64,000 nucleotides of DNA from Planctomycetota bacterium. Its GTDB lineage: Bacteria > Planctomycetota > UBA8742 > UBA2392. Of this stretch, positions 1 through 64,000 are shown one piece after another. Below the pieces are notes generated by a model. It was not told the DNA's origin. It made no database searches and worked only from the letters and a program-made list of their open reading frames with translations. Each line of letters opens with the position of its first letter. Within the stretch, counting starts at the first letter, position 1. The DNA is taken from assembly GCA_020848275.1 (NCBI GenBank), contig JADLAK010000077.1, positions 7,606 through 71,605 of the forward strand, read 5' to 3'. The position numbers and the translations under genes are program-made.

Positions 1-1
1 C

Positions 2-3000
2 ACGAGCTTCACGGTTGCGTTTGATCCCACAACCGCGGGCGCCAAGACCGCAACTGTGTCCTTTACCCACAATGGCACCAACACGGCCTCGCCGTTCACC
101 TTTGACGTCAGTGGCACCGGCATCACCCCGACTGTCGAAGTGCGCGAGACGGCTGTGGGCGGCACGCTGGTTGCCAACGGCGCTGCGGCGGCCAACGGTC
201 GTGCCTTTGGCAACCGCGATATCAGTGCGGGCCCGAGCGCGACCTTGACCGTCTTTGTGCTGAATACCGGCAGCAACACCATGACCCTGGCCGCCCCGAC
301 GCTGGGCGGTGCGGATGCGGGCCAGTTCGTCCTGGATACGACGGGATTCTCCACCAGCCTCGCTGTGGGCGCGAATACGACCTTCAGCCTGGCCTTTGAT
401 CCGAGCACCGTTGGCTCCAAGACCGCAACTGTCAGCTTTGCGCACAACGGCACGAACACGGGCAGCCCCTTCACCTTCGACGTCAGCGGCACGGGTATCA
501 CCCCGACGGTTGAGGTGCGCGAAACAGCGGTCGGCGGGACGCTGGTGGCAAATGGTGCGGCTGCGGCCAACGGTCGCGCTTTCGGCAACCGCGATATCAG
601 TGCGGGCTCCAGTGCGGCACTGACGATTTTCGTGCTCAACACCGGCAGCAATACCATCACGCTTGGCACGCCGACAATCGGCGGCGCCGACGCCGGCCAG
701 TTCGTCCTCAACACCGGCGGCTTCAGTGGCAGCGTCGCCGCGGGCGGGAACACGACTTTCACGGTTGCCTTTGACCCCTCTACCGTTGGCGCCAAGACCG
801 CGACGATCAGCTTTACGCACAACGGCACGAACACGGCTTCGCCCTTTACCTTCGACGTCAGTGGAACCGGCATCACGCCGACCGTCGAAGTGCGCGAAAC
901 AGCGGTGGGCGGCACGCTGGTTGCCAACGGCGCTGCGGCGGCCAACGGTCGCGCTTTCGGCAACCGCGATATCTCGGCAGGCCCGACGGCGACCTTGGCC
1001 ATCTTTGTGCTGAACACGGGCACCAATACGATCACACTTGCCGCCCCGACTCTGGGCGGCGCGGACGCGGGCCAGTTCGTGCTCGACAGCTCAAGTTTCA
1101 GCACCTCGGTTGCAGCAGGCGCCAACACCAGCTTCACGGTTGCCTTTGATCCCACGACCGTGGGCGCCAAGACCGCAAGTGTGTCCTTCACGCACGATGC
1201 GACCAACACGGCCTCGCCGTTCACCTTTGACGTCAGCGGCACGGGTATCACGCCGACCGTCGAAGTCCGCGAAACCGCTGTCGGCGGTACGCTGGTGGCC
1301 AACGGCGCTGCGGCGGCCAACGGTCGCGCTTTCGGCAGCCGCGACATTTCGGCGGGCCCGACGGCGACCCTGACCATCTTTGTGCTGAACACGGGCACCA
1401 ACACCATCACCCTAGGCACGCCGATTCTCGGCGGCGCCGACGCCGGCCAATTCGTGCTCGACACCTCAAGTTTCAGCGCCTCGGTTGCGGCGGGCGCGAA
1501 TACCACTTTCACCGTCGCCTTTGATCCGTCCACGGTTGGCGCCAAGACGGCGACTGTCAGCTTCACGCACAACGGCACCAACACGGCTTCGCCCTTTACC
1601 TTCGACGTCAGTGGAACCGGCATCACCCCGACCGTCGAGGTGCGCGAAACCGCGGTCGGCGGAACGCTGGTGGCCAATGGCGCTGCGGCGGCCAACGGCC
1701 GCGCTTTCGGCAACCGCGACATCAGTGCAGGCCCGAGCGCGACCCTGACCATCTTCGTGCTCAACACCGGCAGCAACACCATCACGCTTGGCACGCCGAC
1801 TATCGGCGGTGCTGACGCCGGCGAGTTCGTCCTCAACACCGGCGGCTTCAGCGGCAGCGTGGCCGCAGGCGCAAACACCAGCTTCACGGTTGCGTTTGAT
1901 CCCAGCACCGCCGGGCCCAAGACCGCGACGATCAGCTTTACGCATAACGGCACCAACACGGCTTCGCCGTTCACGTTTGACGTCAGCGGTACGGGCATCA
2001 CGCCGACCGTCGAAGTGCGCGAAACAGCGGTGGGCGGGACGCTCGTATCTAACGGCGCGGCGGCGGCCAACGGCCGCGCGTTCGGCAACCGCGATATCAG
2101 CGCGGGCGCGAGCGCGACATTGGCCATCTTTGTGCTCAACACCGGCAGCAACACGGTTACGCTCGGCACGCCGGCCCTGGGCGGCGTCGACGCAGGCCAG
2201 TTCGTCATCAACACCGGCGGCTTCAGCGGCAGCGTGGCCGCGGGCGCAAACACCAGCTTCACCGTCGCCTTCGACCCCAGCACCGTCGGCGCAAAAACCG
2301 CGACCGTCAGTTTCACACACGATGGCACCAACACGGCTTCGCCGTTCACCTTTGATGTCAGCGGCACGGGCATCACCCCGACCGTCGAAGTGCGCGAGAC
2401 CGCTGTCGGCGGCACGCTGGTGGCCAATGGCGCTGCGGCGGCCAACGGTCGCGCGTTCGGCAACCAGGACATCAGCAGCGGGGCAACCGCAACGTTGACG
2501 ATCTTTGTGCTCAACACCGGCAGTAACACGATTACGCTGGGTACGCCGGCGCTTGGCGGCGCCGACGCCGGCCAATTCGTCCTCAACACCGGCGGCTTCA
2601 GCGGCAGCGTCGCCGCGGGCGCCAACACGACTTTCACCGTCGCCTTTGACCCCAGCACCACGGGCCTTAAGGCCGCGACCGTGAGCTTCACCCATGACGG
2701 CACCAACACCGCGTCGCCCTTTACCTTCGACCTCAGCGGCACAGGCACTACGCCTTTGATCGAAGTCCGCGAAGCCGACGCCGTCACCGGCGTTCTGATT
2801 TCCAACGGACTGGCCGCCGCAGGCACGGCTCGCGACTTCGGCGACCAGAACGTCAGCGGCGGTGCGACCGCAGCCCTGACGATTTACATCAATAACACCG
2901 GCACCCACACCATGACGGTTGCGGCGCCGACGTTGAGCGCCGGCGACACCGGCGACTTCGTGCTGGATACCACGGGTTTCAGCACCAGCGTTGCCCCGGG

Positions 3001-6000
3001 CGCCAACACCAGCTTCACCGTCGCCTTCGACCCGGCAAGCACCGGCGGCAAGGCGGCGACTGTGAGCTTCACCCATAACGCCACCAACGATGCCACGCCC
3101 TTCGACTTCGAGGTAGTCGGCAACGGCACCAACCCGCCGGTGATCGACATCAGCGGCAGCGCGGCATTTGGCAGCGTCGACCTGGGCCAAAGCTCGGCGG
3201 CGCACCTGATTACCATTACCAACACCGGCGGTACGGACCTGACGGTAACCGCCGTGGCCCTGGCGGGCGCTAACCCCGGCGACTGGTCGCTCTCGCCGGT
3301 TTCGCCCGCCAGCTTCCCTGGGGCGGCGTGGACGATTGCGCCCGCAGCCACCGCCACCTTCAACGCGACGTTTACGCCCACCGCAGGCGGCGCACGCAGC
3401 GCCAACATCGCCGTAACCTCCGATACTGGCGGCACGCCGGGCACGGTGACGAACTTTGCCATCACCGGCACGGGTGTGTTCCCCGTGGCCCTGAGCGCCG
3501 CGCTGATTTCCGGCGACACCGGCGGCCCGCAGGTCATCCGCGTGACGGTGACCGGCACTTTCAACACCATCAGCGACCTGCTGCTCGAGTACCAGGGCGG
3601 CAGCGTCGGTGCGGGCTGGAGCAACTCGGGCGTCATCACCCGTGTCAGCGACAGCGGTGCGACCATCAGCGGCAACCTGATTGAAGACCTCAACGCGCCG
3701 ACGGCCGGCTCGACCATCGACATTCTGTGGGATGCTTACGCCACGGAACGCCACGTCACCGCCGCCAACTATGTGGTGCGCCTGACGCCGGTCACCGGCA
3801 TGGGCAGCGGCACATCCATCAGTGTCGGGCCGTTCACTCTGACGCGCGACGGCGGCTGGGCCCAACACGTGGAGCCGGGCGGCAACATCACCGGCCGCTT
3901 CGGCCACACCACGATTTACCAAACCAGCGGTAGCGCCGACCGCATGATCGTGTTCGGCGGCAAGGTCGGCAGCACCCTGATAAACGATGTCTGGGCCTAT
4001 GACCGCGGCAGCTTCGAGCCCGGCTGGCGCCAGGTTCGTCCCACGGGCACTGCGCCGACCATTCGCCAGTACCACTCGGCGATCTACGACAGCGCCAACA
4101 ACCGTATGATCGTCTTCAGCGGCAAGAGCGGCCCGACGCTGTACAACGACGTCTGGTCCCTCAGCCTCACGCCGGGCAGCGAAGCTTGGACGCAACTCAC
4201 CCCGGGCGGCACCGCGCCGGCGATCCGTTATTCCGCGATGATGGGTTACGACGCCGCGCGCGGCCGCGCGATTGTCTACGGCGGCTGGGGCGCTGTCGCC
4301 TATGCCGACGTGTTTGCGCTGGACCTGACGCCGGGCGCCGAAGCCTGGTCGACCATCACCGCGGGCGGCACCGCGCCGCAAGCCCGCATGGGTGCGGCCG
4401 TCGCGCTGCAACCCGCGCCGGCTGATCGCCTCGTGATTTACGGCGGCTACACCAGCAGCGGCGCCAGCAGCAGCGAAATCTTCCGCCTCAGCCTCGCCCC
4501 GGGCAGCGAAACCTGGGCGTCTATCACGGCGGCGGGCGGCGCCGGCGGCAGCACGCGTTATTACACCAGCCACGTTTACGACCCTGTGCGCAACGCGCTG
4601 ATGATGTCCAGCGGCTATCGCGGCAGCACTGTACTCAAGGACGCCTGGATGCTCAGCCTCGGCGCGGGCAGCGAAACCTGGACCGCCCTGCCCGAAGACG
4701 GCGGCGCGTCCGACGGCCGCGTGGTTGGTGCTGCGGCTTACGACAGCGGCCGCAGCGAGGCCATGTTCTTCGGCGGTCTTGGCGTTGCGGGCTTTGGCGT
4801 GACGGGCCTGGTCACACTGCCGTCGTCCGGTTCGCCGACGTGGGTGCTGCCGGCCACCGGCGCGACCCAGGCCATGCCTAACGGCCGCTGGGGCGCGGGC
4901 ATGATCTACGACGCCGCTAACAGCCGCACGGTGATCTTCGGCGGCAAGGACTCGGTCAACCGCTACAATGACGTGTGGGCGGTCAACCCCGCGGCAGCCT
5001 CGCCGGTGTGGAGCAAACTGGCCACTTCAGGCACTGCGCCGACGCCGCGCGTGTATGCGCAGGTGGTTTACGACTCGAACAGCCAGCGCATGATTGTGTT
5101 CGGCGGCCAGACGGCCAGCGGCGGTTCGGTCAACGACCTCTGGGAGTTGGACCTGTCGACGCTGGCGTGGCAGCAACTGACGCCCGCGGGCGGCCCGCCG
5201 ACGGCGCGGCAATCGGCGGCGGTGTGCTACGACGCGACGCCGGGCGCCGAGCGCTTGCTCATGCACGGCGGCAACACCAACAGCGGCCTCAACGGCGAAT
5301 CTTGGGTGCTTGACCTGTCCACGCGCTATAGCGAGGCGTGGACCCAGCTCAACCCGGGCGCCGGCCCCGCGGCCCGCCAGGGCCACGGCGCGGTCTACAA
5401 TAGCGTGCTGCAGCAGTTCGTGATCTTCATGGGCAGCACCGGCACCCGCAAAGATGATGTGTGGGCGATGGACCTCAGCGGCGGCATCGGCACGGAAAGC
5501 TGGATCGACATTACGCCTGCGGCCGGGCCGCCGGCGCCCTCGGCCCGCTACCTGTTTGGCTACGCCAGCGACGCCGCGGGCCTGACGGTGTTTGTGCAGG
5601 GCGGCGACGCGGGCAGCCTGATGAACGACCTCTGGATCCTCGACCTGTCGGGCTTTGCCGCGGTCTGGACGCCGGTGATCGTCAGCGGCGGCGTTGCGCC
5701 CCTGCACCGCAGCGTGCACAGCGCCTGCTACGACGACGCCAACAACCGCCTCGTCATCGGCATGGGCCTGACGTTGTGGCCCTGCGCCGATATCTGGACG
5801 ATCCTGCCTTTTGCCGGAAGCCCGGTGTGGAGTGAAGTCCACGCGGCATCGGCCCCGGCCGCAATGGTCAACGGCGCGACCTGCTACGACCCAGTGTTCA
5901 AGCGCATGATCGCTTTTGGCGGTATCGCCAGCGGCGGCTTTGACAGCCAGCTCTGGCAGTTGGACCTCACCACGCCGGTCGCAACCTGGAGCAAACTGGC

Positions 6001-6799
6001 CACGGCGGGCACTCTGCCTGCTGGCCGCCGCGGCGCGAGCTTGGTGTTTGACTCCGTTGCAGGCACGCCGCGCATGATCATGTACGGCGGCTGGCTGGGC
6101 ACGGCCAACTCGACCATCACCAACCAGGTCTGGCAGTTGTCGCTGGCGGCGGGTACGGGCACCTGGACAAACATCACCCCGGCGCCGGCGGGCGGACAGC
6201 CCGGCGGCCGCGCCAACCATGCCGCGGTCTTCGACGCCACGGGCAACCGCATGGTGATCTTCGGCGGCCAGACCTCGGCGGCATTTGTGAACACGGTCTA
6301 TGCGCTGAGCCTGGGCGGCAGCCCGGCCTGGTCGCTGCAGGCGACCAGCGGCACGGCGCCGAGCATCCGCATGGGCATGAGCTACAGCTTCCACCCGAGC
6401 ACGCGCCGGCTGGTGATCATGGGCGGCTACAACGGCAGCACGACGTTCTCGGACATGTTCTACCTGAACCTGGCGACCAACGCATGGTCGAGCCAGGGTG
6501 GCGCGATTCCGCCCAAGCGTTACTACAACAGCATGGTTTATGATGCGGCCAACGACCGCATGGTCATGTACGGCGGCTTCGACACCGCGGCGCTGAGCGA
6601 CCTGTGGAGCTTCAGCTTCGCGAGCAGCACCTGGACTCAGATTACGCCGACAGTGGCTCTGCCGCAGACGCGCTGGGCGCACGCGGCGATCTGGGATGTC
6701 GATGGCGCGCGCATGGTGGTGAGCGGCGGCTACGTCGACGGCGAAAACGCCTCGGTGCAGATCGATAACATGGCGCAGTTGTGGTTCTGGGGCGACTGA
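2..6799 (+). CDS. Giant surface/secreted protein, 5'-truncated: tandem Ig-like (ASH/choice-of-anchor D-like) repeats followed by many Kelch/galactose-oxidase-type repeats
   Basis: The frame is open from base 2. The motif SPFTFDVSGTG recurs every 375 bp up to 2714. From about 3870 there are Kelch-like repeats (R.GH/HSA.YD....RMIVFGG......NDVW). Stop is TGA at 6797-6799. Confidence 0.85.
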   Translation, partial: TSFTVAFDPTTAGAKTATVSFTHNGTNTASPFTFDVSGTGITPTVEVRETAVGGTLVANGAAAANGRAFGNRDISAGPSATLTVFVLNTGSNTMTLAAPTLGGADAGQFVLDTTGFSTSLAVGANTTFSLAFDPSTVGSKTATVSFAHNGTNTGSPFTFDVSGTGITPTVEVRETAVGGTLVANGAAAANGRAFGNRDISAGSSAALTIFVLNTGSNTITLGTPTIGGADAGQFVLNTGGFSGSVAAGGNTTFTVAFDPSTVGAKTATISFTHNGTNTASPFTFDVSGTGITPTVEVRETAVGGTLVANGAAAANGRAFGNRDISAGPTATLAIFVLNTGTNTITLAAPTLGGADAGQFVLDSSSFSTSVAAGANTSFTVAFDPTTVGAKTASVSFTHDATNTASPFTFDVSGTGITPTVEVRETAVGGTLVANGAAAANGRAFGSRDISAGPTATLTIFVLNTGTNTITLGTPILGGADAGQFVLDTSSFSASVAAGANTTFTVAFDPSTVGAKTATVSFTHNGTNTASPFTFDVSGTGITPTVEVRETAVGGTLVANGAAAANGRAFGNRDISAGPSATLTIFVLNTGSNTITLGTPTIGGADAGEFVLNTGGFSGSVAAGANTSFTVAFDPSTAGPKTATISFTHNGTNTASPFTFDVSGTGITPTVEVRETAVGGTLVSNGAAAANGRAFGNRDISAGASATLAIFVLNTGSNTVTLGTPALGGVDAGQFVINTGGFSGSVAAGANTSFTVAFDPSTVGAKTATVSFTHDGTNTASPFTFDVSGTGITPTVEVRETAVGGTLVANGAAAANGRAFGNQDISSGATATLTIFVLNTGSNTITLGTPALGGADAGQFVLNTGGFSGSVAAGANTTFTVAFDPSTTGLKAATVSFTHDGTNTASPFTFDLSGTGTTPLIEVREADAVTGVLISNGLAAAGTARDFGDQNVSGGATAALTIYINNTGTHTMTVAAPTLSAGDTGDFVLDTTGFSTSVAPGANTSFTVAFDPASTGGKAATVSFTHNATNDATPFDFEVVGNGTNPPVIDISGSAAFGSVDLGQSSAAHLITITNTGGTDLTVTAVALAGANPGDWSLSPVSPASFPGAAWTIAPAATATFNATFTPTAGGARSANIAVTSDTGGTPGTVTNFAITGTGVFPVALSAALISGDTGGPQVIRVTVTGTFNTISDLLLEYQGGSVGAGWSNSGVITRVSDSGATISGNLIEDLNAPTAGSTIDILWDAYATERHVTAANYVVRLTPVTGMGSGTSISVGPFTLTRDGGWAQHVEPGGNITGRFGHTTIYQTSGSADRMIVFGGKVGSTLINDVWAYDRGSFEPGWRQVRPTGTAPTIRQYHSAIYDSANNRMIVFSGKSGPTLYNDVWSLSLTPGSEAWTQLTPGGTAPAIRYSAMMGYDAARGRAIVYGGWGAVAYADVFALDLTPGAEAWSTITAGGTAPQARMGAAVALQPAPADRLVIYGGYTSSGASSSEIFRLSLAPGSETWASITAAGGAGGSTRYYTSHVYDPVRNALMMSSGYRGSTVLKDAWMLSLGAGSETWTALPEDGGASDGRVVGAAAYDSGRSEAMFFGGLGVAGFGVTGLVTLPSSGSPTWVLPATGATQAMPNGRWGAGMIYDAANSRTVIFGGKDSVNRYNDVWAVNPAAASPVWSKLATSGTAPTPRVYAQVVYDSNSQRMIVFGGQTASGGSVNDLWELDLSTLAWQQLTPAGGPPTARQSAAVCYDATPGAERLLMHGGNTNSGLNGESWVLDLSTRYSEAWTQLNPGAGPAARQGHGAVYNSVLQQFVIFMGSTGTRKDDVWAMDLSGGIGTESWIDITPAAGPPAPSARYLFGYASDAAGLTVFVQGGDAGSLMNDLWILDLSGFAAVWTPVIVSGGVAPLHRSVHSACYDDANNRLVIGMGLTLWPCADIWTILPFAGSPVWSEVHAASAPAAMVNGATCYDPVFKRMIAFGGIASGGFDSQLWQLDLTTPVATWSKLATAGTLPAGRRGASLVFDSVAGTPRMIMYGGWLGTANSTITNQVWQLSLAAGTGTWTNITPAPAGGQPGGRANHAAVFDATGNRMVIFGGQTSAAFVNTVYALSLGGSPAWSLQATSGTAPSIRMGMSYSFHPSTRRLVIMGGYNGSTTFSDMFYLNLATNAWSSQGGAIPPKRYYNSMVYDAANDRMVMYGGFDTAALSDLWSFSFASSTWTQITPTVALPQTRWAHAAIWDVDGARMVVSGGYVDGENASVQIDNMAQLWFWGD
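89..2713 (+). repeat. Seven complete intragenic 375-bp (125-aa) tandem repeats, plus a partial copy at the window edge and diverged copies after them
   Basis: The Ser codon of SPFTFD falls at 89, 464, 839, 1214, 1589, 1964, 2339 and 2714, an exact 375-bp period. Confidence 0.95.
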
Positions 6800-6808
6800 T
6801 AGAAACCA

Positions 6809-6885
6809 GAGCCCATTGCGTAAGCGATGGGTGTTGTGTTGCAAGCGGTGAACGACAAAACACCCGCCGCTCACGCAGCGGGCTC
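6809..6885. repeat. REP-like inverted doublet (GAGCCC-N3-GCGT[A/G]AGCG-N2-GGG family)
   Basis: The arm GAGCCCATTGCGTAAGCGATGGGTG pairs with an arm whose reverse complement is GAGCCCGCTGCGTGAGCGGCGGGTG. Related elements lie at 13283 and 47461. Confidence 0.6.
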
Positions 6886-6942
6886 CGGTTCACCGGGATC
6901 AAGTAACGCAGGCTCCGGGGCGGGCAAACCCGGGAGTCTTGC

Positions 6943-6975
6943 AGGGCGCGGACCTCACGGTCCGCGCCCTTTTTT
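6943..6975 (+). terminator. Rho-independent terminator
   Basis: 12-bp stem AGGGCGCGGACC/GGTCCGCGCCCT followed by a T-tract, between convergent genes. Confidence 0.8.
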
Positions 6976-6979
6976 GGTT

Positions 6980-8350
6980 TCAGAAGGCGTCGGGTTTAGC
7001 GTGTTTGTGTGCGTACTCTAGCCGCTTGGCAAGCACATCGGCCCGCGCCGGTTCGCCAACAAGGCGCAGGACGTCGACCAGCGCCGCCACATCGTCGGTC
7101 AGGCGCTTCATCATTTCATTTTCCTGCTGGACAAGGATCTCTGCTGCGCGCAGCGCGAGGGTGCGGGCTTCGGCATGGGCGGGACTCAGCAGGCGCGCGA
7201 TACCCGTAAGCGTCTTGCCGATCCAGAAATTCATGGGCGAGCTGTGCTTTTCGAAGATATGCAGGGCTTGGCGATGAATGCTCAATGCCTCGGAAACCCG
7301 CCCCTGCTGTTCGACACACTTGGCTAGGTTTAGCATAGTTATGGCAGGCATGACCGCCCCGGCGGTCCCGGTGCCTTCGGATTCCTCGCGAATCTCAAGT
7401 GCTCTGCGAAAGTGGTTCTCCGCTTCAGCAAGCTTGCCGGTCTTTACCAACATGTCCGCCAAGAAACTATGGGTGCTGCCGAGCATCGCCCTGTGGGTCC
7501 GTGCGTGTGGATCATCGTCATCGATGTCTTCTGCATTCCGAATCGACGCCTCCAACAAATCAATTGCCTTTTGATGGTCGCCCGCGACGGCGTAACGGGA
7601 TGCGGCCATCTGTTGTTCCATTGCCAGCCTCTGTTTGTCGCCGTTTTCTTCCGTTTCTCGCAACGAAGCTTCAGTGAGCTTGAAACTTTCCCCGGGGTTG
7701 TCCTTGTCAAACGCCATGCAGGCCACCAAGGGGCGCCATTTCTTCGTGGTGGCGTGATCCGGACCCAGCCGGGCCTGATAGATATCGAGAACCTCACTCA
7801 CGACCCTGTTGTGCTCGCGGCCCTGCTTGTCGCTCCCATTGCCTGAAAACAGCGCACTTGAGGCTCGCCGAAGGGCCGCCGCGAGTTCAAGAGACTGAGG
7901 GACGCAGGTCTTGCGTGCAACCTCGATGGCTTTCCGGGCAAGCTCCCGGCCCTCGTCGATGGTCATCTGACCCCGTATTTCCTTGTGATCGCGATACTCG
8001 AACCATCCAAGATTGACGCGAGCGGAGCCCAGCTGGCACAGGGGCACGATCATGCGCGCCGAATGTTCACCGAAGCGCCGTCTCACGCGGTCCAGTCGCT
8101 CAATCGCGACTTTTTCGCGTGCTTTGTTGTAGAGTACGTCGACTTCAAGCGCCTCTTCGGGCTTGGCCTTGCCGTAGTGGCTGGCGAGCGAAAGGCACTG
8201 ACCCAAACGACTGACGGCGCGAAACCAGTGCCGGTGATACCGAGGCGCGAGTTCCATTGCTTGCCGGAAACGCTTCGCCGCCTCCGTGTAGCGCGCAACA
8301 TCTGCGACCCTTTCCGCATCCTTGAGCAGGCTGATGACATCTGAGTCCAT
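6980..8350 (-). CDS. Tetratricopeptide repeat protein
   Basis: TPR-like helices (GKLAEAENHFRRALEIRE, GRVSEALSIHRQALHIFE). Start placed at ATG 8350 (MDSDVISLL). Confidence 0.75.
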   Translation of the reverse strand: MDSDVISLLKDAERVADVARYTEAAKRFRQAMELAPRYHRHWFRAVSRLGQCLSLASHYGKAKPEEALEVDVLYNKAREKVAIERLDRVRRRFGEHSARMIVPLCQLGSARVNLGWFEYRDHKEIRGQMTIDEGRELARKAIEVARKTCVPQSLELAAALRRASSALFSGNGSDKQGREHNRVVSEVLDIYQARLGPDHATTKKWRPLVACMAFDKDNPGESFKLTEASLRETEENGDKQRLAMEQQMAASRYAVAGDHQKAIDLLEASIRNAEDIDDDDPHARTHRAMLGSTHSFLADMLVKTGKLAEAENHFRRALEIREESEGTGTAGAVMPAITMLNLAKCVEQQGRVSEALSIHRQALHIFEKHSSPMNFWIGKTLTGIARLLSPAHAEARTLALRAAEILVQQENEMMKRLTDDVAALVDVLRLVGEPARADVLAKRLEYAHKHAKPDAF

Positions 8351-8369
8351 GTTGACGACTCGATTCGAC

Positions 8370-9161
8370 TTAGTCCGGTTTGCGGTCGAGGGCTGCGATG
8401 CGTGCCAGCGCGGCATCGCGGACGTCGGCGCGTTCGTCCTGTGCGGCGGCGAGGCGGTACCACTTGATCGCCTGCGGAATATCTACCGGCGTGCCGCGGC
8501 CTTTTTCGTGGGCCTCCCCCAGCGCAAAGCACGAGGGCGCATGCCGCTTGGCCGCAGCCTTGCCAAACCATTCGACAGCCCCCGGCTCGTCCTTGTCGAT
8601 GCCATCGCCGATGGTCAGCATCACGCCCAGGTGATACTGCGCGTCCTCGAGCCCGCGCTCAGCGGCCGTGCGCAGCCAGGTCGCCGCAGTCTGCGGGTTC
8701 TGCTCGGTGCCGTAGCCCTCGAAGTAGCACAGGCCAAGCATGTACTGCGCGATTAGATCATCCTGTGCGGCGGCCTTGGACAGCCATTTGAAAGCCTCGG
8801 CCTTGTCGGGAAGCACACCTTTGCCCGACATGTACATCTGCGCGATCATCAGTTGGCCGTCGACGCTGCCGGCGTCGGCGGCGCGCAACAGCCAGCGCGC
8901 GGCCTCGGCGCTGTCGGCGGTCACGTAGGTGCCCTTGAGATACCAGATGCCGAGTTCGAGCGACGCGTCGACATGTCCGCCCTCGGCGGCCTTGTGCAGG
9001 AATTCCACCGCTCCGGCAAAGTCGTTCTTGTCGCGAAGCACCATCGCGCGGGTGTAGTTCTGTCCCGGCGTGAATTTCGAGACGTCCTCGGGCGCTTTTT
9101 GAGGCGTCGAGGCGCACGCCGTAAGCAGCAACACGCAAGTCAGGATGATTGTCAGGCGCAT
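8370..9161 (-). CDS. Sel1-repeat lipoprotein
   Basis: Lipobox LLTAC. Repeats of the type AQY.LG..Y..G.G...D...A..W...AA.QG. Confidence 0.9.
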   Translation of the reverse strand: MRLTIILTCVLLLTACASTPQKAPEDVSKFTPGQNYTRAMVLRDKNDFAGAVEFLHKAAEGGHVDASLELGIWYLKGTYVTADSAEAARWLLRAADAGSVDGQLMIAQMYMSGKGVLPDKAEAFKWLSKAAAQDDLIAQYMLGLCYFEGYGTEQNPQTAATWLRTAAERGLEDAQYHLGVMLTIGDGIDKDEPGAVEWFGKAAAKRHAPSCFALGEAHEKGRGTPVDIPQAIKWYRLAAAQDERADVRDAALARIAALDRKPD

Positions 9162-9215
9162 GTGAAACCCCGGCGGGGCTGGGGTCTCAAGTGTAGCGCG
9201 CGACAATTTAAATGC

Positions 9216-9241
9216 GTAGGGGCTCGCCGTGGCGAGCCCCT
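9216..9241. repeat. GTAG-type REP-like palindrome
   Basis: GTAG overlapping the stem GGGGCTCGCC-GT-GGCGAGCCCC. Confidence 0.5.
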
Positions 9242-9266
9242 GTTGCGTCCTGACCTTGCAGCCTCG

Positions 9267-9950
9267 CTACCGCTCGCGCGGCTGCTTCTCGTCCTTGCGC
9301 GCCCGAAGTTCTTCCTCGAGCTTCTTGGCCTCTTCCTTCAGCTTGGCGACCTTGTCCTCAAGCGCCTCCAGTTCGTCCGACAACTTGCCTCGGGCCTCGC
9401 GGTCGTCAGCTTTGCTCCACCTGTCGCGCACGTTCTTGGCTTCCTCGGACAGTTTGGCGATGATCTCGCGCAGTTCCGCCAGCCGCGTATCGATCTTTGA
9501 GGGCATCGGGAAACCACGTGACTCCCACTTGAACTCCAGCGTGGGCGTCGCGTCGGGCGGGTTCTCGACCTTGACCCAGCGCGGCTTGACCTCGGCGTCC
9601 TTCATCAGGTAGCTCGCGCCCGTGGCGGTGTTGAGCAACATTACGCCTGCTTTGGTGTCGATGATTGACCACGTGCCCGGCGCGTTGCGGTCGCCGGCCA
9701 GGACATAGGTCTGCACGGGGCTGGTCTCCAGCCGCCACGCGTCCGCTTCGACCTCGAGCGGCACAACTTCGACCCGGTTGATCCTGCGCGCTTCGGCCTC
9801 GATTACCTTGCCCTTGGCTTCTTCCCGTGCCCTGATGGCCTTCATTTCCTCTGTGCGAGCGTCCTGCGCCGAGCCCGGGCCCACGCCGCAAAGGCCCAGC
9901 ACGCCGACGACCACGGTCGCGGCGACGACGGTACTGATTGCTTTCAACAT
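9267..9950 (-). CDS. Hypothetical exported protein with C-terminal coiled coil
   Basis: Signal-like N-terminus, Glu/Lys heptad C-terminus, GC3-rich codons. Confidence 0.7.
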   Translation of the reverse strand: MLKAISTVVAATVVVGVLGLCGVGPGSAQDARTEEMKAIRAREEAKGKVIEAEARRINRVEVVPLEVEADAWRLETSPVQTYVLAGDRNAPGTWSIIDTKAGVMLLNTATGASYLMKDAEVKPRWVKVENPPDATPTLEFKWESRGFPMPSKIDTRLAELREIIAKLSEEAKNVRDRWSKADDREARGKLSDELEALEDKVAKLKEEAKKLEEELRARKDEKQPRER

Positions 9951-10045
9951 GCGTTCTCCTCGTTAAATGGGTTCTCCCACGGCTACTACCGGCCCAGGAC
10001 CGCGGGCGTTAGCACAAATCCGGCCTCTTCTGCTATAAAGGCGGC

Positions 10046-11590
10046 ATGCCGCGAAGCAGCATCGCTACGCAGTTCCACGAGCTCACCAAGTACGCTCCCG
10101 AGACCATCGGGCAGGGCCATGAAATTGACTGGGCGCACCCGCCCGAGCAGTTCAAGGTTTACCGCGGCGCGGAAAGCGTCGACCTGACGCCCTATTTGCC
10201 GATGGGCGACAGCCTTGTGTTCAAGGAGGCGGTGGGTGGCCTCAAGGACGCAGAGGGACCGCTGTCGCTGATCAACCTCTCGAAGCTTTTCCTCTTCACC
10301 AACGGCGTGACCGCCGTGGCGCGCGGCCAGGGCCAGGAGCAGTTCTTCCGCGCCGCGCCCAGCGCCGGCGCGCTCTACCCGACCGAACTTTACCTGCTTG
10401 TGCGCGGCCACGCGGACCTCGCCGACGGCGTCTACAACTACAACGTCCGCAACCATTCGCTGGCCGAGGTTTATCCGCGCGGCCTTGGCCCCGACGGCCC
10501 CGAGTTGTTCGAGAAGCTTTCGGCCGCGTGCCTCGGCCATCCCGCGCTGAAGGACTGCAATGCCGCGGTCGTGGCCACGGCGATTTACTTTCGCTCGGCC
10601 TGGCGTTACGGCCCGCGCGGCTTCCGGCGCTGCATGCTCGACAGCGGCCACGTGCTCGGCAATTTCGACCTGATGGTCCCGCGCCTTGGCCTTTGCACGG
10701 CGGCTATCGGCGGCTTCGTCGACGATGAAATGGCGCAGATCCTGGACATCACCTCGTCGCAGGAGGGCGTGCTGGGCGTGTTCCCGTTGCACCCGAAGCT
10801 GCTGTATCCTGAGATCTCCGGCGGCGTCTCGGCCCTGCCGTCCGACCCCTACGCCGACGCCTTTGAAGCCGAGCCCGCCCAACTGCTGAAATCCATCCAC
10901 GACGCGACTTGCATTCTGCGCGCCGACGCGGCCACCATTCGCACCGCCGCCGGCGTTGACGCGCCCGCGGAGTCAGGCCGCCACGAGACCCTGGGCGCGA
11001 TCAAACTGGCGCCCAGCGGCGCAGACGCCGCCGCGGACGTCGAGCACACGATCCTGCGCCGCCGCAGCACGCGTAACCTCACGGGCGAAGGTTTAAGCCT
11101 GCGCGAGCTGTCTGACGTGCTGAGTTTTGCCTATCGTGCGGATCTCAGCGTCGGGCCCGAAGGCCGCCCGCGCTTCTTTGACCCCGGCATGCTGCACAGC
11201 TACGTGGTCGTGCACGACGTCGCAGGCCTGCAGCCAGGCGTTTACCACTACGCGCCGGACTTCAACGAGTTGCGGCTGGTCAAGCAGGGCAACTTCCGGG
11301 AGGACACCTACCACATCGCGCTGGGCCAGGAGCTCGCGCGCGACGCGGGCGCGGTGGTGATCCATATGGCGGATTTGCGCGCGGCGCTCGAACGCTACGG
11401 CAATCGCTGCTACCGCTATCTGCACCTCGACGCAGGGCACCTCGGCCAGCGCATGAACCTTGCGGCGATCCGCTTCCGGGTAGGGGTCTCGGGCATCGGC
11501 GGTTTCTTTGACGACGAAGTGAACGCATTGATCGGCGCCAGGGATTCCGACTTCTGCGTCTACATCACCTGTCTCGGACGCCCCGCATGA
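10046..11590 (+). CDS. SagB/ThcOx-family dehydrogenase (two nitroreductase-like domains)
   Basis: RAAPSAGALYPTELY, LDSGHVLGN, ILRRRSTR and YRYLHLDAGHLGQRMNLAA motifs. Confidence 0.85.
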   Translation: MPRSSIATQFHELTKYAPETIGQGHEIDWAHPPEQFKVYRGAESVDLTPYLPMGDSLVFKEAVGGLKDAEGPLSLINLSKLFLFTNGVTAVARGQGQEQFFRAAPSAGALYPTELYLLVRGHADLADGVYNYNVRNHSLAEVYPRGLGPDGPELFEKLSAACLGHPALKDCNAAVVATAIYFRSAWRYGPRGFRRCMLDSGHVLGNFDLMVPRLGLCTAAIGGFVDDEMAQILDITSSQEGVLGVFPLHPKLLYPEISGGVSALPSDPYADAFEAEPAQLLKSIHDATCILRADAATIRTAAGVDAPAESGRHETLGAIKLAPSGADAAADVEHTILRRRSTRNLTGEGLSLRELSDVLSFAYRADLSVGPEGRPRFFDPGMLHSYVVVHDVAGLQPGVYHYAPDFNELRLVKQGNFREDTYHIALGQELARDAGAVVIHMADLRAALERYGNRCYRYLHLDAGHLGQRMNLAAIRFRVGVSGIGGFFDDEVNALIGARDSDFCVYITCLGRPA

Positions 11591-12891
11591 TCGCAGCGCG
11601 CAAAAAACCGCTTGTGCCCGTGACTTCAAAGCGGCTGGACGAGCGCCGCTTCGAGGGCGTGCTTTCCTGCGGCATGAAGCTGGTGTTTGCGCCGCGCAAA
11701 GGTTTTAAAAAGAAGCTGGCGTTTGTGGTAGCGGGCTACGGTAGCGTAGACCGCGCCTGGGAAGCGGGCGGCAAGCGATTTGAGGTGCCCGACGGCATCG
11801 CGCATTTCCTTGAGCACCAGTTGTTCAAGAAGGCCCACGGCGACCTGAGCGACCAGTTTTCGCAGCGCGGCGCCTACGTCAACGCGCAGACCAGCCACAC
11901 GCAGACGGCGTTTTATTTCGAATGCGTCGAGCAGTTCGAGGCCAACCTCGGCACGCTGATGGAACTGGCGCTTACGCCGCACTTCGACAAGAAGCTGGTC
12001 GACGTCGAGCGCGACATCATCATCCAGGAAATCAACCAGTACCGCGACCAGCCCGGCTGGGTGAGCTTCCAGCAATTGCTCGAGGCGCTCTACGTCAACC
12101 ATCCGCTGCGCGTCGACATCGCGGGTACGCAGGCGACGGTTGAAAAAATCACCGCCGAGCTTCTCGGCCTGTGCCACGGGACTTTCTATCACCCAAGCAA
12201 CCTGACGCTGATCATCACCGCGGACATGACGCCCGCCGAAGTGTTTAATATTGCCGAGCGGCAATCCGCTAAATTCGCCCCCGAGACACCGGCGCGAAAC
12301 ATTAAGCATAAGCGATACAGCGAGCCTGACGCGCCCACGCGGCGCCGCGCCGAACGCCGCATGTTCGTGCAGCGTCCACGCCTGCTGATCGGGTTCAAGG
12401 ACACTGAGGGCGCGAGCGGCCGCGATCTGCTGCGTCGTGAAATGGAAACCTCGCTGGCGCTGGACGCGTTGTTTTCGCGCGAGAGCGAAGCCTACGAGCG
12501 CCTCTACCGCGACGGGCTGATCGCGTCGGATTTCGGCGCGGCGTTCCAGGCTGAAACCGGCTACGGTTACTGCGTGATCGGCGGCGAGACGCGCGATGCC
12601 GACGCACTCGAGGAAGCGCTGGTGGACGCGCTTGCGCAGGCGCGCGACAAGGGCATCGACGCCGACACGATCGAACGCAAACGCCGCAAGTTCCTGGGCC
12701 GCTACCTGCGCAATTTCAACGACCCGGAAAGCACGGCCTACAGCTACCTCGGCGCGCTTGGGCAGCGCTGCGACCTGTTTGACTTCCCGGAAGTGCTCGA
12801 TGCCGTGACGCCGCAACGCGTCAACGCGCGCATCGCCGAGTTCTTTTCGCCCTCGCGGTGTGCCTCAAGCGTGCTGTTGCCGCCGAAGTAG
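11587..12891 (+). CDS. M16 (pitrilysin) family Zn-peptidase, YmfH-like
   Basis: Inverted zincin motif GIAHFLEHQLF, plus NAQTS and ERDIIIQEI. Overlaps the upstream stop (ATGA). Confidence 0.9.
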   Translation: MIAARKKPLVPVTSKRLDERRFEGVLSCGMKLVFAPRKGFKKKLAFVVAGYGSVDRAWEAGGKRFEVPDGIAHFLEHQLFKKAHGDLSDQFSQRGAYVNAQTSHTQTAFYFECVEQFEANLGTLMELALTPHFDKKLVDVERDIIIQEINQYRDQPGWVSFQQLLEALYVNHPLRVDIAGTQATVEKITAELLGLCHGTFYHPSNLTLIITADMTPAEVFNIAERQSAKFAPETPARNIKHKRYSEPDAPTRRRAERRMFVQRPRLLIGFKDTEGASGRDLLRREMETSLALDALFSRESEAYERLYRDGLIASDFGAAFQAETGYGYCVIGGETRDADALEEALVDALAQARDKGIDADTIERKRRKFLGRYLRNFNDPESTAYSYLGALGQRCDLFDFPEVLDAVTPQRVNARIAEFFSPSRCASSVLLPPK

Positions 12892-12903
12892 TAGAATGCC
12901 GGC

Positions 12904-13281
12904 ATGGTTGCGTTCACACTCGACAACGCGTTGATGATCGGCGCCCTTGTGATTGGCCCGGGGCTGGTGATCGCGTTTATCCTGAGCATGCGCGGTGCGA
13001 AGCGACGCGCGCTGCTGCGCCGCGCGCCGCGGTCCTGGGGCGGTGACGACCCCGTGCGTCCGGCGGCGGAAGTGCTGGCGCGCGTGCTGAACGTGCCGAT
13101 TGACCGCATTCGCCCCGAAGATCGGCTGGTCGCGGACCTCCAGTTTGAGCACTATGACGCCCAATCGCTGCTGGTGGACCTGAAGGATCGGACGGCGGCT
13201 GAGCGATTCATGGCCGTGCTGCACGAACGTACCGTGGCCGATTTAGGCATGTTGCTGGCGGGCGTCGGCCCGGTGGATTAA
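12904..13281 (+). CDS. Membrane-anchored protein with degenerate acyl-carrier-protein-like domain
   Basis: N-terminal TM helix. LARVLNVPIDRIRPEDRLVADLQFEHYD...TVADL resembles ACP but lacks the DSL serine. Confidence 0.55.
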   Translation: MVAFTLDNALMIGALVIGPGLVIAFILSMRGAKRRALLRRAPRSWGGDDPVRPAAEVLARVLNVPIDRIRPEDRLVADLQFEHYDAQSLLVDLKDRTAAERFMAVLHERTVADLGMLLAGVGPVD

Positions 13282-13282
13282 C

Positions 13283-13340
13283 GGAGCCCCGCGCGTGAGC
13301 GCGGGGGATTTCCACAACCCCGGCTGACGGGCGGGGCTGC
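13283..13340. repeat. REP-like inverted doublet (same family as 6809)
   Basis: GGAGCCCCGCGCGTGAGCGCGGGG ... ACCCCGGCTGACGGGCGGGGCT. Confidence 0.55.
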
Positions 13341-13888
13341 TACAGTGCCACACAGCCGAGCCAGAGCGGCAGCCACATCAGCGTCGCCGCAACACACGAG
13401 TTGATGCCCCAGAAATAGATCAGCCATTGCGGGCGCACGGCCATGTCCGCGCCGCTGAACAGGCGGCCGTTGACGTAATAGGTGCTCTGCACCGGCATCC
13501 ACAGGCCCGCGACCCACAGCGTCGCCGTGTACCAGAAGCTTTGGGCGAACTGTTGCGGCTGCGTGAAGCCGCCCGCGCGGAAAATCAGTGCCGAAAGCAG
13601 GTAGCAGACCACCGGCGTCACCAGCGCGTTGAGCACCGCCGCGGCGAGATGGCGCGCCGCAAAACGGATAAAACCCGGCCGCACGCCTGAGGCGCGTGCG
13701 CTGAGGGGGTATTCGACGGCGCGCAGCGGCGCCGAGGCGACGGCATAGGATGCCGCACACAGCCCGACAATTTTTGCGCCGAGTTCGAGGAATTCACTCA
13801 CTGCGGCAGCTTGCCATTTGGCCGGGAGGGGGTCAGGCACCTTTTTGCCTCGCAACGCGCGAGGCAATGCGATCAAGAACAACAGCAA
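13340..13888 (-). CDS. Hypothetical membrane protein
   Basis: Several hydrophobic segments. The start codon is uncertain. Confidence 0.5.
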   Translation of the reverse strand: MLLFLIALPRALRGKKVPDPLPAKWQAAAVSEFLELGAKIVGLCAASYAVASAPLRAVEYPLSARASGVRPGFIRFAARHLAAAVLNALVTPVVCYLLSALIFRAGGFTQPQQFAQSFWYTATLWVAGLWMPVQSTYYVNGRLFSGADMAVRPQWLIYFWGINSCVAATLMWLPLWLGCVAL

Positions 13889-13927
13889 AAAGGAGCCAGA
13901 CCCCGCTTTGAATTGTTTAATGGAGAT

Positions 13928-14245
13928 ATGCCGAGCACCGCGCCCCTACCGACGAAGCTCCCGAAAGTCACCAACAAGGAAAAGACGCGGTTGGCGCCCC
14001 TGTGGAAGGTGCTGTTTCACAATGACGACAAAACCACGATGGATTTCGTCGTCGGCGTGCTGATGAAATTCTTCGGCCACGACATCGACAAGGCGATGCA
14101 GATCATGCTCGAGGTCCACAACACGGGCATCGGCCTCGCGGGGACTTATCCCAAGGAAATCGCCGAGCTGAAGATGGAACAGTGCATCTCTGCCGCGCGG
14201 CCGAAGTTTCCACTGAAGGTCACGATCGAGCCTGTCGAGGAATAG
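13928..14245 (+). CDS. clpS: ATP-dependent Clp protease adaptor ClpS
   Basis: WKVLFHNDDKTTMDFVV..L...F, AMQIMLEVH..G and FPLKVTIEP motifs. GGAGA RBS before ATG 13928. Confidence 0.93.
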   Translation: MPSTAPLPTKLPKVTNKEKTRLAPLWKVLFHNDDKTTMDFVVGVLMKFFGHDIDKAMQIMLEVHNTGIGLAGTYPKEIAELKMEQCISAARPKFPLKVTIEPVEE

Positions 14246-14485
14246 TCTCTTGAGGCCTCGCGATTGTTGTGTCCGCGGAAACCTACGAAAAAATGGTCGA
14301 GCAGATTGATCTCTTGCAGCATGTAGGTCGTGTGCTTGTGGATGTTGCAGCCGGCAGCGCCGCCTCGCACGAGAAGGCGAGGAAGCAGTTGTAGAAGGCG
14401 CTTCGTAAATCCATTGCCAAGCATGAGGAAGTTAAACGACATGGGCGCGCCAGTGGCGCGCCCGATTGAATTTCGCAGAGAATCG

Positions 14486-14965
14486 TTACTTGGCGGCTTT
14501 TTCGCGTTCGGCAGGCTTGGCGCCGTCCTTTTTTGGCTCTTCCTTCGGCGTCTCCGCAGGCGTGCCGATTTCCTTTCCTTCCGGCCGCTCCTTGATGCCG
14601 CCCCAAGTGTAGCCCGCGCCTTTGATTACTTTCTTGGCGTCCTCTTCCTTCAGTTCCTTCTTTTGCTCGACCGTCACCTTCAGCGTCTTCTTGTCGAGGT
14701 CGCCCTCGACCTCGATGATGCCCTCGATGGCCTTGAGTTTCTCGCGCAGCACCTTCACGCAATTGTCGCAGCCCATGTCGGGCACGCTAAGTTCGTATGT
14801 TTTGCCCTTGGGACGCGCTACCTCGTGCGCCGCGACGACATCCTTGTCTTTACCGGTCTTGCGCGTCTCGGCGCTGGGCGGCTTGCCGCACTTGTCGCAG
14901 GCAAACGCCAGCGGCGCCGCAAGCACCGCCAAGGCAAAGAGCACAACCAGAGTCGAAATGCGCAT
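14486..14965 (-). CDS. Exported heavy-metal-associated (HMA) domain protein, canonical Cys form
   Basis: Signal peptide, N-terminal CDKC, YELSVPDMGCDNCVKVLREKLKAIEGI (MxCxxC) and a Lys/Glu-rich tail. Confidence 0.85.
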   Translation of the reverse strand: MRISTLVVLFALAVLAAPLAFACDKCGKPPSAETRKTGKDKDVVAAHEVARPKGKTYELSVPDMGCDNCVKVLREKLKAIEGIIEVEGDLDKKTLKVTVEQKKELKEEDAKKVIKGAGYTWGGIKERPEGKEIGTPAETPKEEPKKDGAKPAEREKAAK

Positions 14966-15126
14966 GGGAACCCCTCAAGGCGTCAAGGATTATACGTTCA
15001 AAGACCCCGGTTTCGCCGCCCTAATTCGTGCCAAATAGAAGAGCAGTTTCGTTGCACAGTTCGCCCACCCGCGCCTACAATGCGCCGCTCGGACGGCAGG
15101 CGCAGAATTGACGATACAGGGTTTGC

Positions 15127-17295
15127 ATGGCCAGCGGCGACATCACCGCCCAAACTTTCAGCAGCCGCAAAGTGTGCCTCGCACGAGCGCGCGAGCACAT
15201 GTCCGGCCACGCCTACGGCGCCGCCGGCCAGACACTCAAACGCGGCGTCGAGCAATGGCCCGATTTTTCCTTCGATCCCGACTGGCTGACGCTTTCCGGC
15301 CACGTTGCCTGGCGGCAGGAGCGCTTGGCCGAGGCGGCGCGGTTCCTGCGCTTGGCCATCAAGGACCCCTCGGCCCACGTCGAGGCGCGCTTCCTGCTTG
15401 GCCGTGTCTTGCTCGATCAAGGCAAGGTCGAGCGTGCGGCGGCGCTGCTGTCGACTATTGCCAACAACGAAAACGGCCTGGTGCCCTACCGCATGCACGC
15501 GGGAAGCGCCCTGTGCGTGGCGTACGCGGCGATGGGTCTAAACAAGCTCAGTCAAGAGGCCATTGAGAAAGCAGCGGCGTTTGGCCTGATCAGCGCACAA
15601 TTGCTCGCCGACGAAGGTTACCGCCTGGCGCACGTCGGCGGGTTTAAAGAGGCCGAGGTGCAACTGGCCAAGGCGCTGCAGATCGACTCGACCTGCGAGG
15701 AGGCGTTTGCGCGCCTTGCCAACGTGCTGTACGTGCAGGACAAAATCGAAGGCGCCAACGAAGTGCTGCTCTATGCCATCGAGCAGTCGGGCGAATACCT
15801 GCCGCTCTACCGCCTGCTGGGCGAGATCAGCCTGCACCGCAACAAGTTCCGCGAATCCGCGGCCTTCTACAAACGCTGCATCGAAATCTCGCCCGCAAGC
15901 GCGCACACTGACGCCTGTCATTATTGCGCGGGCCAAGCGTTGCAACGCGGCGGCTTCGTTGACGGCGCGATGGGTGAATATCGCGACCTGGTCAAGAAAT
16001 TCCCGCGCAGCGACTTGGCGCCGCAAGCGAGGGTTCGCCTGGGGTCGCTGGAGAAACGCGCGCGCGCGCCGCGCCAGCGCCGGCTGGAGAAGTTCCCGCG
16101 TGTGCTGCAGAAGCGCAACTATTGCGCGCCCAACACGCTGGCCAACGTGCTGCGTTACATTGGCAAACCGGCGATCCAGGAAGAAATCGCCGCGCGCGTG
16201 ATGAAAAATTCGTCGGCGCGCTGGCCCGAAGTGTTCGCGTTTTTGGCCGACCTCGACGGCATCGCCTTTCGCGGCGCGTTCTGCGGGCTCGACGACCTGA
16301 AGGTGCTGATCGACAAGGGCCTGCCTGTGGTCACGACCGAATTCCACGGCATGTCGGGCCACGCGCTTGCGATCACCGGCTACGACGACGGCGGCGAGCT
16401 GGTCATCGCCCAGGATCCGCGCTTCTTGGAGCCCGTGGAAATCACCTACACCGAATTCCTCAAGGGTTGGGCACACGATGACGGCCTGTGCGTCGTGATC
16501 GTGCCCGAGAAGAAGAAAAACTTGCTGCCTGCCGAAAACCCGCTGGTGGCCGAGGTCGTCAAGCTGCTGGAGTTCAGTTACGAAGGCCGCCATGACGATG
16601 CGGCGAAGGTCGCGGCCGAGTTGCGCGCCAAGGCGCCCAACTTGCAGACGCCCCTGCGCATTTTGGCGCAGACGGCGCTTGAGCGCAAAGACACCAAGGC
16701 CCTGCGCCAGTACAGCGAAGAAGCGCTCAAGGCCCAGCCGAAGTGCTTCTGGGCGCAACGGCATATCGGCGACGCCTGCTGGCTTGAGGGCGACAGCGCC
16801 GGCGCGCTCAAGGCCTTTCGCAAGGCGCGCAAGATCGACAATCGCGATGAGCACCTTTGCTACGCGCTCGGCGAACTCATGCTCGGCAAGGGCTATCGCA
16901 AGCGCGGCCGCGGCTGGATGCTTGCCGCTTTGCGCGAGGCGCCGTCATTCCGGCGCGCGCGCTTGCGGCTGGCGCAGGATTGTCTCGAGCAGGGCGACAA
17001 GGCGGGTGCGGCGCACCACGCGCGCATCCTGGTTGAATACGACCCGACGGACGCCGAAGCCAAGGGGTTGCTGGTCAAGTCGGCGGGTGAGGCGGCGCTG
17101 CGCGCCATCGAGGCGCGCCCCGTGACCAAGCCACGCTCGACCAAGCAGGTGCAGAAGCCGCCGCCACCACCGCCCGAAGATCCCAAGCTGCCGGGCGAAG
17201 ACGGCGGCGCGCAGGATGAAACCGAGGCGGGGGCTGAGCAGGACGACACCGGCCCCGACGGCGAAGGCGACGACTTCGAAATTGAAGTGGAGTAA
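15127..17295 (+). CDS. TPR-repeat protein with central C39-like cysteine peptidase domain
   Basis: QKRNYCAPNTLANVL (Gln/Cys) and GHALAITGYD (His/Asp) flanked by TPRs. Acidic Pro-rich tail. Confidence 0.75.
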   Translation: MASGDITAQTFSSRKVCLARAREHMSGHAYGAAGQTLKRGVEQWPDFSFDPDWLTLSGHVAWRQERLAEAARFLRLAIKDPSAHVEARFLLGRVLLDQGKVERAAALLSTIANNENGLVPYRMHAGSALCVAYAAMGLNKLSQEAIEKAAAFGLISAQLLADEGYRLAHVGGFKEAEVQLAKALQIDSTCEEAFARLANVLYVQDKIEGANEVLLYAIEQSGEYLPLYRLLGEISLHRNKFRESAAFYKRCIEISPASAHTDACHYCAGQALQRGGFVDGAMGEYRDLVKKFPRSDLAPQARVRLGSLEKRARAPRQRRLEKFPRVLQKRNYCAPNTLANVLRYIGKPAIQEEIAARVMKNSSARWPEVFAFLADLDGIAFRGAFCGLDDLKVLIDKGLPVVTTEFHGMSGHALAITGYDDGGELVIAQDPRFLEPVEITYTEFLKGWAHDDGLCVVIVPEKKKNLLPAENPLVAEVVKLLEFSYEGRHDDAAKVAAELRAKAPNLQTPLRILAQTALERKDTKALRQYSEEALKAQPKCFWAQRHIGDACWLEGDSAGALKAFRKARKIDNRDEHLCYALGELMLGKGYRKRGRGWMLAALREAPSFRRARLRLAQDCLEQGDKAGAAHHARILVEYDPTDAEAKGLLVKSAGEAALRAIEARPVTKPRSTKQVQKPPPPPPEDPKLPGEDGGAQDETEAGAEQDDTGPDGEGDDFEIEVE

Positions 17296-17299
17296 TGTT

Positions 17300-17370
17300 G
17301 TGGCTGGGGCCTCCGTGCCCCAGCACGCGGATCACGGATACTCGAACTGGGGCACGGAGGCCCCAGCCAC
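17300..17370. repeat. Perfect 24-bp inverted repeat (REP-like or bidirectional terminator)
   Basis: GTGGCTGGGGCCTCCGTGCCCCAG ... CTGGGGCACGGAGGCCCCAGCCAC between convergent genes. Confidence 0.7.
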
Positions 17371-17372
17371 GT

Positions 17373-18134
17373 CTAGCCGCGTATCCCAAACAAATTCTTG
17401 ATCATCTGAACCGTCTGCTGGCGGCCGAGCACCGCAATGGCGTCCGTCAGAGGGATGTGCTTGGGGCAGACCTCAACGCAGTTCTGCGAGTTGCCGCATT
17501 CGCCAAGGCCGCCGCGGCCCATCGTGGCTTCGATGCGCTCGTGGGCGTTGAGCTTGCCCGTCGGGTGGCTGTTGAACAGCACGACCTGCCCGACCACGGC
17601 CGCGCCGATGAAATCACCTTCTTTGGTGTACTGCGGGCAAGCTTCGAGGCAGCAGCCGCAACTCATGCATTCGGATAGTTTGTAGCGCCATTCCTGCGTT
17701 TTTTCGCTGTAGCGCGGGCCGGGGCCGAGGTCGTACGTGCCGTCGACGGGAATCCACGCCTTGACCTTCTTGAGGTCCTTAAACAAGCGGTTGCGCTGCA
17801 CGAAGAGGTCGCGGATCACGGGGAATTTCGTCATCGGCTCAAGCGTGATGTTGCGGCCGACGCTTGGGTCGTCGATCTGCGCACTGCAGCTCTGGCGCAC
17901 GCGGCCGTTGATGTTCATGGTGCAGGCGCCGCAGACTTCTTCGAGGCAGTTGCAATCCCACACCACGGGCGCGACTTCTTTGCCGCTTGCGGTCTTGGGG
18001 TCGCGCTCGACGCTTTGCAGGGCCGAGATCACGTTCATGTTTTTGAAGTACGGGACGCTGAACGTTTCCCAGTACGGCGAACTGGACGGTGAGTCCTGGC
18101 GCTTGATCTTCAGAGTGACGGTTTCGCCCGGCAT
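17373..18134 (-). CDS. sdhB: Succinate dehydrogenase iron-sulfur subunit
   Basis: WDCNCLEEVCGACTMNING, CMSCGCCLEAC and CGNSQNCVEVCPK motifs (Bacillus-type SdhB). Start ATG 18134. Confidence 0.95.
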   Translation of the reverse strand: MPGETVTLKIKRQDSPSSSPYWETFSVPYFKNMNVISALQSVERDPKTASGKEVAPVVWDCNCLEEVCGACTMNINGRVRQSCSAQIDDPSVGRNITLEPMTKFPVIRDLFVQRNRLFKDLKKVKAWIPVDGTYDLGPGPRYSEKTQEWRYKLSECMSCGCCLEACPQYTKEGDFIGAAVVGQVVLFNSHPTGKLNAHERIEATMGRGGLGECGNSQNCVEVCPKHIPLTDAIAVLGRQQTVQMIKNLFGIRG

Positions 18135-18199
18135 GGTGGTCCTTTGGCTGCCTCCAATTCGACTATAAACCTCGCGGGTGCTCGGACAATAGGCCAAGA

Positions 18200-18310
18200 C
18201 ATGCCGCCAAAACGCAAAAGCGCCAAAAGCTGCATTTGGCGGTTTGGCGCTTTGGCGGTGACATGTTTTTGCAGTACTCTGCGTCTCCGCGCCTCCGCGG
18301 TGAATTTTTT
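18200..18310. repeat. Hairpin repeat with three CGCCAAA-like units per arm, followed by a CTCTGCGTCTCCGCGCCTCCGCGGTGAA half-element
   Basis: cgccaaaacgcaaaagcgccaaaag ... tttggcggtttggcgctttggcgg. Confidence 0.6.
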
Positions 18311-18321
18311 GGGACTGCGGC

Positions 18322-19461
18322 GTGCATATCTGCCTTGTCAGCGAGCATTTTCACAAGCGCCCCGGCGGGCCGCGCACGGCCTGCCTTGGGCTGGCTCGCG
18401 GGTTTAACCAGCTCGGTCACCACGTCTCGCTGATTTCGATCATGGCGCATGAAAACACGCGTGAGGCGCTCCCCGGCGGCGGCGAGGCGCGCATCCGGCG
18501 CTATGGCTGGAAGCTGATCCCCGTCAGCATGGGGCGCGGGCGCTTTTATGCGCGCGAAATAACACGCATCCACAAGGAGCGTCCGATTGATGTAGTGCTG
18601 GCGCAGGGCTGGGAGGCCGCTGACGCCGCACAACCTTTTTGCAGCAAGCACGGTGTGCCGTGGCTATTAAACCCGCGCAGTTGCAGCAAGGACCGGCCCG
18701 GCAACTGGCGCAACATCCGCGCGCAGAGGTTTTTTGACGCCAGCAACGGCATGATCGCGATCTCTGAATATGCGGCGGCAGACTGGCGCACGAATCTCGC
18801 CCGCCCGCAGGGTTCGATTGTCGCGGCTCTTAACGGCGTCGATCCCGGCATACTGGAGGGTCCGGTCGAGGCGCCCTTTACGGTACCCGAAACGCCGATC
18901 ATCCTTTCGATGGGCGGTTTGCGGCCGGGCAAGGGCCATCACTGGATTGCGCGCGCGCTGGCGGGCGTGCACGAGGACTTCCGCTGGGTGATCGCGGGCG
19001 ACGGCCGCGAGGCCGACAATTTAAAGGCGCAGGTCAGCAAGCTTGGCCTGTCGCCGCGCACGATTTTCACGGGCAACGTCGAGGGCGCGCACTGGCGCTG
19101 GTTGTATCGCAACGCGGCGATCTTCACGCTGTTTCCCGTTTACCCGGAAGCCTGCGGCAATGCGTACCTCGAGGCCCAGGCGGCGGGCCTGCCGATTGTC
19201 GCCAGCAACGCGGGCGCGCTGCCGGAAGTTACGTCGCCGCAAAGTGCGCTGCTGATCGACGTCAGCAACATGCGCGACGAAGGCCGGGTAATCGGGCAAC
19301 TTCGAGAGGCCTATTCGAGGCTGCTCGCCGACCCTGCCCTGCGCGCAAGCATGGGCGCCGCCGGCAAAAACCGCATCGCCGGAATGACCTGGAAAGCCTG
19401 CGCCCGTAAGTATCTCGCGGCCACGCCGCTGTATGTCCCCGGTGCCCCCGCACCGGACTAG
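18322..19461 (+). CDS. Glycosyltransferase family 4
   Basis: YPEACGNAYLEAQAAGLPIVASNAGALPEV (EX7E) and KGHHW motifs. Confidence 0.9.
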   Translation: MHICLVSEHFHKRPGGPRTACLGLARGFNQLGHHVSLISIMAHENTREALPGGGEARIRRYGWKLIPVSMGRGRFYAREITRIHKERPIDVVLAQGWEAADAAQPFCSKHGVPWLLNPRSCSKDRPGNWRNIRAQRFFDASNGMIAISEYAAADWRTNLARPQGSIVAALNGVDPGILEGPVEAPFTVPETPIILSMGGLRPGKGHHWIARALAGVHEDFRWVIAGDGREADNLKAQVSKLGLSPRTIFTGNVEGAHWRWLYRNAAIFTLFPVYPEACGNAYLEAQAAGLPIVASNAGALPEVTSPQSALLIDVSNMRDEGRVIGQLREAYSRLLADPALRASMGAAGKNRIAGMTWKACARKYLAATPLYVPGAPAPD

Positions 19462-19505
19462 AAACCCCAGCCACATCGCGCGCGCTTTGCTATTCTGCCG
19501 CGCGC

Positions 19506-20453
19506 ATGGTTCCCCAAGGATCCCTGATTCTCGTTACCGGTGCCGCCGGGTTCATCGGCAGCCACCTGTGCGAGGCGTTAATTATGCGCGGCTACCGCGT
19601 GCGCGGAGCCGACCGTATCGCGCTCAAGGATGCGCCGAACCTCGCAACGCTAAAAGACAAACAGTTCGAATTTGCGCAGGGCGACGCCTCAGACCCTGCT
19701 GTCGCACGCAAGGCCGCGACCGGCGCCGCCGCGATTTTGCACCACGCCGCCATGGCGAGCGTGCCACAGAGCATCGCCGACCCCGCTGCCGCGCACCGCG
19801 ATACAGCCACGACCACGCTGCACCTGCTTGCGGCTGCCAGGGAAACAGGCGTCAAACGCTTCGTGCTGGCTTCGAGCGCCGCGGTTTACGGCGACGCGCT
19901 GAAGCTTCCGGTGCGCGAGGACATCCAGCTTGCGCCCAAAAGTCCCTATGCGGCGGCGAAAATCGCCAGCGAAGCCTACGTCAGCGCGTTTTCGCGCCTT
20001 GGCGTCGAGGGCATCAGCCTGCGCTATTTCAACGTTTTCGGCCCGCGCCAGTCGCCGCAATCAAGTTACGCCGGGGTTGTCACGCAATTCGTCCATCGCA
20101 TCCTCAAGGGCGAAGAACTCGTTATTTTCGGCGATGGCGAACAAACGCGCGACTTCATCGACGTCGCCGATGTCGTACGAGCCAACCTGCTGGCGCTGGA
20201 AGCGCCGTCGCTGGGCGGAGCGGCGGTCAATATCGCAACCGGCAAGGCGATCAGCATCGCCGAGCTTGTCGAAGTCCTGGGTGAAATCTGCGGCAAGCAG
20301 CCGAAGGTGTCAAAGAAGCCGGCGCGGGCGGGTGACATCAAGGCCAGTTGCGCGGACGTTTCGCTGGCGAAGCGGCTGCTGGGCTTCGTTCCCGGCGCTG
20401 ACCTGAAGGCCGGCCTGCGCCGCGCGGTCGAATGGTTGAGGAGCGCGAAATGA
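19506..20453 (+). CDS. NAD-dependent epimerase/dehydratase (UDP-hexose 4-epimerase-like)
   Basis: ILVTGAAGFIGSHL, ASSAAVYG, SPYAAAK, LRYFNVFGPRQ and GDGEQTRDF. Confidence 0.93.
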   Translation: MVPQGSLILVTGAAGFIGSHLCEALIMRGYRVRGADRIALKDAPNLATLKDKQFEFAQGDASDPAVARKAATGAAAILHHAAMASVPQSIADPAAAHRDTATTTLHLLAAARETGVKRFVLASSAAVYGDALKLPVREDIQLAPKSPYAAAKIASEAYVSAFSRLGVEGISLRYFNVFGPRQSPQSSYAGVVTQFVHRILKGEELVIFGDGEQTRDFIDVADVVRANLLALEAPSLGGAAVNIATGKAISIAELVEVLGEICGKQPKVSKKPARAGDIKASCADVSLAKRLLGFVPGADLKAGLRRAVEWLRSAK

Positions 20454-21202
20454 GCATGCTTTCGAAATGGTTGCGCGGCGGTCAAACGAAAAAGAAAAAG
20501 GCCAAGCTCTCGGACCTGCCGATGGGATACGGCCCCGAAGAAAAAGCCACGCTCGACGAAGCCAAGCCCTACACCATGACCGACAAGCGGCGCGTGCTGG
20601 CGCTGATCCACGCCGTGCGCTACGTGGTCAATCAGGACATCCCCGGCGACATCGTCGAGTGCGGCGTGTGGAAGGGTGGCAGCATGATGGTGATCACCCG
20701 CACGCTTTTGAACCTGAAGGTGCGCGACCGCCGGTTGCACCTCTTCGACACCTTTGAGGGCATGAGTACGCCGACCAAGAGCGATGTCAGCATCGAAGGC
20801 CACGACGCGATCCGGATGTTCGCCGAGACGAAATTGGAAGACCGCGAGGGCTCGGAGTGGTGCCGTTCGCAGCTTGATGACGTCCGCGCCGCGGTCGAAT
20901 CCACGGGCTACCCGAAAGACAAAATCACCTACGTCAAAGGCAAGGTCGAGGACACGCTGCCCGCCGCGGCGCCCAAACGCATCGCGCTGCTCAGGCTGGA
21001 CACCGACTGGTACGAGTCGACGCTGGCCGAGATGGACCACTTGTTCACCAGGCTCGTGCCCGGCGGCGTGCTGATCATCGACGATTACCTTTACTGGCGC
21101 GGCGCGCGCCAGGCCGTCGATGAATACATCAAGCGTGAGAAAGTCCGCATCTTCCTGAGCCCTGTGGACGGCGGCGCGGTCATCGGAGTCAAGCAAAGTT
21201 GA
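20450..21202 (+). CDS. TylF/MycF/NovP-family O-methyltransferase
   Basis: IPGDIVECGVWKGGS, LFDTFEGM, LLRLDTDWYEST and IIDDY. Confidence 0.92.
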   Translation: MSMLSKWLRGGQTKKKKAKLSDLPMGYGPEEKATLDEAKPYTMTDKRRVLALIHAVRYVVNQDIPGDIVECGVWKGGSMMVITRTLLNLKVRDRRLHLFDTFEGMSTPTKSDVSIEGHDAIRMFAETKLEDREGSEWCRSQLDDVRAAVESTGYPKDKITYVKGKVEDTLPAAAPKRIALLRLDTDWYESTLAEMDHLFTRLVPGGVLIIDDYLYWRGARQAVDEYIKREKVRIFLSPVDGGAVIGVKQS

Positions 21203-21987
21203 GCGAAGACAAGATCACATTTTCGTTCGGCGCGAACTGGCAGGACTTCCTCAAGCACGCCAATGAGCGCGTCATCACCGGCGCGCGCGCCGACATCGAA
21301 AAATGGCTGGGCGAAAGCAACGTCAAGGGCAAACGCATCGTCGATATCGGTTGCGGCTCGGGCGTGCATTCGTGGTGCTATCACCTGATGGGCGCGCGCG
21401 AACTTGTCTCGCTCGACGTTGACCCCAATAGTGTAGCCGCAACCACGCGTTGCTTTGAGCAAGCGGGCAAGCCCGCGAATTGGCAGGTGCTGCACGGGTC
21501 GGTGCTGGACACGAACTTTCTCGCGAAGCTCGGGACATTCGACATCGTGTATTCCTGGGGCGTGCTGCACCACACGGGGCAGATGTGGCCGGCGATTGAA
21601 AACGCCTGCACGCTGATCGCGCCCGGCGGGTTGTTCTGGATCGCGCTTTATGTAAAGGGCCCCAACTACCAGCGCGACCTCGAACTCAAGCAGCGTTACA
21701 ACCGCGCGGGCGCGTTAGGCAAATGGTGGATGGAACGCAAGTGGATCAACGGCCTGATGTGGAAGCGCCTGAAGAAGGGCAAAAATCCCTTCAACTGGAA
21801 CCGCAAAAAGGAACGCGGCATGAACACCTACCACGACCTCGTGGATTGGCTCGGCGGCCTGCCCTATGAAGTCGTCAGCGTAGAGGACATTCGCGACTTC
21901 TGCGGCAAACACGGCTTGACTGTTGAGCGCGTCGAGGAGCACGGCGAAGGCGCCAACCACATCTTTCTTCTACGCCGGGCGAAGTAG
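21199..21987 (+). CDS. Class I SAM-dependent methyltransferase
   Basis: IVDIGCGSG and FDIVYSWGVLHHTG. TTG start overlaps the upstream stop. Confidence 0.9.
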   Translation: MSEDKITFSFGANWQDFLKHANERVITGARADIEKWLGESNVKGKRIVDIGCGSGVHSWCYHLMGARELVSLDVDPNSVAATTRCFEQAGKPANWQVLHGSVLDTNFLAKLGTFDIVYSWGVLHHTGQMWPAIENACTLIAPGGLFWIALYVKGPNYQRDLELKQRYNRAGALGKWWMERKWINGLMWKRLKKGKNPFNWNRKKERGMNTYHDLVDWLGGLPYEVVSVEDIRDFCGKHGLTVERVEEHGEGANHIFLLRRAK

Positions 21988-22003
21988 GGGCTGCGAGGTC
22001 ACC

Positions 22004-23857
22004 ATGTGCGGCATCGCCGGCATTCTTCGTTTTGACCGCCCTCCCACCGAGGTTGAACTTAAACGCATGACCGACGCGCTCGCCCATCGCGGACCCGACG
22101 GCGAAGGCGTGTTTCTGCGCGACCGCGTCGGGCTCGGCCATCGCCGCCTGGCGATTATTGATTTGCACACGGGTGACCAGCCGATGCACAGCGCTGACGG
22201 CGCACTCAGCATCGTCTTCAACGGCGAGATCTACAACTATCGCGAACTCGCCGAAGAACTGCGCAAACTCGGGCGCGAGTTCCGCACCAAAAGCGACACG
22301 GAAGTCATCCTGCAGGCCTACGCGCAGTGGGGCGCCGATTGCGTGACGCGGCTGCGCGGGATGTTCGCGTTCTGCATCGTCGATTTCGCGCGCAAACGCT
22401 GGTTCATGGCGCGCGATCACTTCGGCATCAAGCCGCTGTATCTCCGGCGCGGCAAAGGCTACATCGCGTTCGGCTCGGAGCTTTCGGCCCTGCGTGTTGC
22501 AGAGGAAGCGCCGCCGCGTGGGCGTCTGCAGGCAATCGAATGGTTCCTGCGCTACCAGTACATCCCCGCGCCCGAGACGGTCTTCCACGAGATCGAAAAG
22601 CTTCCGTCCGCGACCTATCTCGAGGGCGACCTCGACGGCAACGTCAACGCGCCGCGCACCTACTGGCGCATTGCGTTCAACGCGCAAACCGGCGTCAGCG
22701 ACGACGAATGGCTCGAGCGCCTCGACGCGGTCATGGCCGACAGTGTGCGCGCGCACTTGATTGCCGACGTGCCCGTCGGCGTGTTTGTTTCGGGAGGAAT
22801 AGACTCGACGCTCGTCGCTTCGCACATGGCGCGGCTGACGACGGGCCAGGTCAAAGCGTTCTCGATTGGTTTCGAAGAGCCCGGCTTCTCGGAACTTCCT
22901 TACGCGAGCGAGGCCGCAAAAGTTGTCGGCGTCCAGCAATTCACGCGCGTGGTCAAAGACGATTTCTGGGACGAGTTGCCCAAACTCGTGGCGCATTACG
23001 GCGAGCCCTACGGCGACAACTCGATGATCCCGATGTGGCAGCTTGCCAGGCTCGCGCGCGAACACGTCAAAGTCGCGCTGTCGGGCGATGGCGGCGACGA
23101 GGGTTTTGGCGGCTACGGGTCCTACGTCGCGTGGCTCGCCACGCCTCGGGTGCGCGAGTATTGGCGGCGTCTGCGCCGCGGTGAGGGAAGTCTCGGCGAC
23201 TGGCTATGGGCCGTGCGGCGGAAATTCTTTGGCCGCAGCACGCCGCGCCCATCGGAGTGGGAGCGCATCATTAAATACACGTCGGCTGAGCGCAGGCGTT
23301 CGCTCTGGCGCCACGAGTACGCAAAGCTTGCGAGCGTGCAGAACCCGAGTTACCAGGCCGCCGCCGAAGCGGCGCCGCGCGAGATGCTCGATTTCGCGCA
23401 ATATCTCGACTGGCAGACGTACCTGCCCGGCGATGTGCTGGCGAAAGTTGACGTCGCGACCATGTATCACGGGCTGGAGGCGCGCACGCCGCTGATCGAC
23501 CTGCGCGTGGTCGAACTCGCGACGCAATTGCCCGAAAGCGTGCGCATGCGCGGCGAGCACGGCAAATGGCTGCTGAAGGAAAGCCTGCGCAAGCGCTTCA
23601 ACGAGGATTTCGTCAACCGGCCCAAACACGGCTTCGGCATACCGCGCAAACACTGGTTTTTGCCCGGGCGCGCGGGCCGCCGCACTCTCGAGCACGTGCT
23701 GCTCGACAAAGGTTCGCGCCTGCGCGAGTGGTTTGACGGCGGCGAAATCGAGCGGCTGATCGCGGAGCACGGCGAGAAGGATCGCTCGGCGGCGCTCTGG
23801 CTGCTGCTCGTGCTGGGCATCTGGTGCGACCAGAACCGCGACATCCAGTTCAGCTAG
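22004..23857 (+). CDS. asnB: Asparagine synthase (glutamine-hydrolysing) family amidotransferase
   Basis: N-terminal MCGIAG, HRGPDG, ARDHFGIKPLY, VFVSGGIDS and LSGDGGDEGFGGY. Confidence 0.9.
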   Translation: MCGIAGILRFDRPPTEVELKRMTDALAHRGPDGEGVFLRDRVGLGHRRLAIIDLHTGDQPMHSADGALSIVFNGEIYNYRELAEELRKLGREFRTKSDTEVILQAYAQWGADCVTRLRGMFAFCIVDFARKRWFMARDHFGIKPLYLRRGKGYIAFGSELSALRVAEEAPPRGRLQAIEWFLRYQYIPAPETVFHEIEKLPSATYLEGDLDGNVNAPRTYWRIAFNAQTGVSDDEWLERLDAVMADSVRAHLIADVPVGVFVSGGIDSTLVASHMARLTTGQVKAFSIGFEEPGFSELPYASEAAKVVGVQQFTRVVKDDFWDELPKLVAHYGEPYGDNSMIPMWQLARLAREHVKVALSGDGGDEGFGGYGSYVAWLATPRVREYWRRLRRGEGSLGDWLWAVRRKFFGRSTPRPSEWERIIKYTSAERRRSLWRHEYAKLASVQNPSYQAAAEAAPREMLDFAQYLDWQTYLPGDVLAKVDVATMYHGLEARTPLIDLRVVELATQLPESVRMRGEHGKWLLKESLRKRFNEDFVNRPKHGFGIPRKHWFLPGRAGRRTLEHVLLDKGSRLREWFDGGEIERLIAEHGEKDRSAALWLLLVLGIWCDQNRDIQFS

Positions 23858-23860
23858 TCG

Positions 23861-23934
23861 TTAGCCACGAATACCACGAATTTTCACGAATGAGATGTTG
23901 GAATTCGTGTCCATTCGTGTTCATTCGTGGCTAA
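23861..23934. repeat. CACGAAT/ATTCGTG triple-unit palindrome, copy A
   Basis: Terminal TTAGCCACGAAT/ATTCGTGGCTAA with three units per arm. Confidence 0.85.
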
Positions 23935-23943
23935 ATCGCGCCG

Positions 23944-25074
23944 ATGCGGGGCGCTCTTTCTGGAAAACGTGTGATCGTCGTGCTGCCGAGCCTCGAACTT
24001 GGCGGGTCCGAGCGCCAGGCGCTGCTGCTCGCACGCTGGCTGCGCGACCGCGAAGGCGCCGAGGTGCAGGTCTGGGGCAAGGGCCCGTCTGGCCGCGCCA
24101 GCGATCTTTGCGACGAGGCGAAATTGCCGTGGCGCGCGGTTGAAATGGAATTGCGCGTCGGCCGCTGGACATTGTTCTGGAACTTGCGGCGGTTCGCCAA
24201 GCTCGTGCGCGAGGCCCGCGCGGACATTCTTCTTCCGTATACGACCGGCCCGAACGTTTTTTGTGGCGCGACGTGGCGCAAAGCGGGGGCTAAAGCCTGC
24301 GTCTGGAACCAGCGCGACGAAGGCCGCCGCCTGGGCGTGCAGGCGATCGACGCGAAGGCTGCGCACAACACACCGGTACTGGTCTCGAATTCGCAGCACG
24401 CCGCCGACGTCGTCAAGGAAGCGCTGGGCGTGCGCGAGGTGCGCGTGATTCACAACGGGGTCGAACTCGCGCCGCCGCTGCGGGATCGCGCCGACTGGCG
24501 CGCGCAACTGAAAGCCGGCAGCGGTCAGTTTGTGGCGACGATGGTGGCGAACGTCCACGGCTACAAGGACCACACGACGCTGATTCGCGCCTGGCGCGCG
24601 GTCGTGGACGTGCTGGGATCGCGGGCGGTGCTTGCGCTGGCGGGCAAGCCCGGCGACAAACAGGCCGAGGTCGAAGCGCTGATCGTGCAATTCAAACTCA
24701 CGGGCGACGTCGTGCTACTGGGCCAGGTCGCGGATGTGAGCGGCCTGCTTGCCGCGAGCGACATCGGCGTTTTCAGTTCGCACAAGGAAGGCTGCCCCAA
24801 CGGCGTGCTGGAATGCATGGCGGCGGGGCTGGCGGTTGCGGGCACGGACATCCCCGGCATTCGCGAGGCCGTCGGAGACGCGGGCAAGCCCTGGTTGGCC
24901 CCGGAAAACGACGACCATGTTCTGTCAGAGCGGATCATCGCGCTGGCGCAGGACGTGGACGCCCGCAAAGAGGCGGGTGAAGCCAATCGCGCGCGCATCG
25001 CGGCGGAATTCAGCCCCGAAAAAATGTGCCGCGAAACCGTGCAAGCAATCAAAGATTCTATGAACCACGAATGA
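23944..25074 (+). CDS. Glycosyltransferase family 4
   Basis: LELGGSERQAL, KDHTTLI and SHKEGCPNGVLECMAAGL. Confidence 0.9.
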   Translation: MRGALSGKRVIVVLPSLELGGSERQALLLARWLRDREGAEVQVWGKGPSGRASDLCDEAKLPWRAVEMELRVGRWTLFWNLRRFAKLVREARADILLPYTTGPNVFCGATWRKAGAKACVWNQRDEGRRLGVQAIDAKAAHNTPVLVSNSQHAADVVKEALGVREVRVIHNGVELAPPLRDRADWRAQLKAGSGQFVATMVANVHGYKDHTTLIRAWRAVVDVLGSRAVLALAGKPGDKQAEVEALIVQFKLTGDVVLLGQVADVSGLLAASDIGVFSSHKEGCPNGVLECMAAGLAVAGTDIPGIREAVGDAGKPWLAPENDDHVLSERIIALAQDVDARKEAGEANRARIAAEFSPEKMCRETVQAIKDSMNHE

Positions 25075-25135
25075 ACACGAATTCTCACGAATACGCCGCA
25101 TCAGATTCGTGTCCATTCGTGGAATTCGTGGCTAA
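25063..25135. repeat. CACGAAT/ATTCGTG triple-unit palindrome, copy B
   Basis: aaccacgaatgaacacgaattctcacgaat ... attcgtgtccattcgtggaattcgtggctaa. It supplies the stop codon of the upstream GT4. Confidence 0.85.
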
Positions 25136-25144
25136 AAGGTCCTT

Positions 25145-26293
25145 GTGAAAGATGGCAAACGCAAATCGAATCCTGTCCGCCGCGCAATTTTCGGCGCGCT
25201 GGGCGGTATTCGCGGGGCGTTCTGGCGCAAAAAAAATCCGGGCGGCCTGTTCTTCTTCTTCAATCATGCGGTGGTCGGCGGCGCGGACCTTGTGCACGCG
25301 CAGATCGTGCAGGCCGTCGCCGACAAACACCCGTGGGTGTTTTTCACGCTGCCGAGTGAGACCAACACTTTTGCCGACAAGTTCCCGCGCGAGGCGCGCA
25401 TTGTCGACATCGGCCGCAAAGTCACGGGCAAGGCGAGCAAGTTCTTCCAGATCGGGAAAATCGCCGCGCTGATTAACCGCCATACCAGCGCGACGGTGTT
25501 CTGCGGCCACTCGCGTTTCTTCTACGAGCTTGCGCCGCGTCTAAAGCCGCACGTGCGCTGCATAGACCTCGTGCACGCGCTGGCGACGCTCGAACATTTC
25601 AGTTTGCCCGCCGTGCCGCGCCTGAATGCGCGCATCGTGATCACGCCGCGCGTCAAAGATGATTTGCGGGCGATTTACCTCGAGAACGGGCTCGATGGCG
25701 CGCTCGCCGACCGCATTCAGTTGATCGAAAACAGCGTCGAGGTGCCCGCCAGCTTCGCGCCCAAACCGCCGGGGCCGCTGCGCGTTCTGTTTGTCGGTCG
25801 CGGCAGCAAGGAAAAGCGCGTGCATCTGATCGGCCGTCTCGCGACCGCGTGCAAAACGCGCGGCATCGCGGTTGAATTCACGCTCGTCGGCGACGTGGAC
25901 GGCTGGCTGGAGCCCGCCCACAAGCCCAATGTCAAACTCGAGGGCGTCGTGACGGACCGAGCCCGCCTGGATGCGTTCTACGACCGCGCAGACATTTTGA
26001 TTATCACCTCGATCATTGAGGGCTTCCCGCTGGTGGTGATGGAAGCGATGGCGCGCGGCGGCGTGCCACTGTGCACCAACGTCGGCGGTATGCCACGCCA
26101 CGTGATACCCGGGCAGACGGGTTTTCTGGTCGAGAGCGGTGCGGAAGAAAAGGTTGTCACGGACATGGCCGATATTCTCGCGGGTCTTGATCGTGGCGCG
26201 CTCGGCACGCTTGCGGCGAATTGCCATACTCGTGCGGTCGAATACTTTTCCGCTACCCGGTTCCGCAAGGCGTACCGCGATCTGTTGTTGTAG
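25145..26293 (+). CDS. Glycosyltransferase family 4
   Basis: ITSIIEGFPLVVMEAMARG and TNVGGMP. GTG start. Confidence 0.85.
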   Translation: MKDGKRKSNPVRRAIFGALGGIRGAFWRKKNPGGLFFFFNHAVVGGADLVHAQIVQAVADKHPWVFFTLPSETNTFADKFPREARIVDIGRKVTGKASKFFQIGKIAALINRHTSATVFCGHSRFFYELAPRLKPHVRCIDLVHALATLEHFSLPAVPRLNARIVITPRVKDDLRAIYLENGLDGALADRIQLIENSVEVPASFAPKPPGPLRVLFVGRGSKEKRVHLIGRLATACKTRGIAVEFTLVGDVDGWLEPAHKPNVKLEGVVTDRARLDAFYDRADILIITSIIEGFPLVVMEAMARGGVPLCTNVGGMPRHVIPGQTGFLVESGAEEKVVTDMADILAGLDRGALGTLAANCHTRAVEYFSATRFRKAYRDLLL

Positions 26294-26359
26294 AGACATG
26301 CGGCAGCATGTCCGCCAATCGTTCATGGACACGCTGCCGCGTGTCCCTACGTTGGGTCT

Positions 26360-27295
26360 ATGAAAGTCAGCGCAATCATCCCCACCTTTCGGCGGCCGCA
26401 ACTAATTGCGCGTTCGCTCGAAAGCGTGCTTGCGCAAACCCACCGGCCGCTGGAACTGATCGTGATCGACGACGGCAGCGGCGACGACACGCCGCGCGTG
26501 CTGGAAACCTTCGCAACCCGCGCCAAGGCCGCGAACGTCGACTTCAAGTTCTTCACGGTGCCTAATGGCGGGCCGGGGCTCGCGCGCAACGTGGGCATGC
26601 AGCAGGCGACCGGAGACCTCTTTGCGTTTCTCGACGACGACGATGCCTGGATGCCCGACAAACTCGCAACACAGGTTGCGGCGCTGGCGGCCAAGCCCGC
26701 TGCGGGCGTGAGTTTTACCCAGTATGTTCATGCCGGAAGTGACGTTGCCAAACCGTCGGCCGAAAGCCTGCGCGACGGCTGGTGTTTTAAATCGCTGTGC
26801 GAGGGCAATACTCGCGCGCATTTGCAAACGCTGATGGTGCGGCGCGAGGTTACGCAAAGGTGCGGCGGCTTCCTGCCGCTGTACAACTTTGAGGATGCGG
26901 AATTCGCTTTGCGTGCGTCGCTGGATTTCGAGTTCGTCGCGGTTCCGCGCGCGCTGACGGTGATTCACGGCGCGCCGACCAGCGTCAGCCGCGAAGCCGG
27001 CCTCGAGGGCGATCTCAAGCGCGACGCGATCAAGCTCAAGGCGCTGGAGGAATTTGCCGCGAAGTATGCGTCCCATGCGCGTTTTGACGGCGCAGCGTTG
27101 AAAAACTACCGCGCGCGCATCTACGACGAACACATCAAGCATCTGTTGTGGCTGGGGCGGGTGGGCGAGGCCCGCGACGCTCGCCACCGCGCGCTGGCTG
27201 ATTGCGGCGACCTCGCAATCCTGCGCAACCTCGGCGGCAAGATCCGCAAAGCCCGCGCGCTGGGCTGGTTCGGCATGCGTTTGAAAAAGCCGTGA
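26360..27295 (+). CDS. Glycosyltransferase family 2
   Basis: VSAIIPTFRR, IVIDDGSGD, ARNVG and FAFLDDDD. Confidence 0.92.
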   Translation: MKVSAIIPTFRRPQLIARSLESVLAQTHRPLELIVIDDGSGDDTPRVLETFATRAKAANVDFKFFTVPNGGPGLARNVGMQQATGDLFAFLDDDDAWMPDKLATQVAALAAKPAAGVSFTQYVHAGSDVAKPSAESLRDGWCFKSLCEGNTRAHLQTLMVRREVTQRCGGFLPLYNFEDAEFALRASLDFEFVAVPRALTVIHGAPTSVSREAGLEGDLKRDAIKLKALEEFAAKYASHARFDGAALKNYRARIYDEHIKHLLWLGRVGEARDARHRALADCGDLAILRNLGGKIRKARALGWFGMRLKKP

Positions 27296-27349
27296 CAGCC
27301 CCGGCCTTGCGGCCGGGACTGATTACGCGGTCTTGGCGTGAGGCGGCAG

Positions 27350-28255
27350 TTACGGGCGTTGGCGTTGTTCGGCGTTCCAGGACTCACGTAGCAGGTCGAG
27401 GTAACGGTCGTAGCGGCCTTTGTCGAGGTCGCCGGCTTCGACGGCCTTCTTCACGGCGCAACCGGGCTCGTGGCGATGGGTGCAGCCGCTGAAGCGGCAT
27501 TTCAGGCGGAACTCCTCGAAGTCCGGGTAAAACAGCGACAGCTCCTCGAGCTTCAGCTCCCACAGGCCGAATTCGCGCACGCCGGGCGTGTCGACAACCC
27601 AGCCGCCCGCAACGGGCACCAGGCTGGCGTTGGTCGTGGTGTGTTTGCCGTCGCCGCTGCGCGAGATTTCATTCGTCCGGATATCCAGTCCCGGTTCGAG
27701 CGCATTTAGCAGCGACGATTTGCCGACGCCCGAAAGTCCCGCGAACACCGAAACGCGGCCCTTCAGCAACGCGCGCAGGTCGTCAAGGCCGTCGCCGCGC
27801 GTCGCGCTGACAAAGAGCATATTCAACGGCAGCTTGCGATAAGCCTTCAACCCCTTGGGCGCGTGCACGAGGTCGACCTTGTTGACGACAATCGCGGGCG
27901 TGAGGTTCTGCATGAACGCGCAGGCCAGAAGTCGATCCAGCGTCGGCAGGCTGTCGTTGATCGCGTCGGCGGAAACCACGATCGCGAGATTTTCGACGTT
28001 GGCCGCGATCACTTGCTTGATGCGCGGGTCGCGGGTGCTTGGCCGCACGAGTTCGCCCTTGCGCGGCTGGACGGATTCGACGGAAGCATCGTCGCCGCCA
28101 ATGACGCTGATCTCGACGCGGTCGCCGACGGCAATCGGGCTGCGGGACTCGCGCCGGCCCTGTTTCATTTTGCCGCGCATCTCACAGGCGTACTCGCGCC
28201 CGTCGCTGGCGACGTAGGCGATGCGGCCGTGAAGTCTTACGACGATTCCTTGCAT
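27350..28255 (-). CDS. rsgA: Ribosome small subunit-dependent GTPase A
   Basis: NKVD, GLSGVGKSSLLN, GKHTTT, DTPGVREF and CRFSGCTHRHEPGC. Confidence 0.96.
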   Translation of the reverse strand: MQGIVVRLHGRIAYVASDGREYACEMRGKMKQGRRESRSPIAVGDRVEISVIGGDDASVESVQPRKGELVRPSTRDPRIKQVIAANVENLAIVVSADAINDSLPTLDRLLACAFMQNLTPAIVVNKVDLVHAPKGLKAYRKLPLNMLFVSATRGDGLDDLRALLKGRVSVFAGLSGVGKSSLLNALEPGLDIRTNEISRSGDGKHTTTNASLVPVAGGWVVDTPGVREFGLWELKLEELSLFYPDFEEFRLKCRFSGCTHRHEPGCAVKKAVEAGDLDKGRYDRYLDLLRESWNAEQRQRP

Positions 28256-28397
28256 TGCAGGAATCCTACGCGATGCGCCGGATTCTGCTCAGGAAATCCG
28301 GCTCGATTGCCGATGTATCGGATACGGATGTTTGCCGCTGCGACCCGCGTATTGCGTCACGGAGGACGCCTCGCGCGCGTTGCCAGACGAGTTGAAC

Positions 28398-31300
28398 GTG
28401 AAATCGCTGCTCGCGAGCGTGTTTTGTTTTGCCTTCGCCGGCACCCTGGCCTTTGCGCCAAGGCCGTCCGCCGCCACACATCAGGCCCCGCTGCCGATTG
28501 ACGACCCTGCGCCCGTTGTCGAATGGCCGCGCGTCACCGACGTTGTCTGGGAAGAACACGGCGATGGCGCCTCGGGCCGCTGGTTGCCCCTGACCACGAG
28601 CGCGGTCGAGGTTATCGAAGGCGAGCCGCCGCGCATGATGTTTGCGCGCGACAGTAAACTGCGCGAGATCGGCCCTGTCGCTGTGCTCGACGAACCCGCC
28701 GAGCGCGCGCTGGGCGTGCGCTGGGATTACCAGCGGCCCGCGCTTGCGGCGATTGCCGAGCTCGCCCCCGGCATTCCTCGCGCCAAAGCGACGCGAAGCT
28801 GGCCCTGGCCCGACCAGACCATGCTGGAGCTTGGCCGGCCCGCGATTCCGCTGTTGGCCGATGCCGCCGCGGCCAATCGTATTGTCGCGGCGTTTCACGA
28901 TGACGCGCTGGTGCGCATTGCGCTGCGCAAACTGCTGCCTGAGGTCAAACTCGTCGGCGGGCAGGCAGGCGAGGGCGGCCGCGCGGTGATGATGATTTCG
29001 CTGGGCGGGCGCTTTGAGGCCGTCGAAAACGCGGTGCGAGAAGCCGGGCTTAACACGGACGTTCTCAATGCGCTGCGCAATTACCACAACGACGCCAACG
29101 CGCTGCTAAGCCGCGCTCTAGGCGCGCTCAGCGCGGCGTGGCCGCCGGACCTCAACGACGCCGGGAGCTGGAGTGAGGCTGAGCGCGCGCTGATCGGCAA
29201 CCTCGGGCTCGCCGCCGAGCGCTCGCTGGCGCTGCTGGCGGAGGCCAAGCCCGAGTTCGCGGCCAAGGTGGACTGGATGCTTGGAGAAATCCGCAAGCGC
29301 GAGGCGCAAGTGGTGCTGCGGACGTTTTCCGCCAAGGCCGAGCGCACGTTCAACCTCGACGACCAGGTTTCGGTCGTGTTGTGCCGCCAGGAGTTCGACG
29401 CCGCATTGGCGATTTTGCGTGCCGAGGGTGCGCGGCTGGCGGCCTCGGCGGGGGCGGCAGACCGGCTGCGAGGCGGCGAATTGAGCGCGGCGCTCGACGA
29501 CTTCTCGCGCCTGTACATTCAATCGCTGCAAAGCGCCGGCGGCGCCGTCGCCAACAACCTCGAGCGCTACAAGCGCGACCTTGCGGCGGGGCGCAATACA
29601 CGTGACGCGCTGCTTGCCGAGCTTTGCGCACTGCCCGCCGCGCTGAGCAACCCTTTTGGCTTCTGCGACGAGCTTGCCTCTCGGCGCACGCGCGCCACAG
29701 CTCTGGCGTCGAAGTGCCGCTGGCACCAGTCGCAGATTGAGCGGCGCGAGGTTGACCCGGCGGCGGGTTTCGACCCCGTGCGCGGGATCAACCCGCTCAA
29801 TGGCGGCCGCGCCTGGGACGTGCAGCACCGCAGTGAGGACATTGCCGCTGTGATGGAGTTGCGCGCCGCCAACGCCGACGCTCCGGTGCCCATTGCGCTG
29901 GAAGCGGGGCGCGCCTACGAGTTCAGTTACCGCGTCAAGGCGATCAACACCGCCGACGGCAAACGCGGCAACGCGCTTTCGGCGCAGGCGGCATGGATCG
30001 AGTTCATCCCGCTGGACGAACGCGGGCTGCCGGTTTTCGACCTGATTCACCCGCGCGCCGATATCGAGCCGGCCCCGTTTCGCTACTCGCGCAGCGGCCA
30101 ATGGACCGCGCCGCCGCACCTGGCTACTGATGGAGAGCCCGGCGGCTGGCTGAAGGTGCGTGTGGGGATTCCCGCGGTGCCGCGCAGCGTCACGGGGTTC
30201 ACGCTGCGCGTGGTGGTGGAGAACATCGTCGATGAGGGTGCGGTCTACTTCGACGACCTGGTGTTGAAGCGCGTGGCCGAGGGGTTTGCCGACAGCTTTG
30301 AAAGCGGCGAGGTTGACTCGCCGAATTGGACGCGGCTGGTCGACCGCGAGCGCGGCTACATGCCCTACGTGGGTTTGACGTTTGACGCCGGCCAACGCGT
30401 CGAGGGCGAGCGCAGCCTGTGCGTGCGGCCGCAAGGATTCAACTTCCAGATGACGACGGCGCGGACATTCACGCTGGCGGCTAACCGCGATTACGTGCTT
30501 GAGGGCGCGCTGCGTTGCGCCGCAATGGAGTCGCTGCGCGCGCGGCTGGAGATCGTCGGGCTGGACGGCAAAGCGATGCTGACGACCCCGTGGCGCGGCG
30601 ACATGGAATGGACCAGTGAGTGGCTCGACCTTTCCCATCTGGCGGCTGCCGGCGCCGACAGCGTGCGCGTGCGCCTGAATGTGTGGGGCCCGAGGCCGGC
30701 CTACAACGCGGCGGTGTGGGTCGACGCTCTGCGCATTGTTGAAACGCCGGCGCTGCGCTGGTCGCTCGACGATAAGCAGGGCGCCCCGCGCTTTTGCGTC
30801 GTCGAGCCGGGCAGGCGCTCGGCGTTGCGCCTGTGGTTCAAAGGTCTGCCGCGCGCGGCCTGCCGTTGCGAAGTGCAAGCAGGGGACCTGCCCGCGATCG
30901 CGGAAACCCTGGCGATCAAAGACGGCGAAGCGACGATGACGCCGCTTGACCTTGGGCCAGGCCTGGGGCTACGAACCGTGCGCGTGACGCTGACGCAGGA
31001 GGATCGCACCGAGCCGTTGCTTAAGCGGGACCTGCAACTGGCGCTGATATGCGCGGGCGGCAGTAGCGGCCTTGTGCTCGACAGCCGCTGGAACAACGCG
31101 GCGCTGGCGGAATTTGCGGGCGCGCTGCAGCCGCAATGGGTGATGTGCGAGTTGTGGGAGAGCGGCGGGCCGGGCCGGTTCACGACGGAGACGCGGATCG
31201 CCGAGGCGTTGCGGAAATCGTCGGCGCACAAGGTTGCGGTGCTGAACGTGCTGCCAGACGTCGAGGACGTCGGCGCGCCGATGGTCGAGTTATGCGCCGG

Positions 31301-32924
31301 GCGCGATGCACGCAAGCTGGCGCAGAATCTTTCCGCCGTCGTGAAAGCCTGCGACGGCGGCGCACAGGCCTTCCAGCTTGGCCCATGCTTCGGCCCGCAG
31401 GCCGCGGGCGTACCCGGCAACGGGCTGCCCGAATTGCTGAAAACCTTCCGCCGGGCGTTGCAGGAAGGCGGCGCGCCGGGCGCGGTGCAGGTGATTGCGC
31501 TGCCGCCGCAGGGGCTTGAGGGTTTTGCGCGCCTGTTTGCGGGCCGATGGGCCGAGGCCGTGCGCGCTGACGCGAGTTTACGCCGGGCGCTGAGCGCCGA
31601 CGAACTTGAGAAGCTGGCTGCGCTGGCGCCGGGGGCGATTTTTCTGCGCGAAGACGAACGCCTGAACCTCTGCGTGCCGCGGGCCGTCAGTGCCGCGGAT
31701 ATGGCGTTGGCGCTGGGCCCCTGGGCGGCGCGCATCGGCAGCTTCGAGCATCCGCTGGGCCGCGAAAACCTGCGCGAGCACGCGCTGGCGATGATCGCGG
31801 GCGGCGCGTTTGCCGGCGACGTCTCGCGGCAATTCGTGACTCTGCAATGCGGCGGCGACGTCGCGGACAAGCGCCTGCGCCTGGCGGCGCTTGGCTTTGG
31901 CACGGTGCTTTGCGAACACCGCAGCGACAGCGAAGACATCGGCGCGCTGATTGCGTGGCGCACGGCTGACCGCTTTTGCGCCGAAACCACGCCCGTGGTG
32001 GTGCACGGCCTGCCGGCTGAGGTCGGGGTCTGCGCGTTGCGCGGCAATGACGGCCTGCGGCTGGCGCTCACCGGCCGCGGTCGGCAAGTGTTGCCGCTGG
32101 GCAATGGCGTGCGCGCGCTCGATTTCGCCGGCAATGAAACGGCGTGCGCCGACGATGGCGCGGGCAACGTGACCGTCGAACTCAGCGATCAGCCGCTGAT
32201 GCTGCTGGGCGTTGACGGCGCGTTGATCGAGACGCTCGAGACCGTTGCGTGTACGCCCGCGCTGCGGGCCGAAACCCGCGCGCAGGAGCTGACGCTGTCG
32301 TTGCAAAATCGCTTCGGGGCCGCGCTCGACGTCACGGTGGAAGTGCTCTTGGCGGGCGAGATGGCCGAGCGGGCAAAGCTGACTGACGCCAAGGGCCGCC
32401 CGGCTCGCACCGGCGCCGCGGCGCTGAAGCTTGGCGCGGCCACGCTCAAGCCCGGCGCGTCGGGCGAATTCAAGCTGACGCTGCGGCCGCTGCCGGATTT
32501 CCCGGTGCACGGCGGCGCGCTTGCGCTGCGGCTGACGATGGCGGCGGGCGCGCGCCGCTACGTGATATTGCGCGAGATCGCGCCGACGGTGAACGCCGAA
32601 ATTCGCATCACCGACGTCAAGCTGGTCGCGGGCGCCACAGGCTATGAAGTCGTGATCACGGCGCAAAACGCAACGGCCGAAAGCGCCGACGTGCAGGTTG
32701 CCCTCGTCGTCAAGGGCCATCGCGGCCTGGCAAGACAAGCACGCCTGAAGCTGCGGGCCAACGCCTCGGGGGAAGTGCGGCTGGCTTGGCCCACGGGACC
32801 GGCCGGGCGAGCGACGGGCGCGGACGTGGATGTCGGGCTGTCGCAGTCGCCGGGTTTTCGCTTCGACAACGCCCGGTTGCGGCTGGGCGAAGACGCCGCG
32901 AACCTGGCCATCGCGCCTCGATAG
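28398..32924 (+). CDS. Large (about 1500 aa) exported hypothetical protein with CBM-like beta-sandwich segments
   Basis: Long GC3-rich ORF. Signal-like N-terminus from GTG 28398. CBM-like stretches (GRAYEFSYRVK, YFDDLVLKR, WVDALRIVE). Confidence 0.7.
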   Translation: MKSLLASVFCFAFAGTLAFAPRPSAATHQAPLPIDDPAPVVEWPRVTDVVWEEHGDGASGRWLPLTTSAVEVIEGEPPRMMFARDSKLREIGPVAVLDEPAERALGVRWDYQRPALAAIAELAPGIPRAKATRSWPWPDQTMLELGRPAIPLLADAAAANRIVAAFHDDALVRIALRKLLPEVKLVGGQAGEGGRAVMMISLGGRFEAVENAVREAGLNTDVLNALRNYHNDANALLSRALGALSAAWPPDLNDAGSWSEAERALIGNLGLAAERSLALLAEAKPEFAAKVDWMLGEIRKREAQVVLRTFSAKAERTFNLDDQVSVVLCRQEFDAALAILRAEGARLAASAGAADRLRGGELSAALDDFSRLYIQSLQSAGGAVANNLERYKRDLAAGRNTRDALLAELCALPAALSNPFGFCDELASRRTRATALASKCRWHQSQIERREVDPAAGFDPVRGINPLNGGRAWDVQHRSEDIAAVMELRAANADAPVPIALEAGRAYEFSYRVKAINTADGKRGNALSAQAAWIEFIPLDERGLPVFDLIHPRADIEPAPFRYSRSGQWTAPPHLATDGEPGGWLKVRVGIPAVPRSVTGFTLRVVVENIVDEGAVYFDDLVLKRVAEGFADSFESGEVDSPNWTRLVDRERGYMPYVGLTFDAGQRVEGERSLCVRPQGFNFQMTTARTFTLAANRDYVLEGALRCAAMESLRARLEIVGLDGKAMLTTPWRGDMEWTSEWLDLSHLAAAGADSVRVRLNVWGPRPAYNAAVWVDALRIVETPALRWSLDDKQGAPRFCVVEPGRRSALRLWFKGLPRAACRCEVQAGDLPAIAETLAIKDGEATMTPLDLGPGLGLRTVRVTLTQEDRTEPLLKRDLQLALICAGGSSGLVLDSRWNNAALAEFAGALQPQWVMCELWESGGPGRFTTETRIAEALRKSSAHKVAVLNVLPDVEDVGAPMVELCAGRDARKLAQNLSAVVKACDGGAQAFQLGPCFGPQAAGVPGNGLPELLKTFRRALQEGGAPGAVQVIALPPQGLEGFARLFAGRWAEAVRADASLRRALSADELEKLAALAPGAIFLREDERLNLCVPRAVSAADMALALGPWAARIGSFEHPLGRENLREHALAMIAGGAFAGDVSRQFVTLQCGGDVADKRLRLAALGFGTVLCEHRSDSEDIGALIAWRTADRFCAETTPVVVHGLPAEVGVCALRGNDGLRLALTGRGRQVLPLGNGVRALDFAGNETACADDGAGNVTVELSDQPLMLLGVDGALIETLETVACTPALRAETRAQELTLSLQNRFGAALDVTVEVLLAGEMAERAKLTDAKGRPARTGAAALKLGAATLKPGASGEFKLTLRPLPDFPVHGGALALRLTMAAGARRYVILREIAPTVNAEIRITDVKLVAGATGYEVVITAQNATAESADVQVALVVKGHRGLARQARLKLRANASGEVRLAWPTGPAGRATGADVDVGLSQSPGFRFDNARLRLGEDAANLAIAPR

Positions 32925-32967
32925 CGCTATGCAACGCGCCCGCCAGACTGCACACTATTAGCTGGGC

Positions 32968-34599
32968 ATGTCGCTTAAGATGAAAATTGCGCTGGGTGTG
33001 CTCGCCGCCACGGCCATTCTGGCCGTGGCGCTGGTGCTGCTTGGCGTGGACGCGAGCCAGCGCCTGAACCAAGCCGCGGAGTTGCAGCGCACTCGCCTGG
33101 AAACAGCAGCGCGAGCCCAGCGCGAGAAAATCGCCGAACAATTCAGCAAGGTCAGCGAAGAAACCCAGGCGCGGTCGATCAAGGCCGTCGAGGACCTGAT
33201 CCTGGCCTGGGTCAACCGCTACGCGGGTTATCCCAAAATCGACCTCGCCAACGCCCTGCGCGACGAAGGTAACGGCCTGCGCGAGGCGGCGATCATCGAC
33301 CGCAACGCCGACAACACCCTGTACATCCAGGTCTGCAAGGGTCCGAGCTCCGAGCTGGTGCTCGGCCGCGACGAACTCGCGGTCGCCACGCGCGTGTTTG
33401 ACACCGGCAAGCGCGAATTCCTGGGTGACCAGCTCTACCTGCCCTATTCGCCGGAAACCGACCAAATCGGCCGCCCCAAGACGATTTTGCGCCTGACGCT
33501 GAATATCCCGCAGATGCAGCGCGTCGAGCTGCCGGCGCCCGACGTGCCGCAGGCGATCTCGGCGGACCTGCGCCCGTTGGCGATCATCTCGTTCATCACA
33601 CTGGCGATCTGCATGCTCGCGGTGTTTTTGCTGCTGACCACGGCGTTGCGCAGGCTGGTGTTCCGGCCGTTGGATGACGTGCTCGAAAACTCCAAGCGCA
33701 TCGTCACGGGCAGCGAAGGCCTCGAGATCAAGGGCCTGGTGCAGGGCAGCGACGACATCGAGACGCTGGTGGCGGCCTTCAACGCGATGTTCAACGAACT
33801 CAAGGAATACCAGGCCGACCTCGAGGGCAAGGTCAAGAACGCCACGCGCACCATCGAACGTCAGCAGCAATCGCTGGTCGTCGCCCAGCGGCTGGCCGCG
33901 ACAGGCACGCTTGCGGCGGGGCTGGCGCACGAGATCAACAACCCGCTGTCGGGCATGCTGAATGCGGCGCGCAGGCTGAAGGCGCGCGAGGGCCTGGATG
34001 AACGCGCCAAGGATTACGTTGAGTTGATCGAGGATGGCCTGCGCCGCATCGAGGAACTGATGAAGCAGATCCTCGATTTCTCGCGCCGGCGCGAAATGAA
34101 GCCCGAACGTTTCGAGGCTGAACGCGTGGTCAAGCGTTCGCTGCCGCTGGTGCGCCACCGTCTCGAGAAGCGCGGGCTCAAGCTTGAGGAAGACCTGCGC
34201 CCCGAAGTGCCGATGATCTACGGCAACGAAGAAGAGCTTTCACAGGTGGTGATGAACCTGCTCATCAATGCGGCCGACGCGGCGCCCGACGGCGGCACCG
34301 TGCGCGTGGTCGTTTCGCCGGGCCCTCACGGCGGCGTTGAGATCGCGGTGGAGGACAGCGGCACGGGCGTTCCCGACGATTTGCGCGAGCGCATCTTCGA
34401 CCCGTTTTTTACCACTAAGGAGCCCGGCAAGGGCACGGGCCTGGGGCTTGCGATTGTGTTGACCATCGTCAGCAACCACGGCGGCACGGTGCGCGTCGAG
34501 CGCAGCGAGAAACTCGGCGGTGCGCGTTTTGTGATCGACCTGCCGTCGGCCGAACGCAGCGAAACCACACGACGCCTGGCGAGGCAGGACATCCAGTAA
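32968..34599 (+). CDS. Two-component sensor histidine kinase (TM-sensor-TM-HAMP-HisKA-HATPase)
   Basis: LAAGLAHEINNPL, QVVMNLLINAADA, EDSGTGVP, FDPFFTTK and GTGLGL. Confidence 0.93.
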   Translation: MSLKMKIALGVLAATAILAVALVLLGVDASQRLNQAAELQRTRLETAARAQREKIAEQFSKVSEETQARSIKAVEDLILAWVNRYAGYPKIDLANALRDEGNGLREAAIIDRNADNTLYIQVCKGPSSELVLGRDELAVATRVFDTGKREFLGDQLYLPYSPETDQIGRPKTILRLTLNIPQMQRVELPAPDVPQAISADLRPLAIISFITLAICMLAVFLLLTTALRRLVFRPLDDVLENSKRIVTGSEGLEIKGLVQGSDDIETLVAAFNAMFNELKEYQADLEGKVKNATRTIERQQQSLVVAQRLAATGTLAAGLAHEINNPLSGMLNAARRLKAREGLDERAKDYVELIEDGLRRIEELMKQILDFSRRREMKPERFEAERVVKRSLPLVRHRLEKRGLKLEEDLRPEVPMIYGNEEELSQVVMNLLINAADAAPDGGTVRVVVSPGPHGGVEIAVEDSGTGVPDDLRERIFDPFFTTKEPGKGTGLGLAIVLTIVSNHGGTVRVERSEKLGGARFVIDLPSAERSETTRRLARQDIQ

Positions 34600-34630
34600 A
34601 ACAAAGGGCGGCCATGCTTGGCCGCCCTTC
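34600..34630. terminator. Probable bidirectional terminator
   Basis: 11-bp stem AAGGGCGGCCA/TGGCCGCCCTT between convergent genes. Confidence 0.7.
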
Positions 34631-34657
34631 GATAAATGGTCGTTGCGAGCACCCGGA

Positions 34658-35023
34658 TTAATAGTCGACAGGCACTTCCTCGAACTTGGTCACGCCATGG
34701 CCGCTGTCCTTCAGGGCTTTCTCGACGGCTTCCTGGGTCATCTCACTGCGGCGCTTCATTGTGATAGTCGCAATTTTGCCGTCGATGGTCACGTCGGACA
34801 CGCCCGCGATGGTCTTGAGCAGGTCCTCGACTTTCTTGATCGTGTCGGCGTCTTTCATCTCGCCGGAAATCTCGATGCTGTAAACGCGCGACGGCTGCGG
34901 GCGGCAACAGGCGCAGATCAGGCCGGTCTGGGCTTCACCGCCGGTGACGGCCGGGAACGCCGAGAGGCTCTGGGTTCCAAGAATCGCAAAAGCAAACATT
35001 GCGGCGAAGAAGGTGTTGCGCAT
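34658..35023 (-). CDS. Exported HMA-fold protein lacking the canonical CxxC
   Basis: Signal peptide. YSIEISGEMKDADTIKKVEDLLKTIAGVSDV aligns to the HMA fold with MxCxxC replaced by MKDADT. A CACC motif precedes the domain. Confidence 0.7.
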   Translation of the reverse strand: MRNTFFAAMFAFAILGTQSLSAFPAVTGGEAQTGLICACCRPQPSRVYSIEISGEMKDADTIKKVEDLLKTIAGVSDVTIDGKIATITMKRRSEMTQEAVEKALKDSGHGVTKFEEVPVDY

Positions 35024-35312
35024 GACAATCCTTTCTTTGAGCATTTTCAGCTTGTTGTAGCGGATCTTGCTTGCGGCGAGCGTCGCATCTCTGCGTCAGC
35101 CTCACTTTGCGTGGCTTTCAGCCACGCGGTCGTTCGGCTTTCTTGACCTGATCGCTCGGCGCGGCGCAATATCGCGCTCCATCAATGCTTCAAAAGCTCT
35201 TTTCGGGGCGGGCTTTTCGGCGCTCTTGTCACGCTGGACTCGCGTGGCCCCTACTAGTTTGGCGGCAAAATTACCGCTGCAAACTAGACGCGCGTTGCGC
35301 CCGCCGGTTCCG

Positions 35313-35346
35313 AAAAAACGAAGCGGGACGGCGTTAGCCGTCCCGC
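35313..35346 (-). terminator. Rho-independent terminator after the Cys-rich HMA gene
   Basis: 10-bp stem GCGGGACGGC/GCCGTCCCGC. An A-run on the + strand gives a U-tract on the - strand. Confidence 0.8.
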
Positions 35347-35366
35347 GAAATCGTTTGAACGTTGAA

Positions 35367-36005
35367 TTAGTTGCTGGCCTTCTTGCCGCAGCCTTCGCAC
35401 TCCTTCTTCGGAGTTTCAGCGGAGGCTTCCTTCTTGGGCTCTTCCTTCTTTTCCTCGACCTTGACGACCTTGTCGCAGGAAGTCACGCCGAAGTCGGTAC
35501 CCTTGAGGGCCGTTTCGATGGCCGCCTTGTCGATGGTCTTGCCTTCGTTCATGGTGATGGTGACGGTGCCTTTTTCGACGTCCACGGCAACGTTGGCGAC
35601 GCCGTCGATCTTCTTGATCTTGGCCGCAACGCTCTTTCCGCAGCCGGCGCAGCACATCTCGGTGACAACAACGGTGTAGACGTCACCGGTCTTGGTTTCA
35701 GCTTTCACTTCCTTCTTGGCTTCGCAGCCCTTGCAGCCTGCACAATTCTTGCTGCCGCAGCCCTCACAGCCGCCAACGGTGCCTGCTTCCTTGGCGCCGG
35801 CGTCCTTGGTCTTGGTGCAGGTGCCGCCGCCACAACCGCCGCAGCCGCCACCACCGCACCCGCCGTCGTCCGCCTTGGTCGCGGCCTTCTTTTCGGTGCT
35901 TGCGCCGCAAGCGCGCTTACAGCCGCAACTGCCGGCAAACGCATCGCTGCCCATGAGCGCGGCGCCGGCAAACATCAGGAGAAACACAAAGAAAGTTGAG
36001 CGCAT
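35367..36005 (-). CDS. Exported HMA-domain protein with Cys/Gly-rich metallothionein-like N-terminal region
   Basis: Signal peptide, multiple CxC/CxxC clusters, YTVVVTEMCCAGCGKSVAAKIKKIDGVANV and C-terminal CEGC. Confidence 0.85.
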   Translation of the reverse strand: MRSTFFVFLLMFAGAALMGSDAFAGSCGCKRACGASTEKKAATKADDGGCGGGGCGGCGGGTCTKTKDAGAKEAGTVGGCEGCGSKNCAGCKGCEAKKEVKAETKTGDVYTVVVTEMCCAGCGKSVAAKIKKIDGVANVAVDVEKGTVTITMNEGKTIDKAAIETALKGTDFGVTSCDKVVKVEEKKEEPKKEASAETPKKECEGCGKKASN

Positions 36006-36188
36006 CTGCTATTCCCTTTTGGGTGGTTGAATGCTGGTTAGAACGAAAACCTTATCACGGTATGTATCTTTAGTGGAGCAGCTCGGTGCAAGATTACCGA
36101 CTATTTGCGGCGATGAAATCGACCCTGCAACCATCTATCAGATAAGCACTTACAGATGATTAGGTCTGCCTCAGCCTATCCCCGTTGT

Positions 36189-36629
36189 TCAACCCTTTGG
36201 TGGAGGTTGAGCAGCCTCTGGTTTTTCCTTTGTGGGCTCTTTCTTGGCCTCTTCCTTGACCTGCTCAAAGGACGTGACGCTGAGGCCGTCTTTGGAGTTC
36301 TTCACGGCTGTCTCTACGACCTCTTTGGTCAATGTCTTTCCGGGCTTGGTGACGATCACCGCGGTTTTGTCTTTCAATGTGACAACTACGCTGTTCACGC
36401 CATCCAGGCTGGTAAGGGCGGTCTTGGCCGCCTTGACTCACATACCTCAGGACATCCCGTCAATGATGACCTTGTAGGTTGTTGGCGCCGCCGCACCATC
36501 CGCTTTGGCAGTTTCAGGTTTGTCGGTCGCCTTTGGGTCACTTGCGGCGTCGCCGGCAAAAGCGACGTTAGCCCCGAGGAGAGCGATACCTAACGCGAGG
36601 ATAAAGATGAACTTCAGAAACGATGCCAT
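36189..36629 (-). CDS. Exported HMA-domain putative selenoprotein with two in-frame TGA (GMS-U-GM-U), 146 aa
   Basis: ORF-track fragments 36447-36629 and 36189-36398 are in one frame. Joined they read YKVIIDGMS*GM*VKAAKTALTSLDGVNSVVV, an HMA domain with TGA (36447-36449, 36438-36440) at both Cys positions. GGAGA RBS, signal peptide. Confidence 0.88.
36396..36434 (-). promoter_or_regulatory. Candidate bacterial SECIS hairpin pair
   Basis: mRNA after the UGAs: AAGGCGG-CCAAGA-CCGCC(C)UU, then CA-GCC-UGGAU-GGC-(G)UG. Confidence 0.55.
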
Positions 36630-36667
36630 GAGTTTTCTCCAACCGGTCTAACGTTAGAAACGAGGGG

Positions 36668-37114
36668 CTACTTCACGCCGTGTGACGCCTTCAGCGCCGC
36701 CCAGTCCCCATTGCGATCTTCCTTGAGGCTGACCAGTCCGTATCCGAAGTCGTCTTCAATACTTTTCTTGAGTGACTCGTACTCAAGCTTCGCCTTTTCG
36801 TTACCGTGCAAATAGATGTTGAATTCCTCGATGACGGTGAAAGCGTCGGTTATCCCTTCCAGGGATAGCAGGGCGTCAACGACGCCCGTGGCTCAGCCGC
36901 CTCAGTCCATGCCGGTGATGCCCAGGATATAGATGACATCCTTGCTTGTCGGCTTAGGCGGTTTGGGCAGGGGTTCGGGCGTCGGCTCGGGCTCGGGTTT
37001 TTCGACGCCGCCGCCTCCTTTGCGGAACTCGATGGGCGTCAGGTCTTCAACGGTGATCTGGCAGCCCGCGATCAGGAACGCGATTGAAGCCAGCAGCGAC
37101 AAACCGTGCTTCAT
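36668..37114 (-). CDS. HMA-domain lipoprotein, putative selenoprotein with two in-frame TGA (GMD-U-GG-U), 148 aa
   Basis: Lipobox LIAGC and Pro-rich linker, then IYILGITGMD*GG*ATGVVDALLSLEGITDA. TGA at 36902-36904 and 36893-36895. The frame stays open to TAG 36668-36670. AAGGA RBS. Confidence 0.88.
36851..36887 (-). promoter_or_regulatory. Candidate bacterial SECIS hairpin pair
   Basis: Two perfect 7-bp stems right after the UGAs: GGGCGUC-GUU-GACGCCC and UAUCCCU-GGA-AGGGAUA. Confidence 0.65.
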
Positions 37115-37126
37115 GGCCGGATTCCT

Positions 37127-38002
37127 TTAAAAGACGTACGAGAACATAAGCATGGCTTCGCCCTCGTGCACGAACTGCTTGCCGAAGTGATAGTGGTAAA
37201 GCGGCAGCATCACGCCGAATTTCACCTCGAAATCGTTGTTGATGTTCATCTGGAAGCCAATGGCCGCCTCAACTTCATAAAAGCCGCTGTTTTCATCGCG
37301 ATCGCCGTCCATCTCGCCCTGGGCGCGCGCTTCAAAATCCATTTCAACGAGCAGGATCATGTCGAAGTCGCGGTAGTTCTTGATCTCCCACAGACGATGG
37401 CCATAGGCCATGTGGGTCTTGAACCCTGGCCCCTCGCCGGAATCGGAGCGGCGCGTCGACCCATAACCTGCCAGGTCTATCCAGAAATAGTGGCGTGTAG
37501 TGCTGGTTTGCGCGGTCAGGCCTCCCATGAACGTAAAGGTTTCGTCGCCAAGGGAAGGGCCGTCGACGCGTTTTTTTGCGGTAGGCAGTTCGGCCCGGAC
37601 AAACCAGCCCGCCTGCGAACTTCCGCCGGGGTATGGATGGTAAAGGAAGCGGTACTTGGCGCTGATCTCGGCGTTGCCCGGCCCGTAGTAACTTTCGCGA
37701 TCGTCTTTGGACCACTCAGATACGTAAGTGACAGGAAACTCAGCCTTGAGCGACCAGTCGCGCGAAATGCCCCAAGTAAAACCCGGCATGACCATGTGCT
37801 CAAATCGCCGCAGGTCACGCGGGTTTTCGTCGGGATTGTCGCCGCTGAAAAAGCGATAGGAGTACTCGAACATCTGCTCGACTTCGACCTCGAAGCCGTT
37901 GGTCCAGATCGTGCGCGGCGTCAGCCCAAACATGGTCTCGTGCGCATACGCGCCGCCCGCAAAGATCGCCAGCAAAAGCCCGATAATGCTCAGTTGTTTC
38001 AC
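37127..38002 (-). CDS. Putative outer-membrane beta-barrel ('transporter'-like) protein
   Basis: GTG start with AAGG RBS, signal peptide (AYA|HETMF), alternating amphipathic beta-strand pattern and C-terminal Phe (LMFSYVF). Confidence 0.7.
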   Translation of the reverse strand: MKQLSIIGLLLAIFAGGAYAHETMFGLTPRTIWTNGFEVEVEQMFEYSYRFFSGDNPDENPRDLRRFEHMVMPGFTWGISRDWSLKAEFPVTYVSEWSKDDRESYYGPGNAEISAKYRFLYHPYPGGSSQAGWFVRAELPTAKKRVDGPSLGDETFTFMGGLTAQTSTTRHYFWIDLAGYGSTRRSDSGEGPGFKTHMAYGHRLWEIKNYRDFDMILLVEMDFEARAQGEMDGDRDENSGFYEVEAAIGFQMNINNDFEVKFGVMLPLYHYHFGKQFVHEGEAMLMFSYVF

Positions 38003-38016
38003 GCGGCACCTTTTCC

Positions 38017-38478
38017 TTACTTCGACCTTGCACCGACCGTCTTGCGCACTCCCTTGGGGTGATCCTCGCAACACGACTTGCCCTCAAGGTCCTGAAGGAT
38101 ATTGCAGTCTTTGACGCTCGCCGCGCCGCCGGGGCAGTGCTCCACCAGTTCCTTCAAGTGATTGCGCATCTGGTGCAGCAGCGCAATCTTGCCCTCGATC
38201 TCGGCCAGCTTGCGTGCGGCCACTTCACTGATGTCGCCGCAGGTCGCGATGTTCGAGTCGCGCAGGAAAAGCAGTTCGTGGATTTCCTTGAGTGTGAAGC
38301 CGACGTCCTTGGAGCGCTGGATGAACCGCAGGCGCTCGGCGTCATGTTCGCTGTACAGGCGGTGGCCGCCCGAGGTGCGCTCGGGCTTGGGCAGCAAGCC
38401 TTCGCGCTCGTAGAAACGAACGGTTTCAATGTGGACTCCCGCGGCGGTGGCAAGCTTGCTGACGGTCATGGCGTTCAT
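38017..38478 (-). CDS. merR: MerR-family metal-responsive regulator (three-Cys MerR/ZntR/CadR type)
   Basis: HTH GVHIETVRFYEREGLL. Cys80, Cys115 and Cys125 match the MerR Cys82/117/126 pattern. Extra CCEDH tail. Confidence 0.88.
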   Translation of the reverse strand: MNAMTVSKLATAAGVHIETVRFYEREGLLPKPERTSGGHRLYSEHDAERLRFIQRSKDVGFTLKEIHELLFLRDSNIATCGDISEVAARKLAEIEGKIALLHQMRNHLKELVEHCPGGAASVKDCNILQDLEGKSCCEDHPKGVRKTVGARSK

Positions 38479-38496
38479 GGCGAACCTCGTATGAAA

Positions 38497-38527
38497 AGTC
38501 TATCTCCGTAGCTTACTACGGGTTCAA
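38497..38527 (-). promoter_or_regulatory. mer-type promoter/operator: -35 TTGAAC, 19-bp spacer containing dyad CCGTAG-TAAG-CTACGG, -10 TAGACT
   Basis: The minus strand reads TTGAAC CCGTAGTAAGCTACGGAGA TAGACT. Classical PmerT is TTGACT CCGTACATGAGTACGGAAG TAAGGT (same spacer length and dyad). Confidence 0.88.
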
Positions 38528-38564
38528 GTGGAATACACGGAAGTCGAAATTGAGGAAGCATCAT

Positions 38565-38634
38565 GTGGCTTGGGCACCCCCGCCCAAGCGAAACGTGATT
38601 GGCGCCTCGGCATAGGCGAGGGCGCCCATGCCAC
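38565..38634. repeat. REP-like doublet (GTGGC[A/T]TGGGC...GCCCATGCCAC family)
   Basis: gtggcttgggcacccccgcccaagc ... ggcgagggcgcccatgccac. A related element lies at 58108-58178. Confidence 0.45.
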
Positions 38635-38742
38635 CACCGCAAAACGAAATGTCTCGCGAGTGTTCGCCCGTTGACGATTCGCTCGACCGCCGCTACTTTC
38701 TCGCGTCCGGACAAGCAGGGGTCTGTTCTGAGCTTGTCAAAG

Positions 38743-38818
38743 GGTCAGGTAGCTCAGTTGGTAGAGCAGCGCATTGAAAATGCGCGGGTCGCTGGTTCAA
38801 GTCCAGTCCTGACCACCA
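38743..38818 (+). tRNA. tRNA-Phe(GAA)
   Basis: Acceptor stem GGTCAGG/CCTGACC with ACCA end, D-arm AGCTCAGTTGGTAGAGC, anticodon arm GCGCA-TTGAAAA-TGCGC and T-loop GGTTCAAGTCC. 76 nt. Confidence 0.97.
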
Positions 38819-38829
38819 TCTTCAAACAC

Positions 38830-38864
38830 AATGGGTGCGCGTTCGCCGCACCCATTTTGTTTTT
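38830..38864 (+). terminator. Rho-independent terminator after tRNA-Phe
   Basis: AATGGGTGCG/CGCACCCATT stem followed by a T-rich tract. Confidence 0.8.
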
Positions 38865-38898
38865 CGCGCGCCCCGCCGCTTCGTTTACGCGCGCCTTT

Positions 38899-39954
38899 TT
38901 ATTTCGGCGCCTTGGCGCGTTCGATTTCGGCCACGGCGTCGGCCTTTTCGCGCGCGTAGATTTCGCGCAGGCCGCGGTCACTGGCGATGTTGCGCTCGAC
39001 TTCAGCGTGGATGGCCTTCACTTCGTCGCGCGTGATCTTCAGGACGCTTTCACTGAAGACGTCGGACGTCATCAGCGCCCGCGCCAGCGTCCGCACCGCG
39101 AAGGTCAGCGGCAGCGCGCAGAACAGCCGTATATCGCGCTCCAGCGGCGGCACCGACAACGTGTATTCCAGCGCCTCGTCGAGCCACAGCAGCGTCTGCT
39201 CGCACAACCCCGCGACGACTTCGCGGCCGCGCGGGTCATTCGGGTTGTCGATCAGCGTCTGCAACTCGATGCCCGAACGTTTGAAGAGGCTGCGTGGAAC
39301 GTACGTAACGCCGCGCTCGATGTCGTCCGTGACGCCTTTAATGATGTTTGTGACCTGCAGGCCGAGGCCGAAACTTACCGCATACCGGTCGAGTTGCTTG
39401 CGCACCGCGGGCGTCACCGACGCCCGGTCGAGCGCGAATTCGTTGGTCAGCAGCATGCCGACGGTGCCCGCGACGTAGTAGCAGTAGCGGTGCAGGTCCT
39501 CCATGTTCTCGAGTTTCAGGCCCTCGCCGCGCAATTCGCGGTCGACCGTCGCCGCCATGCCCTCCGCCATCTCGACAAACGAGCGCTTCATCGCGTCGCG
39601 TGCCCCGGGCCGAAACGCGTGCAGCGCCTTGAACACCGTGGTGGCGTGGCGACACAGGTCGTGGTCTTGACCGGCCAAGGCCTTATCCGCGAACATTTTT
39701 TCGATCTCTGCCGCCAGCATCGGCCAGTTGTGCGGGTCCAGGATCGATCCCGGCACGGCTCTCAGCAGCGACGCCCGGGCCTCCGCCGGCAGGCTGGTCG
39801 TGTCCTCGATGGTGTCGAGAATGCGGCAGATCAGATAGGCCACGCCGATCTCGTCGCGCAGCGGCTCCTTGAGCAGTTCAATGCCCAGGGCAAAGGTGCG
39901 GCTGACGGCGGGAAGCACGCCGCGGCAGTAATCTCGGGTGGCGATATCGAGCAT
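38899..39954 (-). CDS. Squalene/phytoene synthase family (single-enzyme squalene synthase type)
   Basis: VSRTFAL, YLICRILDTIED, YCYYVAGTVG, FGLGLQVTNIIK and FCALPL. Confidence 0.88.
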   Translation of the reverse strand: MLDIATRDYCRGVLPAVSRTFALGIELLKEPLRDEIGVAYLICRILDTIEDTTSLPAEARASLLRAVPGSILDPHNWPMLAAEIEKMFADKALAGQDHDLCRHATTVFKALHAFRPGARDAMKRSFVEMAEGMAATVDRELRGEGLKLENMEDLHRYCYYVAGTVGMLLTNEFALDRASVTPAVRKQLDRYAVSFGLGLQVTNIIKGVTDDIERGVTYVPRSLFKRSGIELQTLIDNPNDPRGREVVAGLCEQTLLWLDEALEYTLSVPPLERDIRLFCALPLTFAVRTLARALMTSDVFSESVLKITRDEVKAIHAEVERNIASDRGLREIYAREKADAVAEIERAKAPK

Positions 39955-40224
39955 AGTGAGGGGGCGGAGTATACCGGCGGAGAGGCCGGTAATGGAGAGC
40001 CCTGTTGAACGTCCGGGAAAAGAGGCAAAAAAGTGCCGCGAAATGAAGCAAATTGACAAAAAAATCGTTGTGCGATGGCGACAAGAAAGACGAAAGTTGA
40101 CAGAAGGTAACGCGCTGGTAGCGTTTAAAGATTGTCCGATGCTTGAGTAATGTGAGACGTGGGCAGTAGTCTGGAGTAGCCCGGAATGCCCGATACAGAG
40201 GTCCGATCCAAGGGCGGTGCAGCC

Positions 40225-40974
40225 ATGGTCGTTAAGTTCGCCACGGCCACCGACGTTGGGCTACAGCGAAAAAACAACGAAGATTGCAGCGTGGTGTTGA
40301 ACGATGCGAACTTCTGTGCCGTCGCCGACGGCATGGGTGGCCATTTGGCCGGTGAAATCGCCTCGCACATCGCCATCGAAACTCTTGTCGCGGCCTTCAA
40401 AGACCACAACGGGTCGGTCGGCAACAACGAGCGCAAGGACGCCGAGCTGCTCACCAAGACCATCAAGGCCGCCAACCGTGAGATCTACCGGCGCGGCAAC
40501 GCCGAGGCTGCCCTGCGCAACATGGGCACCACCATCGTCGCCGCTGTCGTTATTTCCGATTACGTGGTGACGGCCAACGTGGGCGACAGCCGCATTTATC
40601 GCCTGCGCGACAACGACTTCACGCAGGTGACGGAAGACCACTCATGGGTGGGCGAGTTGCGCAAGAAGAACCTGATTTCGGCCGAAGACGCCCGCACCCA
40701 CCCGCTCAAGAACATCATCACTCGCGCATTGGGCATGGAGCCGGCGGTCGAAGTCGACGTGCGCTGGGACAAGGTCAAGCCCGGCGACGTTTACCTGTTG
40801 TGCTCTGACGGCCTGACGGACCTGGTGCCCGACGACGAGATCAAGGGCGTCATGCTCAAGCACAAGGGCGACCTGACGGCGATGGCTCAAAACCTGATTG
40901 CCGAGGCGAACTCGGCCGGCGGCAGCGACAACGTGACGGTCGGGCTGGCCCGCGTCGACGAAGTGGCGAGTTAA
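40225..40974 (+). CDS. PP2C-type Ser/Thr protein phosphatase (Stp1/IreP family)
   Basis: TDVG..RKNNED, AVADGMGGH, ANVGDSR, LLCSDGL and GGSDNVT. Confidence 0.93.
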   Translation: MVVKFATATDVGLQRKNNEDCSVVLNDANFCAVADGMGGHLAGEIASHIAIETLVAAFKDHNGSVGNNERKDAELLTKTIKAANREIYRRGNAEAALRNMGTTIVAAVVISDYVVTANVGDSRIYRLRDNDFTQVTEDHSWVGELRKKNLISAEDARTHPLKNIITRALGMEPAVEVDVRWDKVKPGDVYLLCSDGLTDLVPDDEIKGVMLKHKGDLTAMAQNLIAEANSAGGSDNVTVGLARVDEVAS

Positions 40975-41188
40975 CAATCCCTTCATTTTGAGATGACCGC
41001 GGCGCAATAATGCGTCGTTTTGCGTTTTTCGGGCAGAATTGCTGTCCCGCAACCGTTTTTGATGCGTAACGATTAGGGCTGTGGATTCATTAAGTTACGG
41101 TCAACGCTTCCCTGACAGCTTCACTCCGTTACGGGAAGTCGTACTATGATGAGCCGCACTTTTCTTAGTCCGCGGTGACGAGGCCTCG

Positions 41189-43813
41189 ATGTCGAACATT
41201 GTTTTCCCCTGTCCCGCCTGCGGGACAAAATACAGCGTACCGCCCCAGCACGGCGGCAAGACCACAACGTGTAAAAAGTGCGGCGCCCAGATGGCCGTGC
41301 CTGTCCCGGCCGGAGTGACCGCGACTATCGCGGGCAGCACGCGCACCATCCGCCGCTCCGATATCGAGGAGGCGGCCAGGCCGATCGCGCAAAAGGAAAC
41401 CAAACAGATCGTCAAGAGGTCGCCGACCGTCGAGGTCGCCGCGCCGCCGACCAAACGCACAGTGCAGGTCGACATGCAGGGCGGCGAGTCCGTTATGCGC
41501 AAAGAAGCCGCACCCCAGCAGACCCCGCCGGTGTCCGGCTCGCGCTTCACCACGCCCCGCAAGGGCAACACGGCGATGGTTGCCCCGCCGCCCGTGGCCA
41601 CGCCAAACCGCGTCGCGCCGCCACCGCCGGTTCAGCGTGGCGCGCCGCCGCGCGTGGGCGCTCCCGGCCGTCCCGCGCCGCGGTCGATGTCTCCCGGCGG
41701 CCAGCTGCAGGTGAGCGCGCCGAAGAAGAAATCCAACGGCCTGATGATCGGCGGCATTATCGGCGGCGTCGTGCTGGTCGGCGCGATCATCGGCATTGTC
41801 GTGATGAGCCCCAAGGGCGGTGCGCCGGCGACCAACAACAGCACCGCGGACGGGACGAAGTCCAACAGCGGCGGTCCCAAGCTCGAGGGCGACAAGGCGT
41901 TGCTGGCGCAGCTTGACCGCGAGATCAACGAAAAGTCGTCCCTGCCGATAGCGCAGGTGCGCGCGAACTTCCAGGAGTGCAAGAAGCGCAAGGACAACCC
42001 CGACTTCAAGACGCGCCTGAGCGTGTGGTCCGAAGAACTGCGCAAGCGTGCGCTCAAAGACGGCGGCGCGGCCGATGTCTACGATATTGCGGTCAATGAA
42101 CTTGAACCTGAGGGCGTCAACGTCTCGGAGCTGATCGCGCGCGCCTTCAAGGAACTCGACGCCGGCGAATCAGTCACCGTGACCACCGCCGACGGCAGCC
42201 AGCGCCGCGTGTTCCGTGAGGACTACCGCTTTGCCGACGCGGCCAAGAGACTGGGCTACGTGAAATACGACACGCCCGACATCTTCGTGCGCAACTACAG
42301 CCAGTGGGGCTTCCCGGAGTACAAGACTTACGAGGTAGAGCTCGCCAATATCCGCGCGGATGCCAAGGGCGATTACATCGCGCCGGACAAGCTCGGCAAA
42401 CTGCGCGAGCTTGAAGGCGCGGTCACCAAGGTTGGCAAGGCGCTGCAAGACCAGCACGATAAAGACGGCTTTGCCATTAACGCGCGCATGGCCTTCAACC
42501 GCTTCCTTGACGCCAACCGTGGCGGCACGCGCAAGGAGCGCATGTTCGAGCCCAAAGTGCTCGGCCGCGAGGGCGAGACGGTCGAGGAGTGCTGGACCTA
42601 CGCCTACTACAAGCCCTTCATTGTGCTGATTGAAAAGTCCTCCAGCGCCGACGACGAAGAAACCAGGCGCAACATCGAGAGCAAACGCAACCTGCTCTAC
42701 CAGCTCTGGACGTGGTTCGACAACAACATCCGCAAACCCTTCAAGCTCCAGCGGCAGCGCCCCATGGGCAACGGCGCACTGGCCGAGCGCGAGGGCTGGC
42801 CCATGCAGCTTGTCGTGCTCAAGGACGGCGAAACGTTTGCCGAGTTCGTCTCGCGCAGCAACCCCGGCATGGCGGGCCTCGCCCGCGCCTGGTACCAGCG
42901 CTGGGACGACCGCAAGATCAAGGACGTCGACGATCCGCCCGAAGACACCGTCCTGCCCGATATGGAAATGGTGCTCACCTACGACGAGCCCAGCATGCGC
43001 GACCCGGCCAAGGAGTGGTCCAACGACTCCGTGCTGGTGCACGAGACTTTCCACATGTTGTCAGACTTCTACGGCGCCAACCCGCAGACCTTTGCCGACT
43101 TCCTTAAAGCGCCCAACTACACCAGCATTCTCATCCAGGAGGGCCTGACGGAGTTCATCGCCGGCTTCGAAAAACGCGGCCAGGGCCCCGACGCCCAGTA
43201 CACCTTCTGCAAGCAGAACCACCTGCGCCTTGCCGCTTTCCAGGGCACGTATAAGACGTTGAAGAAGAAGCTGCTTTACCGCATTCAGGATTTGCTGCGC
43301 ACGCCTGATTACGGCGCCGCAATCAGGATCGCCTATGACCGCTGCGACCAGTTGAAGATCCAATGGCTCAAGCGCATCGGCTCCCAGTTCCTTGGGCTGT
43401 ACTACGAAAGCGCATGCCAGGCCGCCCACTTTTTCAGCGAGTACAAGGACGAGGCGGGCAATTATCCCTACCGCGAGAAGTGGTGGAAGCTCGTCGAGAT
43501 GGACTATACCGGCACGCTGGAACTCACCAGCCGCGACCCGGAGCCCGTGTTCATCAAGGTGAAGGAACTGTTCGGGATCAAGGATGACTCCGACTGGGAC
43601 AAGATGAACAAACAGTTCGTCGACTTCACCATGGCGCTGACGCCCGAAGATGTCGGCGAAGTGCTGGAGCCCGTGGTCCCTGACGAAGGTGGCGAAGGCG
43701 GTGGCGGCGACGACAAGGACAACAACATCCCGCCCTATCGGCCCTCGGAACAACGCCAGTCAGCGATTTTGCCCGCGCAAAGCCCCGGTCAGGACCGGCA
43801 AAAGGCTGCGTAA
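41189..43813 (+). CDS. Membrane protein: N-terminal Zn-ribbon, Pro-rich linker, TM helix, extracytoplasmic HExxH (gluzincin-like) domain
   Basis: CPACG...CKKCG, a TM near residue 190, and VLVHETFH ... EGLTEF. Confidence 0.7.
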   Translation: MSNIVFPCPACGTKYSVPPQHGGKTTTCKKCGAQMAVPVPAGVTATIAGSTRTIRRSDIEEAARPIAQKETKQIVKRSPTVEVAAPPTKRTVQVDMQGGESVMRKEAAPQQTPPVSGSRFTTPRKGNTAMVAPPPVATPNRVAPPPPVQRGAPPRVGAPGRPAPRSMSPGGQLQVSAPKKKSNGLMIGGIIGGVVLVGAIIGIVVMSPKGGAPATNNSTADGTKSNSGGPKLEGDKALLAQLDREINEKSSLPIAQVRANFQECKKRKDNPDFKTRLSVWSEELRKRALKDGGAADVYDIAVNELEPEGVNVSELIARAFKELDAGESVTVTTADGSQRRVFREDYRFADAAKRLGYVKYDTPDIFVRNYSQWGFPEYKTYEVELANIRADAKGDYIAPDKLGKLRELEGAVTKVGKALQDQHDKDGFAINARMAFNRFLDANRGGTRKERMFEPKVLGREGETVEECWTYAYYKPFIVLIEKSSSADDEETRRNIESKRNLLYQLWTWFDNNIRKPFKLQRQRPMGNGALAEREGWPMQLVVLKDGETFAEFVSRSNPGMAGLARAWYQRWDDRKIKDVDDPPEDTVLPDMEMVLTYDEPSMRDPAKEWSNDSVLVHETFHMLSDFYGANPQTFADFLKAPNYTSILIQEGLTEFIAGFEKRGQGPDAQYTFCKQNHLRLAAFQGTYKTLKKKLLYRIQDLLRTPDYGAAIRIAYDRCDQLKIQWLKRIGSQFLGLYYESACQAAHFFSEYKDEAGNYPYREKWWKLVEMDYTGTLELTSRDPEPVFIKVKELFGIKDDSDWDKMNKQFVDFTMALTPEDVGEVLEPVVPDEGGEGGGGDDKDNNIPPYRPSEQRQSAILPAQSPGQDRQKAA

Positions 43814-43836
43814 CAGGTAAGTTCGGTGCAATACCC

Positions 43837-43864
43837 AAACGGGGCCGGCTGCCGGCCCCGTTTT
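43837..43864 (+). terminator. Rho-independent terminator
   Basis: AAACGGGGCCGG/CCGGCCCCGTTT followed by T's. Confidence 0.8.
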
Positions 43865-43962
43865 CTGTCTCTGAAACTAACCTATGATCGGTGTTACTGT
43901 TATATACTGCATTGTTCGATCCAAAACCGCGGCGTGAGTCGGGGTTGTTCGGATAGACCCAA

Positions 43963-46900
43963 ATGACCAAAGCCGCCTACAAACCGCGCAACAAAATCCG
44001 CTTCGTCACGGCGGCGGCGCTGTTTGACGGCCACGACGCATCCATCAACATCATGCGCCGCCTGCTGCAGGCCCACGGCGCGGAAGTGATCCACCTCGGC
44101 CATAACCGCAGCGCCGAGGAAATCGTCGACGCCGCGATTCAAGAAGACGCGCAAGGAATTGCCGTGTCCTCCTACCAGGGAGGGCACATGGAATTCTTCA
44201 AATACATGTACGACCTGCTGCGGCAGAAGGGTGCAGCGCACATCAAGATCTTCGGCGGCGGCGGCGGCGTCATCGTCCCCGAGGAAATCGAGGAACTCCA
44301 CAAATACGGCATCAACCGCATCTTCAGCCCCGAGGACGGCCGCAAGCTAGGCCTCGACGGCATGATCGAACAGATCGTGCGCGAGTGCGATTTTGCGACC
44401 ATCGACCACGTCAACGGCGAGCTAAGCCAGCTTGCGCGCGACAAAAAGAGCGTGATCGCGCGGCTGATCAGCTACGCCGAGCTCAACGGCCAGCGCAGCG
44501 ACAAAGACGCTGAACGCGTCGCCGGCGAGGTCAAAAAGCGTGCCGACAAACTGGCCAGGACCGTCCCGATCGTCGGTTTCACCGGCACCGGCGGCGCGGG
44601 CAAATCATCGCTTACCGACGAAGTCCTGCGCCGTTACCTCGCGGATTTCCCCGAGGCGCACATCGCGGTGTTCAGCGTCGACCCCACGCGCAAGAAGACC
44701 GGCGGCGCTTTGCTGGGCGACCGCATCCGCATGAACGCGCTGCACTCGCCGCGCGTCTATATGCGCTCGCTGGCCACGCGCGAAAGCGGCAGCGAAATCA
44801 GCGAGGCGCTCGATGAAGCGGTCGAGATCGCCAAGGCCGCGGGCTATGACCTGGTCCTGATCGAGACCTCGGGCATCGGCCAGGCCGACAGCGCGATCTC
44901 GGAACTCGTCGACCTCAGCGTCTATGTGATGACCAGCGAATACGGGGCATCAAGCCAGCTCGAGAAAATCGAGATGCTGGATTACGCCGACCTGGTGGCG
45001 CTCAACAAATTCGAGCGCCGCGGCGCCGAGGACGCGCTGCGCGACGTGAAGAAACAGGTCTGGCGCAACCGCGGCGCCAAGCGCGACGAAAAACCGGCCG
45101 AGATGCCGGTCTACCCGACGATCGCCAGCCAGTTCAACGACGCCGGCGTCAACGCGTTCTACCAGGCGTTGCTGGCGCGCATCGGCAAAGTCGTCGGCAA
45201 GGAACTCAAGACGAAGTACTTCACGCAAGTCCCCAAGGACGGCATCCCGCGCGTCAAAGGCGTGATTCCCGGCCAGCGCCAGCGTTATCTCTCCGAGATC
45301 AGCGACAGCGTGCGCAGCTACCACAAGTGGGCGCAGCGCCAGGCCGAGGTCGCAAGTTCGCTCTACGCGACCTTTTTGGTGCTCGAGGACCTCGGCGACG
45401 AGCCGCCCTGCCGCCTCGAACGCTACAAAGACGATCAGGTCGCGCCCGACGCCAGGCTCGATGCGGCAGTGTTGCGGCTGCGCCAGCGTTACAACGAACT
45501 CGTGCGCGACATGGCCCCGCAGTGCATTAAATTGCTCGCGGACTGGCCGGAGTTGCGCAAGAGCTACAGCGACCCGGAAAACGTCTATTCCGTGCGCGGC
45601 AAGGAAATCCGCGTCCAGAATTACACCACGACGCTCAGCGGCACGAAGGTCCCCAAGGTCGCGTTGCCGAACTTCAGCGATTGGGGCGACTTGCTGCTCT
45701 GGATGCTGAATGAAAACACCCCCGGCGCTTTCCCCTACACCGCCGGCGTTTTCCCCTACAAGCGCAGCGGCGAAGACCCGACGCGGATGTTTGCCGGCGA
45801 AGGCCCGCCCGGGCGCACCAACAATCGCTTTCACCTGGTAAGTTCGGGCCAGCCCGCCGCGCGCCTCAGCACCGCCTTTGACAGCGTCACGCTCTACGGC
45901 GAAGACCCACACGAGCGGCCGGACATCTACGGCAAGGTCGGAGAATCGGGCGTCAGCATCACGACGGTCGAGGATATCGAAATCCTTTACGCGGGCTTTG
46001 ACCTTTGCGCGCCCAACAACAGCGTCAGCATGACCATCAACGGCCCGGCGCCGATCATCCTCGCGTTTTTTATGAATGCGGCGATCCGGCAGCAGGCCCG
46101 CAAGTTCCTGATGGAAGGCGGCAAGCTCAAGCCGGTGCGCTCGCCGGAAAAGCTCTACACCGGCCTTGACCCGAAATCCGGCGTCAAGGCATTCGCGGGG
46201 CCGCTCGCGCACGCTTATCTTGACCCGCGCTGCTTTGATGCGCGTTGGGACGAGATGCGCAAGCTGATTAGCGATGCTGAGTACAGCCGCATTGCCGACG
46301 CAACCGTCAACGTGGTTCGCGGCACGGTGCAGGCCGATATCCTCAAGGAAGACCAGGCGCAGAACACCTGCATTTTCAGCATCGAGTTCGCCCTGCGCAT
46401 GATGGGCGACGTGCAGCAGTGGTTCATCGACCACAAGGTGCAGAACTACTATTCGGTCAGCATCAGCGGCTATCACATCGCCGAGGCGGGCGCCAACCCG
46501 ATCACGCAGCTTGCGTTCACGCTCGCCAACGGCTTCACCTACGTTGAGTACTACCGCTCGCGCGGCATGGACATCAACGGCTTCGCGCCCAACCTCAGCT
46601 TCTTCTTCAGCAACGGCATCGACGCGGAGTACGCCGTGATCGGTCGCGTCGCCCGGCGCATCTGGGCGATTGCGCTCGATCGTCTCTACGGCGGCAACGA
46701 CCGCGCCGCGAAATTGAAATATCACATCCAGACCAGCGGGCGCTCGCTGCACGCGATGGAAATTGATTTCAACGACATTCGCACGACGTTGCAGGCGCTC
46801 TACGCGATCTACGACAACTGCAACAGCCTGCACACCAACGCCTACGATGAGGCGATCACGACGCCGACAGCCGAAAGCGTTCGCCGCGCGCTCGCCATCC

Positions 46901-47457
46901 AGCACATCATCAACCGCGAACTCGGCCTGAACAAAAACGAGAACCCGCTGCAGGGCGCATTCATTATTGAAGCCCTCACCGACTTGGTCGAGGAGGCCGT
47001 GCTGCAGGAGTTCGACCGTCTGACCGAGCGCGGCGGCGTGATTGGCGCGATGGAAACGCAGTACCAGCGCGGCAAGATCCAGGAAGAGTCGATGTACTAC
47101 GAGCAGTTGAAACACAGCGGCGAGCTGCCGATCGTGGGCATCAACACGTTCCTCAATCCCAAGCCGCCGGAGAGCAACAAGACCACGCTCACGCTCGCCC
47201 GTGCGACCGAGGCCGAAAAACAGGCGCGCATCGCCACCGTCCGTGAGTTCCAGAAACGCCACGCGTCGACGGGTGCTGCGGCGCTCGAACGCCTGCGCCG
47301 CGTCGCGCTCGAGGGCGGCAACGGCGGAACGGCGGCGACGGGATCCATAGCGGGCAACATCTTCAACGAGCTGATGGACACCGTCCAGCATTGCTCGCTG
47401 GGCCAGATCAGCGCCGCCCTCTACGAAGTCGGCGGCCAATACCGCCGCAGCATGTAG
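43963..47457 (+). CDS. icmF: Fused isobutyryl-CoA mutase/GTPase IcmF
   Basis: N-terminal B12-binding domain (DGHDASIN), MeaI GTPase (GTGGAGKSS, ETSGIGQ, NKFE) and mutase domain with RMFAGEG (Phe at the specificity position) and DILKEDQAQN. Confidence 0.93.
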   Translation: MTKAAYKPRNKIRFVTAAALFDGHDASINIMRRLLQAHGAEVIHLGHNRSAEEIVDAAIQEDAQGIAVSSYQGGHMEFFKYMYDLLRQKGAAHIKIFGGGGGVIVPEEIEELHKYGINRIFSPEDGRKLGLDGMIEQIVRECDFATIDHVNGELSQLARDKKSVIARLISYAELNGQRSDKDAERVAGEVKKRADKLARTVPIVGFTGTGGAGKSSLTDEVLRRYLADFPEAHIAVFSVDPTRKKTGGALLGDRIRMNALHSPRVYMRSLATRESGSEISEALDEAVEIAKAAGYDLVLIETSGIGQADSAISELVDLSVYVMTSEYGASSQLEKIEMLDYADLVALNKFERRGAEDALRDVKKQVWRNRGAKRDEKPAEMPVYPTIASQFNDAGVNAFYQALLARIGKVVGKELKTKYFTQVPKDGIPRVKGVIPGQRQRYLSEISDSVRSYHKWAQRQAEVASSLYATFLVLEDLGDEPPCRLERYKDDQVAPDARLDAAVLRLRQRYNELVRDMAPQCIKLLADWPELRKSYSDPENVYSVRGKEIRVQNYTTTLSGTKVPKVALPNFSDWGDLLLWMLNENTPGAFPYTAGVFPYKRSGEDPTRMFAGEGPPGRTNNRFHLVSSGQPAARLSTAFDSVTLYGEDPHERPDIYGKVGESGVSITTVEDIEILYAGFDLCAPNNSVSMTINGPAPIILAFFMNAAIRQQARKFLMEGGKLKPVRSPEKLYTGLDPKSGVKAFAGPLAHAYLDPRCFDARWDEMRKLISDAEYSRIADATVNVVRGTVQADILKEDQAQNTCIFSIEFALRMMGDVQQWFIDHKVQNYYSVSISGYHIAEAGANPITQLAFTLANGFTYVEYYRSRGMDINGFAPNLSFFFSNGIDAEYAVIGRVARRIWAIALDRLYGGNDRAAKLKYHIQTSGRSLHAMEIDFNDIRTTLQALYAIYDNCNSLHTNAYDEAITTPTAESVRRALAIQHIINRELGLNKNENPLQGAFIIEALTDLVEEAVLQEFDRLTERGGVIGAMETQYQRGKIQEESMYYEQLKHSGELPIVGINTFLNPKPPESNKTTLTLARATEAEKQARIATVREFQKRHASTGAAALERLRRVALEGGNGGTAATGSIAGNIFNELMDTVQHCSLGQISAALYEVGGQYRRSM

Positions 47458-47515
47458 CACAAGCCCACTGCGTCAGCGGTGGGATATGACGAGTGCACCT
47501 CAATCCGGAGTTCCC

Positions 47516-49351
47516 ATGCGTCCGGTCCTTCCAAAACTTTTGCTGTTTGTCGCAGCCACGTTTGCTGCGCCATGTCTACTCGCCGACGTTCCTCGCAACA
47601 ATTTCGGCGAGATGGACAAATACGAGTGGTTCACCGTCCGCACTCGCGACGATATCGAACGTCTGCCGCAACGCGCGGTGGCTGTCAAGCTGGATGCTTT
47701 TGCCCCGGAAGAGGCCTTTGCGGCCCTGTGTGAAGTGACGCGCATTGAGGCATTGCAGGTTCATATGCCTAAGTCTGCGGAAGAGCGTGCCAAAATCAGC
47801 AAACTGAAAAATCTCAAACTGCTGCACACGCCGCTGCATTACTACTGCGCCGATATTGGCCCGCTGTTGCCCAACGTAGAGATTTTGATTCACCCCTGTT
47901 CTGCCAACGGCACTCGCGAGGGTTGCTGGAAAATGGGCAGCGACGGAATCGAGAACGCCGCCAAATTCACGAACCTTCGTGTTTTCGTCTTTGGCGGCAA
48001 CGGCGTCGTGGAGGAACTCGGCGTCAAACCTGACGCCATCGCCAAGTTGTGGAAGCTGAAAACGCTCAGGAAACTCGACATCAGCTACTGCATGTTTGAA
48101 GAGGGCTCAGTCAAAGGCTTGGCGAACCTCACAAACCTTGAAGAACTCGACATCTATTCCTGTTACGGCCTTAATGAAGAAGACGCCAAGGCCGTTACGA
48201 CGCTTCCCAACCTCAAGCACCTGCGTCTTGGCACCTTCCAGCAACTGCTGCCAGTGTTGGCCAACCTTAATCGCGTCACCAGTCTTGAAGCGCTTGTGAT
48301 CGAAGGGGCCCAGTCGAACTACAACAGTGCGCCGCTCACCGGCGACGACCTGCGGCCGCTAATCGGGTTGTTGCGTCTGCGGCGTCTCGAGATCGGCGAC
48401 ATCGGTCTTGAGAGCGTCGAAAGGGCCAAGGACCCCCGGGCGGTTTTGCGCCAGCTCATCGGACTCGAATTTTTGAGGATCGAATACCCCGGGATGTTCG
48501 ATTCCGAAGTCAACCCGGAGTGCTGGCGTTGGCTGGCACCGCTGCAGAATCTCCGCCGCCTCAGGCTTGGGCAGGCAGTCAGCGATGTGGCGCTGGAAGT
48601 GATCGCGACGCTGCCACGCTTGGCATCGCTCGACATCTCTGGCGATTTCAGCGCGGGCCTGGGGCTGTTGGCCGAATCGTCGTCGAAACTCGAAACCATC
48701 GCACTTGGCGGCAATGTCAGTGATGTCGCGCTTGGATTTCTGGCTCGAATCAAGACCTTAAAGGAAATCAGGATCAGCAGCGGGTCCTTGAGCGGTCGAG
48801 GATTTAGCCGTTTCGGTGAACATTCGGCGCTGGCCGCAGTAACGCTCCAACACTGTGGGGTGGATGCGGCGGGACTTGCCCAGCTGGCAGCGGTTCCGAA
48901 CCTGAAGTCTGTTTCGATTTACGGATGCAGGTTTGCCGAGATGCAGAGCATTAACGATTTGGTTGAGGTGCTGGCCGCCGCAAAGGGTCTTGAGAGAGTT
49001 GCGATTGGCCCGCCCGAAGGCGTCGATGCTGCTTACGCCGGTCTGTTCAAGGTTTCCGCAAGGGGCATGAAGGCGCTGGTGTCCCTGACGCAGCTTCGCG
49101 AGCTCGACGTCTCGACCATCGAGAATTTGGGCGAAGACGTTCCGGGTGTGCTGGCGAAGCTCCCAAAGCTGGAGAAACTTACCCTACGCGGCATTGAGCC
49201 CGAATCCGCCCGGCAGGTCCTGCTGGCTTTCCGCGATCACGCGACGCTCAGACACGTACATATTCCTCTGCCATACGCAGGTGAGGAGCACAAGCACATC
49301 GATGCCCTGCGCCGGGCCAATCGCAACTTGTCTGTTAACGTCGATGACTGA
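47516..49351 (+). CDS. Exported leucine-rich-repeat protein
   Basis: Signal-like N-terminus and LxxLxxLxL repeats (LKTLRKLDISYC, LPNLKHLRLG). Codon usage is less GC-biased than its neighbours. Confidence 0.8.
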   Translation: MRPVLPKLLLFVAATFAAPCLLADVPRNNFGEMDKYEWFTVRTRDDIERLPQRAVAVKLDAFAPEEAFAALCEVTRIEALQVHMPKSAEERAKISKLKNLKLLHTPLHYYCADIGPLLPNVEILIHPCSANGTREGCWKMGSDGIENAAKFTNLRVFVFGGNGVVEELGVKPDAIAKLWKLKTLRKLDISYCMFEEGSVKGLANLTNLEELDIYSCYGLNEEDAKAVTTLPNLKHLRLGTFQQLLPVLANLNRVTSLEALVIEGAQSNYNSAPLTGDDLRPLIGLLRLRRLEIGDIGLESVERAKDPRAVLRQLIGLEFLRIEYPGMFDSEVNPECWRWLAPLQNLRRLRLGQAVSDVALEVIATLPRLASLDISGDFSAGLGLLAESSSKLETIALGGNVSDVALGFLARIKTLKEIRISSGSLSGRGFSRFGEHSALAAVTLQHCGVDAAGLAQLAAVPNLKSVSIYGCRFAEMQSINDLVEVLAAAKGLERVAIGPPEGVDAAYAGLFKVSARGMKALVSLTQLRELDVSTIENLGEDVPGVLAKLPKLEKLTLRGIEPESARQVLLAFRDHATLRHVHIPLPYAGEEHKHIDALRRANRNLSVNVDD

Positions 49352-49395
49352 CATGGGCACTCGCTAACGCTTCGTGTTCGGTTAAGCTCGGCATC

Positions 49396-51717
49396 ATGGG
49401 TTTGCTTGACGATCTAAACGAACAACAGCGCGAGGCGGTGACCAGCATTCATGGCCCGCTGCTGGTCGTGGCAGGCCCGGGCTCGGGCAAGACGCGCGTG
49501 ATCACCGCGCGCATCGCCTACATGATCGAGCAAGGCGTCCCGCCCTGGCGCATCCTCGCCATGACCTTTACCAACAAGGCCGCGGGCGAAATGAAGGCGC
49601 GGGTGCAGCGACTGGTCACCAACGCCGACGTTTACGTCAGCACCTTCCACAGCTTCGGCGCGTGGCTGATGCGGCGGGAGGCCGAGACGCTGGGCTATGC
49701 CAAGGATTTTTCGATCTACGACACCGACGACCGCGACAGTTTGATACGGCGCCTGATGCGTGAGGCGAATATCGATAGCTCGTTCGTGACTGCTTCGGCC
49801 GCGGGCTATGCGATCAGCGACGCGAAGAATCGCGCGATTGATCCTGCGACGTATCTGTCCGGCGCGTTCGATCCCAAGACCAAGGCCGTGGCCGAGATTT
49901 TTGCGCTCTACGAGAAAGCTTTAAAACAGGCGCAGGCGATGGACTTCGACGACCTGCTAATTAAACCGCTCGAACTTTTCACCAAGCATTCGACCGCGCT
50001 CGAAAAATACCGCGACCGTTTCTCGCACATCCTGATCGATGAGTACCAGGACACCAACGCCGTGCAGTACAACCTCGCCAAGCTGCTCGCCCAACGCGAC
50101 AAGAACATCTGCGTGACGGGCGATCCCGACCAGTCCATTTACTCGTGGCGTGGCGCGGACATCCGCAACATCCTGAGCTTCGAGCGCGATTTCCCCGGCG
50201 CCAAGGTCGTCATCCTCGGCCAGAATTACCGCAGCACCAAACGCATTGTGCAGGCGGCCGATGCACTCGTGCGCCACAACCTGGCGCGTAAAGAAAAACC
50301 GCTCAGCACCAGCAACGACGAAGGGACTCGTATCAAGGTGCTGCGCTGCCAGAACGAAACGCACGAGGCGCTGGAGATCGCGCGCGGCATTGAGAAACTT
50401 CGAGAGGAACACGATGTCCCGCTCAGCGGCGTCGCGGTTTTCTACCGCATGAATGCGCAATCTCGCGCGCTCGAACAAGGCCTGCGCGAACGCAACATCG
50501 CCTACCAGCTTGTCGGCGCCGTCGCGTTTTACCAGCGCCAGGAAATCAAGGACGTGCTGGCTTATTTAAGATTGATCGTGAATCCACGTGATGTTGTCTC
50601 TTTTGCAAGAGCACTTCTTCGCCCTTCGCGCGGCGTGGGCGAAGGGACGCTTGAGAAAATCGTGGTCGCCGCGCGCGACAGCGGCAAGACGTTGATCGAG
50701 GTCGCTCGCGATCCCGCCGCCCACGGCATTTCGCGCGTGCAGAAGAAAGCGCTGGAGGCGCTGCGCGACTTTGCGGCGATGTATGACCGCCTGTTGGCCG
50801 AACCGCTTTTCCCGATCGAAACGGTGATCGAGAAAGTCCTGCTTCAAAGCGGCTATATGCGGGCGCTGCAGCAGGATATTGACCCGCGCGCCGAGGACCG
50901 CATCGACAACGTCAAGGAATTGCTCAGCGACGCCAAGACGCGCGAACAAAATGACGCCGATCTCGACCTCTCGCGCTGGCTCGAGCAAATCGCGCTGGTT
51001 TCCGACACGGACAAGCTCGACCTCGGCAATCCCGCCGTCACCTTGATGACGCTGCACAGCGCCAAGGGCCTCGAGTTCCCGGCGGTGTTCATCGTCGGGC
51101 TTGAGGACGGCTGTCTGCCGCACGCGCGCTCGTTGCAAGGCGAGGGCGACCCCGAGGAAGAACGCCGCCTGTGCTACGTCGGGATTACGCGCGCGCAGAA
51201 GTTTCTTACCCTCACGCACGCGCGGCATCGCGAGCAGTTCGGCCAGTTCACGCGCAACGCGCCCTCGCGCTTCCTGGCGGAAATCCCGCACGAGCTTTGC
51301 GAAATCCACGACATCAGCGGCGGCCACGCCGGCTTCGCGGCCGAGTGGGATGCGGCGACGAAGTTCACGCCGCGCATCGGCGCGGAGCACCAGGCGGGCA
51401 GCAACCCCTTTGATTTCGGCGACATGCCGCCGATCGAAGATAATCCCGCGGACTTCGCGGCAGCGCGCGGCGCTGCGTCCGGGGTCCGGAGTCCGGAGTC
51501 CGGGGTCGACGGTGGTTTTCCTTCCGCTTTTGACCCAGGAGCCAGGACCACGCACACCGCACTCACGAAAGGTGATCGCGTGCGGCATTCGGTCTTCGGC
51601 ATCGGACAGGTGCTGGAGATGGTCGGCAGCGGCGACAAAGCGCGCGTGCGCGTGAGCTTCCAGGGCTGGGGCGAAAAGAACCTGGCGCTCGAATTCGCCC
51701 GCCTCGAAAAACTTTAG
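49396..51717 (+). CDS. pcrA: ATP-dependent DNA helicase UvrD/PcrA
   Basis: AGPGSGKT, MTFTNKAA, IDEYQDTN, GDPDQSIYSWRGA, LMTLHSAKGLEFP, EERRLCYVGITRA and a C-terminal Tudor-like domain (VRHSVFGIG). Confidence 0.95.
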   Translation: MGLLDDLNEQQREAVTSIHGPLLVVAGPGSGKTRVITARIAYMIEQGVPPWRILAMTFTNKAAGEMKARVQRLVTNADVYVSTFHSFGAWLMRREAETLGYAKDFSIYDTDDRDSLIRRLMREANIDSSFVTASAAGYAISDAKNRAIDPATYLSGAFDPKTKAVAEIFALYEKALKQAQAMDFDDLLIKPLELFTKHSTALEKYRDRFSHILIDEYQDTNAVQYNLAKLLAQRDKNICVTGDPDQSIYSWRGADIRNILSFERDFPGAKVVILGQNYRSTKRIVQAADALVRHNLARKEKPLSTSNDEGTRIKVLRCQNETHEALEIARGIEKLREEHDVPLSGVAVFYRMNAQSRALEQGLRERNIAYQLVGAVAFYQRQEIKDVLAYLRLIVNPRDVVSFARALLRPSRGVGEGTLEKIVVAARDSGKTLIEVARDPAAHGISRVQKKALEALRDFAAMYDRLLAEPLFPIETVIEKVLLQSGYMRALQQDIDPRAEDRIDNVKELLSDAKTREQNDADLDLSRWLEQIALVSDTDKLDLGNPAVTLMTLHSAKGLEFPAVFIVGLEDGCLPHARSLQGEGDPEEERRLCYVGITRAQKFLTLTHARHREQFGQFTRNAPSRFLAEIPHELCEIHDISGGHAGFAAEWDAATKFTPRIGAEHQAGSNPFDFGDMPPIEDNPADFAAARGAASGVRSPESGVDGGFPSAFDPGARTTHTALTKGDRVRHSVFGIGQVLEMVGSGDKARVRVSFQGWGEKNLALEFARLEKL

Positions 51718-51719
51718 TC

Positions 51720-51782
51720 GGCCACGAATGAACACGAATTCACACTAATCAATTCGTGTCTATTCGTGGAATTCGTGGCTAA
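51720..51782. repeat. CACGAAT/ATTCGTG palindrome, copy C
   Basis: ggccacgaatgaacacgaatt ... attcgtgtctattcgtggaattcgtggctaa. Confidence 0.85.
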
Positions 51783-51791
51783 AGTCTTGCT

Positions 51792-52880
51792 ATGCCGACG
51801 CCAAAGCTTCAATCGCTGCTGACGACCGCCGACTTTTATCGCGCGGCGCGTAAGGCGCTGACCCCGACAACGTGGGACTACTTCAACGCCGGTGCCGATG
51901 CGCAGACTACGCTGCGCGCTAATCGCATGGCATTCAACCGCCTGCGCCTGCTGCCCCGCGTGCTGGTGGACGTTTCCAAGGTCGATACGTCTGCTTACCT
52001 GTTTGGTGAAAAGCTCGATTGGCCTGTCCTGATTGCGCCGATGGCCTACCAGAAGCTCGCGCACAAAGACGGTGAAGTCGCGGTAGCCAAAGCCGCGGCG
52101 GCGGCCGGTACGCCTTATGTGGTATCCACGCTGGCGACAACGACGCTGGAAGACACCGCTCAGGCCGTAGCGGAGGCGTCACGCTGGTTTCAGTTGTACG
52201 TGCACCAGGACCGGCGCGTCACACAAGCGCTGGTGCATCGGGCGCAGAACGCGGGCTACCGCGCGCTGGTGGTCACGGTCGACGCTCCGATGCTGGGCCG
52301 CCGCATCGCCGACGTGCGCAACCGCTTTGGCCTTCCGCGCGGGCTGAGCATGGTCAACCTCGAGCCCTATCATCGCGCGGATTTGACAAGCGCCGCGGGT
52401 TCGGCGCTGGAGGAGCTTTTCGCCAGCCGCCACGATGCCACGCTGAACTGGAACGATCTCAACTGGCTGCGCTCGCTGACGAAACTGCCGATTCTCCTCA
52501 AGGGCATCCTGCGCGCCGACGACGCCAAACGCGCCGTGGAAGCGGGCGTCCAGGGCATCATCGTCTCTAACCACGGCGGGCGGCAGCTTGACGGCGCCAT
52601 CGCCACGCTCGATGCGCTGCCTGCGATTGTCGAGGCGGTTTACCGGCGCGTACCCGTGCTTGTTGATGGCGGCGTGCGCTGGGGCAGCGACATCCTCAAG
52701 GCGCTGGCGCTTGGCGCAAACGCGGTGCTGGTGGGCCGGCCCGTGTTGTGGGGCCTTGCGGTTGGAGGCGAAGCGGGCGTCGCGCGCGTGCTGGCCATCC
52801 TGCGCGAGGAATTCTCGCGCGCGATGGCGCTTTGCGGCTGCGCCGGCGTTGCATCCATAACGCGCGACCTTGTGGCCTGA
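51792..52880 (+). CDS. FMN-dependent alpha-hydroxy acid oxidase/dehydrogenase
   Basis: LLPRVLVDVS, WFQLY, VTVDAP, LKGI, VSNHGGRQLDG and DGGVRWGSDILKALALGA. Confidence 0.93.
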   Translation: MPTPKLQSLLTTADFYRAARKALTPTTWDYFNAGADAQTTLRANRMAFNRLRLLPRVLVDVSKVDTSAYLFGEKLDWPVLIAPMAYQKLAHKDGEVAVAKAAAAAGTPYVVSTLATTTLEDTAQAVAEASRWFQLYVHQDRRVTQALVHRAQNAGYRALVVTVDAPMLGRRIADVRNRFGLPRGLSMVNLEPYHRADLTSAAGSALEELFASRHDATLNWNDLNWLRSLTKLPILLKGILRADDAKRAVEAGVQGIIVSNHGGRQLDGAIATLDALPAIVEAVYRRVPVLVDGGVRWGSDILKALALGANAVLVGRPVLWGLAVGGEAGVARVLAILREEFSRAMALCGCAGVASITRDLVA

Positions 52881-52882
52881 CG

Positions 52883-54217
52883 TCAGTCGTTGGAAACGAG
52901 ACCTTTTTCGTTGAAGACGATGTCCGCGGCGTCATCTTCGCCCGCGGCGGCGCCGTCGCTGCCAAGGCATGACAACATGAAGCCGCTTTCGGTGGCTTCG
53001 TAGGTGAAGGGTTTGCCGGTGTAGGGGTCGGGCGGGACTTTGCTGCCGGTGAACTTGTCGCCAACTTCGTCGAGCGATTGCGGGTAGCGGCTGGTTTCCA
53101 GCCGGTGCATGCTCAGGGCCTTCTGGATATCGCCCATGCGCGTGAGCGCCAGCATCCACTTGGTGCGGTCGCCGGCGATGAGGATATTGCTGCCGTAATC
53201 GTAGATGCCAAATCCCGCGGCGATCACGCTGCGCAGGACGTGGCTGTCGTTTTCGCGGTCGCGGGCGACCACTTTGGCGACGCCGTCGCCGGGCAACACC
53301 GGGCTGTACCAGGTTTCGACGTTGCGTTCCGTGACGACGATGCAGGGCAAATCGAGCCCGGGCCTGACGGTGAAGGTTTCATGCCGGGGTTTGCAGTTTT
53401 TTTCGGGCGCGATGAAAACGGGCAGGTTAACGACGTCGGTCTTTTTGCCCGCGTTGCGAACCACGGAATCGGCGATGCAATCGGTGAAGACGACGCGCTC
53501 TTTTTCGCCGTTGGCAAGTTCATACTGCAGCCACTCGCCCTCGGTGCAATTGCGCAACGGAAGAAACGCGTCGTCGGCGACGGTGTAGGGTGCGAGATTG
53601 CCCTGCTTCTTGAGGAATTGGCGAATCGGCGTGTCGTCGGCCCAGCGCCACTTGGCCGCGATGCGGCCCGTGGGCGCCACGAGAAAAGCGCAGTTGGGCA
53701 GGTCAGACCAGAAGCGCTGGGCGGGTCCTTTGAAACCGTCGACCAGCACGCGCCAGTCTTTCTTGCCCGACGCCTTGATGCCCTGCGCCGCGGCCAGCGA
53801 GTCTGCGGCGCTTTTGTGCTGCTTGATCTTGACGGCGTTGTCCTTGAGGCGCCAACCGGAGACCTTGGTCTTTTCGGACTTCTCGGGGCCGTCGTCGGGA
53901 TGGGCCTCGATGGTGTAGACAAACAGGAACAGGACGTTCGCCGCGAATTCCTTGCGCAGGTTTTCCATCTCAGCGAAGTGCGAGCGGCATTCCGGCGAGC
54001 TGTGGCTGCCGAATTCGAGGAAGAGCCAGCGGCCCTGCTGCTCATGGAGAGCAAAGCGCACGCCCTCGGTGTCGGCGCACGTCAAGCGCGGGGCGATGTC
54101 GCCGACGGCGGGCGCCTCGAGGACGAATTCGGCGTCCTTGGGGTCTGTTTTCTCGGCGTAGGCGGGAACCAGCGACAGCACCGACAGGGCGACGCAGGCC
54201 GTGATCAGGTAGCGCAT
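52883..54217 (-). CDS. Exported fusion protein: deiodinase-like thioredoxin fold, unknown middle domain, and C-terminal GspG-like pseudopilin globular domain
   Basis: FLEFGSHSSPEC and VYTIEAHPDDG resemble deiodinase motifs. The C-terminus YPQSLDEVG...PPDPYTGKPFTYE...GFMLSCLGSDG...DIVFNEKGL matches the GspG paralogs at 61 kb. Confidence 0.7.
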   Translation of the reverse strand: MRYLITACVALSVLSLVPAYAEKTDPKDAEFVLEAPAVGDIAPRLTCADTEGVRFALHEQQGRWLFLEFGSHSSPECRSHFAEMENLRKEFAANVLFLFVYTIEAHPDDGPEKSEKTKVSGWRLKDNAVKIKQHKSAADSLAAAQGIKASGKKDWRVLVDGFKGPAQRFWSDLPNCAFLVAPTGRIAAKWRWADDTPIRQFLKKQGNLAPYTVADDAFLPLRNCTEGEWLQYELANGEKERVVFTDCIADSVVRNAGKKTDVVNLPVFIAPEKNCKPRHETFTVRPGLDLPCIVVTERNVETWYSPVLPGDGVAKVVARDRENDSHVLRSVIAAGFGIYDYGSNILIAGDRTKWMLALTRMGDIQKALSMHRLETSRYPQSLDEVGDKFTGSKVPPDPYTGKPFTYEATESGFMLSCLGSDGAAAGEDDAADIVFNEKGLVSND

Positions 54218-54317
54218 GGAAGCTCCGTGGAAGTCCGCCAGATTTTACCCGGCATCGCCGCCCGCGCTGCGGTAAAACACTCTTTGCGGCGGCCGGGACC
54301 GCGCCAAGGATGATGTC

Positions 54318-54830
54318 ATGGAACTGACGCTTCGTCGCCTGTCGGCTGACGCCCGGGCTGATTTCATGGCGTTGATGCAGCGCGGCTCCGAGGAATCGGC
54401 CGCTTGCCTGTGCACCGCCTATCACGGGGCGGCGCCTGAAGACGCCCCGGCCTGCCGCAACGCCTTGATGCAGGGACAACCGGACGGCTATTTGCTGTAT
54501 CGCGACGGCGCCGCCGCGGCGTGGTGCCAGTGCGGCCCCTGGGATTCCTTCAAGGTGTTTTCGCAGCGCAAGCGGCCGGGAAGCTGGGTGATCACCTGTA
54601 TGGTGGTCGCACCCCACGCACGCGGGCAGGGACTGGTGCATGCGATGCTGGCCAAGGTGTTTGATGACCTGAAGGCGCGCGGCATCAAGCACGTGCTGGC
54701 CTGTGCGCACCGGCTGGGTCCTGCGTACAGCAGCCCGCTGGCGGAATTGCCCGAGGCGGCCTGCATCAAGGCGGGAATGACCATCGAGCGCGATGACGCC
54801 GAATGTCCGCGCTACGAGATTAAACTGTAA
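54318..54830 (+). CDS. GNAT-family acetyltransferase-like protein
   Basis: ITCMVVAPHARGQGL motif A, with CLC and WCQCGP motifs. Confidence 0.75.
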   Translation: MELTLRRLSADARADFMALMQRGSEESAACLCTAYHGAAPEDAPACRNALMQGQPDGYLLYRDGAAAAWCQCGPWDSFKVFSQRKRPGSWVITCMVVAPHARGQGLVHAMLAKVFDDLKARGIKHVLACAHRLGPAYSSPLAELPEAACIKAGMTIERDDAECPRYEIKL

Positions 54831-55326
54831 CGTGGCGGGCAGGGACCTGGTTGGCGCGCAGGTCGTCGATGACCTGGTCGATGATCTCGGGCGTCAGGTT
54901 TTCGTAGTAGTCGTCGTTGACCTGCATGCAGGGGGCAGTGCCGCAGGCGCCGATACATTCGGCCTTCTTGAGCGTGAAAAGGCCGTCCTTGGTGGTCTCG
55001 TCTTTCTTGATGCCGAGTTTTTCACTGAGGTAATCGTAGAGGCGCTCGCTGCCGCGAAGCGCACAGGGCAGCGTCGAGCAAACCCAAAGCACGTGTTTGC
55101 CGTCGGTTTCTTTGCGGAAGGTCGTGTAGAAGGTGAAGACGCCCCAGACGTGTGCGGGCGGCATGCCCAGGCACTCGGCGACCAGCCCGCAGACCTCGGC
55201 GTCGACGAAACCGATTTCGCGTTCGGCCATGCGCAGCGAGGTCAGCAACGCGCCCGCAGGCTGCGGAAAGCGTTTGGCCAGCGTCTTGATGGCGTCGACG
55301 GTCTCGGGTTTGAGCGTCTTTGGCAT
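54820..55326 (-). CDS. nuoE: NADH-quinone oxidoreductase subunit E (2Fe-2S)
   Basis: VCSTLPCALRG, ECIGACGTAPCMQVNDDYYENLT and VFTFYTTF. Confidence 0.9.
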   Translation of the reverse strand: MPKTLKPETVDAIKTLAKRFPQPAGALLTSLRMAEREIGFVDAEVCGLVAECLGMPPAHVWGVFTFYTTFRKETDGKHVLWVCSTLPCALRGSERLYDYLSEKLGIKKDETTKDGLFTLKKAECIGACGTAPCMQVNDDYYENLTPEIIDQVIDDLRANQVPARHVTV

Positions 55327-55374
55327 GGCGTTCGTTTAGCAAAAAGGCGGGCAGGCTGGAAGCCTGCCTCGCGG

Positions 55375-55857
55375 CTACTTCTTTTTGCCGGCCTTGGGAG
55401 GGATGGTTTCGGTGCGGACGACCTGCTGGCGCATGGTGGCAACGCTGCGGATTTCGTCGCCGCCGTCGGTCGGCCGCAGGATCGTGGTGAGGTACATGGT
55501 TTCGCCCTCGACCACAAAGGTGACGGCGATGTGCATGCCCTGGTCGTTGACGCCGGCGACAGCGAGCACGCCGGGGTCGTCGGGGATTTCGTCGAGGTTC
55601 ACGGCGCCGTAGAGCGTCGCATAGGCGAGAATGCGCAACGTGCCGTCGGGACGCACGGCGAGCAGGCCGATGCCGCCGCTGAGGAAGGTGAAAGCGGTCG
55701 AGCTTGAGCTCTCGATGGTGATCTCGATGACTTCGCCGTCGAGGCGTTCTTGAAGTTCAGCGCGGACCAGGCCGGAGTCGGTGCCGGGTAGGTCACCGCT
55801 TCCCATCCATACGCCGAGCCATTTGGCGAACTTTCGAAGTTCTTTCCTTACCGCCAT
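55375..55857 (-). CDS. Hypothetical protein (beta-rich), paralog of upstream gene
   Basis: ELRKFAKWLGVWMG and EIPDDPGVLA, similar to 55793-56380. Start ATG 55857. Confidence 0.7.
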   Translation of the reverse strand: MAVRKELRKFAKWLGVWMGSGDLPGTDSGLVRAELQERLDGEVIEITIESSSSTAFTFLSGGIGLLAVRPDGTLRILAYATLYGAVNLDEIPDDPGVLAVAGVNDQGMHIAVTFVVEGETMYLTTILRPTDGGDEIRSVATMRQQVVRTETIPPKAGKKK

Positions 55858-56380
55858 TGCGTTTATCCTTCGCGCGTTGCGTGTCGTCGTCGTTTGGGTC
55901 GTCGTCCGTGTCTTCGTTTTCCACTTCGGGCGCTGGGTCGCTGGGCGCCCTGAGGCGCTCAAGCGTCATGCTGCTGCGGGCCAGCACTTCGCCGCCGGCT
56001 TTGCGCACCACGGTCGTTACCAGCATCTGTTCGCCGTCGAGCACCATCGTGACTGACATTCCGGTCCCCGACGCATCAATCCCCTCCAGCGCCAGCACCC
56101 CAGGGTCGTCCGGCATCTCGCGCAACACCATCGCGCCGTAGGTCGTTGAATACGCCACCAGTTGCAGGCCGCCATCGGGCGCTACGCAAAGCAGCGAGAT
56201 GCCGCCGTTGAGCAAGCCCGGCGCGTCATCAAGGACATTTTCGGCCACGATCTCGATGCAATCGCCGCCCAACCGCTCGCGAATTTGCGTGCGGACATGG
56301 CCGCGCTTTGAAAGCGCGAGGTCGCCAAAGCCCTGCCAGGTGCCGAGCCAATTTGAGAATCGTCTTAGTTCAGGTCGCAT
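55793..56380 (-). CDS. Hypothetical protein (beta-rich), paralog of downstream gene
   Basis: ELRRFSNWLGTWQG and EMPDDPGVLA. Its tail overlaps the next start by 65 bp. Confidence 0.7.
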   Translation of the reverse strand: MRPELRRFSNWLGTWQGFGDLALSKRGHVRTQIRERLGGDCIEIVAENVLDDAPGLLNGGISLLCVAPDGGLQLVAYSTTYGAMVLREMPDDPGVLALEGIDASGTGMSVTMVLDGEQMLVTTVVRKAGGEVLARSSMTLERLRAPSDPAPEVENEDTDDDPNDDDTQRAKDKRNGGKERTSKVRQMARRMDGKR

Positions 56381-56497
56381 CGCAAGCAGCCATCATGGTT
56401 GCTTCATTGTCCGGGTCAAGGGATCCGCTGGTTAATTTTTACCTAACTGTTTGTTTAGCTAGGACTTGTGGACACGGCAAGTTGTGTCACGTTTGTC

Positions 56498-57076
56498 TTA
56501 TTTGATCTTCGCGGACTTTCGCTTTGTCGGCGGCTTGTGTTCGCCCTTTTCTATCAGCGCGATGCGGTCCTGCGCGGCGCCGGTTTCTGACAGTTCGACG
56601 ACGACCTTCTGGTCGCGCGAGGTCTTGACCGTGAAACCCGCGTAGTCGGCCTGGATCGGGAATTCGCGGTGTCCGCGGTCGACAAGCACACAGAGTTCCA
56701 CGCGCCGCGGGCGGCCGAACTCAATCAACTCGTCGAGCGCCGCGCGCACCGTGCGCCCGGTGAACAACACGTCGTCGACCAGCACGATGCGCCGGGCGGC
56801 GACGTCAAAGGGCACTTCGCTGCCGCGCACCAGCGGCAGGTTGCGGCCGGCGAGGTCATCGCGATAAAGCGTGATGTCAAGAGTGCCGAGGTCCGGCTGC
56901 TTGCCGGTCAACGCCTTGATTTCGGCGCGCAGGCGCGTGGCCAGCGGCACGCCGTTGGTGTGGACGCCGACCAGCGCGGGAGTCTCGGTGTCGGCTTCGA
57001 GAATGCTGCGCGCCAGCGTCTTGAGCGCCTGGCTGATCGCTGCAGCGTTGAAAAGTGTTTGGGTTGGCGCGTGCAT
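56498..57076 (-). CDS. pyrR: Bifunctional pyr regulator/uracil phosphoribosyltransferase PyrR
   Basis: LDITLYRDDL, IVLVDDVLFTGRTVRAALDEL and LVDRGHREFPIQADY. Confidence 0.95.
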   Translation of the reverse strand: MHAPTQTLFNAAAISQALKTLARSILEADTETPALVGVHTNGVPLATRLRAEIKALTGKQPDLGTLDITLYRDDLAGRNLPLVRGSEVPFDVAARRIVLVDDVLFTGRTVRAALDELIEFGRPRRVELCVLVDRGHREFPIQADYAGFTVKTSRDQKVVVELSETGAAQDRIALIEKGEHKPPTKRKSAKIK

Positions 57077-57151
57077 GGTGCGAGTGTCTATTGGCGCCAA
57101 CGCGCATGCAACAAAACTCGGGGATTGGCGAGTTCTGCACATCCTGCGTCG

Positions 57152-57208
57152 AGTTCAAAATTCAAAGTTGTGAGGCCAGATTTGAACTTTGAACTGATAA
57201 CTTTGAAC
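57152..57208. repeat. Hairpin repeat with TTCAAA/TTTGAAC units
   Basis: agttcaaaattcaaagtt ... tttgaactttgaactgataactttgaac. Confidence 0.55.
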
Positions 57209-57264
57209 GGAACCTCCCCTTGCGGCTGCCCGCCGTTGCCGCTATCTTTCTCGCCCCGCGTGAA

Positions 57265-57328
57265 GGGGACTGTCCTAGAGGACTGTCCCCGGTCGCGGGT
57301 CGGGACAGTCCCCTGCGGGGACAGTCCC
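57265..57328. repeat. GGGACTGTCC/GGGACAGTCCC REP-like element (two units per arm)
   Basis: ggggactgtcc..ggactgtcccc ... gggacagtccc..ggggacagtccc. Confidence 0.65.
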
Positions 57329-57427
57329 TCGAGTGCCCGCCTTGAAGGCGGCTCGCGTCTTGCCGGATGACGCGACATCGCAGACGTGCGTACGGTCTGC
57401 GATGGCCAGACGGTAATAGAGGAAGTC

Positions 57428-58054
57428 ATGGGACGTTATACAGGACCGAAGCACCGCGTCAGCCGACGCTTCGCCGAGAACCTCGGCGGTTACAAGAAGA
57501 CGCCGCTTGCCGCCAAGCCCTACAAACCCGGCCAGCACGGCCCCGACGGCAAGCGCAAGAAGACCAGCACTTACGGCGAAGGCTTGATCGAGAAGCAGAA
57601 GCTGAAGGCCTACTACCAACTGCGCGACCGCAGCTTCCGCCGCTTGTTCGAGGAAGCGCTGCGCATGCCCGGCAACACCGGCGACAACCTGATGCAGATG
57701 CTGGAGCGCCGCCTCGACAACGTCGTTTATCGCCTGGGCTTTGCGCCCACGCCGCGCGCCGCACGCCAGTTGGTGGCCCACGGGCATATCCGCATCAAGA
57801 GCACGGGTTCCGAGAAGGCTCGCAAGGTCGACCGCGCGAGCTATCTGGTTGAGCTTGGCGACCTGATCACGGTCAAGGACAAGAGCAAGGAACACCTGCA
57901 GATCAAGGAATCGGTGGCGGCCAAGCCGCAGGTCGTCAGTTACCTGCGCGCGGATCACGACAAGCTCGAGGGCGAGCTGATCCAGATCCCCAACCGCGCC
58001 GACATCCCGATGGTCGTGAACGAACGCGCAGTCGTCGAGTTCCTCGGCCGCTAG
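57428..58054 (+). CDS. rpsD: 30S ribosomal protein S4
   Basis: MGRYTGPK, PGQHG, LIEKQKLKAYY, LERRLDNVVYRLGFA and ARQLVAHGHI. Confidence 0.97.
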   Translation: MGRYTGPKHRVSRRFAENLGGYKKTPLAAKPYKPGQHGPDGKRKKTSTYGEGLIEKQKLKAYYQLRDRSFRRLFEEALRMPGNTGDNLMQMLERRLDNVVYRLGFAPTPRAARQLVAHGHIRIKSTGSEKARKVDRASYLVELGDLITVKDKSKEHLQIKESVAAKPQVVSYLRADHDKLEGELIQIPNRADIPMVVNERAVVEFLGR

Positions 58055-58263
58055 TGAAATCCAATTCAAGCCTGGAGCGCGCAAGCGTTCCGGGCTTGGT
58101 TGTTTAAGTGGCATGGCCATCTTGGCCACTGCCCACAGTTGTTTTGAAAAGCGGGTCTTGGGCGAGACGCCCGCGCAACTTTCCACTTTTGGATTGATGT
58201 CGCTTTGCATCGCGCTTGAACGTCTTGAACGGGGTATAATCCGCGCAACCAGCCGGCGCATAA

Positions 58264-58818
58264 ATGGACCTCAGTCGAGAGACCGATCAGGATCTCGTCG
58301 CCCGCGTGCTCAAGGGCGACCAGGTCGCATTTGAGGCCATCGTCGAACGTTTCCGCAACCAGGTTTACGGCCTTGCGCTGCGCAAGGTCTCCGACGTCGC
58401 CGTCGCCCAGGACATCACGCAGGACACGTTTGTCATCGGTTACGAAAACATCTCGCGCCTCAAGGCCCACGACCGCCTGAAATCGTGGCTGATGGGCATT
58501 GCCGCCAACCTGATCCGTGATTACTACAAGCGGCGCAAAGTCGCGGGCCTGTCCGAAGAAATGGACGTCCCGGCGCTGCCCTCAGACCCGCTGGATGGGC
58601 TCGAACAACGCGAACTCCACGAGCTTTTGCACAAGGCGCTGGCGCAGTTGTCGGAGCGCTACCGGGCGGTTTTGATCAAACGTTACCTTGAAGGTCTAGA
58701 TTATCCGCAAATCGCGGAAGAACTTGGCCTAAGTGTTGGCGCTGTCGAGGTTTGCATGCACCGCGCGCGCAAGAATCTCGCTGCCGCCCTCAAGGACTAT
58801 ACGCCGGAGCTTGAATAG
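58264..58818 (+). CDS. ECF (sigma-70 group 4) RNA polymerase sigma factor
   Basis: AQDITQDTF, FKSWL-like region 2 (LKSWLMGIAANL) and region 4 YPQIAEELGLSVGAVEVCMHRAR. Confidence 0.92.
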   Translation: MDLSRETDQDLVARVLKGDQVAFEAIVERFRNQVYGLALRKVSDVAVAQDITQDTFVIGYENISRLKAHDRLKSWLMGIAANLIRDYYKRRKVAGLSEEMDVPALPSDPLDGLEQRELHELLHKALAQLSERYRAVLIKRYLEGLDYPQIAEELGLSVGAVEVCMHRARKNLAAALKDYTPELE

Positions 58819-58879
58819 GTGGGTTTAGGCGTAAGGGATACACGCCGCCATCCACATATTGGTGCACGAAGGCAAAGAA

Positions 58880-60784
58880 ATGAACCGCGAACGCATAGAA
58901 CTTCTGATGAACCGCTCCCTCGACGGCGCCGCCAGCCGCGAGGAGAAGGAAGAGCTTGCCCGCGCGCTCAAGGCCGACCCGGTGATCAAGACCGAGTTTG
59001 ATGAACTCGCCGGCGTCCACAACTCACTCAATTCACTGTTCACCAAGCTCGCGCTGCCCAAAGACTTCAACAAGCGCGTGATGAGGCGCGTGCAGCCGCA
59101 GGACATCCCGTCTGACATGAACATGCAGGCGGTGCAGGCGGTCTCGGAAACGGCGCCGCTGATTCAACTGCCCCTGCGCCGCAGCAGCCGCATGCAGGCT
59201 GCGGGTACTCCCGCCGGCCGCAAGTCAGGCCGGCTGATTCCCATGTTTGTCTCTATCGGCGCGGTTTCGGCCGCCGCCGCGTTGTTGATCGTTATTGGCA
59301 TGGTTACCGGCATCATCGGGACGGCCAACACCCCGAAGACCGGACCGGCCTCCGATTATCAGGCAGAGCGTAGCGGGGGTGTTCCCCGCGTCCCCGGGCA
59401 TCACCGCACCGACCCGGGGGTCGCCAAGCCTGAACGGGAAGCTTCGGACGGCAATAAATCGCCCTCCGAAGCTTCCCCTGGCATTACAAAACCCGAACCC
59501 GCGCCGGTAAAGCGCGACGGCCCGGTGAACGCGCAGGACGGCGCGAAGCCGGAAGTTCGCAATCCTGAGCCGAAGGTTGGCCCGGAAAACCCGCAGCCGG
59601 AAGAGCCCGTTGTCCCGGAAAGCCCGCTGCCGGAAGAACCGGTTACGCCTGAGCCCAAGGGTGAAGTGGTCGAGAAGCCCGTGACGCCGGCCGAAGGCCC
59701 GACCTCGACGCAGGGTCGCAGGGTGATCGGCACCATGGCGGTGATCACGGGCAAGGCGCATTACCAGGCCGAAGACGGCAAATGGGCGGAGTTCGCGCAT
59801 GGCGCTGACGTGCGTGAGGGCGCCAATGTGCGCACCAGCCAGGGCGGCATCGCGATTCTGCGCCTGCCTTACGGCGCGGTGGTCATGGGCAATGATTCCA
59901 ACGTGCAGTTGATGGAAGAAGCGCATCGCCTGACCCTGGTCAAGGGCGAAGTTACCCTTGAACGCGGCCGCCTCGACGCCGGTGAAGACGGCGCGAATGA
60001 CGGCGCGCTGGAAGCTATTTTTGACGGTTCGACTTTGCGCCTCGAACAGGGCACAACCCTGATTGAGCGGCGCAACAACAAGAAGGTCGAAATTCACCAG
60101 ATTATTGGGGGCTGCGCCGTGCTGCGTGGCGCAGATGTGATGGCCGTTTCCAACGGCCAGATGGTGGCGGTCAACGCCGGCAGTGCATTCGAAAAGCCGG
60201 TGTCCCGCGCATACCTGCTTGAGGGTTGGGCGGGCAAGGCGCGTGCTGAGATGGTGATGTCGGCCATCAGCGAAGGCCTGGCGTCGCGTAACGCCAAGTC
60301 TTCGGAGGCGACATCTCTTCGCGGCGCGCTTGAGCGGGTGTTGCGCCTGGAGCTGTCGAGTGACCTGACGTCGCTGTTCCTGGGCTCGGTTCTTTCGAAG
60401 GAAATGCTGGTCAAGGAACTTCCCGCGCCGAGCTTCAAGGTCAGCGACATGCTGGCGATGCTGGGCACGGTGGATTCCGCACTGGCCGAGCAGAAGGCCC
60501 GTCCGAAAGAGGACATGAGCTACGACGTGCTGATGGAATTTGCCGTCGCGGCTCTCGATAGTTCCGACACGGTTGCGCAGTGGCAGGCCGCCTTCAAGCG
60601 CCTCTGCAGCGGCTCCCCTGAAGAAATCCACAGGAACACGGGCAGCAAGAAGAGCCCGTTCCCGACCCGCCCGCTTCCCAACAGCACTGGTTGCGGCAAG
60701 TGTCCCTGCGGCGGCGGCCCCAAGGCTGAGCGCGCGACCAGCAAGCCCAAGGGCAAAGAAAGCAAAGACGGCAAGAACGATTAA
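58880..60784 (+). CDS. Putative anti-sigma factor with TM helix, Pro-rich linker and FecR-like domain
   Basis: Directly follows the sigma gene. N-terminal LMNRSLDG...EE, a TM segment, FecR-like VREGANVRTSQGGIAILRL, and C-terminal CGKCPC. Confidence 0.7.
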   Translation: MNRERIELLMNRSLDGAASREEKEELARALKADPVIKTEFDELAGVHNSLNSLFTKLALPKDFNKRVMRRVQPQDIPSDMNMQAVQAVSETAPLIQLPLRRSSRMQAAGTPAGRKSGRLIPMFVSIGAVSAAAALLIVIGMVTGIIGTANTPKTGPASDYQAERSGGVPRVPGHHRTDPGVAKPEREASDGNKSPSEASPGITKPEPAPVKRDGPVNAQDGAKPEVRNPEPKVGPENPQPEEPVVPESPLPEEPVTPEPKGEVVEKPVTPAEGPTSTQGRRVIGTMAVITGKAHYQAEDGKWAEFAHGADVREGANVRTSQGGIAILRLPYGAVVMGNDSNVQLMEEAHRLTLVKGEVTLERGRLDAGEDGANDGALEAIFDGSTLRLEQGTTLIERRNNKKVEIHQIIGGCAVLRGADVMAVSNGQMVAVNAGSAFEKPVSRAYLLEGWAGKARAEMVMSAISEGLASRNAKSSEATSLRGALERVLRLELSSDLTSLFLGSVLSKEMLVKELPAPSFKVSDMLAMLGTVDSALAEQKARPKEDMSYDVLMEFAVAALDSSDTVAQWQAAFKRLCSGSPEEIHRNTGSKKSPFPTRPLPNSTGCGKCPCGGGPKAERATSKPKGKESKDGKND

Positions 60785-60808
60785 CGCGCCTGCGCGTACA
60801 AGGTCTTT

Positions 60809-60840
60809 GGGGGCGGTGGCCGAAAGGCCCCGCCCTCTTC
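60809..60840 (+). terminator. Probable terminator hairpin
   Basis: GGGCGG-(T)GGCC-GAAA-GGCC-CCGCCC followed by TCTTC. Confidence 0.55.
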
Positions 60841-60864
60841 GATTTAACGTTGCCGGAACGGCTC

Positions 60865-60920
60865 TTAGCGACGAGTGAACACGAATCCGGACAAGCGCAC
60901 TCGTGCGAATTCGTGGCTCA
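60865..60920. repeat. CACGAAT/ATTCGTG palindrome, degenerate copy D
   Basis: ttagcgacgagtgaacacgaat ... actcgtgcgaattcgtggctca. Confidence 0.7.
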
Positions 60921-61049
60921 AATACGGTTGGTTTCTTTGCGACCTTCGCGCCCTCGCGTCAGACGCTTTGCTATTTTCTTTTTGCCGGTCATTGAAGTTG
61001 CGCGTTACAAGCCGCGAAGATCCCCAATTCCCAGGCGAGGAGCGCGGCC

Positions 61050-61445
61050 ATGCGCAAAAATCGCGGTTTTACGCTGATTGAACTGATGGTGGTCGTCGTG
61101 ATCCTCGGCATCATCGGTTCTATGTCGTTTGTGTTTGTGTTGCCGCATATCGGCACATCGACCTGGACGCGAGCCAAGGTCGAGATGGGCGAGATCGTCA
61201 AGGCGCTCAACCACTACGCCATGGGCCACAGCGGTGAATATCCCGCCGGCCTTGTGGACATCGGCGGCCAGTTCAACGGCAACGCGCCGCAAGACCCGTT
61301 CTCCAAGGCCGATTACCAATATGAACCATCAGGCAGCACCTTCCGCCTGACCTGCCTGGGCAAGGACCAGGCCCCCGGTGGAACCAAAGACGAGGACAAG
61401 GACATCGTCTTTACCGAGCGTGGGCTGGAATCGCCGGTGCCTTAA
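61050..61445 (+). CDS. gspG: Type II secretion major pseudopilin GspG-like, copy 1
   Basis: Prepilin motif RG/FTLIELMVVVVILGII, plus DPF and LTCLGKDQAPGG. Confidence 0.8.
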   Translation: MRKNRGFTLIELMVVVVILGIIGSMSFVFVLPHIGTSTWTRAKVEMGEIVKALNHYAMGHSGEYPAGLVDIGGQFNGNAPQDPFSKADYQYEPSGSTFRLTCLGKDQAPGGTKDEDKDIVFTERGLESPVP

Positions 61446-61513
61446 CCCGGTGATTTCTCCGTCCAAATGGCGCTGCCGTGCGTATCATGGTTAGCCTTCT
61501 GCCGGAGTAACCC

Positions 61514-61921
61514 ATGCACAAACGCACACGCCACAATCGCGGCTTTACCCTTATCGAACTTATGGTGGTCATCGTAATCCTGGGCATCATCGGGACCATG
61601 GCCTTTGTATTTGTGCTGCGCAACCCTGACGAAGCGCGCTGGACCAAGGCGCAGACCGAAATGGCCGAGATCGTCAAGGCGCTCAACACCTACCACCTGA
61701 AAAACGGCGGGACTTACCCGCAAAGCCTCGACGACGTGGGCGAACAGTTCAACGGCAAGGTGCCGATGAATCCCTTCAACAAGCAGCCCTACACCTTCGA
61801 AGTCAGCAACAACGGCTTCACGCTGACCTGCCTCGGCAAAGACGACGCGCCGGGCGGCGAGAAAATCCCGGATAAAGACATCGTGTTCACCGAACGCGGC
61901 CTGCAGGACGACAGCAAGTAG
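61514..61921 (+). CDS. gspG: Type II secretion major pseudopilin GspG-like, copy 2
   Basis: RG/FTLIELMVVIVILGII, YPQSL, NPF and LTCLGKDDAPGG. Confidence 0.8.
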   Translation: MHKRTRHNRGFTLIELMVVIVILGIIGTMAFVFVLRNPDEARWTKAQTEMAEIVKALNTYHLKNGGTYPQSLDDVGEQFNGKVPMNPFNKQPYTFEVSNNGFTLTCLGKDDAPGGEKIPDKDIVFTERGLQDDSK

Positions 61922-61940
61922 GACCGGGGCATTCGGCGAG

Positions 61941-62594
61941 TTGAAAGGCCCGCGCGTGTTTTTCAATCCGCAATCCGCAACTTGTCTGACGAAGCCTTGG
62001 CGAAGTCAGATCCGCAATCGGCAATCGCGACGGGCCATGACGCTGGTCGAGCTCGTGGTGGTCGTGTTGATCATGGGCATCAGCGTCATGATCGTGCTGA
62101 TCGCCGGCCACCTCTCGCTTCGCGACACCGAAGAACTCAAGGCCCAGGCGCGAACCCTCGCGGGTTTCCTTGAAACCGTGCGCCTCAACGCCGCCGTCAA
62201 AGGGCGCTCGTTTTTCATCGAGTACAACCTCGACGAGCAAAAATATTTTGCCTGGGTTCCCAAAGAACCCAAAGAGGGCGACGTCATCGACCCGGAGTCC
62301 AATGACGCGCTGGTCCAGGGCGTCGAGCTGTTCATGCCCAACCGTTACAACGCCGCCGGCCAGCGCGAGTTCTCCACCTGGATCGACCGCGTCGCCATGG
62401 GCGACGGCAAGGGCCAGTCCCGCGGCCTTGTGAAAATCGAATTCACCGCGCGCGGCGGCTCGCACTGGCACTACGTCTATTTGCGCAACAAGAACAACGA
62501 GTTCTATACCATCGAGGTCAACCCATTCACGGGCCTGGCCGAGGTCCATCCCGGCGAACTCAAGCCCGAGCCGCCCGAGAAGGTGCGCCGATGA
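61941..62594 (+). CDS. Minor pseudopilin GspH-like
   Basis: RRA/MTLVELVVVVLIMGI. The start is uncertain (TTG 61941). Confidence 0.7.
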   Translation: MKGPRVFFNPQSATCLTKPWRSQIRNRQSRRAMTLVELVVVVLIMGISVMIVLIAGHLSLRDTEELKAQARTLAGFLETVRLNAAVKGRSFFIEYNLDEQKYFAWVPKEPKEGDVIDPESNDALVQGVELFMPNRYNAAGQREFSTWIDRVAMGDGKGQSRGLVKIEFTARGGSHWHYVYLRNKNNEFYTIEVNPFTGLAEVHPGELKPEPPEKVRR

Positions 62595-63265
62595 TCCGCC
62601 GTCGCACATCCGGTTTTGCCCTGATCGAAGCCCTTGCGGCGGCGATGATCATGTCCGTGGTGCTGCTCACGCTGCTGGAGGTGCGCAACAACAGCATCCG
62701 CTGGTTCACGCTCAGCGGCGACCAGTACACGGCGGCGTGGCTTGCTGAAATGAAGATGAACGAGTTGATGAGTGAGAAACTGCCGGATCCGGAGGACGAG
62801 GAGAGTTTCTCCATGCAGGACAGCGGCAACTTCGCCGAGCTCGATGGCCGCGTGAACGACCTCAACGCGGCGGCCAGTGAAACCTGGAAAGAACGGGTCT
62901 ACTTCGAGAAGTTCACTTTCGAGTGGTCGAAGGAATTGATTTTCGTCGGCCAGGAATTCACAGGGTTGCAATCCGACCTTGAAGCCTATGAGCCTGAACT
63001 CGACGAATACGGCGAGCCCACCATCGACGACCCGCGCAGCAAGCCCATGGTGCGCATCGTGCGCATTACTCTGACGCTCAAGCGCCCGCTGGCGCGCGGT
63101 GTGGCCAGCGACGGCTCGGACGAAAGCGACGAAGAGTGGGAAAAACGCCGCACGCTCAAGCTCGTTACTTACGTCGATCCTTCGACACTGTTTGGCGCCA
63201 AGGGCGCGGCCGAGCCCGATCCCGCGCCGCCGCCCGCCCCGCCCCCAGCCCCGCCGCCCGGATGA
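62591..63265 (+). CDS. Minor pseudopilin GspI-like
   Basis: SG/FALIEALAAAMIM. ATGA overlaps at both ends. Confidence 0.7.
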   Translation: MIRRRTSGFALIEALAAAMIMSVVLLTLLEVRNNSIRWFTLSGDQYTAAWLAEMKMNELMSEKLPDPEDEESFSMQDSGNFAELDGRVNDLNAAASETWKERVYFEKFTFEWSKELIFVGQEFTGLQSDLEAYEPELDEYGEPTIDDPRSKPMVRIVRITLTLKRPLARGVASDGSDESDEEWEKRRTLKLVTYVDPSTLFGAKGAAEPDPAPPPAPPPAPPPG

Positions 63266-64000
63266 ACTACCAACGCCCACATCAACGCCGCGCTTTCAGC
63301 CTGATCGAGCTGGTCGTGACGCTGTTTGTCGTGAGCATCCTGATGACCTGCGTGGTGGCGATCGTGATGGGAACGGTCGAGGCCAAGATCCTGGTCGAAG
63401 CCGAAACGCGCGCGCGCAAACTTGGGCCGGCAATTGTCGAGACCATCGCGCGCGACCTTCGCAACGCCTGGGCCTCGGGCCCAGACAAGGAAGTAGAGCT
63501 TTCCGGCAGCTTCTTTGTCGCCAAGACCCACGGCGACGACGACGCGGCCGAGGATGAGCTCTGGTTCGTCACCACTGTTGACAGCTACATGCTTTACCAG
63601 GGCCTGCACAGCGAAATCACCGAGGTCGGCTATTACGTCAAGGACAACGAAAACGACGACGGCCTCAAGAGCCTGTACCGGCGCGAGGATTATTCCGTCG
63701 ACAAGGACCCGTCCGATGGGGGCCTGGGCGTCAAGCTGACCGACCGGCTGATCAGTTTCAATGTGCGTTACTACGAGCGCCCGACTAATGCAGACGACCC
63801 CACGGCCTATGACGAAGTGCTCAAGCCCGGCGGCTTCACCGAAAAACACGACTGGGACGCCAAGGACAGCCGCAAGCTGCCCTATGCGGCGCGCATCGAG
63901 CTGGTGCTGGACGTGACCTCGACGGACTCGCACACGCGGAACAAGGACCGCCGCATCGGCGTTTATAACGCAATTGTCCGTTTGCCGGATTATCCGGAAC
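63262..64000 (+). CDS. Minor pseudopilin GspJ-like, 3'-truncated (absent from the ORF track)
   Basis: ATG 63262: MNYQRPHQRRA/FSLIELVVTLFVVSILM...IARDLRNA...EVGYYV...LYRRE. Open to the window end. Confidence 0.75.
   Translation, partial: MNYQRPHQRRAFSLIELVVTLFVVSILMTCVVAIVMGTVEAKILVEAETRARKLGPAIVETIARDLRNAWASGPDKEVELSGSFFVAKTHGDDDAAEDELWFVTTVDSYMLYQGLHSEITEVGYYVKDNENDDGLKSLYRREDYSVDKDPSDGGLGVKLTDRLISFNVRYYERPTNADDPTAYDEVLKPGGFTEKHDWDAKDSRKLPYAARIELVLDVTSTDSHTRNKDRRIGVYNAIVRLPDYPE

Follow-up and report, generated by a model that had tools for sequence, protein, structure and literature searches.

Comparative analysis suggests, with a probability that we put at about 55%, that a six-gene set in a Planctomycetota genome belongs to an envelope module that is metal-inducible and conserved within one family of uncultured Planctomycetota, a module that would capture and hand off metal in the periplasm and provide its passage across the outer membrane, downstream of an efflux pump. 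The operon itself is real and conserved, and it lies behind a MerR-type promoter. All six genes are on the minus strand of the window (the whole 64,000-nucleotide stretch analysed), in the order merR, outer-membrane barrel, lipoprotein HMA (UGGU), exported HMA (UGMU), Cys-rich HMA and a sixth HMA gene. Six minus-strand reading frames had been placed here in an earlier note on this DNA; all were found where it put them, and its intergenic gaps of 14, 12, 38 and 183 bp, from merR onward, were correct on re-reading.

A MerR-led operon and its exported HMA proteins

The mer-type promoter with a 19-bp spacer that had been claimed was read directly from the sequence (38497..38527, minus strand, as are all window features below): the −35 element TTGAAC (38522-38527) and the −10 element TAGACT (38497-38502) flank a spacer that holds the dyad CCGTAG-N4-CTACGG (38506-38521), and this dyad is kept upstream of merR in relatives. 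merR (38017..38478) encodes 153 amino acids matched by the Pfam models MerR_1, MerR-DNA-bind and MerR. It is followed by a gene with a GTG start (37127..38002) for a 291-amino-acid protein predicted, from an AlphaFold model and Foldseek matches, to be a 12-stranded outer-membrane beta-barrel. The lipoprotein HMA (36668..37114), recognised by translation with TGA as U, by Pfam HMA and by its homologues, has the lipobox LIAG/C, a long Pro-rich linker and a predicted Sec-Gly-Gly-Sec site in the motif GMD-U-GG-U, with TGA codons at 36902-36904 and 36893-36895. Across homologues the motif is G[IM]D-U-G-x-U-[AT]TG; the lipoprotein's own Pfam HMA score is 23.8 bits as against a PF00403 gathering score of 24.8. 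The exported HMA protein (36189..36629) carries a cleavable signal peptide and the motif GMS-U-GM-U, predicted to read Sec-Gly-Met-Sec; its internal TGA codons are at 36447-36449 and 36438-36440 and its true stop is a further TGA at 36189-36191. It scores 39.3 bits against Pfam HMA, above the gathering score, and orthologues at three loci (L030-L032) have UAGU or UATU variants.

The remaining two HMA proteins, also exported, carry Cys motifs. The Cys/Gly-rich protein (35367..36005; Pfam HMA 35.1 bits, above the gathering score) combines a metallothionein-like N-terminal region with an EMCCAGC site and a C-terminal CEGC, and a homologue is present at 16 of 21 loci. As had been noted, a terminator separates it from the sixth gene: an intrinsic-terminator-like hairpin with a T run lies 3′ of the Cys-rich gene (35323..35346), with a 10-bp stem of which 9 pairs are GC and the tail TTCGTTTTTT; the scan found a second such hairpin near the sixth gene (34602-34631). 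The sixth HMA-like protein (34658..35023) matches Pfam HMA weakly (18.1 bits) and lacks the canonical loop Cys, but it was wrongly described as Cys-less, since it carries C-A-C-C just before the first strand; orthologues at L030-L032 have U-x-G-U at that position. The check for recurring synteny that the earlier note had proposed found merR, barrel and UxxU lipoprotein side by side in about 20 uncultured Planctomycetota genomes, and the core four genes cluster together.

In-frame TGA codons and their decoding

The in-frame TGAs very probably specify selenocysteine, to judge from codon conservation and predicted RNA structure. The genome contains selA, selB, selD and the tRNA-Sec gene (selC), each above its cut-off, so that the search for Sec machinery called for earlier came out positive; selA was found in 23 of 23 family genomes. 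None of the 21 lipoprotein homologues (34-57% identity, from 61 related genomes) has lost either TGA, a pattern far beyond chance; the two codons sit exactly at the two predicted metal-ligand positions in every one, and the reading frame stays conserved 3′ of them. Paralogues and distant partner HMA proteins have Cys at the matching positions (CxxC). The UGAs of the pair are only 9 nt apart, and just 3′ of the lipoprotein pair lie two hairpins in tandem, GGGCGUC-GUU-GACGCCC and UAUCCCU-GGA-AGGGAUA, which form a candidate SECIS (36851..36887) first visible in a single-sequence fold. Aligned in 19 sequences, the hairpins have 89.8% of cells paired and five pairs changed on both sides; their covariation score was reached by 0 of 500 shuffles, and RNAalifold independently returned hairpin 1 and a shortened form of hairpin 2. 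Homologues, compensatory changes and machinery together uphold the reading of the UxxU sites as Sec. Were the TGAs instead read as stops in the usual way, no selenoprotein would be made and the genes would have to be split fragments or pseudogenes; gene callers do split both genes at TGA, and the exported HMA gene itself ends normally in TGA. This is extremely improbable given codons retained at both ligand positions with a conserved frame beyond them, a full Sec machinery and conserved downstream hairpins.

Catalogues already include HMA selenoproteins of the UxxU kind (NF041115, PMC13188914), as anticipated when such MerP-like proteins were called not unprecedented, and selenoproteome surveys list them as "putative mercuric reductase" (PMC13188914, PMC9312934). 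The NF041115 family (UxxU_metal_bind) shares with the operon proteins a small HMA fold in which both metal-binding Cys are replaced by Sec. It is the best NCBIfam match of the UGMU protein, yet the operon proteins score far below its cut-off of 95 (43.8 bits for the UGMU protein, 20.4 for the lipoprotein), they are also exported, one of them as a lipoprotein that has a Pro-rich linker. The surveys (PMC13188914, PMC9312934) do not mention any association with an outer-membrane barrel, with a MerR gene or with a pump under shared control. A literature search found no paper describing the whole architecture, which the first reading had not recognised as described either.

The sensor, a probably co-regulated pump and the metal

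From its sequence, the regulator looks like an Hg- or divalent-type sensor. Among solved structures its closest relative is the Bacillus MerR (4ua1, E 1.3e-26). Cys80, where the dimerisation helix starts, and Cys115 and Cys125, in the metal-binding loop, align with all three Hg-binding Cys of that protein; the three are kept in 18 orthologues. The best NCBIfam match is TIGR02051 at 131.8 bits, below the equivalog cut-off of 150.85 and nearly equal to the 128.8 bits obtained with the ZntR model NF007069 (cut-off 143). Three-Cys sites are typical of Hg and Pb sensors, and monovalent-metal sensors have Ser; PbrR and CadR share the three-Cys pattern, which is thus not specific to Hg (PMC11672702).

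The 4.4-Mb genome contains only three copies of the dyad. One of the other two lies in a second promoter of the same kind (TGGAAG-19 bp-TACAAT), directly 3′ of which is a gene for a P1B ATPase (C37:3939-6245). The description of the system as pump-less therefore holds for the window, which contains no merA, merT or P1B ATPase gene, but not for the genome, where the same operator precedes the pump on contig C37. With at most one mismatch, the operator is present in 15 of 20 orthologous ATPase promoters; in three genomes another gene lies upstream of the ATPase, with no operator within 140 nt. Judged by these operators, the regulon-level link between operon and pump is conserved across the family. 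P1B-1 (Cu+/Ag+) ATPases are marked by CPC in TM4, N-x6-YN-x4-P in TM5 and M-x2-SS in TM6. The pump has CPC, N-x6-YN-x4-P and M-x2-S-D in 21 of 21 orthologues, TM6 reading M-V-L-S-D in each and M-x2-SS in none; paralogous CopA in the family genomes keeps MxxSS. The pump scores 492.6 bits against the Cu-type model TIGR01511, above the cut-off of 397, as against 368.9 bits with TIGR01512; that the Cu-type score is the best conflicts with a divalent-metal reading. The wider search advised for merA, merT and copA/zntA found P1B ATPases (the co-regulated pump and CopA) but neither mer gene: in the genome, which is 88% complete, no MerA was above cut-off (best MerA-model match 309 bits against 454), and tblastn of this 88%-complete assembly with a MerTP fusion and a MerB-like protein gave no match for MerT/MerP or MerB.

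The most likely metal is a soft divalent ion, with Hg(II) the first candidate, followed by Cd, Pb or Zn. Three features favour this reading: the sensor's three-Cys site, as in Hg, Pb and Cd sensors; the HMA loop GMD-U-x-x-U; and the pump Asp at the position where the Cu(I) motif has its second Ser. As to the earlier suggestion of Hg or another soft metal, Hg itself is not established: the regulator looks to be of the Hg or divalent type, but the pump is closest to the Cu(I) type. A copper or silver homeostasis regulon, like CueR-CopA-CueP/CusF or GolS-GolT-GolB, in which the UxxU proteins would chaperone Cu(I)/Ag(I) in the periplasm and copper would leave through the barrel, is possible but rather unlikely. 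It would account for the TIGR01511 match and the CPC and N-x6-YN-x4-P motifs, for HMA proteins that score against CopZ models as well as MerP, for CsoR-family genes beside some distant barrel-HMA pairs (L088) and for the C-x7-C loop of most MerR orthologues, which we take to be the CueR spacing. It fits poorly with a canonical CopA (MxxSS) already in the genomes beside a regulated pump with a conserved Asp (MxxSD), with an operator that presumably resembles the mer operator and not the CueR box, and with Hg-MerR as the sensor's best structural relative. It also fits poorly with the start of the dimerisation helix, where 18 of 18 orthologues have Cys, a mark of divalent sensors (PMC11672702), and none has the Ser of CueR-type Cu(I) sensors.

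Among known systems, the module is close to merR-first mer operons (Bacillus RC607 / B. megaterium type, 4ua1) and the periplasmic MerP, with which it shares a three-Cys MerR-type sensor, a 19-bp-spacer promoter with a CCGTA...TACGG-type dyad, a regulator co-linear with its targets and an exported HMA protein predicted to bind metal first. It differs from them in that no MerA, MerT/C/F or MerB was found in the planctomycete genome, MerR is below the equivalog cut-off, the predicted ligands are Sec, and an outer-membrane barrel and a P1B ATPase replace the logic of uptake and reduction. CueR, GolS and ZntR regulons (CopA-CueP, GolT-GolB, CopA-CusF-CusCBA) likewise combine a MerR-family sensor, an efflux ATPase and soluble HMA-type carriers, and here too a periplasmic carrier would pass metal outward; in the planctomycete, however, the outer-membrane part is a small 12-stranded barrel and not a TolC-like duct on an RND pump, the carriers are predicted to use Sec, and the pump's version of the Cu(I) motif is MxxSD.

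The barrel and a proposed passage across the outer membrane

The barrel's signal peptide ends at AYA/HETMFG, and the AlphaFold model, built from alignment A2, has 12 strands (pLDDT 89.9). Its relatives are few: of 1.84 billion proteins, just 70 representative clusters match at E ≤ 0.001. The top Foldseek matches are FapF (5o67) and the COG4313 channel Pput2725 (4rl8), with a TM score of 0.72 to the latter. With COG4313 (Phenol_MetA_deg) channels and FapF the barrel shares the predicted 12 strands and a short N-terminal segment before strand 1, of about 15 residues in the mature protein. It differs in that the window barrel itself has no PF13557 match in Pfam (distant homologues, at 24-30% identity, do match, E 1e-12 to 1e-5), in a context of metal handling and not of aromatic or lipid catabolism, and in a mature N-terminus, His-Glu-x-[ML]-F-G, that is conserved in and specific to its subfamily. 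In COG4313 channels the N-terminus lies in the lumen (PMC4493636), and by analogy the conserved His-Glu-x-Met/Leu of the barrel is probably there too. FapF, a polypeptide transporter, is the top structural match (E 2e-11), and the barrel might be a translocon of that kind, exposing or releasing HMA proteins at the surface so that metal is trapped outside the cell. The lipoprotein's long Pro-rich linker could thread a pore, and Gln at +2 after the lipobox Cys is an outer-membrane sorting signal in E. coli. We regard this as very unlikely: the TM score to the small-molecule channel is as good or better (0.72 versus 0.66-0.68), partner HMA proteins elsewhere are not lipoproteins, and the barrel model lacks the periplasmic coiled-coil domain of FapF.

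The pairing of barrel and HMA protein is wider than the operon: it extends to other phyla, and the HMA partner may carry Cys or Sec. In other lineages, genes for distant homologues of the barrel (23-30% identity) adjoin genes for exported HMA proteins with CxxC, CxxU or UxxU (L081, L083, L085, L086, L088, L089), and some of these pairs also adjoin MerT-HMA or MerB-like genes. The persistence of the pair across such evolutionary distances suggests that the two proteins work together. A role in envelope capture or relay, proposed earlier with possible sequestration, is in keeping with the signal peptides and lipobox, with the barrel fold and with the sponge-like, Cys-rich paralogue; the operator shared with the ATPase favours hand-off or export over pure sequestration. 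In the latter case the HMA proteins would soak up metal stoichiometrically, and the barrel, as a general or uptake channel, would play no part in metal exit. Four exported proteins are predicted to bind metal, one of them metallothionein-like and Cys/Gly-rich, the operon has no energised outer-membrane exporter, and COG4313 channels are thought to take up hydrophobic molecules (PMC4493636). Pure sequestration is nonetheless unlikely, given the ancient barrel-HMA pairing, the cost of two Sec per metal ion in a sink that is never emptied, and a co-regulated efflux pump that would raise periplasmic metal and so require a way out.

For the capture and hand-off module, the sequence of events may be as follows: a thiophilic metal in the cytoplasm would cause the sensor to turn on both promoters, and the ATPase would move the metal to the periplasm. 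There the diselenolate and thiolate HMA proteins would capture it, together with metal arriving from outside; the tethered UxxU lipoprotein would pass it to the barrel, the putative route across the outer membrane. A passive barrel alone cannot drive export; the direction of flow is read only from the co-regulated pump. An oxidising periplasm could yield a diselenide, and the operon has no gene for a reductant, which counts against this explanation.

More tentatively, a small barrel with a secreted HMA protein may be a widespread, undescribed outer-membrane step, here the last part of a three-layer export route of MerR-type sensor, MxxSD P1B ATPase, diselenolate chaperones and barrel. If so, mer-type or CopZ-type systems would have in the barrel their first dedicated outer-membrane component, selenocysteine would be the affinity step that draws Hg(II) or Cd(II) off periplasmic thiols, and the MxxSD pump would represent a new subgroup of P1B ATPases that handles a soft divalent metal. 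For this planctomycete, the operator shared with a metal-export pump on another contig indicates that the operon is probably a hitherto undescribed arm, in the envelope, of a defence against toxic metals.

Predicted selenocysteine decoding in the six-gene locus

Given TGA readthrough in two of them, six ORFs occupy the minus strand of the window from 34658 to 38527. The promoter (38497-38527) upstream of the first gene, merR (38017-38478; Pfam MerR domains), consists of TTGAAC and TAGACT separated by a 19-bp spacer that contains the dyad CCGTAG-N4-CTACGG. There follow genes for a 291-aa barrel protein (37127-38002; signal peptide ending AYA/HETMFG), a 148-aa lipoprotein (36668-37114) with lipobox LIAG/C, a Pro-rich linker and the HMA domain GMD-U-GG-U, a 146-aa exported protein with GMS-U-GM-U (36189-36629), a 212-aa exported Cys/Gly-rich HMA protein (35367-36005), and a sixth, HMA-like protein of 121 aa (34658-35023). 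Terminator-like hairpins follow the fifth gene (35323-35346; strong) and the sixth (34602-34631). All five non-regulator proteins carry export signals. The exported UGMU protein and the Cys-rich protein exceeded the gathering score of the Pfam HMA model; the lipoprotein fell marginally under it (23.8 bits against 24.8), and the sixth protein matched weakly (18.1 bits). Intergenic gaps of 14, 12, 38 and 183 bp, as reported in the earlier note, were correct, but its description of the sixth HMA protein as lacking cysteine was not: C-A-C-C directly precedes the first strand, and the site reads U-x-G-U in orthologues from three sister genomes.

The earlier note had proposed a search for the Sec machinery, and all of it was found in the genome (4.4 Mb, 111 contigs, 88% complete): selD, selB and selA above curated cut-offs, together with one tRNA-Sec. 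The selD gene itself carries one in-frame TGA, and 23 of 23 family genomes contain selA. A stop-tolerant search recovered lipoprotein homologues (34-57% identity) in 21 of 61 related genomes; each of the 21 copies contained exactly two in-frame TGAs, invariably within the motif G[IM]D-U-G-x-U-[AT]TG. Directly 3' of the second UGA lie two tandem hairpins, whose pairing was maintained in 89.8% of the cells of a 19-sequence alignment, with both-sided changes at five pairs. None of 500 shuffles reached the observed covariation, the signal was lost when partners were slid, and RNAalifold independently returned the first hairpin and a shorter second one. The protein code accounts for part of the conservation in this region; changes such as that from GUC/GAC to AUC/GAU, however, pair a non-synonymous with a synonymous substitution, as expected under RNA constraint. 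Set against this body of sequence evidence, the alternative that the TGAs are mis-called stops has little room, and their decoding as Sec is nearly certain. Two genes of the operon hold four predicted Sec residues, and operons in sister genera up to six. A further lipoprotein is encoded elsewhere in the same genome (contig C41, 38600-39150); its gene contains three in-frame TGAs in total, and the product is a fusion of an HMA domain (UGGU) with a thioredoxin-like region, GHG-U-GA-C.

In most relatives the Cys-rich gene lies directly 3' of the lipoprotein gene, an order suggesting that the UGMU gene joined the operon later, by insertion or duplication. The 183-bp spacer between the exported UxxU gene and the Cys-rich HMA gene (36006-36188) is richer in AT; a second operator was not found within it.

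The sensor, its operator and a P1B ATPase

The top NCBIfam match of MerR was the Hg sensor model TIGR02051, at 131.8 bits and under the cut-off of 150.85, with the ZntR, CadR/PbrR and CueR models scoring closely behind. Its nearest solved structure is Bacillus MerR (4ua1, E 1.3e-26), with whose three Hg-binding cysteines C80, C115 and C125 align; all three are kept in 18 of 18 orthologues. The three-Cys arrangement is common to Hg sensors and PbrR, and the conserved Ser of monovalent-metal sensors is Cys in divalent-metal sensors (PMC11672702). From these residues MerR is predicted to be of the divalent soft-metal type. The operator upstream of merR is conserved in relatives. We take it to resemble the mer operator, TCCGTAC-N4-GTACGGA.

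Only three copies of the strict dyad CCGTA-N6-TACGG occur in the genome, one being the merR promoter. The second is found on another contig, within TGGAAG-19 bp-TACAAT and six bases ahead of the initiation codon of a P1B ATPase gene (C37, 3939-6245); this promoter is near-leaderless, and its dyad is the same as that of the merR operon. Across the family, 15 of 20 orthologous ATPase promoters carried the operator within 140 nt with at most one mismatch, where chance would supply about 0.004 per promoter, and several genomes carry, before the ATPase, their own merR operator in reverse complement. The statement that no P1B ATPase is present therefore holds for the window but not for the system, which the common operator indicates is not pump-less. 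Motifs of the pump include CPC and N-x6-YN-x4-P, and a GMTCAHC domain stands at its N-terminus. In 21 of 21 orthologues its TM6 reads M-x2-S-D rather than the Cu(I) motif M-x2-SS, which a second P1B ATPase of the same genomes retains. Both Cu-type and Cd-type subfamily models were passed, the Cu-type with the higher score; the MxxSD pump may represent an unrecognised P1B subgroup.

The absence of merA and merT extended from the window to the 88%-complete genome, where MerT, MerA and MerB were not found. An import route of the mer type (MerP to MerT to MerA) was rejected on those searches.

The outer-membrane barrel and its HMA partners

A word-indexed homologue search returned only four relatives of the barrel; at E<=0.001, 70 representative clusters were recovered from 1.84 billion proteins, the more distant of them matching Pfam PF13557 (Phenol_MetA_deg). 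AlphaFold modelled the barrel at a pLDDT of 89.9 from the alignment and 34 from the single sequence; the alignment-based fold is similar to those of FapF and the COG4313 channel Pput2725 (TM up to 0.72). The 12-stranded barrel of Pput2725 encloses the protein's first 14 residues (PMC4493636). The mature N-terminus of the present subfamily is conserved as His-Glu-x-[MLI]-F-G-x-x-P-x-T, and we suggest that it may be a lumenal metal-contact element. The likeness to FapF also admits a different, improbable role, in which the HMA proteins would be displayed at the surface via a FapF-like pore.

Genomic context was examined for eight distant barrel homologues (22-33% identity) in other lineages. An exported HMA gene was directly adjacent to the barrel gene in six loci: L081 (MerR, thioredoxin-like protein, barrel, HMA, NHL protein, ArsR, P-type ATPase), L083 (HMA, barrel), L085 (barrel, then HMA with CxxU), L086 (MerB-like protein, barrel, HMA, NHL protein), L088 (CsoR, MerT-HMA, barrel, double HMA) and L089 (barrel, then HMA with UxxU). 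At L079 the barrel adjoins YHS, thioredoxin and DsbD genes, and HMA-like proteins lacking the Cys pair come after the two most distant barrels (L090, L091). Because the adjacency recurs in distant lineages, the pairing looks functional. Judged from sequence, the pair predates the planctomycete operon, and Cys has been replaced by Sec in the HMA partner more than once. The Sec-containing partners read C-A-F-U (L085, 1289-1593) and U-A-T-U (L089, 4959-5368), and gene callers cut both short at 36-38 aa. Two unrelated lineages encode an NHL-repeat protein 3' of the barrel-HMA pair (L081, 2478-3476; L086, 5140-5511; L087, 1350-1940); the planctomycete operon has no such gene.

The proposed order of events is as follows: a thiophilic metal in the cytoplasm would activate the sensor and turn on both promoters; the pump would transfer the metal into the periplasm; there, diselenolate and thiolate HMA proteins would capture it; and the tethered lipoprotein would hand it to the barrel, through which it would exit. 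A less probable reading is pure sequestration of the metal, with capture and no exit. As to the metal, a divalent soft metal, Hg first, is favoured by the kind of sensor and its operator, the Asp of the pump motif, the MerT- and MerB-like genes beside distant barrel-HMA pairs, and the Asp that precedes the first Sec (GMD-U) in the lipoprotein HMA domain. ZntA-type domains presumably read GMDC, with Asp before the first ligand linked to divalent-metal binding. The pump's overall class and the CsoR genes neighbouring distant barrel-HMA pairs point instead to Cu(I) or Ag(I); a divalent soft metal remains our favoured reading.

Distribution, novelty and significance

In 12-kb stretches around 20 lipoprotein homologues outside the window's genome, the order merR, barrel, UxxU lipoprotein was the same in nearly all, so the synteny that the earlier note proposed to look for does recur. 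Clustering of all ORFs defined a core of merR, barrel, lipoprotein and Cys-rich HMA, flanked by housekeeping genes; the extra exported UxxU protein and the UxGU/CACC protein were seen only in the window's genus and a single sister genus. Lipoprotein matches among the 61 relatives fell in a single family plus one genome from a neighbouring family. A nucleotide pattern spanning the UxxU site matched 20 stretches in 185,579 species genomes, all from MAGs labelled Planctomycetota, Planctomycetaceae or, once, 'uncultured bacterium'; isolate names suggest a wastewater source. The merR promoter is directly preceded, on the opposite strand, by a tRNA-Phe gene (38743-38818). The same tRNA-like sequence close to the locus in two related genomes (L031, L043) suggests a stable chromosomal position. 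A mobile-element origin was rejected, given the housekeeping flanks and the retention of the adjoining tRNA-Phe in sister genera. Also upstream is a squalene/phytoene-synthase-like ORF (386 aa, minus strand, 38899-40059), which appears unrelated to the metal genes.

A MerR-family sensor driving a P1B ATPase and a chaperone is classical. UxxU HMA selenoproteins are already present in selenoproteome surveys (PMC13188914, PMC9312934) and have an NCBIfam model, NF041115, but the operon's UxxU proteins score far under its family cut-off. Literature searches on COG4313 or PF13557 with MerR, and on Sec with HMA in Planctomycetes, returned nothing relevant, and no paper was found on the ZntA motif GMDCAAC. 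The following are new relative to searchable papers: the constant pairing of a small outer-membrane barrel with an exported HMA protein, the barrel's control by a MerR-type promoter common to the pump, the Sec-x-x-Sec lipoprotein form, and the MxxSD pump variant.

Gene callers split the operon's UxxU proteins in two, which makes annotation fixes worthwhile. The operon is a dense natural set of Sec-x-x-Sec metal sites, of use for comparing selenolate with thiolate metal affinity within one protein fold and for studying the decoding of two UGAs nine nucleotides apart. To our knowledge, the passage of toxic soft metals across the outer membrane is largely unaddressed in mer-type and CopZ/P1B-type defences, RND/TolC-type Cus being the exception. 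Adjoining an exported HMA gene across phyla, and in this operon sharing its operator with an efflux ATPase, the barrel is a concrete, testable candidate for the outer-membrane step of soft-metal defence.

Follow-up and report, generated by a model that had tools for sequence, protein, structure and literature searches.

An exported HMA-domain protein of Planctomycetota with probable selenocysteine at both metal-ligand positions

The operon and its fourth gene

Analysis of a 64,000-nucleotide stretch of a Planctomycetota genome (the window; C77:7606-71605 of an assembly of 111 contigs that is 88% complete) revealed a minus-strand operon that reads, in order, MerR-like regulator, putative outer-membrane barrel, UxxU lipoprotein, the gene studied here (the UxxU HMA gene, in fourth place) and Cys-rich HMA protein, where U stands for selenocysteine (Sec). 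The features, with positions counted from the start of the window, are as follows.

38497–38527, minus strand: MerR-type promoter (TTGAAC, 19-nt spacer, TAGACT) with the dyad CCGTAG-N4-CTACGG, read from the sequence
38017–38478, minus strand: MerR-family regulator with three Cys (C80, C115, C125), from Pfam and NCBIfam profiles
37127–38002, minus strand: putative outer-membrane beta-barrel, from a weak, sub-threshold Pfam OMP_b-brl match and conservation beside merR and P0002 in genus g7
36668–37114, minus strand: upstream HMA-like lipoprotein, GMD-U-GG-U, with UGAs at 36902–36904 and 36893–36895, from sequence and orthologs
About 36871–36887 and about 36852–36867, minus strand: twin hairpins of the lipoprotein gene, from folding and family alignment
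36637–36640, minus strand: ribosome binding site GGAG, 7 nt 5' of the ATG, read from the sequence
36192–36629, minus strand: coding sequence of the exported UxxU HMA protein, 146 aa, from the single frame, Pfam HMA and a structure model
36555–36629, minus strand: Sec-type signal peptide, aa 1–25, MASFLKFIFILALGIALLGANVAFA followed by G, from the sequence and a model helix at 4–18
36258–36482, minus strand: HMA domain, ferredoxin-like beta-alpha-beta-beta-alpha-beta, aa 50–124, from Pfam, phmmer, model and Foldseek
36447–36449, minus strand: UGA1, codon 61, first metal-ligand position (Cys1 of GMxCxxC), TGA in all Sec-type homologs
36438–36440, minus strand: UGA2, codon 64, second metal-ligand position, TGA or TGY in the homolog column
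36414–36434, minus strand: hairpin H1 (AAGGCGG-CCAAGA-CCGCCCUU), candidate SECIS for UGA1, from folding and family alignment
36396–36411, minus strand: hairpin H2 (CAGCC-UGGAU-GGC-G-UG), candidate SECIS for UGA2, from folding, with loop G at position 2
36192–36257, minus strand: disordered Lys/Glu/Pro-rich C-terminal tail, aa 125–146, from low pLDDT and similar tails in orthologs
36189–36191, minus strand: a third TGA, the stop codon of the UxxU HMA gene
35367–36005, minus strand: downstream exported Cys-rich HMA protein, from Pfam and the ORF track
35323–35346, minus strand: terminator-like hairpin 3' of the Cys-rich HMA gene, from the sequence

Translation of the minus strand from 36629 to 36192 gave a single frame of 146 codons, of which codons 61 and 64 are TGA. 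An earlier note on this DNA had placed two ORF-track fragments (36447–36629 and 36189–36398) in one frame; they do share it, and with TGA read as U they yield one product of 146 aa with the motif GMS-U-GM-U, the join reading ...IDGMS-U-GM-U-VKAAKTALTSLDGV.... The cleavable-type signal peptide and Lys/Glu tail described in the same note were also found, cleavage probably falling between AFA and G (…LLGANVAFA/GD), and the other UxxU protein that it reported in the window is the upstream paralog, which carries GMD-U-GG-U as described. The protein thus runs from signal peptide through a 25-residue linker and the HMA domain to the Lys/Glu/Pro tail, and its orthologs likewise carry signal peptides or lipoboxes.

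The HMA domain was recognized by Pfam (PF00403) at 39.3 bits against a gathering score of 24.8 (E 8.5e-10), in an alignment covering residues 54–108 and thus both TGAs. A phmmer comparison with the PDB aligned GMS-U-GM-U column for column with the GMTCxxC of ATP7A/B, CopZ and MerP, with Sec standing in place of both Cys of GMxCxxC. Modelling with AlphaFold2 from nine family sequences gave a beta-alpha-beta-beta-alpha-beta core with a pLDDT of about 90 at residues 50–124 (E51–57, H62–73, E78–84, E89–94, H102–110 and E117–124) and low confidence in the signal peptide, linker and tail. In this model U61 belongs to the loop between beta1 and alpha1, with U64 in the opening turn of alpha1, and the best PDB fold matches found by Foldseek were ATP7A MBD3, MerP (1osd, 1afi) and CopZ/Atx1, with TM values (target) of 0.69–0.82 for MerP and ATP7A.

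The regulator at the head of the operon scored 131.8 bits with the MerR model TIGR02051 (cut-off 150.85) and 128.8 bits with ZntR (cut-off 143), below both cut-offs, and the operator presumably resembles merO of Tn21/Tn501. The barrel had no NCBIfam match; its mature N-terminus reads HETMF. The upstream lipoprotein belongs to a type, GMD-U-G[GQ]-U, that is confined to two families of one order. In each of the 18 genomes with this gene type it contains two TGAs; a Cys form was not found in any of them, and the type looks Sec-obligate as judged from these sequences. Its loci, besides the one in the window (36668–37114, minus strand), are L020, L023–L033, L055–L070 and L086–L102. A gap of 183 nt separates the UxxU HMA gene from the Cys-rich HMA gene, and the order regulator, barrel, lipoprotein, HMA gene recurs in another genus (g7). 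Past the operon terminator lies a further HMA-like gene (34658–35044, minus strand; weak Pfam HMA, 18 bits) that has no CxxC, bears CACC near its N-terminus and is kept after the operon in genus g7, and 21 kb from the operon an exported Cys-type HMA protein (14486–14965, minus strand; Pfam HMA, 45 bits) shows a weak PepSY_2-like N-terminal match. Within the 88% complete assembly, no match to MerT was found and none to MerA above its cut-off, the best scoring 309 bits against 454.

Homologs and downstream hairpins

Orthologs that keep both TGAs, at 35–45% protein identity, were found in 12 of the family's 23 representative species; the sister family within the order has them as well. Sec spacing among these orthologs is UxxU or UxxxU, and other homologs hold U..C or C..C in the same columns; the arrangement C..U occurred in none of 37 sequences. 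Other parts of the phylum commonly have exported HMA proteins of the U-x3-C form, which can contain as many as three domains. The relatives come from uncultured Planctomycetota MAGs, and seven named loci were obtained in a second search that used an ortholog alignment; a search of genome contigs for related loci with the barrel protein as query returned nothing. Of the few two-TGA matches outside the two families (f1 and f2), the one that was inspected, in another Planctomycetota family (G330), proved to be U-x3-C followed by a TGA stop. With the full protein as query, a collection of 5.8 billion predicted proteins gave no match at E <= 1e-5, as expected, since predicted proteins end at TGA.

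Several related loci extend this range of arrangements. Tandem HMA selenoproteins were seen at L022:1000-1820 (plus strand; two domains and four Sec, GMSUGVSU and GMTUGVTU), L017 (minus strand; two domains and three Sec) and L075:1400-2300 (plus strand; three domains, each U-x3-C), and at all three loci every domain has its own downstream hairpin. In some species of the family (L059:1630, plus strand; L070, minus strand) the lipoprotein gene is followed on its 3' side by a U-xx-C HMA gene, GMTUENC or GMTUANC, with one long SECIS-like hairpin that begins 11 nt past the UGA. Other species have CxxC at that position, giving a natural series of C..C, U..C and U..U.

Synonymous positions downstream of the UGAs are constrained. 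Among 13 non-redundant P0001-type genes, the type to which the gene in the window belongs, synonymous-codon identity was 0.78–0.83 in windows covering about 16 codons past UGA2, compared to about 0.4–0.6 elsewhere, and the paralogous lipoprotein family showed the same peak. Two adjacent hairpins occupy this region in the UxxU HMA gene, H1 with a GGCGG/CCGCC core at −9.1 kcal/mol and H2 at −5.0 kcal/mol. As a SECIS we counted a stem-loop directly downstream whose apical loop contains a G and lies about 16–37 nt from the UGA. Our only yardstick within the genome was the SECIS of selD, which has 9 bp, a GUC/GGUCC loop and a distance of 30 nt from its UGA; its loop GGUCC resembles many H2 loops. 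Rfam searches of 36100–37200 at permissive thresholds gave no SECIS and no other credible match. In this copy the hairpins are not exceptional relative to synonymous recodings (fractions 0.35 and 0.33 for H1 and H2), and the 65-nt fold has z = −1.4, so the evidence for SECIS function comes from the family.

That evidence concerns both hairpins. Across aligned P0001-type genes, pairing of H1 reaches 85% and three pairs are compensatory, and in the 15 sequences of the paralogous family H1 is 99% and H2 84% paired, with compensatory changes from GC to AU in H1 and among UA/AU and GC/AU/UA in H2. In all 15 of these paralogous genes both hairpins are more stable than 90–100% of synonymous recodings; in many P0001-type orthologs they beat nearly all recodings, and in several, including the gene in the window, the excess is modest. 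The distribution of the hairpins follows that of the UGAs: H2 forms in 14 of 15 U..U sequences compared to one or two of ten U..C sequences, and its mean energy is −9.1 kcal/mol in U..U, −2.8 in U..C and −4.0 in C..C genes, a link between H2 and UGA2 that is partly confounded by phylogeny, as U..U and U..C genes come largely from different families. Mean H1 energy is strong in both U..U (−8.0) and U..C (−8.8) genes, and in U..C genes only H1 is more stable than expected from synonymous recodings.

Distances point the same way. The H1 loop starts 22–24 nt from the U of UGA1 and the H2 loop 34 nt from the U of UGA2, bracketing the distance in the selD SECIS of this genome, and the crossed distances are only 15 nt from H1 to UGA2 and 43 nt from H2 to UGA1. 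Because of hairpin conservation, the distribution between U..U and U..C genes, the excess over recodings and the loop distances, we infer one hairpin per UGA: both would function as SECIS elements, H1 most likely serving UGA1 and H2 serving UGA2.

A rather unlikely competitor is that one SECIS serves for reading both UGAs as Sec; this element would be H2 or a long composite hairpin, and the remaining hairpin would have a different role or none. A 2026 study of UXXU hydrogenases, which left UXXU decoding unresolved, favoured a single SECIS and found tRNA(ReC) enriched (PMC13582414). Consistent with one element at our locus, every H2 loop carries the SECIS-typical G, which is missing from the first two positions of the H1 loop in several orthologs, and the 65-nt minimum-energy fold of the UxxU HMA gene is one long hairpin that includes UGA2. 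Against it, the single-Sec U-x3-C homologs possess H1 alone, at the same place and beyond synonymous expectation, and lack H2; the UxxU lipoprotein family shows compensatory changes in both hairpins, each of which beats synonymous recodings in 15 of 15 genes; and the fit of H1 to UGA1 (24 nt) and of H2 to UGA2 (34 nt) around the 30 nt of selD is lost when the pairs are exchanged (15 and 43 nt).

We tentatively put forward the reading with two elements as part of a larger proposal: a natural tandem SECIS may exist here, with two adjacent hairpins, one per UGA (9–12 nt apart), in which H2 was gained together with the second UGA, alongside a selenium-dependent sequestration of Hg or other soft metals in the envelope without MerA or MerT. 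If correct, the tandem SECIS would answer the bacterial UXXU decoding question that the 2026 study left open (PMC13582414). Of all the findings, the twin hairpins most deserve experimental study, and the matched natural U..U, U..C and C..C variants with one or two hairpins constitute a comparative test of how near-adjacent Sec codons are decoded.

Function and the residues at the two UGAs

We propose that the protein, exported through the Sec pathway and mature in the periplasm, would bind a soft, thiophilic metal ion by means of a bis-selenolate site. Because of the regulator and its operator, the ion would most likely be Hg(II), with Cd(II), Cu(I) and Ag(I) as alternatives. The product of the operon's first gene, the three-Cys MerR-type regulator, would induce expression, and the UxxU HMA protein would act with the barrel, the lipoprotein and the Cys-rich HMA protein to sequester the metal or hand it over within the cell envelope. 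Such sequestration would replace the classical MerT/MerA route of import and reduction, which is apparently missing from the genome. Most likely, the protein would use two selenolates to bind a soft mono- or divalent metal with high affinity in the envelope, within an inducible chain of sequestration or hand-over; both the identity of the metal and the direction of transfer are inferred. A periplasmic bis-selenolate site is predicted to have a much higher affinity for Hg(II) and similar ions than the dithiolate of MerP has, suggesting a defence against mercury or soft metals that works by sequestration and depends on selenium supply.

A role in redox chemistry or selenium handling in place of metal binding, as a diselenide-forming oxidoreductase or a periplasmic selenium carrier, is improbable in our assessment. 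A UxxU pair in the oxidising periplasm would readily form a diselenide, and most bacterial selenoproteins are redox enzymes (PMC13188914). The fold, however, is HMA and not thioredoxin-like, and the other genes of the operon encode further HMA proteins and, at its head, a three-Cys MerR-like sensor with a presumably mer-like operator.

The genome encodes a complete Sec pathway. There is one tRNA-Sec with anticodon UCA (70.8 bits), an 8/5-type acceptor/T arrangement, a long variable arm and discriminator G73, indicating Ser/Sec identity; selA (536 bits) lies 0.8 kb from it, and selB (306 bits) and selD (386 bits) are present, all four scoring above curated cut-offs. selD (genome G000, C98:15986-16903, minus strand) is itself a selenoprotein gene, with a single in-frame TGA at the canonical GAG-U-GCK site. 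Among long high-GC3 ORFs, 548 of 1884 (about 29%) end in TGA, as does the UxxU HMA gene itself, ruling out genome-wide reassignment of this codon. TGA is nevertheless the least used stop of the long ORFs (TAG 701, TAA 635, TGA 548) despite 62% G+C, which is unusual among high-GC bacteria.

The earlier note had offered SECIS-dependent recoding of UGA to Cys as an alternative and had named the absence of a UCA tRNA or SelB as grounds for giving up its proposal. Both are present, and the only UCA tRNA is the G73 tRNA-Sec beside selA, so the recoding alternative is disfavoured. On that alternative, a tRNA-Cys of the tRNA(ReC)/SelC* type, dependent on SECIS and SelB, would turn the product into an ordinary CxxC HMA protein. 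The enrichment of tRNA(ReC) in UXXU-hydrogenase genomes (PMC13582414) lends it some plausibility, and in an assembly that is 88% complete a missing ReC tRNA is no proof. We nonetheless regard it as very improbable, since the single tRNA-Cys(GCA) is ordinary (75 nt), selD is intact, and neither this genome nor 22 relatives of the family yielded a second Sec-like tRNA with Cys identity (U73, anticodon UCA or GCA). Across these 23 genomes RF01852 detected one tRNA-Sec each, its other matches reaching only 45–51 bits, and the six of these that were inspected with ARAGORN were tRNA-Ser(UGA) or tRNA-Arg. Three odd, long tRNA candidates from ARAGORN in this genome (C44, unreadable anticodon; C37, Thr(UGU), 91 nt; C44, Ile(UAU), 93 nt) were poorly paired false positives, none with a UCA or GCA anticodon.

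That an assembly error or pseudogenisation is at work, two nonsense mutations having inactivated an HMA gene expressed at most as fragments, is scarcely credible: gene callers do split the gene and the collection of 5.8 billion proteins holds no full-length relative, but TGA stands at the same two codons in orthologs of 12 species at 35–45% identity with frame and fold kept on both sides, UxxU likewise occurs in a second gene family of the operon in 18 of 18 carrier genomes, and ribosome binding site, signal peptide and operon spacing are intact. Taken from the sequences, this pattern of TGA conservation excludes both sequencing error and pseudogenisation, in agreement with the earlier note, which had judged pseudogenisation very unlikely; retention of both TGAs in diverged orthologs from 12 of 23 species bears that judgement out. 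Its central claim, one exported HMA protein with two UGA-encoded Sec residues, has gained support from the Sec machinery, TGA conservation, and the hairpins with their synonymous constraint. Both metal-holding Cys positions are very probably Sec. We consider it likely overall that the locus is a functional gene for an exported single-domain HMA protein of the MerP/CopZ fold, in which both GMxCxxC ligands would be Sec, inserted at two UGAs 9 nt apart by the canonical SelA/SelB/SelD/tRNA-Sec pathway.

Gene callers and protein databases miss this gene, rendering it as a 60-aa and a 69-aa piece. As a result, a whole family of exported Planctomycetota selenoproteins is absent from annotation, from selenoproteome counts and from surveys of metal resistance.

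Comparison with known systems

Selenoproteins of this general kind have been described before. A Sec-containing 'MerP' was reported among the GOS selenoproteins (PMC2398784), and UxxU HMA selenoproteins are already catalogued as NCBIfam NF041115 'UxxU_metal_bind', a metal-binding (seleno)protein that appears in reviews as 'putative mercuric reductase, UxxU, 2 Sec', with the Olavius symbiont study as source. NF041115 was the best-scoring NCBIfam model for our protein and shares with it the HMA fold and UxxU in place of both metal-binding Cys. In contrast to members of that model, the protein scores 43.8 bits against an equivalog cut-off of 95 (orthologs, 29.8–57.5), extends the 74-residue domain of the model by a signal peptide, a linker of 25 aa and a Lys/Glu tail, and has orthologs that vary between UxxU and UxxxU, some of them tandem two-domain proteins. 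Eight relatives also fell below every curated cut-off, including those of MerP, CopZ and MerT_CopZ_Se.

MerP (TIGR02052), among the best fold matches, has in common with the protein a single exported HMA domain and a putative MerR-type regulator with a presumably mer-like operator. It differs in having Cys where the protein has Sec, and the protein reaches only 29.5 bits with its model (cut-off 92.55). Unlike in classical mer operons, no MerT or MerA partner was detected, the partners here being an outer-membrane barrel and other HMA proteins. CopZ/Atx1 and the domains of P1B-ATPases, which gave the best PDB sequence matches, share the fold and the GMxCxxC loop, but they are cytoplasmic Cys proteins that feed ATPases, whereas the UxxU HMA protein is exported, has a Sec pair and is encoded in an operon without an ATPase.

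The UXXU Group 4 [NiFeSe] hydrogenases pose the same decoding question, with two UGAs 9 nt apart at a metal site (PMC13582414). They are unrelated proteins for which a single SECIS is favoured and tRNA(ReC) is enriched, in contrast to the two conserved hairpins and the lack of a ReC tRNA here. The uncurated U-x3-C HMA selenoproteins that are widespread in other Planctomycetota families, known here from genomic homologs, share the domain, the export signal, Sec at the first position and H1 (GGUC-CGUGN-GACC). They differ in carrying a single Sec, in lacking H2 and in often being built of two or three tandem domains. By these comparisons, the UxxU HMA protein is expected to work like the catalogued UxxU HMA selenoproteins while standing outside the curated families: the UxxU HMA family of Planctomycetota is unannotated, and the kind of selenoprotein that it represents is one that has been predicted before.

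Follow-up and report, generated by a model that had tools for sequence, protein, structure and literature searches.

We analyzed a 64,000-nucleotide stretch of a Planctomycetota MAG, hereafter called the window. Two genes on its minus strand form complete open reading frames when TGA is read as selenocysteine (Sec, U). Gene B (CDS 37114-36668) encodes a lipoprotein-type HMA selenoprotein with the motif GMD-U-GG-U, and gene A (CDS 36629-36189) encodes an exported HMA selenoprotein with the motif GMS-U-GM-U. The first and second Sec codons, designated as UGA1 and UGA2, are located at 36904-36902 and 36895-36893 in gene B, and at 36449-36447 and 36440-36438 in gene A. The true stop of gene A is a third TGA (36191-36189). 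The in-frame TGA pairs occupy the Cys positions of the HMA motif GMxCxxC. A Cys paralog on the same strand (36005-35367), in which CxxC is present as MCCAGC, was used as an internal control. A MerR-type regulator lies near these three genes, and the cluster is referred to as MerR-linked. A further HMA-like ORF (34667-34885, minus strand) is located downstream of the Cys paralog; CxxC is absent from its usual place in this ORF (ISGEMKDAD...).

The Pfam HMA model (PF00403) matched gene A at 39.3 bits, above the gathering cut-off of 24.8, and gene B at 23.8 bits, slightly below it. UxxU HMA-type selenoproteins are already known as NF041115 (UxxU_metal_bind), or as "putative mercuric reductase" in reviews. 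Genes A and B share with NF041115 the HMA fold and the replacement of both Cys of GMxCxxC by Sec, but differ from it as exported or lipoprotein forms encoded in a MerR-linked cluster. Because they scored 43.8 and 20.4 bits against the NF041115 cut-off of 95, they are relatives rather than members of this family. Searching a database of 5.8 billion proteins with the gene A protein returned no matches, presumably because gene callers truncate such genes at TGA, and an Rfam scan of the region gave chance-level matches only. A single tRNA-Sec and a single SelB (contig C36:92145-94010; 306 bits to TIGR00475) were found in the host assembly, which is 88% complete, so that a tRNA could be missing from it. 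A second match to the tRNA-Sec model, considered as a possible tRNA-ReC, was an ordinary tRNA-Ser(UGA).

An earlier reading of this DNA, made from the sequence only, had described twin hairpins at identical spacing after the UGA pair of both genes, and both hairpins were found at the positions it gave. In gene B, the proximal hairpin H1 (36887-36871, minus strand; GGGCGUC-GUU-GACGCCC) has a 7-bp stem, a GUU triloop and a folding energy of −11.6 kcal/mol. Its stem starts at +15 after UGA1, as had been described, and 5 nt after UGA2, and its loop starts 21 nt from UGA1 and 12 nt from UGA2. The distal hairpin H2 (36867-36851, minus strand; UAUCCCU-GGA-AGGGAUA) has a 7-bp stem and a GGA triloop starting 41 nt from UGA1 and 32 nt from UGA2; the previously noted UGGA lies at +41 to +44. 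In gene A, H1 (36432-36417, minus strand; GGCGG-CCAAGA-CCGCC; −8.1 kcal/mol) has its loop start 19 nt from UGA1 and 10 nt from UGA2, and it becomes part of a long stem including UGA2 when the minimum-energy fold is computed. H2 of gene A (36409-36399, minus strand; GCC-UGGAU-GGC; −3.1 kcal/mol), with its loop start 40 nt from UGA1 and 31 nt from UGA2, has a 3-bp stem and is absent from the minimum-energy fold. Counting the U of UGA1 as 0, H1 spans approximately 17-33 and the H2 loop 43-47 in both genes. This identical spacing is present but is not independent evidence, because it follows from homology: in both HMA proteins, L-[DE]-G follows the second U after the same number of residues. The caveat of the sequence-only reading that the L-[DE]-G codons partly dictate the UGGA loop also applies (CUG-GAW-GGN).

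We compared the hairpins with the bSECIS model, the consensus of Zhang and Gladyshev, in which the apical loop is 16-37 nt from the UGA, the upper stem has 4-16 bp, and the minimum free energy is −7.5 kcal/mol or lower (PMC13188914). As in bSECIS elements, the hairpins are located in the coding region directly 3′ of a Sec UGA. H1 of gene B agrees with the model for UGA1 in spacing, stem, energy and its GUU loop, and its 12 nt to UGA2 fall outside the range. H2 of gene B is inside the range for UGA2 and outside it for UGA1. Its stem length is within the model, and its energy is borderline (−7.1 kcal/mol for the hairpin alone and −8.1 kcal/mol for the 27-nt region). The GGA loop conforms to the bSECIS loop rule, and G[G/U]N is found at this place in 24 of 24 orthologs. 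In general, H2 resembles a bSECIS element in its 3-5 nt loop starting with G[G/U], its 6-7 bp stem and its 31-32 nt to UGA2. The loop UGGAU of gene A H2 and its spacing to UGA2 do fit the model, whereas its short stem and low stability fall below the 4 bp and −7.5 kcal/mol of the model. H1 of gene A departs from the loop rule, as CCAAGA has no G in its first two positions. The arrangement as a whole is unlike bSECIS in that two adjacent conserved hairpins are present, the 40-44 nt between UGA1 and H2 are out of range, and the loop G is missing from most H1 sequences.

Above-chance structure was indicated weakly by the window alone and strongly, for gene B, by its relatives. Dinucleotide-shuffle z-scores in the window ranged from −0.7 to −2.0. 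Among 300 synonymous recodings, 4 were as stable as native gene B, and 108 were as stable as native gene A, which is not significant. To collect relatives of gene B, we performed six-frame searches of the order and class, which yielded an ortholog in 21 of 30 genomes, and scans of metagenomes and genome collections, which brought the set (family B) to 24 full sequences. All 21 genome orthologs carry two TGAs and none carries Cys. Throughout the 24 sequences, both UGAs are conserved as TGA, the frames are intact, and the same two-hairpin fold is present.

Covariation among homologs, which the sequence-only reading had proposed as a check, was found in family B. In the alignment, 90.7% of pair cells were paired and 23 cells were changed on both sides in a compensatory manner; 0 of 500 shuffles reached the covariation score, and sliding the pair partners as a control lowered pairing to 33-55%. 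H1 was paired in 98.8% of cells across 23 orthologs, with changes of G-C to A-U (three times), G-C to C-G, and C-G to G-C. The G-C to A-U change corresponds to a V to I replacement combined with GAC to GAU. V to L and D to Q replacements in L073, the most distant ortholog, invert two H1 pairs and leave the stem intact. H2 was paired in 82.6% of cells. It covaries at the loop-closing pair, which is A-U, G-C or U-A, and at the outer pairs, and in three orthologs its register is shifted to GCCC-GGUC-GGGC. The loop G of H2 is a synonymous site of CUG, CAG or CGG, yet all 24 sequences retain it, and the first base of the codon following the loop-G codon is invariably G or U, with six different amino acids encoded there. 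Third-position entropy is approximately 0 bits at the stem codons (ACG, GGC, GCC, UCC, CNG, GGG) and 1.2-1.9 bits outside the stems, invariant residues included. Native folds averaged approximately −21 kcal/mol versus approximately −14 kcal/mol for synonymous recodings, a difference of approximately 7 kcal/mol. By covariation and synonymous-site constraint, family B is a conserved structured RNA. RNAalifold gave no support to a three-way junction in which a conserved lower stem encloses H1 and H2, and this structure was rejected.

In H1, a G is present in the first two loop positions in 9 of 24 family B sequences and G[G/U] in 8 of 24; other loops include AUG, AUU, AUA and AAUGG. The bSECIS loop rule is thus not followed by H1 across the family, though the window's own GUU agrees with it. 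In the clade of gene B (8 sequences), the H1 loop is GUN, as in the SECIS elements of the local peroxiredoxin and thioredoxin genes. We rejected by inspection a small alternative fold that would place GGGC in the H1 loop; this hairpin has only 3 bp and competes with the covarying 7-bp stem.

The relatives of gene A (family A) are mostly U-x3-U proteins and likewise have H1 (GGUC-N5-GACC or variants) and H2. Their H2 is stronger than that of gene A (UCCAGCC-UGGAW-GGC(G)UGGA, −8 to −10 kcal/mol). The mean excess stability of family A over synonymous recodings was −3.8 kcal/mol, smaller than that of family B. A G[G/U] loop occurs in H2 of 14 of 15 family A genes and in H1 of 6 of 15. Across both families, H1 loops without G[G/U] include AUG, AUU, AUA, AAAAA, CCAAGA and similar sequences. 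H1 of gene A itself is formed by different pairs from those of its relatives and is shifted by approximately 1.5 nt, and comparison of these sequences suggests that a hairpin at the place of H1, rather than a particular sequence, is maintained. The Sec signal of gene A looks degenerate. Two tandem-HMA proteins (L012 in G003 and L017 in G010) contain two U-x3-U/C motifs in a single frame, so that each protein has three or four Sec codons, and each motif is followed by its own pair of H1 and H2.

We next considered Cys and single-Sec homologs. The sequence-only reading saw no equivalent hairpins after CxxC in the Cys paralog. This held in the folding analysis, in which the paralog showed no excess structure at the place of H1 (−1.4 versus −3.4 kcal/mol in synonymous recodings) or H2 (−2.8 versus −1.9 kcal/mol). 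CxxC homologs beside the gene B orthologs also had no excess structure at either hairpin place, so that equal hairpins, which would have spoken against the earlier proposal, were absent from the Cys-encoding homologs. H2 is missing in Cys homologs that have L-x-G-V. In L028, a UxxC member, only the proximal hairpin is present, with a GGUGC loop 16 nt after its UGA, and 15 of 300 synonymous recodings were as stable in this region. In single-Sec UxxC and UxxxC HMA genes of other lineages, one SECIS with a GGUC loop occupies the place of H1, 19-25 nt from UGA1. A search with NF041115 across 401 Planctomycetota genomes detected mostly Cys HMA domains of P-type ATPases, and the few TGA-bearing matches were retrieved for comparison. 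The HMA gene adjoining the gene B orthologs (L027, L028, L029) encodes CxxC in most genomes, with two exceptions that encode UxxC. A long-range stem with a compensated pair (GGCGAC/GUCGCC versus GGCCAC/GUGGCC) is common to L029 (UxxC) and L027 (CxxC), which hints at a recent Sec/Cys switch in this gene.

In families A and B, the H1 loop starts 19-25 nt from UGA1 and 10-13 nt from UGA2, and the H2 loop starts 40-44 nt from UGA1 and 31-32 nt from UGA2 (35 nt in two close orthologs). Each hairpin therefore agrees with the published spacing of 16-37 nt for a single UGA. The whole of H1 is 3′ of UGA2, with its start 5-6 nt after UGA2 and its end 1-3 nt before H2, and its loop spacing to UGA2 is below every SECIS spacing observed here. 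A genome-wide scan for in-frame TGAs with coding potential on either side gave seven single-Sec genes, including thioredoxin-like UxxC and peroxiredoxin TxxU genes. Each has one clean hairpin with a GUU, AGUU, AGGUC, UGGAC, GGA or GGC loop. Loop starts are 16-18 nt, and stem starts approximately 7-11 nt, downstream of the UGA.

Other double-UGA genes (UU, U-x4-U, UxxU and UxxxU) have a single canonical hairpin with both UGAs within 17-36 nt. In the adjacent-UU thioredoxin/TPR genes, one GGA-loop hairpin is 20 and 17 nt from UGA1 and UGA2, and it recurs in three genes with compensated stems. These genes have the motif GGG-U-U-G (G000 contig C48 24086 and 21252, L159 and L174; also L160), and a third paralog between the two C48 genes has U-V-P-C. 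A "UU" candidate on contig C68 was rejected because it looks like a double stop at a gene junction, which we take to be fliE/fliF. In the rhodanese-like U-x4-U genes, whose two TGAs are kept in 23 genomes of the family, a single conserved hairpin (CGGCC-CGUGC-GGYCG) lies 36 nt from UGA1 and 21 nt from UGA2. We considered a separate proximal SECIS for UGA1 in these genes and rejected it, as no conserved or excess proximal structure was found. Their active-site loop is VFY-U-xGYx-U (G000 contig C41 40015, L089; orthologs L090-L111), and C-x4-U paralogs share the single hairpin. In thioredoxin-like UGPU genes (L171 and L177 in G002, of a sister family), which occur where other genomes have WUGPC, one GGUC-loop hairpin was read by eye from the sequences at 31 and 22 nt; in one UGPC form (L165), the SECIS loop is 17 nt from the UGA.

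A third HMA family with the motif GIT-U-xG-U (G000 contig C41 38725, L078; L079-L087 and L010) combines a canonical hairpin, whose GGA or GGC loop is 32 nt from UGA1 and 23 nt from UGA2, with an additional proximal hairpin containing UGA2. Its UxxC members retain both hairpins, and UxxC paralogs have the motif GFL-U-M[GQ]-C. As the ORFs of this family stop at a TGA directly after ...IHG[HP]G, a further Sec codon and a downstream domain are possible. In UxxxU HMA genes from other Planctomycetota families, the canonical loop is 34-35 nt from UGA1 and 22-23 nt from UGA2, and UGA2 lies in the loop of a first hairpin. In the GIT and L150/L151 families, the distal canonical hairpin is three codons further upstream in the protein alignment; thus, the distal hairpin is not tied to one protein motif. 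Among the Sec genes found here, more than 37 nt from the canonical hairpin to UGA1 occurred only in families A and B, and among the double-UGA genes, only these two families have H1 wholly downstream of UGA2.

Covariation, synonymous-site constraint and absence in Cys homologs support the conclusion that H1 and H2 are real, selected RNA elements tied to the UGA codons. The same evidence excludes, for gene B and most family A members, that the hairpins are functionless accidents of GC-rich coding sequence. This explanation draws on the modest shuffle z-scores in the window and, in gene A, on hairpins no stabler than in synonymous recodings and an H2 of 3 bp; it is very improbable overall and may hold for gene A only. 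We also consider it highly unlikely that the UGAs are not Sec codons, being read as Cys by a SelB-dependent, tRNA-ReC-like tRNA or belonging to broken genes. tRNA-ReC is enriched in genomes with UXXU hydrogenases (PMC13582414), but a single tRNA-Sec was found in the 88% complete host assembly, the other model match was tRNA-Ser, and both TGAs are conserved in intact frames in the 24 orthologs. There is similarly little to be expected of H1 acting alone as the SECIS for both UGAs, with H2 as a side effect of codon conservation at L-[DE]-G-[VI]. This would agree with the greater strength and conservation of the H1 stem, with the use of one hairpin for two UGAs in the UU genes and with the partial dictation of the UGGA loop by CUG-GAW-GGN. 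However, H2 covaries at its loop-closing and outer pairs and keeps its loop G at a synonymous site in 24 of 24 sequences, and it is missing from Cys homologs with L-x-G-V. In addition, the distal hairpin of the GIT and L150/L151 families sits three codons upstream, and the H1 loop at 10-13 nt from UGA2 is closer than any spacing observed here.

From the spacings, conservation, covariation and loop statistics, we tentatively favor a model, which we rate at slightly less than even likelihood, in which H2 is the SelB site and H1 is a stem-dependent helper. Its rival is a strict dual SECIS, in which H1 loads SelB-GTP-Sec-tRNA for UGA1 and H2 loads a second complex for UGA2, two complexes being pre-loaded within three codons. 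This arrangement, close to the one hairpin per UGA of the sequence-only reading, is rather unlikely across the families but is a serious rival, above all for the window's gene B, whose H1, with 7 bp and a GUU triloop, resembles the peroxiredoxin and thioredoxin SECIS elements of the genome. Part of the one-per-UGA proposal was supported: for each hairpin, one UGA alone falls within 16-37 nt, and H1 occupies exactly the position of the sole SECIS of single-Sec UxxC HMA genes, including L028. The position of H1, together with the GUN loops in the clade of gene B, which fit a true second SECIS, counts against the favored model, and the rival also draws on the fact that all other one-hairpin double-UGA genes have both UGAs within 17-36 nt. 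The other part was not supported. H1 has no G in its first two loop positions in 15 of 24 gene B orthologs, and lacks the SelB-type G[G/U] in 16 of 24 family B sequences, in 9 of 15 family A genes and in gene A itself, while every other canonical SECIS observed in this analysis carries the loop G. The number of hairpins also does not track the number of UGAs, since UxxC members of the GIT family have two hairpins for one UGA, and UU, U-x4-U and other UxxU/UxxxU genes have one canonical hairpin for two. We prefer the stem-dependent helper because the H1 loop so often lacks G[G/U] although the H1 stem is the best conserved. G[G/U] is present in the H2 loop in 24 of 24 and 14 of 15 sequences, compared with 8 of 24 and 6 of 15 for H1, and one canonical hairpin serves two UGAs in other genes. 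Against this preference, the rhodanese-like genes tolerate 36 nt without a helper, so that 40-44 nt might be tolerated too.

In the favored model, both hairpins would be parts of the selenocysteine recoding signal of the UxxU genes with different jobs. H2, with its 6-7 bp stem and G[G/U]N loop, would be the putative SelB-binding SECIS, and H1 would work through its stem, not through a SelB-type loop. Folding of H1 is proposed to make the distant SECIS usable, either by removing approximately 17 nt from the path between the UGAs and H2, or by acting as a recoding-stimulating structure at the ribosome entrance by analogy with the eukaryotic Sec redefinition element (SRE). H1 was probably derived from the ancestral single SECIS of UGA1 that UxxC HMA genes hold at the same place. 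In gene B of the window, H1 may also load SelB for UGA1, as its GUU loop is still canonical.

According to the classical view from E. coli, a single SECIS serves a single UGA from a fixed distance. The decoding of two UGAs a few codons apart in bacteria is an open question, explicitly so in a 2026 study of UXXU [NiFeSe] group 4 hydrogenases, in which one SECIS was predicted and proposed to serve both UGAs and the decoding mechanism was left open (PMC13582414). The HMA genes are similar in having two UGAs 9 nt apart in a metal-binding CxxC-type motif, but here a covarying second hairpin lies between the UGAs and the canonical one. The proteins themselves are of a known kind, but the literature covered describes neither a conserved Sec signal of two hairpins following UxxU nor the apparent range rule. 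It is more likely than not that an out-of-range SECIS at closely spaced Sec codons is rescued by a second dedicated element, either a second SelB-loading SECIS or a new bacterial class of loop-independent helper. If true, either outcome would be a previously undescribed two-part bacterial Sec insertion signal. We know of no bacterial precedent for a loop-independent helper hairpin. In eukaryotes, the SRE of SEPN1 and similar genes is a conserved stem-loop approximately 6 nt after the UGA that works with a distant SECIS. The putative helper H1 starts 5-6 nt after UGA2, a likeness of position only, with no homology implied between elements of different domains of life.

The UU, UxxU, UxxxU and U-x4-U genes, together with their UxxC and CxxC relatives, form a natural series within single genomes with SECIS-UGA spacings of 16 to 44 nt. 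Two families with a second conserved hairpin and compensatory changes make the question directly testable. For annotation, SECIS-based software that assumes a single hairpin within 37 nt when searching for selenoproteins would score UGA1 of these genes wrongly. The region preceding UGA1 of gene B (36905-36913, GGC AUG GAC) was also conserved at the nucleotide level: the codons flanking Met are near-invariant synonymously (0 and 0.25 bits in 24 orthologs), suggesting that the context 5′ of UGA1 is constrained.

Follow-up and report, generated by a model that had tools for sequence, protein, structure and literature searches.

Selenoproteins in which an HMA-type domain carries UGA at both metal-ligand positions (UxxU) are already catalogued, as NCBIfam family NF041115 (UxxU_metal_bind, metal-binding (seleno)protein); the planctomycete family considered here and its operon are undescribed. 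UxxU proteins appear in selenoproteome reviews of 2026 and 2022 as computational predictions only, the 2022 entry reading "Putative mercuric reductase, UxxU". The main text of the 2007 Olavius symbiont paper does not explicitly describe a UxxU protein, and the attribution rests on the review tables. A Sec-bearing HMA-type domain and a role in metal handling are also features of NF045683 (MerT/CopZ fusion-like heavy metal transport selenoprotein), which is a membrane-transporter fusion. Among proteins with Cys ligands, the relevant systems are MerP (TIGR02052), the periplasmic Hg(II)-binding protein of mer operons, which is an exported HMA domain with its two ligands in the β1-α1 loop and helix, and the cytoplasmic CopZ/Atx1 and CopA/ATP7B N-terminal domains, which have a CxxC site and no lipid anchor. 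To our knowledge, exported lipid-anchored selenoproteins with a selenocysteine (Sec) metal ligand are known from predictions only and have never been investigated.

The window, that is the whole stretch of 64,000 nucleotides of planctomycete DNA that was analysed, contains two adjacent genes of this type, here called genes A and B:

36668..37114, minus strand: gene A, predicted di-Sec HMA lipoprotein of 148 aa, defined by TGA read-through from the ATG at 37114 to the TAG at 36670-36668
Gene A residues 1-18, minus strand: signal peptide and lipobox LIAGC, with the Cys18 codon at 37063-37061
Gene A residues 19-59: tether rich in Gly, Pro, Glu and Lys
Gene A residues 60-148: predicted HMA domain with an additional C-terminal helix
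36893..36904, minus strand: UGA-GGC-GGC-UGA, with predicted Sec71 (36904-36902) and Sec74 (36895-36893), both at metal-ligand positions
36189..36629, minus strand: gene B, the next gene 3' of gene A, encoding a predicted exported HMA protein of 146 aa with the site GMS-U-GM-U

With translation table 11 the open reading frame of gene A is only 70 aa long (36902..37114). The initial annotation described this truncated ORF, its extension to 148 aa by read-through to the TAG, and the position of both TGAs at the Cys residues of a GMxCxxC motif; all three points were recovered when the DNA was read again. The frame runs ...ILGITGMD-TGA-GGC-GGC-TGA-GCC-ACG..., and the residues flanking the Sec pair are DVIYILGITGMD-U-GG-U-ATGVVDALLSLEGITDAFTVIEEFNIYLHGNEK. 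At the N-terminus, the signal peptide and lipobox (MKHGLSLLASIAFLIAGC) match the pattern [LVI][ASTVI][GAS]C, and the lipobox Cys is invariant in the 17 aligned gene A orthologues (17/17). The mature full-length product has a predicted mass of 13 kDa. Gene B, which has the same TGA-pair design, was overlooked in the initial annotation. It reads GMS-TGA-GGT-ATG-TGA, with UGAs at 36449-36447 and 36440-36438, is followed by hairpins at 36432-36417 and 36409-36399, and scores 39.2 bits against Pfam HMA, above the 24.8-bit cut-off.

Chance does not account for the TGA pair of gene A. The genome has a GC content of 62% and contains 151 TGA-x-x-TGA sites in frames that are open for 45 codons on either side. 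Nearly all of them are Arg/Pro/Ala-rich off-frame noise. Only 3 of the 151 have a protein-like reading, and all 3 are HMA domains with the TGAs at both metal-binding positions.

An AlphaFold2 run on a 17-sequence alignment gave a gene A model with pLDDT >90 for residues 60-148 and with residues 1-59 disordered. The modelled strands (60-67, 88-94, 99-104 and 126-133) and helices (72-83, 112-123 and 138-144) define a predicted HMA β-α-β-β-α-β fold with one extra helix. In this model U71 is located in the β1-α1 loop and U74 in the first turn of α1, which is the canonical CxxC geometry. The best fold and profile matches are the CopZ/Atx1 and CopA/ATP7B domains: Foldseek retrieves ATP7B, CopA, Atx1 and CopZ domains with TM scores of 0.70-0.78 on target, and the alignment of the family profile with CopZ 6ff2 (E=2.3e-5) spans the complete domain. 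Gene A scores 23.8 bits against Pfam HMA (PF00403), just under the 24.8-bit gathering cut-off, and lies below every CopZ equivalog cut-off.

The described families nevertheless differ from genes A and B in several respects. Against NF041115, whose cut-off is 95 bits, gene A scores 20.4, gene B 43.7, a paralogue on contig C41 50.8 and the best planctomycete relative 52.2 bits; membership was rejected on these scores, though both proteins would work in the manner of that family. The NF041115 model covers 74 positions, whereas genes A and B encode 146-148 aa proteins that are predicted to be exported or lipid-anchored and that have a tether and an extra C-terminal helix. Moreover, the A/B family is found in a MerR/outer-membrane-barrel operon, has no Cys orthologues and has U-x-x-x-U paralogues. 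The resemblance to MerP extends to a MerR-type regulator and a mer-like operator. However, the predicted ligands of gene A are Sec, not Cys, and its product has a lipid anchor and a long tether. With the TIGR02052 model (cut-off 92.55 bits), gene A gives no match at E<=0.01 and gene B reaches 29.5 bits. Likewise, for NF045683 gene A has no match at E<=0.01 and gene B reaches 28.6 bits against a cut-off of 375.

Genes A and B belong to an operon whose other elements are:

38497..38527, minus strand: MerR-type promoter/operator, read by eye, with a 19-bp spacer
38017..38478, minus strand: MerR-family heavy-metal-responsive regulator with Cys80, Cys115 and Cys125 (Pfam MerR_1 and MerR-DNA-bind)
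37127..38002, minus strand: predicted outer-membrane β-barrel partner of 291 aa, with a signal peptide and about 12 strands (AlphaFold2 and Foldseek)
35367..36005, minus strand: HMA-C, exported Cys-rich HMA protein of 212 aa (Pfam HMA, 35.1 bits)
35346-35323, minus strand: strong intrinsic terminator after HMA-C
34658..35044, minus strand: HMA-D, exported HMA-like protein of 128 aa (HMA 18.1 bits, below cut-off)
34631-34602, minus strand: terminator after HMA-D

The order, all on the minus strand, is operator, MerR-family regulator, barrel, gene A, gene B, HMA-C and HMA-D, and this single metal-sensor operon has four predicted Sec codons in two adjacent genes (A and B). The succession of regulator, barrel, gene A and further HMA genes is kept in about 14 loci of one uncultured Planctomycetota family, and the barrel gene lies immediately 5' of gene A in all orthologous loci. 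HMA-C has an MCCAGC site and several CxxC/CGGC clusters. HMA-D has no CxxC site but has an N-terminal CACC, and it is syntenic in the closest genera.

The operator consists of a -35 box TTGAAC (38527-38522), abutted by the dyad CCGTAG-TAAG-CTACGG (38521-38506), then AGA and a -10 box TAGACT (38502-38497). The same promoter with its 19-bp spacer is present in the three closest orthologous loci, and a dyad of the CCGTA-N6-TACGG type is located 5' of merR in most of the others. A standard sigma-70 consensus scan returned no promoter here, since the scan admits only spacers of 16-18 nt and the 19-bp spacer is outside this range. In the regulator, the three Cys residues are retained without exception across the orthologous operons (15/15).

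The AlphaFold2 model of the barrel is all-β (pTM 0.73). In Foldseek it comes closest to two 12-stranded channels, FapF and the COG4313 outer-membrane protein 4rl8 (TM 0.67-0.72 for 4rl8). The Pfam and NCBIfam scans assigned it to no family, and its homologues form only three clusters, none with a Pfam domain. On balance, the gene A protein seems to work with the barrel in a MerR-switched defence.

As to the identity of the metal, Hg(II) is our best guess, a tentative one, with Cd, Cu(I), Ag(I), Au and Pb as further candidates. The arrangement of the operator, with a -35 box directly abutting CCGTAG-N4-CTACGG and a 19-bp spacer, and the three-Cys pattern of the regulator are closest to MerR proper. 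This likeness rests on the NCBIfam top match and on comparison with the Tn501 operator. A metal other than Hg(II), either Cu(I)/Ag(I) or Zn/Cd/Pb, handled by a CusF/CopZ-like envelope chaperone that feeds an outer-membrane channel for efflux, appears somewhat unlikely but has several points in its favour. The best domain matches of gene A are copper chaperones and Cu-ATPase domains, although HMA sequence similarity is no predictor of metal specificity. The regulator scores almost equally well as ZntR, CadR/PbrR and CueR; it reaches 131.8 bits as MerR in NCBIfam (TIGR02051, cut-off 150.85) and 128.8 bits as ZntR, both below cut-off, and thus does not fix the metal. Finally, MerA and MerT are absent from the genomes searched: no genome of the 25 examined in the lineage exceeded the 454.45-bit cut-off for MerA (TIGR02053; best score 350 bits), and MerT (PF02411) had no match in any of the 16 family genomes sampled, the source genome included. 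A canonical mer operon was rejected on these grounds. In comparison with the mer system, there is no MerT/MerA to receive the metal, and an outer-membrane barrel replaces the inner-membrane transporter.

Whichever the metal, it is likely that the di-selenolate site of gene A binds a soft metal in the envelope. A different function, in which UxxU is a redox-active diselenide/diselenol of an envelope oxidoreductase or a Se/S carrier, is improbable. In its favour, the catalogue of prokaryotic selenoproteins consists mostly of redox proteins, and the Prx-like family includes UxxU forms (2026 and 2022 reviews). In the same genome, a UxxU HMA domain is fused to a thioredoxin-fold UxxC domain, which links both chemistries. 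The predicted fold of gene A is, however, that of an HMA domain and not of thioredoxin; besides gene A, the operon contains a tri-Cys MerR-type sensor and three HMA proteins, of which one is Cys-rich, and it includes no reductase partner.

Several observations suggest that both UGAs of gene A very probably encode Sec. The genome contains selB (305.9 bits), selA (536.4 bits) and selD (386.1 bits), all above curated cut-offs, and a tRNA-Sec gene, identified with ARAGORN, adjoins selA. The selD gene itself carries an in-frame TGA. The presence of selA is general in the taxonomic family (23 of 23 genomes) and frequent among the sampled members of the phylum (52 of 61). The use of Sec in Planctomycetes was reported earlier (PMC4807772).

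When 60 relatives were searched in six frames, gene A orthologues turned up in 20 of the family's 22 other genomes (7 genera) and in a single further genome from the same order. Each gene A orthologue has exactly two in-frame TGAs, in the same columns (20/20, 7 genera, 34-57% identity). All share a common design: a lipobox Cys, a Pro/Glu-rich tether, the motif LG-x-x-G-[MI]-D-U-G-[GQ]-U-[AT]-T-G-[VI]-x-D-A and a conserved C-terminal half. A DNA pattern search, in which TGA, TGC or TGT was allowed at each site, was carried out on 185,579 species genomes and on metagenome contigs. It returned 29 independent occurrences, 19 on species-genome contigs and 10 on contigs from metagenomes. Each is labelled either Planctomycetota or unclassified, and TGA occupies both sites in all 29. 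No Cys form of gene A is present among them. Cys occupies the Sec positions only in distant CxxC/UxxC paralogues and in distant secreted HMA proteins, and the classic Sec/Cys pairing is provided by distant paralogues alone. The expectation of the initial annotation, that homologues would show Cys/TGA pairs at both sites, thus held for the conservation of TGA and failed for the Cys orthologue. The lineage also has U-x-x-x-U, U-x-x-C and U-x-x-x-C forms alongside CxxC HMA forms.

Conservation downstream of the TGAs had been posed as a test, and the sequence is indeed conserved. Substitutions after TGA2 number 2761, 2384 and 4351 at codon positions 1, 2 and 3, respectively. Synonymous codon differences in this region amount to 1656 in the read-through frame, compared with 636 and 666 in the two shifted ones (2.5x), and amino-acid identity is 52% in the read-through frame against 36-37% in the others. 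This pattern of substitution is that of purifying selection on the read-through frame 3' of the gene A TGAs. The conserved stretch ATGVVDALLSLEGITDAFTVIEEFNIY precedes any start usable in the window; the first start after the TGAs is a TTG at 36811.

For Sec to be inserted, bacteria need a hairpin that lies a fixed distance from the UGA. Two RNA hairpins follow the UGA pair of gene A:

36871..36887, minus strand: hairpin 1, candidate SECIS, GGGCGUC-GUU-GACGCCC, 17 nt with a 7-bp stem
36851..36867, minus strand: hairpin 2, UAUCCCU-GGA-AGGGAUA, starting 25 nt after UGA2

In every orthologue hairpin 1 (GGGCGUC-NUN-GACGCCC) begins at the same distances, 14 nt downstream of UGA1 and 5 nt downstream of UGA2. 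In a 19-sequence alignment 99.2% of its cells are paired. One compensatory pair is observed, G-C to A-U in four sequences, in which a Val-to-Ile replacement goes together with a synonymous GAC to GAU change, and there is one G-U wobble. No variation is seen at the four-fold-degenerate third codon positions of the stem (ACG, GGC, GTC and GCC). Hairpin 1 overlaps codons of conserved residues (TGVxDA), and part of its conservation is therefore at the protein level. Hairpin 2 has 81% of its cells paired, with three pairs changed on both sides. For the two helices together, 90% of cells are paired, against 32-56% in slid controls. The 3-nt loop of hairpin 1 is not of the E. coli fdhF type, and an Rfam scan of the gene A region gave only noise.

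In this GC-rich DNA, Sec and Cys genes cannot be told apart by the folding energy of the whole segment after the UGAs, and a local-hairpin score was therefore adopted. Across all the HMA genes gathered from the lineage, hairpins that start 4-8 nt after the second codon have a median of -9.9 kcal/mol in Sec-Sec genes and -1.65 kcal/mol in CxxC paralogues. Without family A the Sec-Sec median is -4.5 kcal/mol (p ~0.013), the p-values being indicative only since they come from related, non-independent sequences. In the region of hairpin 2 the median is -6.9 kcal/mol, against -2.4 kcal/mol in CxxC paralogues. In the single-UGA genes of the genome (selD, and the thioredoxin domain on contig C41) the stem begins 16-17 nt after the UGA. 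By analogy, hairpin 1 would be placed like a SECIS for UGA1 and too close to serve UGA2, and hairpin 2, at 25 nt, lies beyond the usual 16-17 nt from UGA2. It is conceivable, with considerable doubt, that UGA1 and UGA2, 9 nt apart, are each served by a hairpin of their own.

Reading of the UGAs as a standard residue (Trp, Cys or Gly), through a code change or near-cognate suppression, is very improbable. An open frame alone is compatible with any reassignment, and when selenium is scarce, Cys may enter at UGA by way of the Sec pathway. However, TGA is a normal stop in the lineage, as it terminates the ORF ending at 6799 (where a TAG follows directly), gene B (36191-36189), 4 of 19 gene A orthologues and other genes of the window; the initial annotation had excluded a global code change from the ORF at 6799, and the additional cases agree with it. 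A complete Sec machinery accompanies the gene in each genome that has it, neither site has a sense codon in any of the 29 diverged copies, and the UGAs lie exactly at the CxxC ligand positions, with a conserved hairpin after them. It is barely credible that the TGAs are true stops, reflecting a sequencing error, a pseudogene or a 70-aa lipopeptide followed by an independent C-terminal ORF: gene callers do treat the locus in this way, the collections hold N-terminal (...GMD) and post-TGA2 C-terminal fragments, and the full-length query has no match, but the conservation of both TGAs in 29 independent assemblies excludes sequencing error, a pseudogene would not retain exactly two TGAs at the ligand positions across 34-57% identity, the coding signal and the conserved stretch before any usable start rule out a pseudogene or two genes, and half an HMA domain would be unable to fold.

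A word-indexed protein search with full-length gene A gave no match because the database entries are truncated at the TGAs. In a profile search of 1.84 billion representatives, the best single-domain matches are fragments of 55-83 aa that cover profile positions 1-75 or 84-150. For example, P0012 ends with ...FVLGIDGMD and P0009 begins with MDAFLSRSGIK... Full-length Cys proteins score about 50 bits at best, the nearest being distant, secreted HMA proteins (LGIDGMSCPFCAYGVE...). The gene A family is thus present in public protein collections only as severed halves. One published method of selenoprotein identification requires Cys homologues (PMC1976440). The gene A family, lacking a Cys orthologue, would tend to escape finders that depend on Cys homologues. 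A model built for this family would correct the annotation of dozens of planctomycete genomes.

Taken as a whole, the interpretation of gene A as an intact di-Sec lipoprotein gene in a metal-responsive operon is probable. The initial proposal of a di-Sec UxxU site on a lipid-anchored HMA protein with a Pro-rich linker gains support from the orthologues, the Sec machinery, the hairpin, the fold and the invariant lipobox Cys. Both UGAs of gene A would be decoded as Sec by SelA, SelB, SelD and tRNA-Sec, probably under the direction of hairpin 1 and possibly of hairpin 2 for UGA2. The product would be exported and anchored to lipid via Cys18, on a flexible Pro-rich tether of about 40 residues. Its CopZ/MerP-type HMA domain would provide a two-coordinate metal site with two selenolates (U-G-G-U) in place of thiolates. 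The mer-type operator and the tri-Cys sensor would induce the barrel, gene A, gene B and the Cys-rich HMA-C. The lipoprotein could then capture a soft thiophilic metal in the cell envelope beside the channel and retain it, hand it over to the soluble HMA proteins or send it out via the barrel, which would confer resistance without mercuric reductase.

The operon of genes A and B represents a compact system for asking what selenolates add over thiolates in metal capture. Moreover, its natural UxxU site, followed by two covarying hairpins, lends itself well to the question of how UGAs 9 nt apart are both decoded. More speculatively, one uncultured Planctomycetota family may possess a selenium-dependent envelope metal defence without MerA and MerT, in which di-selenolates (UxxU and UxxxU) of tethered and soluble HMA proteins, switched on with the outer-membrane channel by a MerR-type sensor, would hold Hg(II) or another soft metal far tighter than thiols and in which decoding would depend on two SECIS elements in tandem.

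Directly 3' of gene A, which encodes the 148-residue di-selenocysteine (di-Sec) HMA lipoprotein, lies a second di-Sec HMA gene, gene B, with the site GMS-U-GM-U (U, Sec encoded by in-frame TGA). Since gene B is also di-Sec and adjoins gene A, four Sec codons are found across two neighbouring genes. The gene B product has a signal peptide of the cleavable type and a tail rich in Lys and Glu, and its reading frame closes with an ordinary TGA stop codon. The relevant features of the window are:

34658-35044, minus strand: HMA-D, HMA-like protein
35367-36005, minus strand: HMA-C, Cys-rich exported HMA protein of 212 aa
36189-36629, minus strand: gene B
37127-38002, minus strand: barrel partner
38743-38818, plus strand: tRNA-Phe (GAA) gene

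The tRNA gene lies on the strand opposite to the operon, about 215 bp upstream of its promoter.

Canonical HMA sites have CxxC spacing, whereas several exported HMA proteins related to gene B (loci L031-L045, same Planctomycetota family) have three residues separating the two Sec codons (GMTUGTGU, GMGUGGAU and GMTUPAGU). UxxC and UxxxC forms also occur among these relatives, as do apparent two-domain proteins. In the relative genome G014, gene A and three further HMA genes with two TGAs each are arranged in tandem on contig C2.

Two further genes with in-frame TGAs are located on other contigs of the genome containing the window:

C41:38573-39277, plus strand: 234-aa lipoprotein gene, three in-frame TGAs
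C98:15986-16903, minus strand: selD, one in-frame TGA

In the C41 lipoprotein, an HMA domain (Pfam HMA, 45.1 bits; site GIT-U-GG-U) is fused to a second domain, Thioredoxin_7 (29.1 bits against a cut-off of 27), in which the redox motif is HG-U-GA-C. SelD is itself a selenoprotein (context GAG-U-GCK); a bulged hairpin, GAGC-G-ACCUG[GUC]CAGGU-GCUC, begins 17 nt 3' of its UGA.

The barrel partner matches no Pfam family, and its homologues are nearly absent (3 clusters in a search of 5.8 billion proteins). Its mature N-terminus begins AHETMFG, the A-H being invariant across orthologues.

HMA-D has lost the CxxC site, which is replaced by SGEMKDADT, and carries CACC close to its N-terminus; the gene has a strong terminator of its own (34631-34602). 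HMA-C contains the Cys clusters CGC, CGGGGCGGCGGGTC, CEGC and CAGCKGC together with an MCCAGC site; it resembles a thiol-based metal sink of high capacity, placed next to the Sec proteins.
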